Source: Acidobacteriota bacterium (GTDB lineage Bacteria > Acidobacteriota > UBA6911). Taken from it: a DNA stretch of 51,566 bases. The position numbers were made by a program, and so were the translations under genes. The notes under the pieces are model-generated. The model did not search any database and was not told the origin of the DNA. It saw only the letters and a program-made list of their open reading frames with translations. Positions within the stretch are counted from its first letter, which is position 1, and every line of letters begins with the position of its first letter. This document shows, in pieces, positions 1-51,566 of the stretch. The stretch is taken from assembly GCA_016934555.1 (NCBI GenBank), contig JAFGSS010000018.1, positions 1 to 51,566 on the forward strand. Direction: 5' to 3'.

Positions 1-1326
<1,326 letters not shown>

Positions 1327-1360
1327 CCGGGCCGGCCTCCGGCAGACAGGATCCCACTTC

Positions 1361-2251
1361 ATGCCCGAACTCTTTTCCCGAAAGACCTTCACCCTGGCGG
1401 CCGGAGACTGGACCCTCGAGCTGGGGGAACGAACCCTGGTCATGGGTATCCTCAATGTCACCCCCGATTCTTTCTCGGACCGGGGGGCGCATTTCGAGAT
1501 CGAGGCCGCCGTTCGGAGGGCTTGGCAGATCGCCGAGGAGGGAGCGGACATCCTCGACATCGGCGGGGAATCCACCCGCCCCGGGTCGCAGGGGGTCGAT
1601 GCGGAGGAGGAGCTCCGGAGGGTGATCCCCGTGCTCGAGGCCCTGGCCCGGGGGCCCGGATACCCCATCCCGGTCTCCGTGGACACCTCCAAAGCGCGGG
1701 TGGCGCGCGCGGCGCTCCAGTGCGGTGCCGCCGTCATCAACGACATCACCGCGCTCGACAACGACCCCGCCATCGCGACGGAAGTCGCGGCGCGGGGGGC
1801 CGCCTTGGTTCTGATGCACATGCGGGGGAAACCCTCCAACATGCAGGCGCTTCCGCCCAGCCCCGACATTCTCGGGGAGATCGACCGCTGGGCCCGGGAA
1901 GCGGTTGCGCGGGCCGAAGCCGGTGGTGTATCCTCAGACAAGGTGATTCTGGACCCTGGGATAGGGTTCGGGAAAACGGCGGCCCAGAACATCGAGATCA
2001 TAGTGAATCTCCCCCGGCTTGCGGCCGCGGGGTTTCCCGTCCTCGTCGGAACGTCGCGGAAATCGTTCATCGGTTCCATAGTAAAAAAAACTGCGGAAGA
2101 ACGGGTTCCGGGAACCTGCGCAACGGTGGCGGCCTCCATCCTGTACGGGGCCCACATCGTGCGCGTGCATGACGTCGCCGCGGCCCGGGATGTCGCCGAT
2201 GTCACCGACGCCATCGCGAGGGCCGCGGGGCGGACGCCGGGAGCAAGCTGA
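1361..2251 (+). CDS. folP: Dihydropteroate synthase
   Basis: MGILNVTPDSFSD, DIGGESTRPG, DPGIGFGKT, SRKSF, VRVHDV motifs; conserved ftsH-folP order. Confidence 0.97.
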   Translation: MPELFSRKTFTLAAGDWTLELGERTLVMGILNVTPDSFSDRGAHFEIEAAVRRAWQIAEEGADILDIGGESTRPGSQGVDAEEELRRVIPVLEALARGPGYPIPVSVDTSKARVARAALQCGAAVINDITALDNDPAIATEVAARGAALVLMHMRGKPSNMQALPPSPDILGEIDRWAREAVARAEAGGVSSDKVILDPGIGFGKTAAQNIEIIVNLPRLAAAGFPVLVGTSRKSFIGSIVKKTAEERVPGTCATVAASILYGAHIVRVHDVAAARDVADVTDAIARAAGRTPGAS

Positions 2252-2294
2252 AACAGGCCCTCTCCAGAACACTTTCCGGGGGTGACGCGGTTTC

Positions 2295-3113
2295 ATGGAT
2301 TCCATACCGGGATTTTTCCAGTCCACGCCGGTTTCGGTGCGAGATCTCGTGGATGTCGCACTGGTCGCCTATATCCTCTACCGGTTCCTCCTGCTCATGA
2401 AGGGGACCCGGGGCGTACAGATGACGTTCGGCATCGTCGTCCTGCTCGGCTTCTACTGGGTCATCCGGTTCTACAACCTGACGGCGGTGGAATGGCTGCT
2501 TTCGAACATCCTCACCTATATCGTCTTCGCCATCATCGTGCTCTACCAGAGTGAAATCCGGAGGGCCCTGGCCGGGATCGGGAAGACCTCCATCTGGGGG
2601 CGCAACCAGGACCGGGGCGGGAGCGGGTTTGACGAGATCGTCCAGGCCTCCACCAACCTGGCGTCCCGCCGCATCGGCGCCCTGATCATCATCGAGCGTG
2701 AAATCGGCCTCAGGAACTACGTGGAGAGCGGCATCACCCTGGATGCCGTCATCACCTACGACCTGCTGGTCACCATCTTCAATCCCAACACCCCGCTGCA
2801 TGACGGCGCCGTCATCGTGCAGAAGAACCGGATCCTGGCGGCCGGGTGCTTCCTGCCGCTCACCCTGGACCCGCACCTCAGCAACGAACTGGGAACGAGG
2901 CACCGGGCGGCCATCGGCATCACCGAGGAGACGGACGCCGTCGCCGTGGTCGTGTCCGAGGAAACGGGGACGATTTCGCTCGCCATCGGGGGGAACATCA
3001 CCCGCAACTACGACGGCCCGGGACTGCGCGCGGCGCTCTCCGCCGCCGTCGAGGGGAAAACGGAAGGCCGGGACTCCGATCCGGGCCCGAAGCCGCGCCG
3101 GGAAGCACCATGA
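2295..3113 (+). CDS. cdaA: Membrane diadenylate cyclase CdaA/DacA (c-di-AMP synthesis)
   Basis: Three N-terminal hydrophobic helices; catalytic PLHDGA and GTRHRAA motifs; VVSEETG. Confidence 0.95.
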
Positions 3114-4045
3114 AAAGGACCTTTCGGGAATACGCACTGGAAAACTGGAGCCTGAAGGCCACCGCCACTTTCCTGGCCCTGGTCCTGTGGCTCTTCGTCC
3201 GAGGGGAACCCGGCCCGGAGCGGGTGCTCGCGGTTCCCCTCGAGGTCCACGTCCCCCACCAGATGGAAATCGTCAACGAACGCCCGACCACGGTCGAGGT
3301 GACGATGCGGGGGGCGCCCTTTTCCAACATGTGGTTCGGCAAGCTCCTCCCCTCCTGCGTCATCGACCTCGAGGGGGTCGCCGAGGGGGAGCACACCGTC
3401 GCCCTGACTCCGGAGCACGTGAAGGTGTCCAAGGGTTCCGGCATCCGGGTGCTGCAGGTCAGCCCCGCCCGGGTCTCCATCATCCTGGAAAAAACCATAT
3501 CCCGGGAAGTGCCCGTCGTGGTGCCGGTGCTGGAATCCCCACCGGAGGGCTTCGAGGTGTACGGCAAGACCCTGAACCCCCCGACCGTCCTGATTTCCGG
3601 CCCGCGTTCACGGGTCGACTCCCTGAACGACATCCCCACCGAGCCGATCTCCATCGGCGGCCAGACGCAGTCGGTCCGGTATTTCGTGAACCTGAACATC
3701 GCCGACCGCCTGGTCCGCACGCCGGCCAGGAAGCCGGTCCAGGTCGACATCGCGATCGGTCCGCGCAGAAGAACCCACACCGTCAACCATGTCCCGGTGG
3801 CGGCCGACAACAAGGCCTTTTCCGTAACCCCGGGGCATCTTTCGATTCAGATCCTCGCCCCCCCCGAGGTCATCGACAAAACGGGGGCCTCAAACTTCCG
3901 GGCCTCCGTCCGGACCGGGGCCCTCGATCCGTCCAAACTCCCGGGGAGGGTAAAACCCGCCGTGCAGGTCCTGGACGATTTCGGGGGCGCCCTCGCCATC
4001 AAGGGGATCACCCCTCCGGAAGTCACTGTAAAACGCGGGAAGTAG
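3110..4045 (+). CDS. cdaR: CdaR/YbbR-domain regulator of CdaA
   Basis: ATG 3110 overlaps the cdaA stop (ATGA). N-terminal TM ([13 protein letters not shown]) followed by YbbR-like beta repeats (P.TV.ISGPRS). Confidence 0.85.
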
Positions 4046-4122
4046 CGGCCGTCGCCCCGCCCCCGGGGCGGCTCCGCCCGTCTTGTAGCCCACGGGGGCA
4101 TCTGCTATCCTCGAACTCGACC

Positions 4123-4605
4123 ATGACCTCTCACAAGTTGAAGACTCTCGAAGAACTGGTCCCGCTCCGGGCGGAACTGAGAAAGTCGGGCCGGAAACTG
4201 GTCTTCACCGACGGCTGCTTCGATCTCCTGCACGTGGGCCACGTGCGCACGCTCCAGCGGGCGCGCTCCCTCGGGGACGCGCTGGTCGTGGCGATCAACA
4301 GCGACCGTTCGGTCCGCGAGATCAAGGGCCCGGCGCGGCCCGTCATGCCCGAGGCGGAACGGGCCGAAATCCTGTCCGCGCTCGAGCCGGTCGATTTCGT
4401 GGTCGTTTTCGACGAAGCCACCCCGGAGGCCGTCATCGACGCCCTGGTCCCGGACGTGCTGGCCAAGGGTGCCGACTGCGGCCCCGAATCGATCGTCGGG
4501 CGGGAACGGGTCGAAGGCTCCGGGGGGCGCGTCTGCCGCATCCCGCTGGTCGAGGGGGTCTCCACAACGGATATCGTTCAAAGAGTTCTCGAGCGTTTCG
4601 GATAG
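4123..4605 (+). CDS. rfaE2: RfaE/HldE domain II: D-glycero-beta-D-manno-heptose 1-phosphate adenylyltransferase-like
   Basis: [14 protein letters not shown] (HxGH), [25 protein letters not shown]. It is the C-terminal part of listed ORF 2698..4605; I place the start at ATG 4123. Confidence 0.88.
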
Positions 4606-4612
4606 GCGGGCG

Positions 4613-7600
4613 GTGATTCCTCTGAAGCGGATATTGGAAACGGCGCTGCAAAGCGGAGCGTTCGAGCGGCTGGAGGGGGTGCTCAGCCGGGGCGAAGGCT
4701 CCATCACCGTCTCGGGAGCGGCTGGAGGGGCGAAAGCGCTGGTCCTCGCCGGGGCGGCGCTTCGCGGGCGGCGCCCGCTCGCCGTCATCACCCCCTCCGG
4801 CACCGAGGCGCAGACCCTCGCCGAGGAGCTCCGCTTCTACCTCGAGCTCCTCGCCCCCGCCCCGCCCGAGGTCGTCCATCTTCCCGATCTCGAAGTCGAT
4901 CCCTACCGGGGGCTCTCCCCCCACCCCGAGATCGCCGCCGCCCGCGCCCGGGCGCTCTGGCGGCTGCTCCAGGACACCCCCGCGGTCCTGGTCACCTCGG
5001 TAAAGGCCGCGGCGGTCCGCATGCATTCACCCGAGCGCTTCCTCGCCGGCTGCCTGTCGCTCGTCGAGGGGGAAGAACTCTCCCCGGACCTGGTGTGCGC
5101 ACATCTCAGGGAAACCGGATACCTGGAAGACGACCCCGTGACCGATCCGGGGGAATTCTCCCTCAGGGGGGGAATCCTGGACCTCTTCCCGCCGAACCTG
5201 GACCGGCCGGTCCGCCTGGAGTTCTTCGGAGACCAGATCGATTCCATGCGCCTGTTCGACCCCGATTCCCAGCGGTCCACCGCCAGGGCCGGGGCGCTCC
5301 AGGTCGTCCCGATGAGGGAGTACTGCCCGGGGCCCGGGCGGCTCAGGCGCTGGGCGGAGGAAGCCCCCTCCCTCTGGAACGCCCCCTTTCTGCCTCACCT
5401 CGAGGAGGAACTGGCGCTGGCGCGTCACGGGGAGCCTTTCCCCGCCTTCGAATTTCTCCTGCCGGCCGTGGATCCGCTCGAACACACCCTTTTCGACTAC
5501 GTCCGCGGGTCCCGCCTCGCCCTGCTCGAGCCCGAGGCGGTGCGCCACGCGCTCGAGCAGCATCACGCCGCCCTGTACGGGCGCTTCGTGGACCGGACGG
5601 AGGCGCAGAAGCCCGTGCTCGCGCCGGAGCGGCTCTCCGTGGCGGTCGACGATTTCTTTTCCGGGATCGAGCGTTTCGACCGGCTCGAACTGGAGGAGCT
5701 CGGCGTCACGGGGCCCGAAGCCTCCCGGATCTACGTCTCCTCCCAGCCGACGCGCAGATACCACGGCAACATCCGGGAGCTGATCGCCGACATCGGGAAA
5801 TTCCGGGCCGCGGGGGAAACCCTCGCCTTCGTGCTCTCGAATCTCGGGCGCGCGGAGCGCCTCCACGACATCCTGAAGGAATACGATATCCCCGCCCGCC
5901 TCTGCCGCCCCGGACAGGAGGAGCCGGAAGCCCCCGGGGGCGGCGTCCTCGTGGGCACGGGCGCCCTGCACGCGGGTTGCTTCCTGCCGGCGTCGAACCT
6001 GCGCCTGCTGGCCACCCCGGACGTTTTCGACGAGGCCGACATCGGGCTCGGGCCTAAAAAAATCAAGTCCGCCCAGCGCAACCTCTTCCTGTCCGACTTC
6101 CGCGACCTGAAACCGGGGGATTACGTCGTCCACGTGGATCACGGCATCGGGATGTTCCAGGGACTGCAGTCGATCGGGCTCCAGGAGGGGGCCAAAGAAT
6201 TCGTGCTGCTGACCTACCAGAACGACGCCCGGCTCTACGTCCCGGTCGAGCGGCTCGACCTGATCCAGAAATACAGCAGCATGGGGGGCACGCGCCCGAC
6301 CCTCGACCGGCTGGGGGGCACCAGCTGGGCGAGGACCAAGACCCGCATCAAGAAATCGATGCGGGACATGGCGGAAGAGCTCCTCAAGCTCTACGCCCAG
6401 CGCCAGACGGTTTCCGGCTACGCCTTCGCCCCCGATACAGCCTGGCAGCGGGAGTTCGAGGACGCCTTCGAATTCGAACTGACCCGGGACCAGGCGGACG
6501 CCCTGGAGGCGGTGAAGACCGACATGGAGGCGCCGCGGCCGATGGACCGGCTGCTCTGCGGCGATGTCGGCTACGGCAAGACGGAGGTCGCCATGCGGGC
6601 GGCTTTCAAGGCCGTCATGGACGGGAAGCAGGTGGCCGTGCTCGCCCCCACGACCGTGCTGGCCTTCCAGCATTACAATACGCTGGTCGGGCGCTTCACC
6701 GCCTTCCCCGTGCGCATCCAGCTGCTGTCGCGCTTCCGCAGTCCCCGCGAGCAGAAGCAGATCCTCGAGGACCTGGACACGGGCCAGGTCGACCTGGTCG
6801 TGGGAACGCACCGGCTTTTGTCCAAGGACGTGAAGTTCAAGGACCTGGGACTCGTCATCGTGGACGAAGAACAGCGCTTCGGCGTCACCCACAAGGAACG
6901 CCTGAAACGGCTGAAGACGCGGGTGGACGTGCTGACGCTCACGGCCACCCCCATCCCCAGGACGCTCAACATGGCGCTGCTGGGGATGCGGGACATGTCC
7001 ACGATCGAAACCCCGCCCAAGAACCGGCTCGCCATCCAGACCTCGGTCCTCAAATACAGCCCCGACGTCGTCCGCTCCGCCATCGAGATGGAGCTCGCCC
7101 GCAACGGCCAGGTGTACTACCTGCACAACCGGGTGGAGACCATTCACTCCGCGGCGGCGAAGGTGCAGCAGCTGCTCCCCGAGGCCAGGATAGGGGTGGC
7201 CCACGGCCAGATGAACGAACAGGAACTGGAGCGCATCATGCTCCGGTTCGTGCGCAACGAGCTGGACGTCCTGGTCGCCACCACCATCATCGAGAACGGG
7301 CTGGACATCCCGCGGGCCAACACCCTCATCGTGGACCGCGCCGACCTGTACGGCCTCTCGCAGCTCTATCAGCTGCGCGGGCGCGTGGGCCGGAGCGACC
7401 GCCGGGCCTACGCCTACCTCCTCATCCCCTCCGACGAGGCCCTTTCGGAGGTCGCCCGCAAACGCCTGTCGGCCATCCGCGAGTTCAGCGACCTGGGAAC
7501 GGGATTCCGCGTCGCCGCGCTGGACCTGGAGATCCGCGGCGCCGGCAACCTGCTGGGGGGGGAACAGCACGGGCATATCGAAACCGTGGGCTTCGACCTC

Positions 7601-8095
7601 TACTGCCAGCTGCTGGAGCGGGCGGTGGAGGAACTGCGCGGGGAGAAGCCGGAGGAGGAGATCGCCGCCACCATCAACCTCAACCTCGACATCCGCATCC
7701 CGGAAACCTACATCGCCGATTCGGGCCAGCGGCTGAGGATGTACAAGCGGGTATCCTCGGCCGACGGCACGGAAGAGCTCGACAGCCTCCGGCAGGAGAT
7801 GCGCGACCGCTTCGGCCAGTATCCCGAGCCGGTGGAAAACCTGTTCCGCTACGCCAGGCTGCGGCAGGAGATCCTCGCCCTGCAGATCCCTTCGGTGGAA
7901 AAGAACCGGGACCAGGTCTTCTTCCGCTTTGCGGACCACTCCCGGGTCGACGCGCAGAAGCTGCTCGCGATCGTCATGAGCAACCGCCGGGCGACCTTCT
8001 CGCCGCAGGGGCTGCTGACGCTCGACGTGCCCCGGCTCCCCCCCGCGCAGGTTTTCGACCGGATTCACGAAATCCTCGAGGAGATCCGGCTGTAG
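4613..8095 (+). CDS. mfd: Transcription-repair coupling factor Mfd
   Basis: UvrB-like N-terminus, RID (GDYVVHVDHGIG), GDVGYGKT, DEEQRFG, TATPIPRT, QLRGRVGR, TRG motif. Start is probably GTG 4613. Confidence 0.97.
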   Translation: MIPLKRILETALQSGAFERLEGVLSRGEGSITVSGAAGGAKALVLAGAALRGRRPLAVITPSGTEAQTLAEELRFYLELLAPAPPEVVHLPDLEVDPYRGLSPHPEIAAARARALWRLLQDTPAVLVTSVKAAAVRMHSPERFLAGCLSLVEGEELSPDLVCAHLRETGYLEDDPVTDPGEFSLRGGILDLFPPNLDRPVRLEFFGDQIDSMRLFDPDSQRSTARAGALQVVPMREYCPGPGRLRRWAEEAPSLWNAPFLPHLEEELALARHGEPFPAFEFLLPAVDPLEHTLFDYVRGSRLALLEPEAVRHALEQHHAALYGRFVDRTEAQKPVLAPERLSVAVDDFFSGIERFDRLELEELGVTGPEASRIYVSSQPTRRYHGNIRELIADIGKFRAAGETLAFVLSNLGRAERLHDILKEYDIPARLCRPGQEEPEAPGGGVLVGTGALHAGCFLPASNLRLLATPDVFDEADIGLGPKKIKSAQRNLFLSDFRDLKPGDYVVHVDHGIGMFQGLQSIGLQEGAKEFVLLTYQNDARLYVPVERLDLIQKYSSMGGTRPTLDRLGGTSWARTKTRIKKSMRDMAEELLKLYAQRQTVSGYAFAPDTAWQREFEDAFEFELTRDQADALEAVKTDMEAPRPMDRLLCGDVGYGKTEVAMRAAFKAVMDGKQVAVLAPTTVLAFQHYNTLVGRFTAFPVRIQLLSRFRSPREQKQILEDLDTGQVDLVVGTHRLLSKDVKFKDLGLVIVDEEQRFGVTHKERLKRLKTRVDVLTLTATPIPRTLNMALLGMRDMSTIETPPKNRLAIQTSVLKYSPDVVRSAIEMELARNGQVYYLHNRVETIHSAAAKVQQLLPEARIGVAHGQMNEQELERIMLRFVRNELDVLVATTIIENGLDIPRANTLIVDRADLYGLSQLYQLRGRVGRSDRRAYAYLLIPSDEALSEVARKRLSAIREFSDLGTGFRVAALDLEIRGAGNLLGGEQHGHIETVGFDLYCQLLERAVEELRGEKPEEEIAATINLNLDIRIPETYIADSGQRLRMYKRVSSADGTEELDSLRQEMRDRFGQYPEPVENLFRYARLRQEILALQIPSVEKNRDQVFFRFADHSRVDAQKLLAIVMSNRRATFSPQGLLTLDVPRLPPAQVFDRIHEILEEIRL

Positions 8096-8179
8096 GGACG
8101 CGCAATCCGCTGTCCGTCCGGGGGATTTTGGGATAAAATGAAGGTTTGAGGCTTTCATCGACTATAAAGGGCAATCGAT

Positions 8180-9133
8180 ATGAAGAAGTTTTCCGTCATC
8201 CTTCCCCTCCTCCTCCTCCCCCTTGCCGAATCGGGCACGGTGGACCGGATTCTGGCCAAGGTCAACGAGGAGATCATCACCCTGTCCGAACTCAACCGGC
8301 ACATGGAGCCGGTCCGCAGGGAGTTGCGCTCCAAGCACTCCGGACCTGAGCTCGAGCGGGCCCTGGAAAAGGCGGAAAAGGGCACCCTGGACGCGCTGAT
8401 CGAGGAAAAGCTCATCTACCAGAAGGCCGTGGAGCTGGAATACGAAGCCAACGCCGACGACAAAGTCGACGATTACATCCAGCGGATCATGAAGGAAAAC
8501 AACCTGAAGGACACGGACGAACTCGAGGAGGCCCTGGCCCGCGAGGGGCAGAGCCTGAGGGAGTACCGCGAGCTTCTCCTGAGGCAGATCATCACCGGCG
8601 AGCTGGTCAACGACTTCATCAACTCCCGGATCAGCCTCCTCACCCCGGAAATCGAGAAGTATTACAAGAACCACCTCGCCGATTACACCACTCCCGAGGA
8701 GGTCACCCTCAGCGAGATCCTGATCACGGACTCCGGGGGGAGCGCGGCCGCCGAGACCCGTGCGGAAGACCTGTACCGGCGGCTCCGGCAGGGGGAACCG
8801 TTCGCCGCCCTGGCCAGCCAGTATTCCAAGGGTCCGACCGCGGACAAGGGGGGCGGCATCGGGACCTACCTCGGCGCCAAGCTCAATCCCGACACCGCCA
8901 AAGCCATAGCCGGGCTCGCGGAGGGGGAGGTTTCCAGGCCCTCGAAGCTGGAAGAGGGGTACGTGATCTACCGCGTGGACGCCCGCCGGGCGCCCGTGGT
9001 GCTCCCGCTGGAAGAGGTCAAGGAAGAGATCAAGAACAAGCTGTACCAGCAGAAACGCAGCCCCGAATACGATCGCTTCATCGCGCAGCTTCGCGAAGAG
9101 GCCTACATCCAGATATTCCCCGAAATGGAGTAG
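8180..9133 (+). CDS. surA: SurA-like periplasmic chaperone / parvulin peptidyl-prolyl isomerase
   Basis: Signal peptide, VDRILAKVNEEIITLSEL N-domain, FAALASQYS..TADKGG parvulin motif; follows mfd. Confidence 0.85.
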   Translation: MKKFSVILPLLLLPLAESGTVDRILAKVNEEIITLSELNRHMEPVRRELRSKHSGPELERALEKAEKGTLDALIEEKLIYQKAVELEYEANADDKVDDYIQRIMKENNLKDTDELEEALAREGQSLREYRELLLRQIITGELVNDFINSRISLLTPEIEKYYKNHLADYTTPEEVTLSEILITDSGGSAAAETRAEDLYRRLRQGEPFAALASQYSKGPTADKGGGIGTYLGAKLNPDTAKAIAGLAEGEVSRPSKLEEGYVIYRVDARRAPVVLPLEEVKEEIKNKLYQQKRSPEYDRFIAQLREEAYIQIFPEME

Positions 9134-9302
9134 GGCGCGGCGGTTTCTCCAGAAGGGGGGGCTGCCAAGCCCGGCCCCAAACTCGAATCCTCAGCGCTTG
9201 AAAATCCCTGGCATCGCGGGAAGGGACCGCGAATTATTTTCGTGCGCCGAAAACCAAGTTTCAGGGCCAGAGCCTGGATTTTGAAAATACCACCACGCTA
9301 GA

Positions 9303-9319
9303 AGCATATTCCATGCCAA
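9303..9319 (-). promoter_or_regulatory. Sigma54 (-24/-12) promoter
   Basis: Minus strand reads TTGGCATGGAATATGCT (GG-N10-GC, close to TGGCACN5TTGC). It sits in an AT-rich island next to a sigma54 activator gene. Confidence 0.7.
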
Positions 9320-9350
9320 CCACAACCACCGGGAGCATAAAACTCATCTC

Positions 9351-9370
9351 TTTATTTTACAATAACTTAA
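9351..9370. promoter_or_regulatory. IHF-like binding site
   Basis: TTACAATAACTTA (9357-9369) has the CAANNNNTTR core of WATCAANNNNTTR with 2 mismatches, preceded by a T-rich tract, about 40-50 bp upstream of the sigma54 -24 element. Confidence 0.45.
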
Positions 9371-9508
9371 TTCAACTTCACTCCCGAACCTCCAGAATGG
9401 CGCCCCAGTATCATCCAATTATTTGGACAGACAAATGAAATTTTTGAAGCGCCCGGGAAGCGCCGCCGACTGAGCCGGCCCGCCCGAGGATTCCGCGCGA
9501 TCCCGGGC

Positions 9509-9537
9509 TTGACGCAGGTACCACGCTTCGGTAGGAT
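9509..9537 (+). promoter_or_regulatory. Sigma70-type promoter for activator-gltBD
   Basis: TTGACG-N17-TAGGAT ending 37 nt before ATG 9575. Confidence 0.6.
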
Positions 9538-9574
9538 GATTTTTTTGTTTTTACATTTTTGTAATTGAGGTTCC

Positions 9575-11107
9575 ATGCGCAGGCAACCCTCCACCGAGAC
9601 GCAGAGACTGGCCACCCTCCTGGAACTCAACCAGGCACTTTCCGGCACCCTGAATCTCAAGCACTCGCTCCACCGGGCGCTGGAAATACTGGAGAGCCGC
9701 CACGGGATGTTCCGCAGCGCGGTGACGCTCGAGAGGGCGGACGGCGAACTGCACATCGAAGCCTCCAACGGGATCAGCGCCGAGGGGCAGCGGGCGCAAT
9801 ACCGCCTCGGCGAGGGAATCACCGGGCGCGTGGTCGAAAGCGGCAAACCCATCATCGTGCCGCAGGTGAGCAAGGAACCGATGCTGCTCAACCGTGCGGC
9901 CCAGCGAAAGGGGCTCCGGGAGGAACTGACCTACTTCTGCGTACCGATCCTGGTGGGACGGAAGACGGTGGGGGCTCTCGGGGTGGACATGCGGTTCAAG
10001 AAGGACCGCGACTACGACCGCACCGTCAAGTTCCTCCGCGTCATCGCGGGCATCATCGGACAGGCCGTGAGGGTGGAGGGGCTCGTGCAGGCCGAAACCC
10101 GGAAACTCGTGGCGGAAAACACCCAGCTGCGGGAGGAACTGCGCGAGCGCTACGATTTCTCCAACATGGTGGGGAGCAGCGGCAGCATGCGCCAGGTCTA
10201 CGAGCAGATCGTCCAGGTCGCGGGGACGAACACCTCGGTGCTGATCCGGGGGGAATCGGGCACCGGGAAGGAGCTGATCGCCCACGCCATCCACTACAAT
10301 TCGCCCCGGGCCAAGAAGCCCTTCATCAAGGTCAGCTGCGCCGCCCTGCCCGACACCCTGATCGAGTCGGAGCTCTTCGGCTATGAAAAAGGCGCCTTCA
10401 CCGGGGCCCACGCGCGCAAGCCGGGGCGTTTGGAGATGGCGGAGGGGGGCACCCTCTTTCTCGACGAGATCGGCGACCTGAACCCGACGACCCAGGTGAA
10501 GCTCCTGCGCGTCATCCAGGAACGGGAGTTCGAGCGGCTCGGCGGCACGGAAACCATCAAGATCAAGGCCCGGCTGATCACGGCGACCAACAAGGACCTC
10601 GAGAAGGCGATCTCCGAAGGGACTTTCCGCGAAGACCTCTACTACCGCCTGAACGTATTCAGCATCTTCATCCCCCCGTTGAGGGAGCGCAAGCCCGACG
10701 TCATGGCGCTCACCGATTTCTTCCTGGAGAAGTACACCAAGGAACACGCCAAGAACATCCGGCGCATCTCCACCCCGGCCATCGACATGCTGATGAGCTA
10801 TCATTGGCCCGGAAATGTCCGGGAACTGGAAAACACCATCGAACGGGCGGTGCTGGTCTGCGACGGCAACGTCATCCACGCGCATCACCTCCCCCCGACG
10901 CTTCAGACCGCCGAGGCGAGCGAAACCGTCGTCAAGGTATCGCTCGGAGACGCCGTCGCCTCCTACGAAAAGGACCTCATCCTGGACGCCCTGAAGACGA
11001 CACGGGGCAACTGCAGCCGCGCGGCCCGGTTGATGAGCACGACGGAGCGCGTCCTGAATTACAAGGTCAAAAAATACGCGATTGATTGCGGACGGTTCCG
11101 CAAGTAA
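9575..11107 (+). CDS. NifA-like sigma54-dependent enhancer-binding protein (GAF-AAA+-Fis HTH)
   Basis: N-terminal GAF ([11 protein letters not shown]), GESGTGKE, intact [22 protein letters not shown]-terminal HTH. Confidence 0.93.
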
Positions 11108-11189
11108 ATCTTTACGGGGACCGGGAGGGCCGGGGAGGACCCGGGTTCCGGCGGTCCTGTGTCTTACTGGACAGAAAGGGTTCGCTCCA

Positions 11190-15735
<4,546 letters not shown>

Positions 15736-15743
<8 letters not shown>

Positions 15744-17157
15744 GGCAACGGGATTCCTGGAATATGAACGCACTACCGCCCCGAGGCGGCCGGTCGCGGA
15801 GCGCGTCCGGGACTTCTTTCCCGTCTATCAGAGCGTCCCCGAGGAGGAGCTGAGGATCCAGGGGGCGCGCTGCATGGATTGCGGTGTCCCCTTCTGCCAC
15901 TGGGGGTGCCCCCTGGGCAACCTCATCCCCGACTGGAACGACATGGTCTACCGCGGCCGCTGGCGGGACTCCATCCGCGCGCTGCACAGCACGAACAATT
16001 TCCCCGAATTCACCGGAACGGTCTGCCCCGCCCCGTGCGAGGCCTCCTGCGTGCTGGGGATCAACGAACCGGCGGTGAGCATCAAGACGATCGAGAACGC
16101 CATCGTCGAGCGGGCGTTCCACGAGGGGTGGATCCGTCCGGAACCCCCGGAAATCCGGAGCGGACGGCGCGTGGCCGTCATCGGGTCGGGGCCGGCGGGG
16201 CTCGCGGCGGCGCAGCAGCTCAACCGCGCGGGACACGCCGTCGTCGTCTTCGAGAAGGCGGACCGCATCGGCGGCCTGCTGCGCTACGGGATCCCCGACT
16301 TCAAGCTGGAGAAGGGGATCATCGACCGCCGTCTGGAGCAGCTCCGGGAGGAGGGGATCCGGTTCGAGACCGGCGCCCATGTCGGCGTGGACGTGCCTCT
16401 TCAGGGGCTGCGCCGGAAATTCGACGCGCTCCTGCTCGCGGGGGGGGCGGAGCGGCCGAGGGACCTCACGGTGCCCGGCCGGGAACTCGGGGGGATCCAT
16501 TTCGCCATGGACTTTCTCGTCCGGCAGAACCGCCGCTCGGCCGGAGCCCGCATCGACCCGGGGGACGACATCCAGGCCACCGGGAAACGGGTGGTGATTC
16601 TGGGAGGAGGGGACACGGGAGCCGACTGCCTCGGGACCTGCCACCGCCAGCGGGCGCTCTCCGTCCACCAGATCGAAATTCTCCCGGAACCCCCGGCGGA
16701 AAGGTCGCCCGAGACCCCCTGGCCCCTCTGGCCCCTGATGCTGCGCACGGAAAGCTCGCACGAGGAGGGGGGGGTGCGAGTGTGGGGCGCCGCCACCACC
16801 CGTTTCAGCGGGGACTCCCGGGGAAAGGTGACGCACTTGCACGCCGTCCGGGTGGGGGCGCCCCCCCGGTTCGAACCGGTCGCGGGCTCCGACTTCACCC
16901 TCGAGGCCGATCTCGTCCTGCTGGCGCTGGGGTTTACGGGGGCGGCGCCCAACCCGATGTTCGAGGAGACCGGCATCGGACTGGACGGGCGGGGAAACGT
17001 CGCTGCGAATGAAGCCTGCATGACGGCCGTCCCCGGAATTTTCGCCGCCGGGGACATGCAGTACGGGCAGTCCCTGGTGGTCCGGGCCATCGCGGAGGGG
17101 CGCCGCACGGCCCACGCCGTCGACCGCTACCTGCGACAGCTCTCGGGCGGGCGCTGA
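15736..17157 (+). CDS. gltD: Glutamate synthase small subunit
   Basis: [10 protein letters not shown] start overlapping the gltB end; [33 protein letters not shown]. Confidence 0.97.
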
Positions 17158-17195
17158 CCGGGGACCGCCCCCCGGGGGCGGGTGCGCCCCCGGGG
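17158..17195. terminator. GC hairpin between convergent gltD and CoA transferase
   Basis: CCGGGG-A-CCGCCCC..GGGGCGG..CCCCGG inverted repeat; no clear U tract. Confidence 0.4.
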
Positions 17196-17196
17196 A

Positions 17197-18720
17197 TCAG
17201 GCGGCCGGGTCGGGAAAGGAGCGGCAGGCGGCGTCGTAGTCCTTCCACCAGCCGTTGAGCAGGTCCATGTTGGCCAGCCGCGGCTGGTCGCCGTCTCCCG
17301 CTATCTTCATGTATTCGCGCAGCACCGGCTGGAAATGGGGGTGCGCGCACTTGGAGATGATGTCCTCGGCGCGCCGCCGCGCGGAACGGATCTCGGTATT
17401 CAGGGCGAACCCCTGCTCGGTCACCACGCAATGGATGTCGTGCTCGGTATGATCGATGTGGCGCACGTAGGGGAGCACGCAGCTGACGACCCTCCCGTCC
17501 CTCAGGCGCCGGATCGACGGGGTGTGGACGATGCTGAGGTAGGCGTGCCGGAAGAAATCGCCGCTTCCGCCGAGGCCGTTGACCACCCGGGAGCCGTCGA
17601 TGTGGGTCGAATTGACGTGACCGTAGATATCGACCTCGATCGGCGTGTTCATGGCGATCACGAACAGGCGCGTGATCATCTCCGCGTTGTTCGACATCCA
17701 CATCGGGCGCAGGACCACCTTTTCCCGGCACCGGGTGAAGAGGCGCAGGAATTCCTGGCGCTTGTCCTCCGAGAAGGAGACGGCCGTCGCCGACGCGTGA
17801 TCGAATTTCTCGTCGTCCTCGACGTAGCGCATCATCCCGTCCTGGAACACCTCGGTCCAGAAGCGGATCTTCTTGAACGGGGATTTGTAGAGTTCCCCGA
17901 CGATGGCGTTGGCCACGTTGCCGACCCCCGACTGGATGGGGGGGAGGCGGCTGCCCCAGTGGAACGTCTTGTGGCAGTACATGAGGAACTCGATGACGTT
18001 CTGGGCGATCCGGGTCTCCATTTCGGTCGTCGGCTTGAAGCTGACGGGGAAATCGGGCTTCTCGGAATGGATGATGGCGGCCACCCTGCTCTTGTCGATC
18101 TCGACGTAGGGAAGGCCGACGCGGTCGCCCACGTTGACGATGGGGATGGGCCAGCCCACCTTCGGGTGGACGCTCGGGAGCGCGATGTCGTGAAACCCGG
18201 TGTAATCGGGGATCGCCGTGTTCACCTCCAGGACGATCTTCTTCGCGATGGTCAGCGCTTCCGCCGACACCCCGACCGAACCGGACAGGACCACGCTGCC
18301 GTCGGGACGGATGCGGGAGACCTCCACCACCGCGAGATCGATTCCGCCGTAGAACCCGTAGATGAGGTTCCGGGCGAAGGAGGAGAGGTGGACGTCGGTG
18401 AAGTCCATTTCCCCCGAATGGATCAGCTTCCGGGAAGCCTTGGAGGACATGTACGGGCCGCGCTTGCCCACATACGAGGAGATCGGTCCCTCCACGTCCT
18501 CCGAAAGCGACGCCCCGCTGAAGAGGCCGATCCTGGTCTTGGGCGCGTACTGCGCCAGGTGGCGGGCCAGGGCGGGAATGAAGGTTTTGGGTTCCCCCGT
18601 CTTGGTGAACCCGCTGATGGCGATCTTCGAACGGTCCCCGACGAACTTGACCGCCTCTTCCACCGGCATCAGCTTATCCAGCAACTCCCTGCACTGCACA
18701 CGCTCGGTCAGTAGTGACAT
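17197..18720 (-). CDS. Acetyl-CoA hydrolase / succinate:acetate CoA-transferase family protein
   Basis: SGFT, IQSGVGNVANA, WTEVFQD (catalytic Glu), EVDIYGHVNST, NGLGGSGDF, VVTEQG. ATG 18720 has a GGAG RBS; GTG 18744 is an alternative start. Confidence 0.92.
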   Translation of the reverse strand: MSLLTERVQCRELLDKLMPVEEAVKFVGDRSKIAISGFTKTGEPKTFIPALARHLAQYAPKTRIGLFSGASLSEDVEGPISSYVGKRGPYMSSKASRKLIHSGEMDFTDVHLSSFARNLIYGFYGGIDLAVVEVSRIRPDGSVVLSGSVGVSAEALTIAKKIVLEVNTAIPDYTGFHDIALPSVHPKVGWPIPIVNVGDRVGLPYVEIDKSRVAAIIHSEKPDFPVSFKPTTEMETRIAQNVIEFLMYCHKTFHWGSRLPPIQSGVGNVANAIVGELYKSPFKKIRFWTEVFQDGMMRYVEDDEKFDHASATAVSFSEDKRQEFLRLFTRCREKVVLRPMWMSNNAEMITRLFVIAMNTPIEVDIYGHVNSTHIDGSRVVNGLGGSGDFFRHAYLSIVHTPSIRRLRDGRVVSCVLPYVRHIDHTEHDIHCVVTEQGFALNTEIRSARRRAEDIISKCAHPHFQPVLREYMKIAGDGDQPRLANMDLLNGWWKDYDAACRSFPDPAA

Positions 18721-18969
18721 GATCTGCTCCAACGAATTCCCCACGCGACGGAAACGCAGCCCTTCCAGCGGAGGCGGAAACGGTCGGAACCGCCCCTGGA
18801 AGGAGGCGGCCCGCAGCCGGGCGCCGTCAGGTTCCGAAACATGAGTATCTCACATTCTGGCTGAGGTATAAAGCCGGGCGGAACGGGACCTCAAGCACAC
18901 CCTTGCGGCCCGGCCCATCGCCGGCCGCAGGCTCCGGCGGGCCGCAGGCCCTAAACCGTCGCCGGCCGA

Positions 18970-18997
18970 ATTTTACCCGGCCCGGACGCCATGTCAA
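18970..18997 (-). promoter_or_regulatory. Near-consensus sigma70 promoter toward the CoA transferase
   Basis: Minus strand TTGACA-N16-TAAAAT. Confidence 0.6.
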
Positions 18998-19161
18998 GGC
19001 CAAACCGGTCCGGGCCCCCGGCCCGGAGGCAGCGGTATCCGAAAAATCGATTTCGCGCCTGTTTCCCGGAAGGGGTTGGTGGCATCATTGGAGTTTCGCT
19101 CCGGGGTTTGGATCCCGGCCCGGAATGGATTACGATGGGATCTTCGAGGAGGAGACGACAG

Positions 19162-20241
19162 ATGGCACGCATACATAATTTCAACGCAGGCCCGGCGGCG
19201 ATGCCGCTGGAAGTCATCGAGAAGGCCCGGGAGGAACTGACCGACCTGGGGGGCATCGGCATGTCGGTCATGGAGATCTCCCACCGCTCAAAGGAGTTCC
19301 AGGCCATCGTGGACGGCGCCGAGGCCGGGATCCGACGCCTGATGAAGGTGCCCGAAGACTATGCCGTTCTCTTCCTCCAGGGGGGGGCCAGCCTTCAGTT
19401 CGCCATGCTCCCGCTGAACCTGCGCAGGCCGGGGAAAAGCGCCGACTACGTCGACACCGGGAGCTGGGCCACCCGCGCCATCAAGGAAGCCCGGATTACG
19501 GGCCCCGTCAACGTGGCCTGGAGCGGGAAAGCGGACCGCTATGCCCGGATCCCCAAGTCGGCGGAGCTCCAGCTCCTCCCGGACGCGGAGTATGTCCACA
19601 TCTGCTCCAACGAAACCATCGGCGGCATCCGCTGGACCCGGTTTCCCGAAACGGAGGCCCCGCTCGTCGTGGATATGTCGAGCGACATCCTTTCGCGCGA
19701 AGTCGACATCACCCGGCTGGCCGTCGCCTACGCCGGCGCCCAGAAAAACCTGGGGCCGTCGGGCCTGGCGGTCGTGATCCTCCGCAGGGACCTCGCCGAA
19801 CGCGTGCCGGAGAACATCCCCCTCTTTTTCCGCTATTCGACCCACATCGCCGACGGCAGCCTGTACAACACCCCGAACACCTGGGCCATCTACATGCTCA
19901 AGCTCACGTGCGAATGGATGGAAGCGCGGGGAGGGGTGGCGGCGATGGAGCGGGAGAACGATCGGAAGGCGGCGACTCTCTACCGGGTGCTCGATTCCAG
20001 CGACTTCTGGCGCTCCCCCGTCGAGGTGGAGAGCCGCTCCATCATGAACGTCGTCTGGCGCCTCGGCACGGAGGAGCTGGAGGCAAGCTTCATCGCCGGG
20101 GCCAAAGCGGCGGGGATGGTGGGCCTCAAGGGGCACCGGTCGGTCGGCGGCATCCGGGCCAGCATCTACAACGCCGTGCCGACGGCTTCGGTAGAGGCGC
20201 TGGCGGAGTTCATGCGTGAATTCGAACGGAAAAACGGCTGA
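19162..20241 (+). CDS. serC: Phosphoserine aminotransferase
   Basis: NFNAGPA, MEISHRS, LQGGA, YAGAQKN (PLP Lys), NTP, GHRSVGGIRASIYNA; GAGGAG RBS. Confidence 0.97.
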   Translation: MARIHNFNAGPAAMPLEVIEKAREELTDLGGIGMSVMEISHRSKEFQAIVDGAEAGIRRLMKVPEDYAVLFLQGGASLQFAMLPLNLRRPGKSADYVDTGSWATRAIKEARITGPVNVAWSGKADRYARIPKSAELQLLPDAEYVHICSNETIGGIRWTRFPETEAPLVVDMSSDILSREVDITRLAVAYAGAQKNLGPSGLAVVILRRDLAERVPENIPLFFRYSTHIADGSLYNTPNTWAIYMLKLTCEWMEARGGVAAMERENDRKAATLYRVLDSSDFWRSPVEVESRSIMNVVWRLGTEELEASFIAGAKAAGMVGLKGHRSVGGIRASIYNAVPTASVEALAEFMREFERKNG

Positions 20242-20305
20242 GAAAAACAGGCTGAGAAAAACAGGCTGAGAAAAACCGGCTGAGAAAAACAGGCTGAGAT
20301 AAACG
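20229..20305. repeat. 14-bp tandem repeat (GGCTGAGAAAAACA) x5 plus partial copy
   Basis: Units start at 20236, 20250, 20264, 20278 and 20292 with no spacers. The first unit contains the serC TGA. Confidence 0.95.
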
Positions 20306-20311
20306 TCTGGA

Positions 20312-21457
20312 TTAAAGCGGCTGGACGTTGATGTGAACCACCTTCGCCGGCGGGAATCCGTTGAACCAGGTGGAGGACGCGTGGCTGTAGGCCCCGATGT
20401 TCTCCGAGTAGACCAGGTCGCCCAGGTCGAGCTCGGGGAGATCTTCCGCCTGGGACACGGTATCCAGGGCGTCGCAGGTGGGGCCGAAGACGGCCGAAAT
20501 CCGCGCAGGTCCCCGTTTGAACGCCTTCAGGTGGTACTGGCAGTGATCGAACAGGATGCCTGAAAAGGTGTGGTAGATGCCGTCGTTGATGTAGTAGCAG
20601 CGCTTCCCGTCGCGGTCGGATTTGCCGATCACCTCGGCCACCACCGTGGCGGTGGTGCCCACCATGTACCGTCCCGGTTCCGCGATGACTTCCAGGTCCT
20701 TCGGGAACAGCCTGCGGATTTCGGCACCCAGGATCTTGGCCAGTTCCCGGAACGGGCGCACATGGCGGTCGTAGCGGGCGGGAAAACCGCCGCCGATATC
20801 CAGGAGCTTCAGCTCGAGCCCCCGGGCCTCCGCTTCCTCCATGATGCCGGCCGACGTCCCTAGCGCCTGGACGTAGTTCTCGAAATTCGTGCACTGGCTT
20901 CCCACATGGAACGCCAGTCCCTCCACCACGAGGCCCGCATCGGCCGCCCGGCTCATGAGGTCCACGGCTTCCCCGGGGGCGGCCCCGAACTTGCTCGACA
21001 GCTCCACCATCGAACCGGTGTTCGGGACCCGGATGCGGAGCGCCAGCCCGGCGTTGGGCGCGTGCCGGCGGATCTTCCCGATCTCCTCGGCGTTGTCGTA
21101 GACCACCAGGGGGCGGTAGCAGTCGAGCTCCTCGAGCGTGCGGCGGTCCTTGATGGGGTTGGAATAGATGATCTTGTCCCAGATGAAGTTCTGCCGCTCG
21201 TCGGCCGGGAGGGCGCGGATGTTTTCGTAGACGAGGTTGAACTCGGCGATGGAGGCCACGTCGAAACTGGACCCGATCCGGTAGAGGGTGCGCACGATTT
21301 CCGGGTCGGGGTTGGCCTTGACCGCGTAGTACGGCTGCACCCGCGGCAGGCAGCGCCGGAACGCATGGAAATTCCCGCGCAGGGCCTCGTGGTCCACGAC
21401 AAACAGGGGCGTCCCGTGCCTCCGCGCCAGCTCTTTCAGTTGCGATGTCTTGATCAT
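20312..21457 (-). CDS. Fold-type III PLP decarboxylase, ornithine/lysine decarboxylase type
   Basis: YAVKAN, FDVAS, FHVGSQ, DIGGGF, EPGRY, GPTCDALD (CD rather than the CE of DAP decarboxylase), ILFDH. Confidence 0.88.
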   Translation of the reverse strand: MIKTSQLKELARRHGTPLFVVDHEALRGNFHAFRRCLPRVQPYYAVKANPDPEIVRTLYRIGSSFDVASIAEFNLVYENIRALPADERQNFIWDKIIYSNPIKDRRTLEELDCYRPLVVYDNAEEIGKIRRHAPNAGLALRIRVPNTGSMVELSSKFGAAPGEAVDLMSRAADAGLVVEGLAFHVGSQCTNFENYVQALGTSAGIMEEAEARGLELKLLDIGGGFPARYDRHVRPFRELAKILGAEIRRLFPKDLEVIAEPGRYMVGTTATVVAEVIGKSDRDGKRCYYINDGIYHTFSGILFDHCQYHLKAFKRGPARISAVFGPTCDALDTVSQAEDLPELDLGDLVYSENIGAYSHASSTWFNGFPPAKVVHINVQPL

Positions 21458-21508
21458 GGGCGGCCGCGCGGACCGGCGGCGGGGACGGACCCCACCGCCG
21501 TCCTCCGG

Positions 21509-22666
21509 TTACAGGGTTTTGTTGTGCTTCCAGTACTCCTCGGTCACCAGTTCCATGATCTCCGGAAGCCGGTCGTAAAGGCGCTTGAGCTTCCGCGGTC
21601 TGGAGCGGGCCAGGGCGTAGTGCGCGAGCAGGGGGAAGGCGACGGTCGAGTCGACATAGCAGACGACGGCGTCGGGGAGCTGCGACGGGTCCACCTTGCC
21701 CCAGGTGACCGCCTCCTGCGGGGTGGCCCCGGAAAGGCCCCCCGTGTCGGGGCGCGCGTCGGTGAACTGGATGAAGTAATCGTGCCCCTCTTCCTTGACC
21801 CGGAGGATTTCCTGGATCTGCGGCTCCGTCTGCAGCGTGAAGTTCTTGGGCGAGCCGCCGCCGATCAGCAGCGTCCCGGTCTTGTGCCCCGCGCGCTTGG
21901 CGGCCAGGACGATGCCGGTGCTTTCGTTGACGTCACGCGAGGGGTTGATGCGCAGCGCGTTCTTGCGCAGTTCCAGCCCGGCCACGTTCATGCCGATGGT
22001 GGAATCGCCCGGGGAGGGGCAGAAGCACGGGACCCCCGCGCGGTAGGCGGCGGCCAGCAGCGAACTGTCCGTGCGCCCGGTCTGCTCCTCGAACTCCGCG
22101 CAGTATTTCCCCAGGAGGTAGTGCAGCTCGGTGGTCCCCATCTCCTTCTGGAATTCGGGCTGCATCAGCACCTGGCGCAGGACATGGTCCGTCGCCATGA
22201 GGACGTCGTTGTAGTCGAGCAGGATGTCGTAGATGCGCACCACGCCCATCCTCCGGAGCTCGGGATCGGGGGAGAAGGGGGACCCGCGGTAAAGGGGGAG
22301 GTTCATCGCGTAGTGCATGTCGTGGTAGAGGTTGGCCCCCGTGGCCACGATCCAGTCCACGAACCCGGCCTTGATCAGGGGAACCACCACCGCGGCCCCC
22401 AGCCCGGCCGGCGTCATCGCCCCCGCCAGGCTCATACCCACGGTCACTTTCGGCTTGACCATTTTCTCGGTGAAGAGGCGGCAGGCTTCCTGGAGCCGTC
22501 CCCCGTTGTAGGCCAGAAACGCGCCGTCGATCAGTTCGGGCAGCGTCTCCTTCCCGGTGATCGGTGAGGGGAGGATGCGGCGCCCCCGCAGGAACTGCTG
22601 TTTCCCCTTGGAGAATTTGTGCGGATACTTGCTCACGAATTTCCGGGGCAGTTTGACCTCACCCAT
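21509..22666 (-). CDS. Deoxyhypusine-synthase-like protein (probable homospermidine synthase)
   Basis: [44 protein letters not shown] (catalytic Lys retained). Confidence 0.88.
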
Positions 22667-22700
22667 TTTCGCCTCCCGAATGAGACCCGCAACGCGGGCC

Positions 22701-22738
22701 TAAAAAGGGACGCCCCCCGGAATCTCCGGGGGGCTCCC
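22701..22738 (-). terminator. Intrinsic terminator after ilvC
   Basis: Minus strand GGGAGCCCCCCGGA-GAT-TCCGGGGGGCGTCCC followed by TTTTT. Confidence 0.75.
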
Positions 22739-22764
22739 GCACACCTGCAAGTCCGAGCGGAGCT

Positions 22765-23865
22765 CTAGTTGGACGCCCTTCCGACCGTCCCCTTGGCCAC
22801 GCCGATGTTCTTCTTCGCCGGCTCCTTCGGCCGCAGCGCGCGCGTCGCCTTGCCCGCCCGCCACATCTCGGAGTCCGCCATGGTCTTCAGCTCCTTGGTC
22901 AGCTGCTTCTGGTAATCGGGCTTGCCGCAGGACTGGAGGACCCGTTTGGTCTCCTCCCCGCTGGCCACCCGCTTGTAGAGCTCCGCGAAGACGGGCTTCA
23001 CCGCCTTCTTGAATTTCGGCAGCCAGTCCAGGGCGCCGCGCTGGGCGGTGGCGGAGCAGTTGGCGTACATCCAGTCCATCCCGTTTTCGGCGACCAGGCG
23101 GATCAGGCTTTCGGTCAGCTCCTCGACCGTTTCGTTGAAAGCCTCGCTGGGGCTGTGGCCGTGGCGCCGGAGCACGTCGTACTGGGCCTCCATCACCCCC
23201 GCCAGCGCTCCCATCAGGATCCCCCGCTCGCCGGTCAGGTCGCTGAAGACTTCCTTTTTGAACGTCGTCGGGAAGAGATACCCCGATCCCACCGCGATCC
23301 CGAGCGCCATGCACCTTTCACGGGCGCGGCCGGTAGCGTCCTGTTCCACGGCGAAGCTGGAGTTGATGCCCGCGCCGGAGAGGAAATTGCGCCGCAGCGA
23401 CGTCCCGGACCCCTTGGGGGCCACCATGATGACATCGACGTCCTTGGGGGGGACGACGCCCGTCTGCTTGCTGTAGGCGATGGAAAAGCCGTGGGAGAAA
23501 TAGAGCGCCTTTCCCGGGGCCAGCCTCTCCTTGACCACGGGCCAGATCCCCCGCTGCGCCGCGTCCGACACCAGCATCTCGATGATGGTCCCCCGCTCGC
23601 AGGCCTCCTCGATGGTAAAGAGGGTCTTCCCGGGCACCCACCCGTCCTTCCTGGCGCGATCCCAGTCCTTCGGATACTTTTTCGACTGCCCGATGATGAC
23701 GTTGAAACCGTTGTCCTTCATGTTCAAGGCCTGCGCCGGGCCCTGAACGCCGTATCCGATGACGGCGATCGTCTCCCCCTTGAGCACCTTGCGCGCGCGG
23801 CTCATGGGAAATTCCTTTCGCGTAACGACCTCTTCCTTAACGCCTCCAAAATCGATGAGCGCCAT
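22765..23865 (-). CDS. ilvC: Ketol-acid reductoisomerase (Bacteroides/fungal Ilv5-like type)
   Basis: GYGVQG, LVSDAAQ, FSHGF, VAPKGSG, SDLTGERG.LMG, ANCSATAQRGALDW. Confidence 0.95.
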   Translation of the reverse strand: MALIDFGGVKEEVVTRKEFPMSRARKVLKGETIAVIGYGVQGPAQALNMKDNGFNVIIGQSKKYPKDWDRARKDGWVPGKTLFTIEEACERGTIIEMLVSDAAQRGIWPVVKERLAPGKALYFSHGFSIAYSKQTGVVPPKDVDVIMVAPKGSGTSLRRNFLSGAGINSSFAVEQDATGRARERCMALGIAVGSGYLFPTTFKKEVFSDLTGERGILMGALAGVMEAQYDVLRRHGHSPSEAFNETVEELTESLIRLVAENGMDWMYANCSATAQRGALDWLPKFKKAVKPVFAELYKRVASGEETKRVLQSCGKPDYQKQLTKELKTMADSEMWRAGKATRALRPKEPAKKNIGVAKGTVGRASN

Positions 23866-24127
23866 GATTGCGTCCCTCCTTCAGGGTAAGTTCCCGGCTG
23901 CCGGCATCCACATCCACGCACGGGAAGATTTATATAAGTCATCCGGGATCCGGGTTCAAGGCGAAATCTTCCCGCGCCGCATGCCATTCTAACAGAAGCA
24001 CGGGGCGGAAGGGCGCAATCTTTATCGCTTCCGGCGGGGGGCAATCTGTTTTATCATGCCGACGGCCGGCCGTGACCGGCAGGCCCCGGACGGGGAGGAC
24101 CCATCCGCCGGAACCCGTAACCGCGCC

Positions 24128-25288
24128 ATGAGAATGATGATGATGCTCGTTTTCTTCACCCTGTTCCTGGCCATCCTGGGGCTGATCAGCTGGTACCTCT
24201 TCATCCGCGGTCTCGCCGCCATCCCCTGCGGCTCGGCGCTGCGCCGCCCCTACATCATCCTCTTCTGGTTTCTGACCCTGTCCTTCGTCGGCGGACGCAT
24301 CTTCGAGAACCTCCTCCCTTCCGCGCCGGCCACCATCCTCATCTGGATCGGCTCCTTCTGGCTGGGTGCCGTCGTCTACCTCCTGCTCGCCGCCCTCTCT
24401 GTCGACCTGCTGCGGCTGGTGCACCGGTTCTTCCCCTTCTTCCCCGCCGCCGTCACGCGTGACGTCGCCCGGGCAAAGCTCGTGACCCTCGCCACGGTCC
24501 TGGCGGCGACGGCCCTGTGCCTGGCCGGGGGGTACGTGAACTCGCTCTTCCCGGTGGTCCGGACGCTCGACATCGATGTGGCGCGCCGGTGCGGGGGGAT
24601 GGAAAGCCTCGACATCGTGGCCGCGTCCGACATTCACCTGGGAACCATCGTGGGGCGCTCCCGACTGGACGGCATCGTCGAGCGGATCAACCGCCTGAAC
24701 CCGGACATCGTGCTGCTGCCGGGCGACATCGTGGACGAGGACCTCGCCCCCGTCATCCGGCAGAACCTGGGGGCGGCGATCGAGAACATCCGTTCCCGCT
24801 TCGGAACGTACGCCGTGACCGGAAATCATGAATATATCGGAGGAGTGGAGGAGGCCGCCGCCTACCTCTGTGCCCACGGCGTCACCCTGCTGCGGGATGA
24901 AAAGGTCCGGATCGGGAACGCGTTCCACCTCGTTGGGCGCGAGGACCGCTCGATCGGACGCTTTTCCGGGCTGCGCCGGAAGGGGCTCGACGAGCTCATG
25001 GACGGGATCGACGACGGCTGCCCCGTCATCCTCCTCGACCACCAGCCCTTCGAACTGGAGGAAGCGGCCAGGCACGGCGTCACGCTCCAGCTCTCGGGGC
25101 ACACGCACTACGGGCAGCTGTGGCCGCTGCACCTCGTCGTCAGGATGATGTACGAGGTCCCGTGGGGGTACAGGCGCTCCGGGGACACTCATTATTACGT
25201 GTCCTCCGGGGTCGGGACCTGGGGGCCGCCCATGCGCATCGGGAACCGCCCCGAAATCGTGCGGATCCGGCTCCACTTCCGGCGGTAA
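24128..25288 (+). CDS. Membrane-anchored metallophosphoesterase (YkuE/YaeI-like)
   Basis: Four N-terminal TM helices; SDIH, GDIVD, GNHE, HQP, SGHTH.GQ, GTWGPP.R motifs. Start position is uncertain among several ATGs. Confidence 0.88.
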   Translation: MRMMMMLVFFTLFLAILGLISWYLFIRGLAAIPCGSALRRPYIILFWFLTLSFVGGRIFENLLPSAPATILIWIGSFWLGAVVYLLLAALSVDLLRLVHRFFPFFPAAVTRDVARAKLVTLATVLAATALCLAGGYVNSLFPVVRTLDIDVARRCGGMESLDIVAASDIHLGTIVGRSRLDGIVERINRLNPDIVLLPGDIVDEDLAPVIRQNLGAAIENIRSRFGTYAVTGNHEYIGGVEEAAAYLCAHGVTLLRDEKVRIGNAFHLVGREDRSIGRFSGLRRKGLDELMDGIDDGCPVILLDHQPFELEEAARHGVTLQLSGHTHYGQLWPLHLVVRMMYEVPWGYRRSGDTHYYVSSGVGTWGPPMRIGNRPEIVRIRLHFRR

Positions 25289-25336
25289 GAAAACGTTCCC
25301 GACCTGCCGCGAGCCCCGGGGAGGCTGGCGTTCCTT

Positions 25337-26488
25337 ATGTTTGTCGACTGCATCGAACAGGGTCCCATCCGCCCCCCGAGCGAGGCCGCGAGCCTGCTGC
25401 TGCGGGTCACGCGCCATTGCCCGTGGAACCGCTGCGAGTTCTGCCACATTTACAGGGGCCGGCGCTTTGAACCCCGGAAGGCGGAGGAGGTCAAGCGGGA
25501 CATCGACACCCTGCGGGACCTTGCCTCCCGGATCCGGGACCTGTCCCTGCAACGGGGATTCGGAGGAACCATTCACGCCGCGCTGGCCCGGCACCTCGGC
25601 GACACCCCACGGCCGTATCCGGAAGGGGCCCGGAACCTCCTCTTCTGGATGGCGGGCGGCGCCCGGAACGTCTTTCTCCAGGATGCCGACAACCTGGCAC
25701 TGAAGACCGAGAAGCTGGTGGATATCCTCAGGTATCTCAGGGACGCCTTCCCCACCGTGGAAAGGATCACCACCTACGCCCGGTCGGCCACCCTGGCCCG
25801 GAAAAGCCCCGAAGAGCTCGCGGCCCTCCGCGAGGCTGGGCTGTCACGCATCCACACGGGCATGGAATCGGGTTGCGACACGATCCTGGCCCGCGTTCAG
25901 AAAGGGGTGACGGCGCGGGTCCTCATCGATGCCGGGAGGAAGGTGAAGCAGGCGGGGCTGGGCCTTTCGGAATACGTCATGCCGGGACTCGGAGGGAAAG
26001 CCCTGACGCGGGAACATGCCCTGGAAACCGCCAGGGCGCTCAACGAGATCGATCCCGACTTCATCCGGGTCCGCCCGCTGAAGGTCCTCTCCACCATGCC
26101 CCTTTTCCGGAGGGTGGAATCGGGCGAGATGGAGCTCCTCGGCGACGACGGGATCCTCGCCGAGGAGAGGCTCCTCATCGGGCACCTGGACCGGTTCACC
26201 GGCCGGCTCGAGAGCGATCACGTCCTGAACCTGCTCGAGGAGGTGGAAGGACGGTTCCCTGCAGCCCGCCGCCCCGTCCTCGCCCTTATCGACCGGTACC
26301 TGGCCCTGCCGGAAGGGGAGCGCGCCCACTTCCGGCTCGGCCGTCGCACCGGATTCTACCGCCGGCTCGCCGACCGGGAGAACCCCGTCCTCCGGGCCGA
26401 GGTGGCCGCCATCCTGCGCCGGGTCGAATCGGGCGATCCCGGGGGTCTCGACCTTTACCTCTCCCGGCAAACGGAATCGTTCATCTAG
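25337..26488 (+). CDS. Radical SAM protein of unknown function
   Basis: RPPSEA.SLLL.VT, CPWNRCEFC (CxxxCxxC-type), GMESG, PGLGG. Confidence 0.88.
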   Translation: MFVDCIEQGPIRPPSEAASLLLRVTRHCPWNRCEFCHIYRGRRFEPRKAEEVKRDIDTLRDLASRIRDLSLQRGFGGTIHAALARHLGDTPRPYPEGARNLLFWMAGGARNVFLQDADNLALKTEKLVDILRYLRDAFPTVERITTYARSATLARKSPEELAALREAGLSRIHTGMESGCDTILARVQKGVTARVLIDAGRKVKQAGLGLSEYVMPGLGGKALTREHALETARALNEIDPDFIRVRPLKVLSTMPLFRRVESGEMELLGDDGILAEERLLIGHLDRFTGRLESDHVLNLLEEVEGRFPAARRPVLALIDRYLALPEGERAHFRLGRRTGFYRRLADRENPVLRAEVAAILRRVESGDPGGLDLYLSRQTESFI

Positions 26489-26591
26489 CGTGAAGGGAAC
26501 GAAGGCCGCCGGAAACCGCCCGCCCCTCTTTCCAATTGCAAACGGCCCCGCGCTGTGGCAACGTAAACGGGTAGGGGGATTTTCAGGGGAA

Positions 26592-26666
26592 ATGATGCAT
26601 CCAGACCGCACCGCAGTCACACGCATCGCCATTATCAACATTACCGGGGGGACGCCCGGCGGATAG
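26592..26666 (+). CDS. Ile-rich attenuator leader peptide MMHPDRTAVTRIAIINITGGTPGG
   Basis: AGGGGA RBS; 24 codons with ATC-GCC-ATT-ATC-AAC-ATT cluster; the stop lies within the antiterminator arm. Confidence 0.85.
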   Translation: MMHPDRTAVTRIAIINITGGTPGG

Positions 26667-26690
26667 AGGCCTGTAAAGGTGCATGCACCC

Positions 26691-26728
26691 AGCCCTCATC
26701 CGCCGAACGGGTGAGGGCTTTTTTTTTT
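26691..26728 (+). terminator. Attenuator terminator upstream of cimA
   Basis: 12-bp stem AGCCCTCATCCG/CGGGTGAGGGCT (one G-U), loop CCGAA, then a long T run. The competing antiterminator 26657-26670 pairs with 26692-26705. Confidence 0.9.
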
Positions 26729-26769
26729 GGCCCGGCGCGCGCTGGCGCCGCGGACCCACGGAGGCAGGC

Positions 26770-28332
26770 GTGAAAATATTCGTTTACGACACCACCCTGA
26801 GGGACGGGACCCAGGGGGAAAGCGTGGCCTTCTCGGTGCAGGACAAGCTGAGGGTGGCGCGAAAACTGGACGAACTGGGGATCCACTATATCGAGGGGGG
26901 GTGGCCCGGCTCCAACGAAAAGGATGCCGAATTCTTCAGGATCGCCGCCGGCCAGAGCTGGCGGACGGCCAAAATCGCCGCCTTCGGCAGCACCGCCCTG
27001 GCCCGGAACCAGCCGAGCGAGGACCCGAACCTCGGGGCGCTGCTCGAGGCCGGGACCCCCGTGGTCACCATCTTCGGGAAGACATGGGACTTCCACGTGC
27101 ACGCGGCCCTGAGGATCCCCCTGGCCCGGAACTGCGAACTGATCCAGGCCTCGGTCGCCTACCTCAAATCCAGGGGCCGGGAGGTGATCTTCGACGCCGA
27201 ACACTTTTTCGACGGCTTCGGCGCCAACCCCGAATACGCGCTGGAGACCCTCCGCGCCGCGGCCGAGGGGGGAGCGGACCTGATCACCCTGTGCGACACC
27301 AACGGGGGTTCCCTCCCTTCCCGCATTAGGGAGGCCGTCGGCCGGGTCCAGGCGGTGGTCGGGCTGCCGCTCGGCATCCACTGCCACAACGATTCCGAGC
27401 TCGCGGTCGCCAACACCCTCGCCGCGGTGGAATGCGGCGCCGTCCAGGTCCAGGGGACCATGAACGGCTACGGGGAACGGTGCGGAAACGCGAACCTCTG
27501 CTCCATCATCCCCAATCTCGAACTGAAGATGGGAATGACCGTCATCGGCGAAAAACGGCTCCAGCTTCTCACCAGCGCCTCCCGGTTCGTCAGCCAGATC
27601 GCCAACCTGCGGCACCGCAAGGATCTCGCCTTCGTCGGGGAGAGCGCCTTCGCCCACAAGGGGGGGGTCCACGTCAGCGCCGTCATCCGGGATGCCGCCA
27701 CGTACGAGCATGTCGTCCCCGAGAAAGTCGGGAACGTGCGCCGCGTCCTGGTCTCGGAGCTCTCCGGCAGGAGCAACCTCCTGTTCAAGGCCCGGGAGAT
27801 GAAGCTCGACATCGCCGAACAGGAGGAGAAGCTGAAACCCGCCCTCAGCCGGATCAAGAAGCTGGAGAGCCAGGGATACGAATTCGAGGCGGCGGAGGCC
27901 TCCGTGCGCGTGCTGCTGGAAACGGCCATCAACGGCGAACGGGAGTTCTTCAGGATCGACAATTTCCGCGTGTTCACCGACATGCACCGGAGCGGGGAGG
28001 TGACGTCCGAGGCCACGGTGAAGGTGCGCGTGGGGGATCAGTCCGTGCACACGGTGGCCGAGGGGGACGGTCCCGTGCATGCCCTGGACAAGGCCCTGCG
28101 CCTCGCCCTGAACCAGTTCTTCGAACCGCTGCGTTCGGTCGCGCTCATCGACTACAAGGTCCGGGTCCTGACCGGGACGCACGGCACGGGCTCGCGGGTG
28201 CGCGTGCACATCCAGCAGACGGACGGGGAGGAAACCTGGACGACCGTGGGGGTGTCGGAAAACATCCTGGAAGCGAGCTACATCGCCCTGGCCGACGGGA
28301 TCCGCTACAAACTCCTGCAGACGATGGGCTGA
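26770..28332 (+). CDS. cimA: Citramalate synthase (CimA, DRE-TIM/LeuA family)
   Basis: YDTTLRDGTQGE, IEGGWPGSN, FDAEHFFDG, HCHND, GERCGNANL, FAHKGGVH, GPVHALD regulatory domain. GTG 26770 follows GGAGG. Confidence 0.9.
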   Translation: MKIFVYDTTLRDGTQGESVAFSVQDKLRVARKLDELGIHYIEGGWPGSNEKDAEFFRIAAGQSWRTAKIAAFGSTALARNQPSEDPNLGALLEAGTPVVTIFGKTWDFHVHAALRIPLARNCELIQASVAYLKSRGREVIFDAEHFFDGFGANPEYALETLRAAAEGGADLITLCDTNGGSLPSRIREAVGRVQAVVGLPLGIHCHNDSELAVANTLAAVECGAVQVQGTMNGYGERCGNANLCSIIPNLELKMGMTVIGEKRLQLLTSASRFVSQIANLRHRKDLAFVGESAFAHKGGVHVSAVIRDAATYEHVVPEKVGNVRRVLVSELSGRSNLLFKAREMKLDIAEQEEKLKPALSRIKKLESQGYEFEAAEASVRVLLETAINGEREFFRIDNFRVFTDMHRSGEVTSEATVKVRVGDQSVHTVAEGDGPVHALDKALRLALNQFFEPLRSVALIDYKVRVLTGTHGTGSRVRVHIQQTDGEETWTTVGVSENILEASYIALADGIRYKLLQTMG

Positions 28333-28342
28333 GAGCGCCGCC

Positions 28343-30151
28343 TCAGTCCAGGGTTCCCGTCGCCCGTTTCAGCTCCACCAGAGCCTTGGCGTAGGCGGCC
28401 CGGGCCTCGACGGCAGCCAGCCGGGCGGCGCGGTACTCCCGCTGACGGCGGATGACGTCGTACGGCACCGAGGCCCCTTCCTCGAGCCGCGCCTCCTCGG
28501 CCGCCAGCACATCCCCGCTCAGCCGCTCCGCCTCGAGGGCGGCCTCGACCCGGGCCCGGGACTGGGCCAGGTCGATCAGGACCCGGCGCACTTCCAGGGC
28601 GATGTCGTTGCGCGTGCGCTCGAGCGCCGTCTCGCTCTGGGCCTTCTCCCGCCGGGCCCGGTGATAGTCCGCCTCGGCCGCCCGGTTCCGGATGTTGATG
28701 GAAAAGGAGAACCCGACGGCGTATTCGGGGTAGCTCCAGCCGCGCACCTGCCTGAGCGCCTGGGACAGCCCCCCGGGATAAAGCACCGGGACCCCCTCGG
28801 CATCGGGGATCCGGCGGTCGCCGTACAGGCCGGAGCTGTTGAAGTTCGCGAAGACCAGGAGGCTCGGCCGGAGGAGGTCCTTGCCGTAGCGGACGGCGAT
28901 TTCCTGGGTGCGGAGGCCGGTCTCGGCCTGCAGGACCTCCGGCCGGCGGCGCATGGCCTCGTCGAGCGCCTCGTCGAGTTCAGGGATGTCCCCGTCCCGC
29001 GGATCGGGGAGTGCGGCCGCCGGCTCGATGCGCACGGAGTCCCACTGGCCCGGGTCCCGGCTGATCAGGTTCTTCAGCTCCATCTCACGCATCTCAAGCG
29101 TCGTGCGGGCGGTCACCAGGTCGCGCCGGCGCGCGGCCACCTCGCTTTCGGCCGTCACGACGTCCAGCCCCGACGCGGCCCCGAACTCGTCCTTGATGCG
29201 GGTGTCCTCCAGCAGCCGCTCGGCCACCTCCAGGGACTGCCCGGCGACCTGGAGGCTCTCCCGCGCGGCGACCAGGTCCCAGTAGGCACCCTGCGCCCGG
29301 GCCAGGGTGGTGCTGACCTGGAGCCGCACCCCTTCCTTCATGACGGCCTCTGAATTTTTCACGACATCCAGGAAACGGCGCCCGATTTTCCTGCCGAACC
29401 CGCTCAGCAGCTGCTGCGTCACGCTGACGGACAGCTGGGAAACGACGGCGGGGTTGTAGAGGAGGAAACGCTGGGTCGAACTCTGGCGCATGTTGTTGAA
29501 GGAAACGCTGAGGCTGCTCCCCGTGGTGAAGGAGTGCGAATAGCGGGCCAGCAGGGCGGTCGAGCGGGTCGAAACCTCGGGGATGCCGGAGACGACGATC
29601 GAATTCAGCGGGCTGGTCGTGCGGTCGATGCTGAACCCGAGGGCCAGGGTCGGGTCGTAGCTTCCGCGCGGGAACCCGAACACCTGCCGGGCGCCCCCCG
29701 TGATCCCGCCCACCCCTCCGAATCCCCCCAGACCCCCTGCGCCCCCGACCCCGGCCCCGATCGCCCCGGCGAAAAGACCGCTGGGGATCTGGACCCCGGC
29801 CCCGCCGCGGGGGGCACCGCCCCCCTTGACCCGCAACATATCGGTCTCGGCGTACCGGGCCGCGTTCCTCGAGGACAGGATGTCCAGGTTGTTCTCCCTG
29901 ACCGATGTTTCGAGCCGGTCCATGGAAAGGCGCAGCGTCCGCCCCTCTCCGGGCCGCGGCAGCCCTTCGGGATTGGTGAACTCCGGCTCCGGAATCGGCC
30001 GCATGACGTAGGGCCGGTAGACCCTCGGGAACCACTCCGTGTTCCGGGAAAGGTCGCGCGCGGGTTCCTCCGCCGGGGCGGCCGCCGGAAGGATGCCGAG
30101 CAGCAGCGCCACCCGCACCGGGCGGCCGAAGAGGCGCATCAAGGCCGCCAT
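28343..30151 (-). CDS. TolC-family outer-membrane channel (paralog 2)
   Basis: Signal-like N-terminus, ENNLDI, Gly-rich insert, AYWDL, LDVVTAESEVA, ARAAYAKALVELKRATG. ATG overlaps the upstream TGA. Confidence 0.88.
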   Translation of the reverse strand: MAALMRLFGRPVRVALLLGILPAAAPAEEPARDLSRNTEWFPRVYRPYVMRPIPEPEFTNPEGLPRPGEGRTLRLSMDRLETSVRENNLDILSSRNAARYAETDMLRVKGGGAPRGGAGVQIPSGLFAGAIGAGVGGAGGLGGFGGVGGITGGARQVFGFPRGSYDPTLALGFSIDRTTSPLNSIVVSGIPEVSTRSTALLARYSHSFTTGSSLSVSFNNMRQSSTQRFLLYNPAVVSQLSVSVTQQLLSGFGRKIGRRFLDVVKNSEAVMKEGVRLQVSTTLARAQGAYWDLVAARESLQVAGQSLEVAERLLEDTRIKDEFGAASGLDVVTAESEVAARRRDLVTARTTLEMREMELKNLISRDPGQWDSVRIEPAAALPDPRDGDIPELDEALDEAMRRRPEVLQAETGLRTQEIAVRYGKDLLRPSLLVFANFNSSGLYGDRRIPDAEGVPVLYPGGLSQALRQVRGWSYPEYAVGFSFSINIRNRAAEADYHRARREKAQSETALERTRNDIALEVRRVLIDLAQSRARVEAALEAERLSGDVLAAEEARLEEGASVPYDVIRRQREYRAARLAAVEARAAYAKALVELKRATGTLD

Positions 30152-32049
30152 CACTCGACCTCCCGGGCGCCGGAAGGGGTGAAGGGGGTCACGGGAGCCC
30201 GCGAGATCTCCCCGCGGAGCGCCTCGGCGTATTCGATCCCGTTGCGGTCCAGGACCAGCCCGCGGGCGCGGTCCATTTCCACCATGGCCTTCACCCACGC
30301 GATCTGGGCGGCGACCTCCGCCTGCCGGGCCGCGGTGTAATCGCGTTCCCGCAGGATCACCTGGTAGGACGTGGACGCCCCCGCCTCCAGCCTTATCTTC
30401 TCCCCCTCCCAGATTTCACGCGCCAGTTCGGCCGCCTTGCGCGCGGCCTCGACCTGGGCCTTCCCCTGGATCAGCCCGATGACGGCCTTGCGCACCTCCA
30501 GTTCTATGGAGTTGCGCGAGCGCTGCCGGCTGATCAGCAGCTGGTTGCGCTCGAGCTGCGAACGGAGGTTGTCCGCCTGCGCCGTGCGGTTGCGCAACGG
30601 GATGTTCATGCTGAACCCCCCGGCATATTCCGGGTACGTACCCCGGAAGCTCTGGGAGAAGGCGTCGAAGATCCCCGACTCGGAATCCGCACCGGTCCCC
30701 TGGAGCCCGGCCCCCGCGTAGAAGCCGAAAACGGCCAGGCTGGGCATGAGCGCATTCCGGGTAAAGCGGACCGAGATATCCTGGTTTTGGAGGTTGATGT
30801 CCGCCTGCTCGAGCTCGAGCCGCTTCTCGAGGGCGACGGCGAGCGCGTCCCTCAAGTCGGGGATGTCCGGGTCGCCATGCTGCGGCATGCGGTCCCGGAG
30901 CACGATCCGGGCGGCGTCCAGCTCCGGGGTGACCCTTTTCACCAGCATGTTCTTGAGCGTGGCCTCCTGGAACTGGAGGTTCGTCCGGGCCACGGTCAGG
31001 TCCCGCGTCCGGGCGGCGACCTCGGACTCCGCGGAGGTCACGTCGAGGGGCGACATGGTGCCGACATCCAGCCGGATCCGGTTGTCTTCGAGCAGCCGCC
31101 GGGCGACGGCCAGGGACTGCTCCGCCACCTTCACGTTTTCCTCGAGGGCGGCCAGGTCCCAGTAGGCGTTCTCCACCGCGACCACCGTGTTGATGAGCTG
31201 GAGCCGGAACACGTTTTCGGCCACCCGGGTGTTGTTGCGGGCCACCATGATGTAGCGTTCGTTGGGCAGCCGCCCGAACCCGTTCAGGAGCGGCTGGTTG
31301 ACCCCCACCGCGAAGCGGGTGACGGAGGCGGGATTGTAGAGCAGGTTGCGCTGCGTCGAACTCTGGCGCTGGCCCGTGAGGGTCAGGGAATAGCTGGTGC
31401 CCAGGCCGAAGAGCTGCGCGTAGCTGGCGCTGAAAGCCGCGTTCTTCCCGGTCACGTTATAGATCCCGGAAACGACGCTCGTATTCAGGGGCGAGGTCAC
31501 GTGGTCGTAGCTGAAATTCACGCTCAGCGTGGGATCGAAATTCCCCGCCGAGCCGACCTGGACCGACCCGCCGCCCCCGGTGATGCCCCCGGCGCTCCCT
31601 ACTCCGGACCCGGCCCCCGAGCCGCTGATCCCGGCGCCCAGGGCGCCCGAGGTCAATCCCCCGGGGGTCGATCCCCCCGTAAACCCGCGCGGCGACTGCC
31701 CCGCCCTGCTCCGCAGCAGGTCGGTTGCGGAGTACTCCGGGACGAAGCGCTGCACGGCGATGTCGAGACTGTTCTCGAGCGCCAGCGCGAGCGCGTCGGA
31801 TAAGGTCAGCTCGAGCGACCCGTCACGCATCAGCCCCTCGATCCGGGGGGAGTTCTCCAGGACCGGTGAGGAAACGGGGCGCGCGCGGAAGATCCCGAGG
31901 GGGTTGGCCGGGGCTCCTGTTTTCTCCCCTCCGGCCCCGGAGAAGGAAAACCGTTCCGGGGCGGGCTGGGCGCCGAGGGGCGCCCGGGGCAGCATCCAGG
32001 CCAGGGCGAGCACCGTCACGATCGCCGGCCGACGGAATCTCTCAATCAT
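30151..32049 (-). CDS. TolC-family outer-membrane channel (paralog 1)
   Basis: AGGAGG RBS, signal peptide, LTLSDALALALENSLDI, Gly-rich insert, QPLLNGFG, VENAYWDL, SMNIPL. Confidence 0.9.
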   Translation of the reverse strand: MIERFRRPAIVTVLALAWMLPRAPLGAQPAPERFSFSGAGGEKTGAPANPLGIFRARPVSSPVLENSPRIEGLMRDGSLELTLSDALALALENSLDIAVQRFVPEYSATDLLRSRAGQSPRGFTGGSTPGGLTSGALGAGISGSGAGSGVGSAGGITGGGGSVQVGSAGNFDPTLSVNFSYDHVTSPLNTSVVSGIYNVTGKNAAFSASYAQLFGLGTSYSLTLTGQRQSSTQRNLLYNPASVTRFAVGVNQPLLNGFGRLPNERYIMVARNNTRVAENVFRLQLINTVVAVENAYWDLAALEENVKVAEQSLAVARRLLEDNRIRLDVGTMSPLDVTSAESEVAARTRDLTVARTNLQFQEATLKNMLVKRVTPELDAARIVLRDRMPQHGDPDIPDLRDALAVALEKRLELEQADINLQNQDISVRFTRNALMPSLAVFGFYAGAGLQGTGADSESGIFDAFSQSFRGTYPEYAGGFSMNIPLRNRTAQADNLRSQLERNQLLISRQRSRNSIELEVRKAVIGLIQGKAQVEAARKAAELAREIWEGEKIRLEAGASTSYQVILRERDYTAARQAEVAAQIAWVKAMVEMDRARGLVLDRNGIEYAEALRGEISRAPVTPFTPSGAREVE

Positions 32050-32267
32050 CGCAACCTCCTGAAAACGGGGACGGACCAGGGCATACTATTGGAAACAGGC
32101 ATTTTATCCATGAATCACGCAGGATCGCGCCCGGTCGGCCGGGGATGGTTTTCACCCGGTGGGGCCATAATTGCGGCAACGCCGGACGCCCGACGGTCAA
32201 CTCTTTAAAATACGCCCGGTTGGGGAGCTTGTTTCGACCGGCGGCGGAGCCGGACTGACGGCATCCG

Positions 32268-32558
32268 CTACTGCATGGCGCATTTGCGCGCCGTCTCGTA
32301 GACCGGATCTTCCACCTTCAGGCCGACCACGAATCCCCCGGCCTGGGGCTTGCAGTACACCAGCTCCCCGGTGAAGGTAACGTCCCCCCACTCCACCCTG
32401 ACGAGGGCGCCCTCGGGAAGAGCCTCCTCCAGGAAGAGGCTGAGACCGTGGACCGACAAGTCCGACAGACGCGCACGGGCCGTGGAACCGGGAGGGTCCA
32501 CGCAGGTCACATTCGCCGTCAGGTCCGTTTTGAAGCGCGTCCGGGTTCTTCTGTTCAT
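32268..32558 (-). CDS. Stand-alone PilZ-domain protein (putative c-di-GMP receptor)
   Basis: RTRTR (RxxxR) and DLSVHG (DxSxxG) motifs; typical C-terminal beta pattern (GELVYC..GFVVGL). Confidence 0.8.
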   Translation of the reverse strand: MNRRTRTRFKTDLTANVTCVDPPGSTARARLSDLSVHGLSLFLEEALPEGALVRVEWGDVTFTGELVYCKPQAGGFVVGLKVEDPVYETARKCAMQ

Positions 32559-32626
32559 GATGGCTCAATCGGTCGCCGGCACCCCTCCCCTTAAGGAAAA
32601 GCCCGGCCAAAGCGGCCCCGACCCGT

Positions 32627-32655
32627 TTGACAACAACGCCGCGGCCCAGTATCCT
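32627..32655 (+). promoter_or_regulatory. Sigma70 promoter for nitroreductase
   Basis: TTGACA-N17-TATCCT. Confidence 0.65.
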
Positions 32656-32734
32656 GTGCCGCAAAGCCCCCGGTCGGGGGCTTTGCGGAAAAGGACTCTT
32701 TTATCACATCGGCGGAAGGGAGACAACCGACAGC

Positions 32735-33556
32735 ATGGGACTCATAACCATCGATGAAGACAGGTGCCGGAAGGACGGCTTCTGCGCGCGGGAATGCCCG
32801 GCGGCCATAATCGAGCTTCCGGGGGGAGGGTGGCCCCGCATCAAGCCCGGCCAGGAGGAGGGGTGCATGGATTGCGGCCATTGCGTGGCCGTCTGCCCCC
32901 ACGACGCGCTCCGCCACGAGCGGATCCCGCAGGTGGGCTCCCCGGCGCTGCGGGACGATCTCCGCATCGGCGAAGCCCAGGCGGCGCAGTTTCTGCGCGC
33001 GCGCCGGTCGATCCGCCACTTCGCGGCCAGGCCGGTGGAAAAGGGGAAGATCCTGAAGCTCATCGAGACGGCGCGCTACGCGCCCACCGGAGGGAACCGG
33101 CAGGAGGTGGAGTGGCTCGTGATCGACGACGGGCCCCGGCTCCGGGAAATCGGGGCGCTCACCGTGGCCTGGCTCCGCAAGGTGGTCGAGGACCCGCGCG
33201 CCGTCGCCGCCGCCCCCTACCTGGTGCCGACCATCGCCGCCTGGGATGCGGGGGAGGACACGGTGCTCCGGGGCGCCCCTGCCCTGGTCGTCGCCATGGC
33301 GCCGGCGGAAGGGACGTCGGGTTCGGTCGACGTGGCGATCGCCCAGACCTACCTCGACCTCTACGCCCCCGTCCTGGGTCTGGGGACCTGCTGGGCGGGC
33401 CTGCTCCAGGGGGCCATGGCGAACGCCCCGGAAACGAGGGCGGCCGTGGGCATTCCCGAGGGCTACCCCCACCACTTCGCCCTGATGCTGGGGTATCCGG
33501 ACGTCCGCTTCTTCCGCACCCCGGAGCGGAAGGCTCCCAGAATCACCTTCACATAG
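32735..33556 (+). CDS. Ferredoxin-domain nitroreductase family protein
   Basis: CRKDGFCARECP and CMDCGHCVAVCP Fe-S motifs; RRSIRHF, APTGGN.Q, GLGTCWAG, LGYP. Confidence 0.9.
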   Translation: MGLITIDEDRCRKDGFCARECPAAIIELPGGGWPRIKPGQEEGCMDCGHCVAVCPHDALRHERIPQVGSPALRDDLRIGEAQAAQFLRARRSIRHFAARPVEKGKILKLIETARYAPTGGNRQEVEWLVIDDGPRLREIGALTVAWLRKVVEDPRAVAAAPYLVPTIAAWDAGEDTVLRGAPALVVAMAPAEGTSGSVDVAIAQTYLDLYAPVLGLGTCWAGLLQGAMANAPETRAAVGIPEGYPHHFALMLGYPDVRFFRTPERKAPRITFT

Positions 33557-33580
33557 GACCAGGCCTTTCGGGCGCCCGGG

Positions 33581-34963
33581 CTACAGGTCCACCGGGCGGA
33601 TGATGCCCTCCTTCATCTTGACTTCGGTCTCCCGGCGCGCCCGGCTGATCATGAGATCGGCCTGCCGGTAGAGCTGGTCGCGGGTCAGGATTTTGCGGGC
33701 GACCCCCTGCTCGATGGCCTTCAACCCGACGGCCACCGCTTCCCGGACAAAGACGTTGGGCTCGTCCATCTTGGGGACGATGGAGTCCTCCCGCAGCCCC
33801 CGGTCCTCCGCGCATTTCGCCAGCTCCGTGGCCGCGGCGATGCACATCCCGTCGGTGATGGTCGAGGCGGCGACATCGAGCGCACCGCGGAAGATCCCGG
33901 GAAAACCGAGGGAATTGTTGATCTGGTTTGGGAAATCGCTCCTCCCGGTTCCCACCACACGGGCGCCCGCCTCGTGGGCGTCCCATGGCCACATCTCCGG
34001 GATCGGGTTGGCGGTCGTAAATACGATGGCGTCCCTGGCCATGCCGGCGACCCATTCCTTCCGGATGGTGTCCGGCCCGGGGGTGGAGGCGGCCGAGAGC
34101 ACGTCGGCCCCGGCAATCGCTTCCGCCGCCCCGCCGACCAGCTGGTCGCGGTTGGTGATCTGGCACATCTCCCATTTTTCCCGGTAGACCCCCCGGAGCT
34201 CGGTGCGCCCCTTGTGCAAGGTGCCCTTGCTGTCCACGAAGATCAGGTTCCCCGGCTTGGCGCCGTAGGCCATGTAGAGCGCCCCGATGCGGATGTTGGC
34301 CGCCCCGGACCCGACCAGGGTGATTTTGACGTCCTCGATCCGCTTGCCGACGATTTTCAGTGCGTTGATCAACCCCGCCAGGCACACGGTCGCCGTCCCC
34401 TGCTGGTCGTCGTGCCACACCGGGATCCGGCAGCGACGGCGCAGCTCCGCGAGGATCTCGAAGCACTTCGGCTGAGCGATGTCTTCGAGGTTGATCCCCC
34501 CGAAGGACGGCTGCAGCACCTCCACCGTACGGATGATCTCCTTGGGGTCCTTGGTGTCGATGCAGATCGGGAACGCATCCACCCCGCCCAGGTATTTGAA
34601 CAGGATCCCCTTCCCTTCCATGACGGGGAGACCCGCTTCCGGCCCGATGTCGCCCAGGCCCAGGACGCGGGTGCCGTCGCTCACCACCGCGACCATGTTC
34701 CCCTTGTTCGTGTGCTCGTAGACTTTTTCGGGGTTCCGGTGGATATCCTTGCAGACTTCCGCGACGCCCGGGGTGTACCAGATGGCAAAATCATCGAAGT
34801 CGCGGATGCAGCACTTCGGCGAGGTCTCCAGCTTCCCCCTGTAATAGGGGTGCAGCTTCATGGCATCCTCGGCCGGCTTGTAGGCTTTGGCCAGCAGTTC
34901 CTCCTTGGTCATGCGTTTCGGTTCCGGTGCTTTCGCCGCGTCCCCGGGCGATTGGTCGTTCAT
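33581..34963 (-). CDS. Malic enzyme (short NAD(P)-dependent type, no PTA domain)
   Basis: WYTPGVA, SDGTRVLGLGDIG, PVMEGK, INLEDI, HDDQQGT, GSGAA, ANPIPE, GRSDFPNQINN. ATG 34963 follows GGAGG. Confidence 0.93.
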   Translation of the reverse strand: MNDQSPGDAAKAPEPKRMTKEELLAKAYKPAEDAMKLHPYYRGKLETSPKCCIRDFDDFAIWYTPGVAEVCKDIHRNPEKVYEHTNKGNMVAVVSDGTRVLGLGDIGPEAGLPVMEGKGILFKYLGGVDAFPICIDTKDPKEIIRTVEVLQPSFGGINLEDIAQPKCFEILAELRRRCRIPVWHDDQQGTATVCLAGLINALKIVGKRIEDVKITLVGSGAANIRIGALYMAYGAKPGNLIFVDSKGTLHKGRTELRGVYREKWEMCQITNRDQLVGGAAEAIAGADVLSAASTPGPDTIRKEWVAGMARDAIVFTTANPIPEMWPWDAHEAGARVVGTGRSDFPNQINNSLGFPGIFRGALDVAASTITDGMCIAAATELAKCAEDRGLREDSIVPKMDEPNVFVREAVAVGLKAIEQGVARKILTRDQLYRQADLMISRARRETEVKMKEGIIRPVDL

Positions 34964-35200
34964 GATTCTCGGTCCTCCCTCATGCGGCGGGGTGCCGGCG
35001 CGCCGCGGTCGAACCGTGCCCGGCGCACGCACATCCCCCATTAAATCTACTAATCGGATGCTGTATCGGGATAATATCCCTTTATCACAATACTATCGCG
35101 CCGCGGGGGAATGCAAGGCCCACCCTCGGGGCCCTGCGTGGGCCCCGGGCCGGCAGGGGAGCCGGCCCGGAAGGGGCCCGCGAACGGGGAGACGATCGCC

Positions 35201-37582
35201 TCATTCCGACCGGGATTCGGCCGACGGCGTCGGGCGGAGCCCCATGTACTCGAGCATGCCGCGCGCCGCGCGCCGTCCGGCACCCATCGCCAGGATCACC
35301 GTGGCCGAGCCGGTCACGATGTCGCCCCCGGCGAAGACTCCGGGGACGCTCGTCATGCCCGTCCGCTCGTCCACCTCGATGTACCCCCAGCGGTTCACCT
35401 TGAGTCCCGGCGTGCTCTGGGCGATGATGGGGTTGGCCGTGGTCCCCAGCGCGTAAACGACCATGTCCACGTCGAGCATGTACTCGGACCCCTTTTTCGG
35501 GACCGGGCTCCGGCGGCCCGAGGCGTCGGGCTCCCCCAGTTCCATCTCGATGACCTCCATCCCGGTGACCCACCCCTGGTCGTTGCCGAGGATGCGCACC
35601 GGGTTGGTCAGCCATTTGGCGATGATGCCCTCCTCCAGGGCGTGGTGCAGTTCCTCGGCCCGGGCCGGGGACTCCTTGATGCTCCGGCGGTAGACCAGGT
35701 ACACCTTCTCGGCCCCCATGCGCAGGGACACCCTCATCGCGTCCATGGCCGTGTTCCCGGCCCCGATCACGGCCACGCGCCGGCCCATCCCCACCGGCGT
35801 GTCGTACAGAGGCTGCCGGAAACCCTGCATGAGGTTGACGCGCGTCAGCAGTTCGTTGGCGCTGACCACCCCGTTGTAGGCCTCGCCCGGGATCCCCATG
35901 AATTTGGGGCTGCCCGCGCCGGTGGCGATGAAGGCCGAGTCGCAGCCCATTTCACCCAGGAGCTGGGGAATGGTGAACAGCTTGCCGATGATGCAATCGA
36001 GCTCGAACTTGACCCCCAGCCGGGCGAGGTTCTCGATCTCGATGTCGATGATGTCGTTCGGAAGGCGGAATTCGGGGATGCCGTACTTCAGCACGCCGCC
36101 GGCCACGTGCAGGGCTTCGTAGACGGTGACGTCCACCCCCGCCTTGACGAGGTCCCCGGCGCAGGCCAGGCTCGCGGGACCGGAGCCGACGACGGCCGCC
36201 TTCTTCCCCGTCTTCACGAATTGCGGCGGCTTGTCCCACCCCCGGCCCGCGGCGAAATCGGCGACGAAGCGCTCCAGGCGGCCGATGGCGACGGGTTCCA
36301 GCTTCCGGCCGATGATGCAGGTGGCTTCGCACTGCACCTCCTGCGGGCAGACCCGGCCGCACACGGCGGGGAGCGCGTTGGAGTCCTTCAGGATCCGGTA
36401 CGATTCCCTGATGTCCCTGCGGGCCAGGGCGCCGATGAAGCCCGGGATGTCGATCTCCACCGGGCAGCCGGGCACGCACTGCGGCTTCTTGCACTGCAGG
36501 CAGCGGTCGGCCTCGCAGAGCGCCATCTCCAGGGTGTACCCCCGGGCCACCTCCTCGAAATTGCCGGCGCGCACCACGGGGTCCTGTTCCGGCATCGGGG
36601 TGCGCACGGGGGCGATCGTCTTGATGTTCTTGGGCACCCGGGCCTCGGCCGCTTCCGCGGGCACGGGGGTGGGAGGCGCTTCGGCGATCGGCGGCCGGCT
36701 GCGCGACACGGGGATCGCCGGATTCTCCCCGCCCGGGCCGAGCGACGCAAGCTTCCGGCGCTCCTCCTCGTAGCGCGTCAGGCATCCCTTCTCCTCGCAT
36801 TCGAAACGCTTCTGCCGGAGCATCAGCTCGTCGAAATTGACCTGGTGCCCGTCGAAATCGGGCCCGTCGACGCAGGCGAATTTCATCCGCCCGCCAACGG
36901 TGACCCTGCAGGAGCCGCACATGCCGGTCCCGTCCACCATGATGGAGTTGAGGCTCACCATGGTGCGGATGCCGTAGGGGCGGGTCAGTTCCGAGCACGC
37001 CTTCATCATCGGCAGAGGCCCGATGGCAATCACCTCCTCGATGTCCTTGTGCTCCTCGAGCACCTGGGCGAGCACCACGGTGACGAAGCCCTTGGTCCCG
37101 TAGGAACCGTCATCGGTCGCCACCCGGAACTCGTCCGAATAGGCCGAAAAGCGGTCGGCCCAGAACATCAGGTCCCGGCTGCGGAAGCCGATGATGGAAA
37201 TCGTGGTGGATCCCAGCTCCTTGTGCCGGCGCAACTGCGGAAACACGGGGGCCACCCCCAGCCCCCCGCCCACGAGCACCGCCTTCTTCCGCCGCTCGAG
37301 GTGGGACTCCACCCCCAGCGGTCCGATGAAATCGATGATGGAGGAGCCCTCCGGGAGGGCCATCATCTGGTGGGTGGTTTTGCCCACCGCCTGCACCACC
37401 ACCGTGACGGTCCCCCGGCCGCGATCGAAATCGGCGACGGTCAGGGGGATACGCTCGCCGGTGTCGTCGATGCGCACCATGACGAAATGCCCCGGCTGGC
37501 ACGCCCTCGCCACGTCCGGGGCCTCCACTTCCCAAAGAAAGGTTACGGGCCCGAATTGCTCGCGCTTGACGATCCGATACAT
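35201..37582 (-). CDS. nfnAB: Fused NfnA-NfnB electron-bifurcating transhydrogenase (SudB/SudA-like)
   Basis: N-half: GERIPLT, GGGLG.AP, DGTGMCGSCR..FACVDGP [2Fe-2S]. Pro/Ala linker. C-half: RCLQC..PQC..GCP, CGRVCPQEVQCE, GSGPA, GAGNTAMD, FAGGD. Confidence 0.9.
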   Translation of the reverse strand: MYRIVKREQFGPVTFLWEVEAPDVARACQPGHFVMVRIDDTGERIPLTVADFDRGRGTVTVVVQAVGKTTHQMMALPEGSSIIDFIGPLGVESHLERRKKAVLVGGGLGVAPVFPQLRRHKELGSTTISIIGFRSRDLMFWADRFSAYSDEFRVATDDGSYGTKGFVTVVLAQVLEEHKDIEEVIAIGPLPMMKACSELTRPYGIRTMVSLNSIMVDGTGMCGSCRVTVGGRMKFACVDGPDFDGHQVNFDELMLRQKRFECEEKGCLTRYEEERRKLASLGPGGENPAIPVSRSRPPIAEAPPTPVPAEAAEARVPKNIKTIAPVRTPMPEQDPVVRAGNFEEVARGYTLEMALCEADRCLQCKKPQCVPGCPVEIDIPGFIGALARRDIRESYRILKDSNALPAVCGRVCPQEVQCEATCIIGRKLEPVAIGRLERFVADFAAGRGWDKPPQFVKTGKKAAVVGSGPASLACAGDLVKAGVDVTVYEALHVAGGVLKYGIPEFRLPNDIIDIEIENLARLGVKFELDCIIGKLFTIPQLLGEMGCDSAFIATGAGSPKFMGIPGEAYNGVVSANELLTRVNLMQGFRQPLYDTPVGMGRRVAVIGAGNTAMDAMRVSLRMGAEKVYLVYRRSIKESPARAEELHHALEEGIIAKWLTNPVRILGNDQGWVTGMEVIEMELGEPDASGRRSPVPKKGSEYMLDVDMVVYALGTTANPIIAQSTPGLKVNRWGYIEVDERTGMTSVPGVFAGGDIVTGSATVILAMGAGRRAARGMLEYMGLRPTPSAESRSE

Positions 37583-37697
37583 AGGCACCCTCGCACTGGT
37601 TTCCGGTCAGGGTTCAGAAGTGGGGCCAGTATAGCAAACGGCCGACGAGGGCAACAAGCGCATTCCGGGCGGCGGGAAGGCGGGGGCGGCGGAGGGG

Positions 37698-39497
37698 TCA
37701 GCGCGTGCGCACGCTGATGCCCAGCCAGCGCCCGGGCATGTCGACCCCGCGGATTTCCTGGTAGCCGCTGTCGAGCAGGTTGGTCCCCTCGACGGCGAGG
37801 GTGAAACGGGGGAAAGCCTTCTCCAGCGCGCCGTCGAGGATCCAGTAGCCGCGGCCGTCGGCCCGCCGCTTGTAGCGGAACGACTGCCGGGAACGGAGCC
37901 CGAGCGGAAGGGGAAAATGAAGGGCCGTAACCCAGCCGTGCCGCGCGTAGTCGAGCACGTACTTCGAGACGTAATCCACCGAACCCGCGTCGGACGCGAT
38001 CAGGCTGTAGCGCGTCTCCAGGCCCGCGCGCGGGCCCAGGGCGTGCCGGAGCCCGATTTCGATCCCCTCGGTGCGGAGGCTGCGGATGTTGGCGGTGCGC
38101 CATTTCTCTTCGGGCGCGGAGCGGATCCAGTCGATGACGCCGGTCTCCCGGCGGGAGAAGAGGGTGAGGGACCCGAGCCAGTCCGCGGCGGGGATGAAAT
38201 CGGCGCCCAGCTCGGCCGACCAGGCCCGTTCGGGCCCGAGCCGGGGGCTGGCCTCGTGATTCGGGTCGCGGTAGTGGAGTTCGGTGAAGGTGGGGATCCG
38301 GAACGCGCGGCCGATGGAGGAACGGAGCCGGATGCGCGGGGTGGCCCACAGGCTGCCGCTGAGAGAGGGGCTGACGGCGGAACCGAAGTTGGAGTAGTGA
38401 TCGAAGCGGAGCCCCGGGTAGACTGCCGCCCGCTTCAGCGCGCTCCATTCGAGTTCGGCGAACAGGCTCGTTTTCGAGAAGGAGTGGTCCCCGAGGGTGC
38501 CGGAGGCGATCCAGTCCGCACCCGCCTCCCCCCCCAGCGTGAGGGCGGCCGCGTCGGCGAGGGACACCCGGGCCCTGGCCGACGCGCCCGCGGCATGGGT
38601 GCGGTGCCGGCTCTCGAAAAGGCCGGGGGAGCGGACGTCGTACAGGAACCGGTCCCCGTGGGTCCGATACCAGCCCCGGACGTCGACGCGGATCCCGGCG
38701 GCCGCCTCGCGGCTGCGGGACACGGAGACCAGCGTCTGGCTCGTCCATTCCCTGGAAGGGGCCGGCCCGTAGAAGCCGTCGGCGCCGAATTCCCGGTCGG
38801 CGTGGGACACCGCCAGGGTCGTGGAATTCCCGATCCGCGAACGGGCGGAGAGGGTCACGCCGCGGGAATCCCGGTCGGGCCGGAATCCCGAGGAACGGCC
38901 GGCGGTGACGCTGAAGGACTGCCGGAGCGCCCCCTTTTCAAATCCCGCGGAGAGGGAGCCCTCGGCCAACCCGTGCATCCCGAGGCGGACGCCCGCGCCC
39001 GCGCCCGGGCGGAAGCCGCGCGTGATGATGTTGACGGTGCCGCCGAAGGCGTCGGCCCCGTAGATCGAGGAACCGGGCCCCAGCAGGACCTCGATCCGCT
39101 CGATCTCGTCCATGGGGACGGGGATATCGGTGTTGTGGTGCCCCGTCTGGGAATCGTTGAGCCGCACCCCGTCGACCAGGACCAGCACCTGCGAAAACGA
39201 AGACCCGCGCAGCCTGAGGTCCGCCTGCATGCCGAACGGGGCGCGGGAACCGACGTCGGCGGAAAGGGCGTGGGCCAGGATGTCGGGAACGGAGTGCACC
39301 GGGAGATCCGCGATCTCCTCCCGGGTGAGGACCGTCACGGTCCTCGACAGGTTTCCGAACGGGACCGGGTAGGCGTTGGCCGTCACCACCACCTCTTCGT
39401 CGGACGGATCCCCGGCGCCCATCAGGGAATCGGTGCAAAGAGGAGAAGCCGCCAGGAGGGAGAGAAAAAAGGGGACAACCGGAAAGCGAAACTCCAT
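37698..39497 (-). CDS. TonB-dependent outer-membrane receptor (BtuB-like plug/barrel; substrate unknown)
   Basis: EEVVVTA TonB box, VLVLVDG, IERIEVLLGPGSSIYGADAFGGTVNIIT, AFRIPTFTEL, NLLDSGY..MPGR. Confidence 0.9.
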   Translation of the reverse strand: MEFRFPVVPFFLSLLAASPLCTDSLMGAGDPSDEEVVVTANAYPVPFGNLSRTVTVLTREEIADLPVHSVPDILAHALSADVGSRAPFGMQADLRLRGSSFSQVLVLVDGVRLNDSQTGHHNTDIPVPMDEIERIEVLLGPGSSIYGADAFGGTVNIITRGFRPGAGAGVRLGMHGLAEGSLSAGFEKGALRQSFSVTAGRSSGFRPDRDSRGVTLSARSRIGNSTTLAVSHADREFGADGFYGPAPSREWTSQTLVSVSRSREAAAGIRVDVRGWYRTHGDRFLYDVRSPGLFESRHRTHAAGASARARVSLADAAALTLGGEAGADWIASGTLGDHSFSKTSLFAELEWSALKRAAVYPGLRFDHYSNFGSAVSPSLSGSLWATPRIRLRSSIGRAFRIPTFTELHYRDPNHEASPRLGPERAWSAELGADFIPAADWLGSLTLFSRRETGVIDWIRSAPEEKWRTANIRSLRTEGIEIGLRHALGPRAGLETRYSLIASDAGSVDYVSKYVLDYARHGWVTALHFPLPLGLRSRQSFRYKRRADGRGYWILDGALEKAFPRFTLAVEGTNLLDSGYQEIRGVDMPGRWLGISVRTR

Positions 39498-39510
39498 GGT
39501 TCGATACGGC

Positions 39511-39538
39511 CGGGGTCCGGGCTTCGGCCCGGACCCCG
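39511..39538. other. Perfect 12-bp stem-loop between trpB2 and the TonB receptor
   Basis: CGGGGTCCGGGC-TTCG-GCCCGGACCCCG; no U tract. Confidence 0.7.
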
Positions 39539-39549
39539 TCGGCGCGACG

Positions 39550-40860
39550 TCAGGCCTTCATGTCCATCTCACCGGAAAGGTAGGATTCGTAGGCCGCCAG
39601 GTCGAAGTGGCCATGGCCGGAGAGGTTGAAGAGAATGACCTTCTTTTCCCCGGCTTCGCGCGCCTCGAGCGCATGGACGACGGCGCTGTGGATGGCGTGG
39701 GCGCTTTCGGGCGCGGGAATGGTCCCCTCGCACTGGGCGAACCGGAGGGCGCTCGCGAAACAGTCCCCCTGGTTGTAGGCTTCCGCCTCGATGAACTTCC
39801 CGGCCAACAGGTGGCTCACGAGGGGGGCGGAACCGTGGTAGCGCAATCCGCCGGCGTGAACCGGGGGGGGGATGAACTTGTGCCCCAGCGTGTGCATCAT
39901 CATCAGCGGGGTGTTGCCCGCCACGTCCCCGAAGTCGTACTCGCGCGGCCCCTTGGTCAGCGTGGGGCAGGAGAGCGGTTCCACGGCGATCACCCGCATC
40001 TTCGATTCGGTCCCTTTCAGGCGCCCCTTGAGGAAGGGGAACGCCAGGCCGGCGAAATTGCTCCCGCCCCCGTGACACCCGATCACGTAATCGGGGTATT
40101 CGCCCGCCATCTCCATCTGCTTCATCGCCTCCTGGCCGATGATGGTCTGGTGGAGCAGGACATGGTTGAGCACGCTCCCGAGGGCGTACTTGGTGTCGTC
40201 CCGCTTGACGGCGTCCTCGACCGCCTCGGAGATGGCCAGGCCGAGGCTTCCGGGGGAATCTGGTCTTTCGGCCAGGGCCTGGCGTCCAGCCTCCGTCAGT
40301 TCGGAGGGGCTGGGGACGATGGTTCCCCCGTAGGCGTTGACCATGATCCGGCGGTACGGCTTCTGGTCGTAGCTGACGCGCACCATGTAGACCATGCACT
40401 CCAGCCCCATCAGCTTGCAGGCGCACGCCAGCGCGCACCCCCACTGCCCGGCGCCCGTCTCGGTGGCCAGGCGCTTGACCCCCTCCTGCTTGTTGACATA
40501 CGCCTGCATCAGGGCCGTGTTGAGTTTGTGGCTCCCCACCGGGCTGACGTGCTCCGACTTGTAGTAGATGTGGGCCGGGGTGTCCAGGGCCGCCTCCAGG
40601 GTGCGCGCGCGGTAGACCGGGCTCGGACGGTAGAGGCGGTAGATGTCCCTCACCTGGTCGGGAATCTCGACCGTAGGCTCCAGGGTCACTTCCTGCTGGA
40701 TCAGGCCCATGGGAAAGATCGGGGCCAGATCCTGGGGACCGATCGGCTCCCGGGTGCCGGGATGCAGCGCCGGGGCTAGCGGAGTCGGCAGATCCGCCTG
40801 GATATTGTAAAAATGCGTGGGAATCTCGGATTCCGGAAGAGTGATCTTGGTATCGGTCAT
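39550..40860 (-). CDS. trpB2: TrpB2-type tryptophan synthase beta chain (no adjacent trpA)
   Basis: IP..FYNI.ADLP, RPSPV.RA..LE..LDTPAHIYYK, GSHKLN, ETGAGQWG, GSVLNHV, HAGGLRYHG, NLSGHG. ATG 40860 follows AAGGAG. Confidence 0.95.
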   Translation of the reverse strand: MTDTKITLPESEIPTHFYNIQADLPTPLAPALHPGTREPIGPQDLAPIFPMGLIQQEVTLEPTVEIPDQVRDIYRLYRPSPVYRARTLEAALDTPAHIYYKSEHVSPVGSHKLNTALMQAYVNKQEGVKRLATETGAGQWGCALACACKLMGLECMVYMVRVSYDQKPYRRIMVNAYGGTIVPSPSELTEAGRQALAERPDSPGSLGLAISEAVEDAVKRDDTKYALGSVLNHVLLHQTIIGQEAMKQMEMAGEYPDYVIGCHGGGSNFAGLAFPFLKGRLKGTESKMRVIAVEPLSCPTLTKGPREYDFGDVAGNTPLMMMHTLGHKFIPPPVHAGGLRYHGSAPLVSHLLAGKFIEAEAYNQGDCFASALRFAQCEGTIPAPESAHAIHSAVVHALEAREAGEKKVILFNLSGHGHFDLAAYESYLSGEMDMKA

Positions 40861-40889
40861 GGCCTGTTCTCCTTTTAATGGAAACTGCG

Positions 40890-40918
40890 AGCATAACACA
40901 GGACGGACCGGACGTCAG
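40890..40918 (-). promoter_or_regulatory. Promoter for trpB2
   Basis: Minus strand CTGACG-N17-TATGCT with extended TG. Confidence 0.5.
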
Positions 40919-41034
40919 CGGGGATTATGCCGCTGCGGCGATTTCCGGTCCCCCTCCAAGCCGGAATCCCGAGTGTCCCCTTTTGCTCTCCCCTGGGTAT
41001 TTCTACCATCTCGAAAATGGGTAATTGCACGAAT

Positions 41035-41063
41035 TGAACCCGCCCCCCCTTCCGGAGTGTAAT
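41035..41063 (+). promoter_or_regulatory. Candidate promoter for the structured RNA (ECF-like or weak sigma70)
   Basis: TGAACC-N16-GTGTAA (ECF-like AAC/-35 and GT/-10), or TTGAAC-N18-TGTAAT. Confidence 0.4.
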
Positions 41064-41067
41064 GGAG

Positions 41068-41339
41068 GCGCAGACCAGGAAAGAACAACTTTCCCGGCGG
41101 ACTCTATCGCCGCCGGGACAAGGTTGTGGGGATACGGTTCCCGGGTCCGGTTTTCCTGGGGGGGGGCCGGACACGGGAACCATCCCCACGCGAGTGTCAC
41201 GCAAGTGACACGGGCAGAAAGAAGCGCGAACCAACCCACCCCCTGAACCGGCGGTCCTGTCCCCGCAGGACCGTTCCCGCCTGATGAACCTGCTGCGAAC
41301 ATGGGGCTCCGGCCGCCAGGCCGGGGCCCTCTTCTTTTT
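41068..41339 (+). ncRNA. Candidate novel structured ncRNA (~270 nt)
   Basis: 5'/3' closing helix, four internal hairpins including a GCAA tetraloop, + strand U-tract terminator, no convincing ORF. I recognise no known family. Confidence 0.6.
41304..41339 (+). terminator. Intrinsic terminator oriented on + strand
   Basis: GGGCTCCGGCC-GCCA-GGCCGGGGCCC followed by TCTTCTTTTT. Confidence 0.75.
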
Positions 41340-41350
41340 GGCAGCAGGCG

Positions 41351-42304
41351 TTATCGCAGGCTCCGGATGTAGTCCACCATCCGCCGGAGTTCCTCGTCCG
41401 TCATCACGGTTTCGGGCATGGCGGGGGGGTACCCCCGGGTGATTTCGGCGGCGGGGTCCACGATCGCCCGCCGGACGTAATCGTCATCGATCATCACGGC
41501 GCGCTCCCTTCCGTCCCGGTCCAGGACCGCCCCCTCCCTGCCGTAAATCCCCTTCAGGGTGGGGCCGACCATGGGGCTTCCGTCGACCGAATGGCACTCG
41601 GTGCACGACTTGCGGTTCAGCAGCTCCAGGGCCGATTCCGGGGCCGGGGCGGGAGCCGGGGAAGCGGGTTTCAGGAAGCGTGCAGGAATGTCGTCCTCCT
41701 CGCCGAAGTACCAGGCTTCAAAACCCTCGACCGGGACGACCACGGCCTTGGCGTTCATGATCGCGTGGCTCACGCCGCAGATGACGGTGCATTCGATGTC
41801 GAAGGTCCCCAGCTGCGTCGGAACGAACCAGGTGTAATTCACCTTCCCGGGCACCACGTCCTGCTTGATCCGGAAAGCCGCGATGAAAAACCCGTGGATC
41901 ACGTCCAGGGAGTGGAGCTCGAGCTTCACCGGCCGGTCGGCCGCCAGCAGCAGGTGGGAGGTGCGCTTCCCGTTGGGATACCGGAAGGACCACGCCCACT
42001 GCCTCCCCGTGACCTCGATGACCATGGCGTCGCGCGGGACCTCGCGCATGTAGCTGTAGTTGGTCCACCCGTAGAGGAACATCGTGATGAAAATCAGCGT
42101 CGGGATCGCCGTCCAGGCGAACTCCAGCCATCCGTTCCCCTCGATGTCCACTCCCCGTGGGTGGCGCTTCCGGTTGTAGCGGATGACGAACCAGACCAGC
42201 GTGGCCGTAATGAAGACGAGGAAGACCGCGCTGAGCACGAGGATGAAGAGAAAAACCGCATCCACCCTTCCCGCGGCGCTTGAGGCTTGTGGAATGAACG
42301 GCAT
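41351..42304 (-). CDS. coxB: Cytochrome c oxidase subunit II with fused C-terminal cytochrome c (caa3 type)
   Basis: LEFAWTAIP, QWAWSFRYP, DVIHGF, CuA CTVICGVSHAIM, heme CTECH..GP.LKG, PPAMP. Confidence 0.93.
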   Translation of the reverse strand: MPFIPQASSAAGRVDAVFLFILVLSAVFLVFITATLVWFVIRYNRKRHPRGVDIEGNGWLEFAWTAIPTLIFITMFLYGWTNYSYMREVPRDAMVIEVTGRQWAWSFRYPNGKRTSHLLLAADRPVKLELHSLDVIHGFFIAAFRIKQDVVPGKVNYTWFVPTQLGTFDIECTVICGVSHAIMNAKAVVVPVEGFEAWYFGEEDDIPARFLKPASPAPAPAPESALELLNRKSCTECHSVDGSPMVGPTLKGIYGREGAVLDRDGRERAVMIDDDYVRRAIVDPAAEITRGYPPAMPETVMTDEELRRMVDYIRSLR

Positions 42305-42308
42305 GGCT

Positions 42309-42599
42309 TCACCTGTAGAAGAGATCGGAAAAGAGCAGCCCGATGACCAGGACCAGCAGCCCCAGGGTGACGAAGACCAGCCCCGTCAGCAGCGGTTTTT
42401 CATACTTCAGGTGCATGAAATAGTAGAAGATCAGCCCCGCCTTGACCGGCGTGATCACCAGCATGGCCCAGACCGACAGGGAGGGATGAAGCGTCGTGCC
42501 CGCCGCGACCAGAGCTCCCGTCAGGCCGAGGAGCACGAGCCAGACGCGGACCAGGGTCCGGTAAGGCATTACGTGGGTTTCCGATCCGGTCCGGTCCAT
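42309..42599 (-). CDS. coxD: Cytochrome c oxidase subunit IV
   Basis: VW..LL.LT, KAGLI..YFMHLKYE. Confidence 0.88.
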   Translation of the reverse strand: MDRTGSETHVMPYRTLVRVWLVLLGLTGALVAAGTTLHPSLSVWAMLVITPVKAGLIFYYFMHLKYEKPLLTGLVFVTLGLLVLVIGLLFSDLFYR

Positions 42600-42608
42600 C
42601 CTCCCCCC

Positions 42609-43226
42609 TCAGGCCGCCAGGTAGAACAGGGGCAGCAGAAACACCCAGATCACGTCGACCAGGTGCCAGTAGAGTCCGGCGTTTTCGAGCTTGTGGTATT
42701 CCCCGCCCGTGATCCGGTGCCGGAGCACGAGCGCCAGCATGACGGCCAGCAGCACGATGCCGGCCATGACGTGGAGCCCGTGCAGCCCCGTCATGCTGTA
42801 GTAGAGCCCGAAGAAGATCTGCTCCCCCTGGGGCCTTCCGGCCAGCAGGGGGGAGTCGGGATAGAAACCCCGGGCGATCTCCCCGCTCCACTCGAAGTAC
42901 TTGTTGACGAGGAAGAGGACCCCCAAAGCGATCGTGCCGGCGAGGCTCGCCAGGGCCCTGCGCCGCTGCCCCGTCCGGAGTGCCGTGATCGAGGCCGCCA
43001 TCGTGAGGCTGCTCGTCAGCAGGATGACGGTGTTCGCGACCCCGATCACGGCGTCGAGGTGGCCGCCGGCCTCGTGGAATTCGTTCGGGTACCGCGCCCG
43101 GTAGGCGGCATAGAGGATGAAGAGCCCCCCGAAGAGCAGGATCTCGGTGAAGAGAAAGAGCCACATCCCGAACCGGGCGCCTTCGTGGTCCACATGCCCC
43201 CCATGGGCCCCCGCGGCCGTGGTCAT
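42609..43226 (-). CDS. coxC: Cytochrome c oxidase subunit III
   Basis: GMWLFLFTEILLFGGLF, NTVILLTSS, MTGLHGLHV, GLYWHLVDVIW. ATG 43226 overlaps the coxA stop. Confidence 0.93.
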   Translation of the reverse strand: MTTAAGAHGGHVDHEGARFGMWLFLFTEILLFGGLFILYAAYRARYPNEFHEAGGHLDAVIGVANTVILLTSSLTMAASITALRTGQRRRALASLAGTIALGVLFLVNKYFEWSGEIARGFYPDSPLLAGRPQGEQIFFGLYYSMTGLHGLHVMAGIVLLAVMLALVLRHRITGGEYHKLENAGLYWHLVDVIWVFLLPLFYLAA

Positions 43227-44839
43227 TCGGAAACCTCCGGGTTGAAGCGGTAGGGGCGCCCCTGGATCTCGGGGATGACGTCGAAATTCTCCGCCGGCGG
43301 AGGGGAACCGATGCGCCATTCGAGCGTCACGCCCCCCCACGGGTTGGACTCGGCCCTTTTTCCCCGCAGCAGGGCCACGACCAGGTTGGCGAAGAAAAGC
43401 ACCAGCCCCGCCGCCAGGATGAAGCTCCCCACGCTCGCGATGACGTGGCCCGTGTGGTACTGCGGCAGGTGGGTGAAATAGCGCCGCGGCATCCCCATGT
43501 ACCCCAGCACCAGCATGCCGAAATAGAGCAGGTTGAAGCCGACGAAGATGGGGGCCCAGGCGAGGTTCGCCACCCTTTCGTTGTAGGTCCGGCCGAACAT
43601 CTTGGGGAACCAGTAGAGGAGCGCGGCGAAAAAGGCCACACCCGTCCCCCCGAACATCACGTAATGGAAATGGCCGACGATGAAATAGGTGTCGTGCAGG
43701 TGGACGTTCACCGCCAGGGCCCCCTGCATCAGCCCCGTCAGCCCGCCGATGGCGAAGAGAAACACGAAGGTGAGCGCATACAGCATCGGGGGCCGGACCT
43801 CGATGGATCCCTTGTAGAGGGTGGAGGTCCAGTTAAAGACCTTGATGGCGCTGGGCACCGCCACGAGAAAGGTGAAGAGGGAGAAGAGGAGGTTGGCCTG
43901 TTCCGACATCCCGCTCGTGAACATGTGGTGGCCCCAGACCAGGGAGCCCAGAAAGGCGATGGCCATCGAGGAATAGGCGATGGCTTTGTACCCGAAAACC
44001 GTGCGATGGGCGAAGGTCGGGAGGATTTCGGTGATGGCCCCCATCGCGGGCAGAATCATGATGTAGACCGCCGGGTGGGAATAGGTCCAGAACAGGTGCT
44101 GGTACAGGATCGGGTCCCCCCCCTTGGCCGGGTCGAACACGCCGATGCCGAACACCCGCTCCGCGATGACGAGCAGGAGCGTGATGCCGACGATGGGGGT
44201 GGCCAGGAGCTGGACCCAGGCGGTTCCGTACAGCGACCAGGCGAACAGCGGCATCCGGTGCCACGTCATGCCCGGGGCCCGCAGCCGGTGGATGGTGGTG
44301 ATGAAATTGAGCCCGGTCAGGATGGAGCTGAACCCCAGCATGAAGACCCCGGTGAGCCCCAGGGTGACGTTCGTGCCGGTGCGGACGCTGAAGGGGACGT
44401 AGAACGTCCACCCGGTGTCGGGGGCCCCGTCCCCCGTGAAGAGGGAGACGAACACGATGACGGTGCCGGCGACGAAGGCGTACCACGACATCAGGTTCAG
44501 GCGCGGGAAGGAGACGTCCCGGGCTCCGATCATGATGGGGAGGAAGAAGTTCCCGAACACGGCCCCGAGCCCCGGCAGGACGAACATGAAGATCATGATG
44601 ACGCCGTGGACCGTGAAGAAGGCGTTGTACACCTGCGGCGCAAACAGCGGCGGGTCGAGCACCAGCTGCTCCACCCGCATGAGCACCCCGATGACGACGG
44701 CGACGAAGAACAGCCCTGTCATGGTGGCCAGGTACAGAATCCCGATCCTCTTGTGGTCGGTGGAAAAAATCCAGCCCGCAATTCCCCCGCGCCCGCCCGT
44801 ATCCAGGTAGCTCGACATCTCAGGCCCCTCCGCGGTCAT
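43223..44839 (-). CDS. coxA: Cytochrome c oxidase subunit I, A2 family
   Basis: DHKRIG, HGVIM, YSHPAVY (A2 signature), WGHHM, HDT..VGHFH, MPRRY; D-channel Asp (GARD) and K-channel Lys present. Confidence 0.96.
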   Translation of the reverse strand: MTAEGPEMSSYLDTGGRGGIAGWIFSTDHKRIGILYLATMTGLFFVAVVIGVLMRVEQLVLDPPLFAPQVYNAFFTVHGVIMIFMFVLPGLGAVFGNFFLPIMIGARDVSFPRLNLMSWYAFVAGTVIVFVSLFTGDGAPDTGWTFYVPFSVRTGTNVTLGLTGVFMLGFSSILTGLNFITTIHRLRAPGMTWHRMPLFAWSLYGTAWVQLLATPIVGITLLLVIAERVFGIGVFDPAKGGDPILYQHLFWTYSHPAVYIMILPAMGAITEILPTFAHRTVFGYKAIAYSSMAIAFLGSLVWGHHMFTSGMSEQANLLFSLFTFLVAVPSAIKVFNWTSTLYKGSIEVRPPMLYALTFVFLFAIGGLTGLMQGALAVNVHLHDTYFIVGHFHYVMFGGTGVAFFAALLYWFPKMFGRTYNERVANLAWAPIFVGFNLLYFGMLVLGYMGMPRRYFTHLPQYHTGHVIASVGSFILAAGLVLFFANLVVALLRGKRAESNPWGGVTLEWRIGSPPPAENFDVIPEIQGRPYRFNPEVSE

Positions 44840-44848
44840 TTTCCGCCC

Positions 44849-45652
44849 TCATTCAGAGTCTCCGCCCCGGGAAGCGGAGCGCGTCCCCCTCCTGGACCGC
44901 CGGAGGACCAGGACGACAAACACCACGACGAGGAGGAGGATGAGGCCCCCCGCCAGGCGCGTCACGCTCAGGACATAGGTCCGCCCCTCGGGATCGTAGG
45001 TGTAGCAGAAAGCCAGCACCCGGGAAATGGTCGGGCGCACCCGCCCGCCGGCCGCCTCCTTTATGGCCATCTCCACGTCCGCCGGGACATAACTGGTGCC
45101 GTAGATATAGCGGCTGATGATCCCATCGGGCGTCAGCAGGATGATGGCGCCCGGGTGGGCGAACATCTCCCCCTGCCGCAGGTAGCGGTAGCCGGTCGAA
45201 TCGGCCACCTTCCGGGTGTTTTCGCCCGTTCCGGTCAGGAAGCGCCAGGCTCCCGGGGGGAAAGGGCGGCGCATCCGGTTCAGGTAGTTGGCCTTCTTCT
45301 CGCGCGCCAGCACGGGGGTATCGGCGGGGTCGAAGCTGACAGCGACGATGTCGTAGTCCTTTCCCGGCTCCGCCTCGAGCCGGTTCACCACGCTGACCAT
45401 GTTGTTGAGCATCGTGGGACAGATCCCGGGACAGCTGAAATAGTTGAAGATCAGGATCACCGGCCGCTCGTCGAATTGCCCGAGCGTGACCTCCGCGCCG
45501 CTTTCGTCCCGGAGCGGCACATCCAGGGCGACACGCGCGCCCAGCCGCTCGTCGATGCCGACCTCGGCCCTTTCCTTCATCTGACCGCTGCCGGCGGGGA
45601 CGAGCCCCGCGAGCGGCACCAGAAGCGACACCAGCATCCATATTTTTCGCAT
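44849..45652 (-). CDS. SCO/SenC copper chaperone
   Basis: CPGIC (CxxxC), VSFDP, WRFLTG, FAHP His, C-terminal FCY.YDP plus TM. Confidence 0.88.
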   Translation of the reverse strand: MRKIWMLVSLLVPLAGLVPAGSGQMKERAEVGIDERLGARVALDVPLRDESGAEVTLGQFDERPVILIFNYFSCPGICPTMLNNMVSVVNRLEAEPGKDYDIVAVSFDPADTPVLAREKKANYLNRMRRPFPPGAWRFLTGTGENTRKVADSTGYRYLRQGEMFAHPGAIILLTPDGIISRYIYGTSYVPADVEMAIKEAAGGRVRPTISRVLAFCYTYDPEGRTYVLSVTRLAGGLILLLVVVFVVLVLRRSRRGTRSASRGGDSE

Positions 45653-45672
45653 TCCCGTTCCCCCCTCCCGCA

Positions 45673-46599
45673 TTATTTCACAGCCACCGGCCTGCGCGCG
45701 ACCAAACGCAGCAGTTCCCGGTGGAGCCGCTCCCACTCCTCCGGCGTCAGCGTGGCCGCGCGGGGTGAAAATCCGTTGCCCGGGATCCCGGGGAGCAGAA
45801 ACGTCGCGAGATCGGCCTCGCTCGGCCGCCACCGGTCGGACCGCGCGAGAACCAGGGAAGCCCGGGAGGGGTCGGCCACCACCCGCCCGAGGATCTCCGA
45901 CCCCGAAAGCTCGAGCGGGGGACCCCCGCCGTCCGCGGCCGCGTTTTCGTCCGCCAGCCGCGCCATCGCCATGCTCACCGGGATCCGGTTCGGCACCCGC
46001 TCCCCCGCCGAGGCGAGCGCGTCCCGGAGCGCCGCGACCGCACCGGCGTCGGCCGATTCGGCCTCCGGGGGGCCGAGCGCCAGGACATGGTGCGCAAGGG
46101 CCATGCGGTCCTTCCGTGAGAGGAAGTCGTAGGGCGTCATCGACGTCTTCGGGATCCCCTCGTCCAGCGTCCGGAAAAGACCCGGAAGATGGCGGCCGTG
46201 GACCCATCCTTCCGGCCCCGCGAGGTTGCGCGGCCGCGGGTTCATCGTTCCCGCGGCCGGCCCGTCCCCCTCCCCGCGCGGGCCGTGGCAGGTGACGCAG
46301 TGGACGGCGTAGAGTTCCTCCCCGCGCGCGCGCAGTTCGGGCGTCGGCTCCATCAGGGAGTCGGGATCGACGGGGGGGATGTCCCTCCCCCGGGCCGGGG
46401 GGAATTCGGTGGGATCGAGCCAGCCCGAATTTCCCGTCACCGGGCGCACCGCCGCCTCGGCCTCGGGGCGGGAGGCGTTGCGCATCCCGGGCACCACGAG
46501 GATGGCGAAGAGCGCGGCCACCGACAGCCCCGCCAGCACGACGGCCAGGGCCGCGAGCAGCCGCCGGAGTTCCTCCCGGTCCAGGTATCGTTCGATCAT
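45673..46599 (-). CDS. Membrane-anchored monoheme cytochrome c
   Basis: N-terminal TM; CVTCHG..G.GDGPAA..MNPRPRN; GIPKTSM. Confidence 0.85.
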
Positions 46600-47738
46600 A
46601 GCCGGAACTCCAGGCCCTCGCGCAGGAAGGGGTCGCCGACCGGCATCGCCTCGCCTCGGTCCATCAGGCGGCGCACCCACCAGATCCCCCCGGAGAGAAA
46701 GAGCAGGGCGAAGGACAGTTCGGGCCAGCCGAACAGGGGCCCCCCCGCTACGGAGGGGAAGAGCATCCAGTATAGATCCAGCCAGTGCATGGCCAGCATG
46801 AGGAGCGCAACCCCGAAAAGGAGCCGGGGACGGCTCTTGGCGTCACGCGGGATCAGGATCAGAAACGGCACCAGGAAATGGAGCAGCGCCAGGGCCAGCA
46901 GGATCCCCCCCCAGGCGCCGTGGAGGCGTTCCCCGTACCAGAAGACCTCCTCGGGGATATTGGCATACCACATGAGCAGGTACTGCGCGAAGCCGATGTA
47001 GGCCCAGAACACCGTGAAGGCGAAGAGGAACCCGCCGAGATTATGAAGGTGGTCGGGCCCGACGCCGTCGAGCCGCCCCGCGTCCCTCAGGTGAAGGGTG
47101 AAGAGGGTGGTGGCCGCCAGCCCGGCGAGGAAGGCGCCGGCGAAGACATACACCCCGAAGATGTCGCTGTACCACACCGGCTCGAGGCTCGAGATCCAGT
47201 CGAAGGCCGTCACCGTGACGGTGAGCCCCAGGATCACCATGAAGAGGGGGGCGAAGCGGCGGGCGCGGCGGTTGAACCGGGGGTCCCCCGTCTGGTCCTG
47301 ACGCCGCGACCCGCCCACCAGGACCACGTAGGAGACCGTCCAGAGGAGGACGCAGGCCGCGGCCCGGAGGGCGAAAAAGGGCTCGTTGAGCCACCCCGCC
47401 TTTGCTGCGACCAGCGGATCGCGGAGCCCCTCGGCCGACGTCCAGGGGTAGAGGGTCCCGAGCGACAGAAGGCCCACGAGCGCCGCCGCCCCCATCGGCG
47501 GGACCAGGCCCGCGATCGTCTCCGGCACCCGCCGCAGCGGCACGCTCCAGCGCGCCCCCACCACGTGCTCCAGGGCCACCAGGAAGAGGCTGCCGAGCCC
47601 CGTCGTGAGCAGGAACAGGAACCAGAGGACCCAGTTGATCCAGAACCGCTCCCGCTCGCAGAGGAAGAAGGCCGCGGCCACCCCCGCGAGCCCCAGGGCG
47701 CCTGCAAGCATCGTCACCTGCCTGGAGTTTCCTCTCAC
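46596..47738 (-). CDS. actF: Alternative complex III subunit ActF
   Basis: W..PLRRV.E, LYPW, WLNEPFF..R, FDWISSLEP.WYS.IFG, FTVFWAYIGFAQYLLMWYANIPEE. GTG 47738 overlaps the upstream TGA. Confidence 0.88.
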   Translation of the reverse strand: MRGNSRQVTMLAGALGLAGVAAAFFLCERERFWINWVLWFLFLLTTGLGSLFLVALEHVVGARWSVPLRRVPETIAGLVPPMGAAALVGLLSLGTLYPWTSAEGLRDPLVAAKAGWLNEPFFALRAAACVLLWTVSYVVLVGGSRRQDQTGDPRFNRRARRFAPLFMVILGLTVTVTAFDWISSLEPVWYSDIFGVYVFAGAFLAGLAATTLFTLHLRDAGRLDGVGPDHLHNLGGFLFAFTVFWAYIGFAQYLLMWYANIPEEVFWYGERLHGAWGGILLALALLHFLVPFLILIPRDAKSRPRLLFGVALLMLAMHWLDLYWMLFPSVAGGPLFGWPELSFALLFLSGGIWWVRRLMDRGEAMPVGDPFLREGLEFRL

Positions 47739-48883
47739 CGCGCCCCCCCCTGGAAATCGGTGTCGAGCGCGTCGAGCGCCCGCTCGAGCACCCGGACATA
47801 GTGCACCGCCGCCCAGCGCTCCTCCTCGGTGAGATCGGACGAGTAGGGGGGCATGGCGTTTTTGCCGGATACGATGACATGATAGATCGCGCCGTCGGAG
47901 AGTTCGCGCCCGGCACCGGCCGTGAGATGGGTCGGCCGGGCCCCGTAGGCGTCCGTGAGGGAACCCTCCCCGTTCCCCAGGAGGCCGTGGCATACGGCGC
48001 AGTGGGTGTCATAGGCCGCGCGCCCCCGCCGGAATACCGCGGCGCTCCCCGGCAGCGGGTTCACCAGGCCCTCGGAGGCCTCCGCGTTCGGGAGCGGCCG
48101 GGGGGGCGCCCCCTGGCTGACGGTGCCCGCCACCGGGGGCCGCATGCCGGAACCGTCCGCGAAAAACGAGCTCCCCGACTGCGGGTCGAGCCGCGGCTGA
48201 TCGAGCATGTGCGCCATGGGGATCAGGCGGGGAAAGAGCTTGATCCCCCAGTAGGTCGTTCCCGCCGCGGCGAGGCACGCCAGGAGGATCGCGCCGAGCG
48301 CGGCCGCCAGGAGTTTCGGGGAAGCGGGGCCGGGCGCGGGAGGGCGCTCCACCACCTCGATCGCCGCGGCCCCCGCGTCCTCGAGGAGGAGGGCGAGCGC
48401 TTCCGGGTCGAGCGGTTCCCCGGCCGATTCCACCGCCAGGCCGAACCGGTCCCGGGTCAGGAGCGCCATGGACCTCGAGCGGAGCATGGGGTGCCGGAGG
48501 GCGGGCAGGCGGTTGAGCAGCAGCAGCATCCCGAGCCCGGCGGTGAGGGCGGCGAACAGGACGGTGATCTCGAAAAGGATCGGGACGAAGGCTTCCCAGG
48601 AAACCACCGGCTTGCCCGCCGTCACCAGCGGGTAGTCCCACCCGCTGGTCCACAGTTCGAGCACCAGGGCCGAAAGCGCCCCGACGAGGCCCATGACGAA
48701 CACCATCCCCCCGATCGGGGATTTCCGGTAGCCCAGCGCCCGGTCGAGTCCATGCACGGGGTAGGGGGTGTAGGCCTCCAGGCGGTGGCCCGTCCTCCCC
48801 TTCACCTTCCCGATCGCCTCGAGGAGCGCGTCGGGGGTGTCAAACACTCCCAGGACCGAGAAAGGACCCTGCGCGGGATTCAT
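47735..48883 (-). CDS. actDE: Alternative complex III fused ActD-ActE (DUF3341 plus monoheme cytochrome c)
   Basis: EAYTPYPVHGLD, DYPL..GKP..SW.AFVP..FE.TVL; then M.DQP..DP, FF.DG..MR.PV.GTV, CAVCHG, MPPY, RWA.V.YVR.L. Confidence 0.88.
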   Translation of the reverse strand: MNPAQGPFSVLGVFDTPDALLEAIGKVKGRTGHRLEAYTPYPVHGLDRALGYRKSPIGGMVFVMGLVGALSALVLELWTSGWDYPLVTAGKPVVSWEAFVPILFEITVLFAALTAGLGMLLLLNRLPALRHPMLRSRSMALLTRDRFGLAVESAGEPLDPEALALLLEDAGAAAIEVVERPPAPGPASPKLLAAALGAILLACLAAAGTTYWGIKLFPRLIPMAHMLDQPRLDPQSGSSFFADGSGMRPPVAGTVSQGAPPRPLPNAEASEGLVNPLPGSAAVFRRGRAAYDTHCAVCHGLLGNGEGSLTDAYGARPTHLTAGAGRELSDGAIYHVIVSGKNAMPPYSSDLTEEERWAAVHYVRVLERALDALDTDFQGGAR

Positions 48884-50280
48884 CGCTCCCCCTTTCCGGA
48901 ACGGGGCTGGGCCCCCGGGAGGACCATTTTCATCTCCGTGGTGGCGATCACGGGGAGCACCCGGGCAAACAGCAGCACCAGGGAGAAGAAGAGGCCGAAC
49001 GACCCGAGCAGGATGCCGTAGTCCACCAGCGTCGGGCGGTAGACGTGCCACGAGGAGGAGAGGAAGTCCTGGTGCAGGGAGCTGACGATGATGACGAAGC
49101 GCTCGAACCACATCCCGACGGTCACCGCCAGGGAGACAAAGACCATCCCCGCGATGTTGCGCCGGAACCAGCGCAGCCAGAGCAGCTGCGGGATGACGAC
49201 GTTGCAGACGATGGTGATCCAGCCCGCCAGCCCGTAGGTCCCCCCTATGTACTGCCGGAAGGTGTGATGGATGCTCGGGTTCATACTGTACCAGGCGGTG
49301 AACCCCTCGAGGAGATAGGCGTACCCCATCAGGCAGGAGCAGGCCAGGATCACGCGGTTCATCATGTCGAGGTGGTAGGCGGTGATGAGGTGCTCGAGGT
49401 GCATGGTGGAGCGCACCACGACCATGGCCATGACCACCATGGCGAAGCCGGCGAAGACGGCGCCCGCCACGAAATAGGGGGGGAAGATGGTCATGTGCCA
49501 GCCCGGCACCAGCGAGACCGCGAAATCGAAGGAGACCACGCTGTGCACGGACAGGACCAGGCCGGTGGCCAGGCCGGCGATGACGAGGTAGGCCCGCTCG
49601 TAATGGTGCCAGTGCGAGGAGGCCGCGCGCCAGCCGAGGGAAAGGACGGAATAGACGAAGCGGCGGGCCCCGGGCGGGGTCCGGTCCCGGAGCGAGGCCA
49701 GGTCGGGGATGAGGCCGATGTACCAGAAGAGGAGGGAGATGAGGAAGTAGGTGTTGACGGCGAAAACGTCCCAGAGGAGGGGGGAGCGGAAGTTGGGCCA
49801 CATCCCGCGCTGGTTGGGATAGGGGGCGAGCCAGAAGGCGAGCCACGGCCGCCCCACGTGGATGAGGGGGAAGAGCGTGGCGCAGATCACCGCGAAGATC
49901 GTCATCGCCTCGGCGAAGCGCGAAATCGAGTTGCGCCAGCGGGCGCGGAAGAGGAGGAGGATGGCCGAGATCAGGGTGCCGGCGTGGCCGATCCCGACCC
50001 AGAACACGAAGTTGATGATGTCGAACGCCCAGGCGACCGGGATGTTGTTCCCCCAGACCCCGATCCCGGTGGCGATCGTGTAGAGGATGAGGACGATCCC
50101 CAGAAGCGCCGCGGTCGAGGTGACGCCGAAGGCAATGAACCAGGCGAGCGGGGGGCGCCGGCCCACGGGGGTGAGCAGCTGGTCGTCGAGGTCCCCGATG
50201 CGGACCGGCCCCTGGAGCACCGGGGGGGGCCTGAGGGACTCCAGGATCGACGCGCGCGCGGCCGCTGCCGGTCCCGTCAT
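48880..50280 (-). CDS. actC: Alternative complex III subunit ActC (NrfD/PsrC family quinol-site subunit)
   Basis: GIGVWG, NFVFWVGIGHAGTLISA, R.AEAMT, HVGRPW, SPLLWD, SVHSVVSFDFA, WFERF. Confidence 0.93.
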   Translation of the reverse strand: MTGPAAAARASILESLRPPPVLQGPVRIGDLDDQLLTPVGRRPPLAWFIAFGVTSTAALLGIVLILYTIATGIGVWGNNIPVAWAFDIINFVFWVGIGHAGTLISAILLLFRARWRNSISRFAEAMTIFAVICATLFPLIHVGRPWLAFWLAPYPNQRGMWPNFRSPLLWDVFAVNTYFLISLLFWYIGLIPDLASLRDRTPPGARRFVYSVLSLGWRAASSHWHHYERAYLVIAGLATGLVLSVHSVVSFDFAVSLVPGWHMTIFPPYFVAGAVFAGFAMVVMAMVVVRSTMHLEHLITAYHLDMMNRVILACSCLMGYAYLLEGFTAWYSMNPSIHHTFRQYIGGTYGLAGWITIVCNVVIPQLLWLRWFRRNIAGMVFVSLAVTVGMWFERFVIIVSSLHQDFLSSSWHVYRPTLVDYGILLGSFGLFFSLVLLFARVLPVIATTEMKMVLPGAQPRSGKGER

Positions 50281-51566
50281 GATTCCCCCTTCCCGGCGGT
50301 GGGGATCGGATCCGGGTTGACCAAATCCGCCAGGTAGGTCACCTTGGGCCCGATCCCCAGGTCCTCGAGCAAATGGTAGCCGCGCTCGGACGCCGCGAGG
50401 CGGGAGACCCGGCTGGCGGGATCGTTGAGGTCGCCGAACACGATGGCGGAGGCGGGGCACGCGGCGGCGCAGGCGGGAAGGATGTCGCCGTCGGCCAGGG
50501 GGCGCCCCTCCCCCTTCGCCCGCTGTTTCGCCTCCTGGATCCGCTGCACGCAGAAGGTGCATTTTTCCATCACCCCCCGGGGACGGACCGTGACCTCCGG
50601 GTTGTGCACCAGGGTTTCCGGCTCCCTCTTCATCGAGGTGTAGTCGAAGAAGTTGAAGCGCCGGACCTTGAAGGGGCAATTGTTGGAACAGTAGCGCGTC
50701 CCCACGCACCGGTTGTACGCCATCTGGTTCAGCCCGTCGGGACTGTGGGTCGTCGCGTTGACGGGACAGACGATCTCGCAGGGAGCGTTTTCGCACTGCT
50801 GGCACAACATCGGCTGGTGGAGCACCCGGGGGGCTTTCGGGTCCCCCTGGTAGTAGCGGTCGACGCGCAGCCACTGCATGTCCCGGCCGAGCGCCACCTG
50901 CTCCGGGCCGACCACCGGGACGTTGTTTTCGCTCTGGCAGGCGACGACGCAGGCGCTGCAGCCGACGCAGGCGGAAAGATCGATCGCCATGCCCCACTTC
51001 TGTCCCGGGTAGTCGCGCTTCGGGATCAGCGACGCCGTGGCATGGGCTTCCGGGTGGTGTCCCGCCCGGCCCGCCCCGGCGGCGAATTCGGCCAGGGTCC
51101 ACGACTGCACCGGGCGCCGCGGTTCCATGCGCGGGTGCGTCTGCCTGCGGACGACGGCGCCCCTTTTCCCCTTCCCCGCCGGGAGGATGCGGATCCCGGG
51201 GACCAGGCAGGGGGACCCGGACCGGGAATCGGCCAGGCGGAACGCGTTGACCCCGATCCCTGCGGCCACGCTCCCCGTGCGCCGGCCGTAGCCCAGGGCG
51301 ATGGAGGCTACCCCCGGGGCCTGCCCCGGCTGGACGATGACCGGGGCCTCGAGCGCGGCGCCGCCCGCGGAGAGCTCCACGAGCGCCCCCTCCTCGAGCC
51401 GAAGCCGGTCCGCGTCCTCGGGGGAGAGGAGGAGCGGATTTCCCCAGGTCACCTTGGTGACCGGGTCGGGCAGTTCCTGCAGCCAGCCGTTGTTGCCGTA
51501 GCGGCCGTCGTACACCCCCGTCCCCGGGGAAAGGACCAGTTCCAGTTCCTCCCCGCCGTCCGGGAG
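50277..51566 (-). CDS. actB: Alternative complex III subunit ActB (5' part outside window)
   Basis: Frame is open to the window edge. DGRYGNNGWLQELPDP.TK.TW, CVGCSACVVAC, CQQCENAPCEIVCP, CVGTRYCSNNCP, MEKCTFC. Confidence 0.93.
   Translation of the reverse strand, partial: LPDGGEELELVLSPGTGVYDGRYGNNGWLQELPDPVTKVTWGNPLLLSPEDADRLRLEEGALVELSAGGAALEAPVIVQPGQAPGVASIALGYGRRTGSVAAGIGVNAFRLADSRSGSPCLVPGIRILPAGKGKRGAVVRRQTHPRMEPRRPVQSWTLAEFAAGAGRAGHHPEAHATASLIPKRDYPGQKWGMAIDLSACVGCSACVVACQSENNVPVVGPEQVALGRDMQWLRVDRYYQGDPKAPRVLHQPMLCQQCENAPCEIVCPVNATTHSPDGLNQMAYNRCVGTRYCSNNCPFKVRRFNFFDYTSMKREPETLVHNPEVTVRPRGVMEKCTFCVQRIQEAKQRAKGEGRPLADGDILPACAAACPASAIVFGDLNDPASRVSRLAASERGYHLLEDLGIGPKVTYLADLVNPDPIPTAGKGES

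What the first reader, a model, noticed from the sequence alone, without database searches (positions are those of the whole stretch)
41035..41339. Orphan, apparently independently transcribed multi-branched RNA between trpB2 and coxB
Seen in sequence: both flanking genes are on the minus strand, yet the gap has a + strand promoter-like element (TGAACC-N16-GTGTAA, 41035-41062) and a hairpin whose U tract is on the + strand only (41304-41339). Between them the sequence folds by hand into a closed structure. The 5' CGCAG..CAGG (41069-41079) pairs with 3' CCTG-CTGCG (41289-41297). Hairpin A spans 41086-41126. Hairpin B (41126-41189) has about 28 bp in four stacked helices, with G-U pairs at the tip. 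Hairpin C is GTGTCAC-GCAA-GTGACAC (41194-41211, GNRA loop). Hairpin D spans 41251-41274. The G-U pairs and GNRA loop favour the + strand as the functional one. I see no hallmarks of tmRNA, RNase P, SRP, T-box or the common riboswitches, and trpB2 has its own nearby promoter candidate. Inference: an undescribed structured ncRNA, possibly under an ECF sigma factor. This is my best candidate for a new system in the window.
Basis: partly seen in the sequence, partly recalled or inferred. Interest (0 to 1): 0.85.

Follow-up and report, generated by a model that had tools for sequence, protein, structure and literature searches.

The report
New regulator-controlled small RNA family, Acidobacteriota
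The gap between the tryptophan-synthase-like gene and the cytochrome oxidase gene holds a real, separately transcribed, about 270-base structured RNA that belongs to a previously undescribed RNA family of one uncultured group of Acidobacteriota, whose job is still unknown.

Summary
Window 41070-41339 (+) is a non-coding RNA gene with its own sigma-70-type promoter and an intrinsic terminator. It is not an orphan. A covariance model of its 3' domain finds it in 23 of 30 genomes of the genus (up to 6 paralogs per genome) and in 27 of 50 other genomes of the family. It finds none in 86 genomes of the other families of the class, and 2 weak hits in 150 genomes drawn from the phylum. Hairpins B and D and the terminator covary. 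Hairpin A is kept with different stem sequences. Three segments do not vary: a run of 7 or more G in the hairpin B loop, AAGCGCGAGCAA (AAGCGCGAACCA in the window), and UUCCCGCC-N-AACCUGCUGCGAACA. The promoter has two conserved regulator sites upstream (a TGGGTA-N4-TACCCA palindrome and a half-palindrome abutting -35), so an ECF sigma factor is not supported. Rfam gives no hit, the true 6S RNA lies elsewhere, and no ORF is conserved. Short RNA-library contigs from three studies cover only this RNA. Function is not shown. My best guess is a regulator-activated trans-acting riboregulator (about 45%), with protein sequestration the main rival. It is a new family of a known kind.

The parts
40994..41009 (+). 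Regulator site 1: near-palindrome TGGGTA-N4-TACCAT (family consensus TGGGTAnTTnTACCCA)
   Evidence: Read. It lies at a fixed distance upstream in 27 of 30 unique orthologs that match the composite promoter pattern.
41018..41033 (+). Regulator site 2: TGGGTAATTGCACGAA. The left half matches site 1, it starts 24 bp downstream of the start of site 1, and it abuts the -35 hexamer.
   Evidence: 27 of 30 orthologs. It is also present with -35 and -10 in 16 of 20 further loci, 18 of them paralogs.
41034..41039 (+). -35 hexamer TTGAAC (only TTG is conserved in the family)
   Evidence: The 6S RNA promoter of the same genome is TTGATT-N17-TATGAT.
41058..41063 (+). -10 hexamer TGTAAT, 18 nt after -35 (17 nt and TTTAAT/TCTAAT/TTAAAT/TTATAT in 24 of 27 matching orthologs)
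41070..41339 (+). Predicted transcript, about 270 nt. The start is inferred as 7 nt after -10 (+/-3). The end is the terminator T tract.
   Evidence: Inference. RNA-library contigs of three studies lie wholly inside it: 41081-41234, 41081-41293 and 41109-41300.
41086..41126 (+). Hairpin A (core CCCGGCGG 41093-41100 paired with CCGCCGGG 41110-41117)
   Evidence: A hairpin with a different stem sequence sits just 5' of hairpin B in the homologs. By a strict count this holds for 20 of 34. By my reading of the 34 folds it holds for all of them.
41126..41189 (+). Hairpin B: P1 GUGGGG/CCCCAC, P2, P3 CCGG/CCGG, and an apical loop with an invariant G run (9 G here, 41158-41166)
   Evidence: 34 of 34 unique homolog sequences fold alone into the same three-tier hairpin. 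88.4% of cells are paired against 82.7 +/- 0.7 in shuffles, and 9 of 18 pairs show compensatory changes.
41194..41211 (+). Hairpin C, GUGUCAC-GCAA-GUGACAC: a lineage-specific insert
   Evidence: Present, with a compensatory change, only in the closest relatives (L009, L050). A different, longer hairpin occupies this place in the clade of L018, L019, L027 and L038, and nothing does in most others.
41222..41249 (+). Conserved, apparently unpaired block AAGCGCGAACCAACCCACCCCCUGAACC (family consensus AAGCGCGAGCAAACACUCAUCCC)
   Evidence: AGCGC, A, C and A are invariant across 29 sequences. The only predicted partner helix never varies.
41250..41275 (+). Hairpin D, GGCGGUCCU / AGGACCGUU, with a C-rich loop
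   Evidence: 9 pairs, 5 of them with compensatory changes, 99.6% of cells paired.
41276..41301 (+). Invariant, apparently single-stranded 3' segment CCCGCC-UGAUG-AACCUGCUGCGAACA
   Evidence: CCUGCUGCGAACA is identical in 29 of 29 aligned orthologs. CCUGC(U/A) is repeated 1-3 times in paralogs.
41303..41339 (+). Intrinsic terminator: 12-bp G+C-rich hairpin plus T tract
   Evidence: 8 of its 9 modelled pairs show compensatory changes.

Best explanation
Window 41070-41339 (+) is a bona fide, independently transcribed, non-coding small RNA gene. It is one member of a previously undescribed RNA family confined, among the genomes searched, to one family of Acidobacteriota. Records carrying it are titled Acidobacteriota or Acidobacteria MAGs, one of them 'UBA6911'.

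Transcription starts from a housekeeping-type promoter (TTGnnn-N17/18-TnTAAT). I infer that this promoter depends on a dimeric DNA-binding regulator that occupies a conserved palindrome (TGGGTA-N4-TACCCA) and a second half-palindromic site abutting -35. Transcription ends at an intrinsic terminator that faces the 3' end of the convergent cytochrome oxidase operon.

The conserved core has four parts: hairpin A; the three-tier hairpin B, which displays an invariant G run in its loop; an unpaired AAGCGCGAGCAA block; and hairpin D followed by the invariant unpaired UUCCCGCC...AACCUGCUGCGAACA just before the terminator.

Shown: the gene, its strand, its family, the covarying helices, the conserved promoter architecture, and its presence in RNA libraries.

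Inferred: it acts in trans as a regulator-induced riboregulator, using its invariant single-stranded segments (the 3' CCUGCUGCGAACA, the C-rich UCCC-type stretches, the G-run loop) to contact other RNAs. I put base-pairing at about 45% and protein sequestration at about 30%. The signal may relate to oxygen or oxidative stress. That rests only on the RNA co-occurring with the oxidase operon and on a few look-alike promoters before OsmC-like and cytochrome c peroxidase genes.
For: Structure beyond chance: z = -5.65.

Homologs:
- blastn finds the 3' half in 11 of 24 genomes of the genus.
- The covariance model R1 finds 23 of 30 genomes of the genus, 44 hits in all, with up to 6 per genome.
- It finds 27 of 50 family genomes other than the window's own, and 0 of 86 genomes in the other 21 families of the class.
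- In a draw from the phylum it gives 2 weak hits in 150 genomes.
- DNA pattern scans found 13 Acidobacteriota MAG records among 20 genome hits and 19 true homologs among 37 metagenome hits.

Covariation:
- 3' domain: 98.4% of cells paired against 90.5 +/- 0.6 in shuffles. 13 of 24 pairs are compensatory (0 of 500 shuffles reach that). Slid controls pair 37-51%.
- Hairpin B: 88.4% against 82.7 +/- 0.7. 9 of 18 pairs are compensatory. Slid controls pair 35-50%.
- 34 of 34 hairpin B sequences fold alike on their own.

Promoter:
- The composite pattern is present in 27 of 30 orthologs, with a 17-nt spacer in 24 and an 18-nt spacer in 3.
- It is present in 16 of 20 further loci.
- The 6S promoter of the same genome lacks the upstream sites.

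Non-coding: the longest ORFs differ in place, frame and sequence in 26 orthologs, and the 48-aa ORF changes frame in the 92%-identical relative.

Expression hint: in three RNA libraries from three studies, one short contig each (154, 213 and 190 nt) lies wholly within 41081-41300, with no cover of either flanking gene.

Strand: G-U pairs in hairpin D, the terminator T tract and the promoter.

No Rfam family matches.
Against: - The function is not shown by anything here.
- Duplex energies of four conserved segments against the translation-start regions of 4,633 crude gene calls were no better than against internal control regions. For example, means were -18.7 against -19.3 kcal/mol.
- Exact complements of the 3' segment elsewhere in the 30 genomes of the genus are about as frequent as a reversed control: by my count from the table, about 17 against 10. 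The one in this genome lies inside an era-like coding region.
- The regulator palindrome is not enriched genome-wide against a reversed control in 5 genomes: 7 v 9, 3 v 11, 0 v 2, 5 v 4 and 9 v 8. The 'regulon' is therefore small or uncertain.
- The strict sigma-70 scan does not call the promoter.
- Contigs cannot show strand, ends or level, and RNA libraries can carry DNA.
- Seven genomes of the genus, 76-99% complete, have no hit.
Confidence: 0.62

Rival explanations
1. Protein-sequestering or protein-scaffolding RNA, working like CsrB/RsmZ, CrcZ, 6S or GlmY. The invariant G-run loop and the two similar GCGA(G/A)CA-containing segments would be binding sites for a protein (or for the ribosome or RNA polymerase), and induction of the RNA would titrate that partner.
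For: - The RNA is long (200-390 nt) and of variable length, with a variable 5' part and a fixed structured core.
- Paralog number varies from 1 to 6.
- A palindromic regulator site lies upstream of a housekeeping promoter.
- The invariant sequences sit in loops or linkers where no covariation is seen.
- No convincing mRNA target was found.
- An Hfq-like ORF scores at the Pfam cut-off in 5 of 5 genomes tested.
Against: - No partner is identified.
- CsrA is not found in this genome (96.6% complete) nor in two other carriers, G016 and G042.
- GGA is not enriched: 177 observed against 192 +/- 11 in shuffles.
- The true 6S RNA is elsewhere.
Confidence: 0.28
2. Chiefly a local, cis-acting element of the cytochrome oxidase operon. 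Convergent transcription, a shared terminator hairpin, or antisense pairing with read-through oxidase transcripts would set oxidase mRNA 3' ends or stability.
For: - By my comparison of coordinates, the RNA gene lies within 0.4 kb of the oxidase subunit II gene, tail to tail, in 14 of the 18 genomes of the genus that have this gene.
- Within the genus, 18 genomes have both, 5 have the RNA only, 0 have the oxidase gene only, and 7 have neither.
- On the - strand the window's terminator hairpin has no U tract, so oxidase transcripts might read into the RNA gene.
Against: - The RNA does not overlap the coding region. The oxidase stop codon is at 41351-41353 and the RNA ends at 41339.
- In 4 of the 18 genomes the two genes are 4 kb apart or on different contigs, and 5 genomes carry the RNA without this oxidase gene.
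- Paralogs sit at unrelated loci yet keep the same core and promoter.
- Related genomes are not independent, and adjacent genes are lost or missed together in draft assemblies.
Confidence: 0.07
3. Not an RNA gene: a small protein gene (the 48-aa ORF 41062-41208 or the 99-aa - strand ORF 41003-41302), a repeat or mobile-element remnant, or a chance G+C-rich fold.
For: ORFs of 48-99 aa exist on both strands. Any G+C-rich sequence folds stably, and the - strand also has z = -4.29.
Against: - There are no Pfam hits for either ORF.
- No ORF is conserved in place or frame among 26 orthologs.
- The locus is single-copy in this genome.
- Substitutions are compensatory in helices rather than codon-like.
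- The promoter and terminator are conserved.
Confidence: 0.03

Closest known systems
GacA/UvrY-controlled RsmX/Y/Z and CsrB/C RNAs of Gammaproteobacteria (properties recalled, not tested beyond the rows below)
   Same: Separately transcribed RNAs ending in a terminator. Copy number and length vary between species. A housekeeping-type promoter is preceded by a conserved palindromic site for a dedicated regulator. A conserved core goes with a variable remainder.
   Different: No Rfam match. GGA motifs are not enriched. CsrA is not found in this genome or in two other carriers. Different phylum. The conserved motifs here are a G run, GCGAGCAA and CCUGCUGCGAACA.
Qrr RNAs of Vibrio: multi-copy paralogs sharing a regulator-dependent promoter and an invariant seed (recalled)
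   Same: Paralogous RNA genes are scattered in the genome. Each has the same regulator-dependent promoter architecture and an invariant unpaired segment. Copy number differs between species.
   Different: Qrr RNAs are about 100 nt and use a sigma-54 promoter (recalled). This RNA is 200-390 nt, has a sigma-70-type promoter and a large covarying hairpin. No targets are known.
6S RNA (Rfam RF00013)
   Same: A structured RNA of a few hundred bases, assembled from RNA libraries when its flanking genes were not, with its own promoter and terminator.
   Different: The genome's real 6S RNA is on another contig at 80.3 bits. This locus gives no 6S match even at E up to 10. It has no long closing helix with a central bubble conserved across species.
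RoxS/RsaE of Firmicutes: C-rich-motif RNA under redox-sensing regulators (recalled)
   Same: Unpaired C-rich stretches (hairpin D loop AUCCCCG, UUCCCGCC) could pair with G-rich ribosome-binding sites. There is a possible link to respiration or redox state.
   Different: No sequence or Rfam relation. This RNA is much longer, carries a G-run loop, and belongs to a different phylum. The link to respiration is only co-occurrence.

Membership tests
6S RNA (RF00013) | Match to the family covariance model at or above its gathering score | tested here: not met
   No match at this locus at the gathering threshold or at E up to 10. The genome's 6S RNA is at contig C75:35661-35844, 80.3 bits.
6S RNA (RF00013) | Long terminal closing helix and central bubble conserved across species | tested here: not met
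   The 5'/3' closing stem of the window is absent from other species, whose 5' ends differ.
CsrB/RsmZ-type CsrA sponge | Many GGA motifs, above chance | tested here: not met
   177 GGA in 27 orthologs against 192 +/- 11.5 in mononucleotide shuffles. 184 of 200 shuffles reach the observed count. Placement in loops was not scored.
CsrB/RsmZ-type CsrA sponge | CsrA encoded in the same genome | tested here: not met
   PF02599 was not found in this genome (96.6% complete) nor in carriers G016 and G042. It was found in G009, G011 and G014.
Any described RNA family (Rfam 15, 4227 models) | Match at the gathering score | tested here: not met
   0 matches in the 51.6-kb window and in 20 homolog loci. 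E-value mode gives only microRNA-like or terminator-like sub-threshold hits.
Trans-encoded bacterial small regulatory RNA (general kind) | Own promoter and intrinsic terminator, no conserved ORF, conserved in related genomes | tested here: met
   Promoter pattern in 27 of 30 orthologs. The terminator covaries. No conserved ORF. Found in 23 of 30 genomes of the genus.
Trans-encoded bacterial small regulatory RNA (general kind) | Discrete transcript of the predicted strand and size | tested here: inconclusive
   Short contigs in three RNA libraries cover only the RNA. Contigs give no strand, ends or level.
Trans-encoded bacterial small regulatory RNA (general kind) | Identified target mRNAs or protein partner | tested here: inconclusive
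   Duplex scan of 4,633 start regions shows no excess over internal controls. Exact complement search shows no clear excess over the reversed control.
   After the conserved TTG the three -35 positions vary (AAC, AAG, CGC, ATC, ATT, TTT, CAT...). The -10 is TnTAAT at 17-18 nt. The expected ECF consensus is recalled.

The most novel reading that the evidence does not exclude
The family is a lineage-specific signal-output system in which one dedicated regulator drives a battery of 1-6 paralogous structured RNAs. These would work by a mode not yet described for small RNAs. The invariant loop-displayed run of 7 or more G, presented on a covarying three-tier hairpin, would act as a decoy for a C-rich nucleic-acid site. 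One candidate is the 3' end of 16S rRNA, with which a computed duplex of -11.9 kcal/mol is possible. The genome's own 16S end was not found, so I used a recalled canonical end. Another candidate is a protein specific to this group. The duplicated GCGA(G/A)CA segments would bind a second partner.
Probability: 0.12. Interest if true: 0.85.

Novelty: new member of a known kind. Interest (0 to 1): 0.58.

Why it matters
I found no report of a small regulatory RNA in Acidobacteriota in three full-text searches. The genomic study of the UBA6911 lineage mentions no sRNA, non-coding RNA or riboswitch in its main text (term search only; supplements not seen).

This family offers a well-defined entry point. 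It has a covariance model, about 50 members, a sharply conserved regulator-binding promoter that should allow the regulator and its signal to be found, and invariant segments that are obvious targets for mutagenesis. It also gives annotators a way to label an otherwise 'empty' intergenic region that recurs next to the oxidase operon in this group.

Its importance is limited by the unknown function and by its confinement to one uncultured family.

Tried and rejected
- 6S RNA: rejected.
- CsrA sponge: rejected for this genome.
- Coding ORF: rejected.
- Repeat or mobile element: rejected. The locus is single-copy in its own genome, with no transposase-type neighbours seen in the flanks annotated.

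Long-range helices in the 3' domain (CGCG/UGCG and GC/GC, predicted) never vary among orthologs. By my reading of the sequences they are broken in some paralogs. I left them as unsupported.

A pseudoknot between the G-run loop and C-rich stretches was considered. The G run is invariant, so covariation cannot test it, and loss or retention of C runs in paralogs gave no clean pattern.

Target search:
- Duplex scan of start regions: no excess over controls.
- Exact complement search in the 30 genomes of the genus: no clear excess. The extra hit in the window's own genome is inside a coding region.

Regulon:
- A position-weight scan of the own genome gave 5 look-alike promoters. They precede genes for an NTP-transferase, a zf-HC2 protein, an OsmC-like protein, a response-regulator receiver and a di-haem cytochrome c peroxidase.
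- The palindrome is not enriched against a reversed control in 5 other genomes.
- The regulon is therefore only a lead.

The RNA-library runs had small shares of the query's words (0.04-0.18). I draw no habitat claim from them. Parts of the stretch without cover are not evidence of absence.

The 16S 3' end could not be found in this draft genome. The one motif match is not in an rRNA context, so the anti-Shine-Dalgarno idea stays untested.

My regex count of hairpin B was faulty (1 of 20) and is not used. One search lists the paralogs that have hairpin B.

Supplements of papers were not seen.
Full report
**The observation**

The 490-bp gap lies between a PALP-family (TrpB-like) gene (39550-40899, - strand) and a COX2/cytochrome c fusion gene (41351-42304, - strand).

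- The + strand 41060-41345 folds at -152.2 kcal/mol, against -121.0 +/- 5.5 for 200 dinucleotide shuffles (z = -5.65). The - strand gives z = -4.29.
- An intrinsic terminator (12 bp, 10 G-C, T tract) is called on the + strand at 41303-41330.
- The strict sigma-70 scan calls no promoter. The promoter claim rests on comparative data.
- Rfam 15 gives nothing at gathering thresholds in the whole window. At E up to 10 it gives only microRNA-like or terminator-like sub-threshold hits.

**It is a family, not an orphan**

- The locus is single-copy in its own 3.25-Mb draft genome (96.6% complete).
- blastn found the 3' half in 11 of 24 other genomes of the genus, and the full length at 92% identity in one.
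- In the eight loci with a match to the oxidase subunit II gene, I took the DNA just beyond that gene's 3' end, and the RNA motifs lie in that stretch.
- One DNA pattern for the invariant 3' segment was scanned against about 185,000 species genomes. It returned 20 places: 13 in records titled Acidobacteriota or Acidobacteria MAGs (one titled UBA6911), and 7 that I judge to be chance matches in other sequence, mostly coding.
- A metagenome scan returned 37 places: 19 true homologs and 18 coincidences in other sequence, mostly coding.
- A covariance model of the 3' domain was built from 29 sequences, with 125 positions and 24 pairs. It gives these results:

| Set searched | Genomes with a hit |
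|---|---|
| Genus (incl. the window's genome) | 23 of 30 (44 hits; 6, 5, 3, 3 and 3 copies in five genomes) |
| Family, other than the window's genome | 27 of 50, across five genera |
| Other 21 families of the class | 0 of 86 |
| Draw from the phylum | 2 of 150, both weak and short (30.4 and 28.8 bits) |

- None of 20 homolog loci has an Rfam match.

**Anatomy and structure support**

Predicted lengths run from 207 to 390 nt. The window's copy, at about 270 nt, is one of the short forms. The shared core, from 5' to 3', is as follows.

- **Hairpin A.** Stems differ in sequence between species. By a strict count, 20 of 34 have a helix of 5 or more bp ending within 14 nt of hairpin B. By eye a hairpin is there in all 34 folds.
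- **Hairpin B** (41126-41189).
  - All 34 unique versions fold on their own into P1 GUGGGG/CCCCAC, an internal loop, a variable P2, a short P3, and a 13-15-nt loop carrying (G/A)UAGGGGGGG.
  - On the MAFFT alignment, 88.4% of cells pair against 82.7 +/- 0.7 in shuffles.
  - 9 of 18 pairs have compensatory changes (18 of 500 shuffles reach that).
  - Slid controls pair 35-50%.
- **Unpaired block** AAGCGCGAGCAA(A)C (AAGCGCGAACCAAC in the window).
- **Hairpin D** (41250-41275). 5 of 9 pairs are compensatory, and one G-U pair is invariant.
- **Invariant 3' segment** UUCCCGCC-N(2-6)-AACCUGCUGCGAACA. CCUGCUGCGAACA is identical in 29 of 29.
- **Terminator.** 8 of 9 pairs are compensatory.
- **The 3' domain as a whole.**
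  - 98.4% of cells pair against 90.5 +/- 0.6 in shuffles.
  - 13 of 24 pairs are compensatory (0 of 500 shuffles reach that).
  - Slid controls pair 37-51%.

- The closing stem (41069-41079 with 41289-41297). Other species have unrelated 5' ends.
- The GNRA hairpin C. It is found only in the closest relatives, is replaced by another hairpin in one clade, and is absent elsewhere.

The two long-range helices that RNAalifold adds never vary, so they are unsupported.

**Not coding**

Neither the 48-aa + strand ORF nor the 99-aa - strand ORF has a Pfam match. In 26 orthologs the longest ORFs differ in position, frame and sequence. In the 92%-identical relative the 48-aa frame is shifted by an extra G in the G run.

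**Promoter**

Alignment on the conserved CGAATTG shows, in 27 of 30 unique orthologs:

- site 1, TGGGTAnTTnTACCCA, near-palindromic;
- site 2, starting 24 bp downstream of the start of site 1: TGnGTAnTTnCnCGAA, fused to a TTGnnn -35;
- a 17-nt spacer (24 cases) or an 18-nt spacer (3 cases, the window's clade);
- a TTTAAT, TCTAAT, TTAAAT, TGTAAT or TTATAT -10.

Site 2 with -35 and -10 is also present in 16 of 20 further loci, which are mostly paralogs.

The same genome's 6S RNA promoter is TTGATT-N17-TATGAT and has no such upstream sites. The core promoter is therefore of the housekeeping type, and the upstream sites are specific to this family.

I infer a dimeric activator. The 5-N4-5 geometry recalls CRP/FNR-type or NarL/LuxR-type sites, but that is recollection and was not tested. 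The ECF idea fails because the bases after TTG are not conserved.

A position-weight scan of the own genome found five weaker look-alike promoters. They precede genes for an NTP-transferase, a zf-HC2 protein, an OsmC-like protein, a response-regulator receiver (followed by a hybrid kinase) and a di-haem cytochrome c peroxidase. However, the palindrome is not enriched over a reversed control in five other genomes. Any regulon beyond the RNA genes is only a lead.

**Expression**

Of 18 runs listed, 15 held small shares of the query's words. I laid four runs.

- In three RNA libraries from three studies, exactly one contig each matched: 154 nt, 213 nt (211 laid) and 190 nt. Each lies wholly inside the RNA: 41081-41234, 41081-41293 and 41109-41300.
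- One is 95-99% identical to the window. Two are 90-95% identical and share several of the differences seen in the 92%-identical relative.
- Neither flanking gene is covered in these three.
- The fourth run, probably DNA, covers the flanks.

This is a weak but consistent hint of an abundant, separate transcript. Contigs cannot give strand, ends or level.

**Context and distribution**

The downstream convergent gene is the last gene of an oxidase operon ordered COX1, COX3, COX4, COX2-cytochrome c.

| In the genus (30 genomes) | This oxidase gene present | This oxidase gene absent |
|---|---|---|
| RNA present | 18 | 5 |
| RNA absent | 0 | 7 |

In 14 of the 18 the two are within 0.4 kb, by my comparison of coordinates. 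These genomes are kin, and adjacent genes are lost or missed together, so this is a lead towards an oxygen-related role and not a test.

CsrA is absent from this genome and from two other carriers, but present in the three paralog-rich genomes tested. An Hfq-like ORF scores at the Pfam cut-off in 5 of 5 genomes. GGA motifs are not enriched.

**How it most likely works**

Shown: a regulator-type promoter, a covarying structured core, and invariant unpaired segments.

Inferred: a dedicated regulator switches on one to six paralogous RNAs, which act in trans.

I favour base pairing through the invariant 3' segment and the C-rich stretches, at about 45%. Invariant unpaired stretches next to a terminator, and paralogs that differ mainly there, are typical of seed regions. 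Protein sequestration is the main rival, at about 30%. A local role at the oxidase operon is a minor one.

My attempts to find targets were uninformative in this 66.5% G+C genome.

**Novelty**

Three full-text searches found no description of such an RNA:
- 'UBA6911': 19 papers, listing seen.
- Acidobacteria + small RNA + covariation + intergenic: 3 papers, listing seen.
- Acidobacteriota / sRNA / non-coding RNA: listing seen.

The genomic preprint on the UBA6911 lineage has no occurrence of sRNA, non-coding or riboswitch in its main text (passages only, supplements not seen).

Noticed in passing
window 41351-44839 (- strand): The haem-copper oxidase operon runs in the order COX1 (43223-44839), COX3 (42609-43340), COX4_pro (42309-42599) and last COX2 fused to a cytochrome c domain (41351-42304). 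Subunit II comes last rather than first. The listed ORFs of COX1 and COX3 overlap by about 118 bases, so one start is probably miscalled.
   Followed up: partly
own genome contigs C232:3999(+), C148:9234(-), C138:5278(+), C84:12407(+), C228:2158(+): Promoters resembling the RNA's (site 2 fused to -35, 17-nt spacer, A/T-rich -10) precede genes for an NTP-transferase, a 63-aa zf-HC2 protein, an OsmC-like protein, a response-regulator receiver with a hybrid kinase, and a di-haem cytochrome c peroxidase. This may be a small stress regulon of the same regulator.
   Followed up: partly
G009 (6 hits), G011 (5), G014, G007, G002 (3 each); loci L110-L129: Larger genomes of the genus carry several diverged paralogs of the RNA. 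One subtype is short (about 230 nt) and has its own promoter variant. Another subtype carries two or three CCUGC(U/A) repeats before the terminator. Four loci (L114, L121, L124, L126) lack the usual promoter. L121, L124 and L126 also lack the G run.
   Followed up: partly
G011:C1:4220509-4220524: A near-perfect copy of the regulator palindrome lies about 180 bp downstream of one paralog (4220186-4220327). It could be the promoter of a further, tandem family member or of another target.
   Followed up: no
G009, G011, G014 versus G000, G016, G042: CsrA (PF02599) is found in the three paralog-rich genomes tested, and not in three genomes with one or two copies. This may simply track genome size.
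   Followed up: no
own genome C75:35661-35844 (L022:1501-1684): The canonical 6S RNA (80.3 bits) has a clear TTGATT-N17-TATGAT promoter. It is a useful reference for housekeeping promoters in this lineage.
   Followed up: yes
window 37698-39497 (- strand): A TonB-dependent receptor (Plug plus beta-barrel) lies downstream of the TrpB-like gene on the same strand.
   Followed up: no
window 40861-41033: The TrpB-like gene is transcribed divergently from the RNA gene, and this arrangement recurs in several relatives (L009, L010, L015, L110). The regulator sites sit in the shared intergenic region and could also affect that gene.
   Followed up: no
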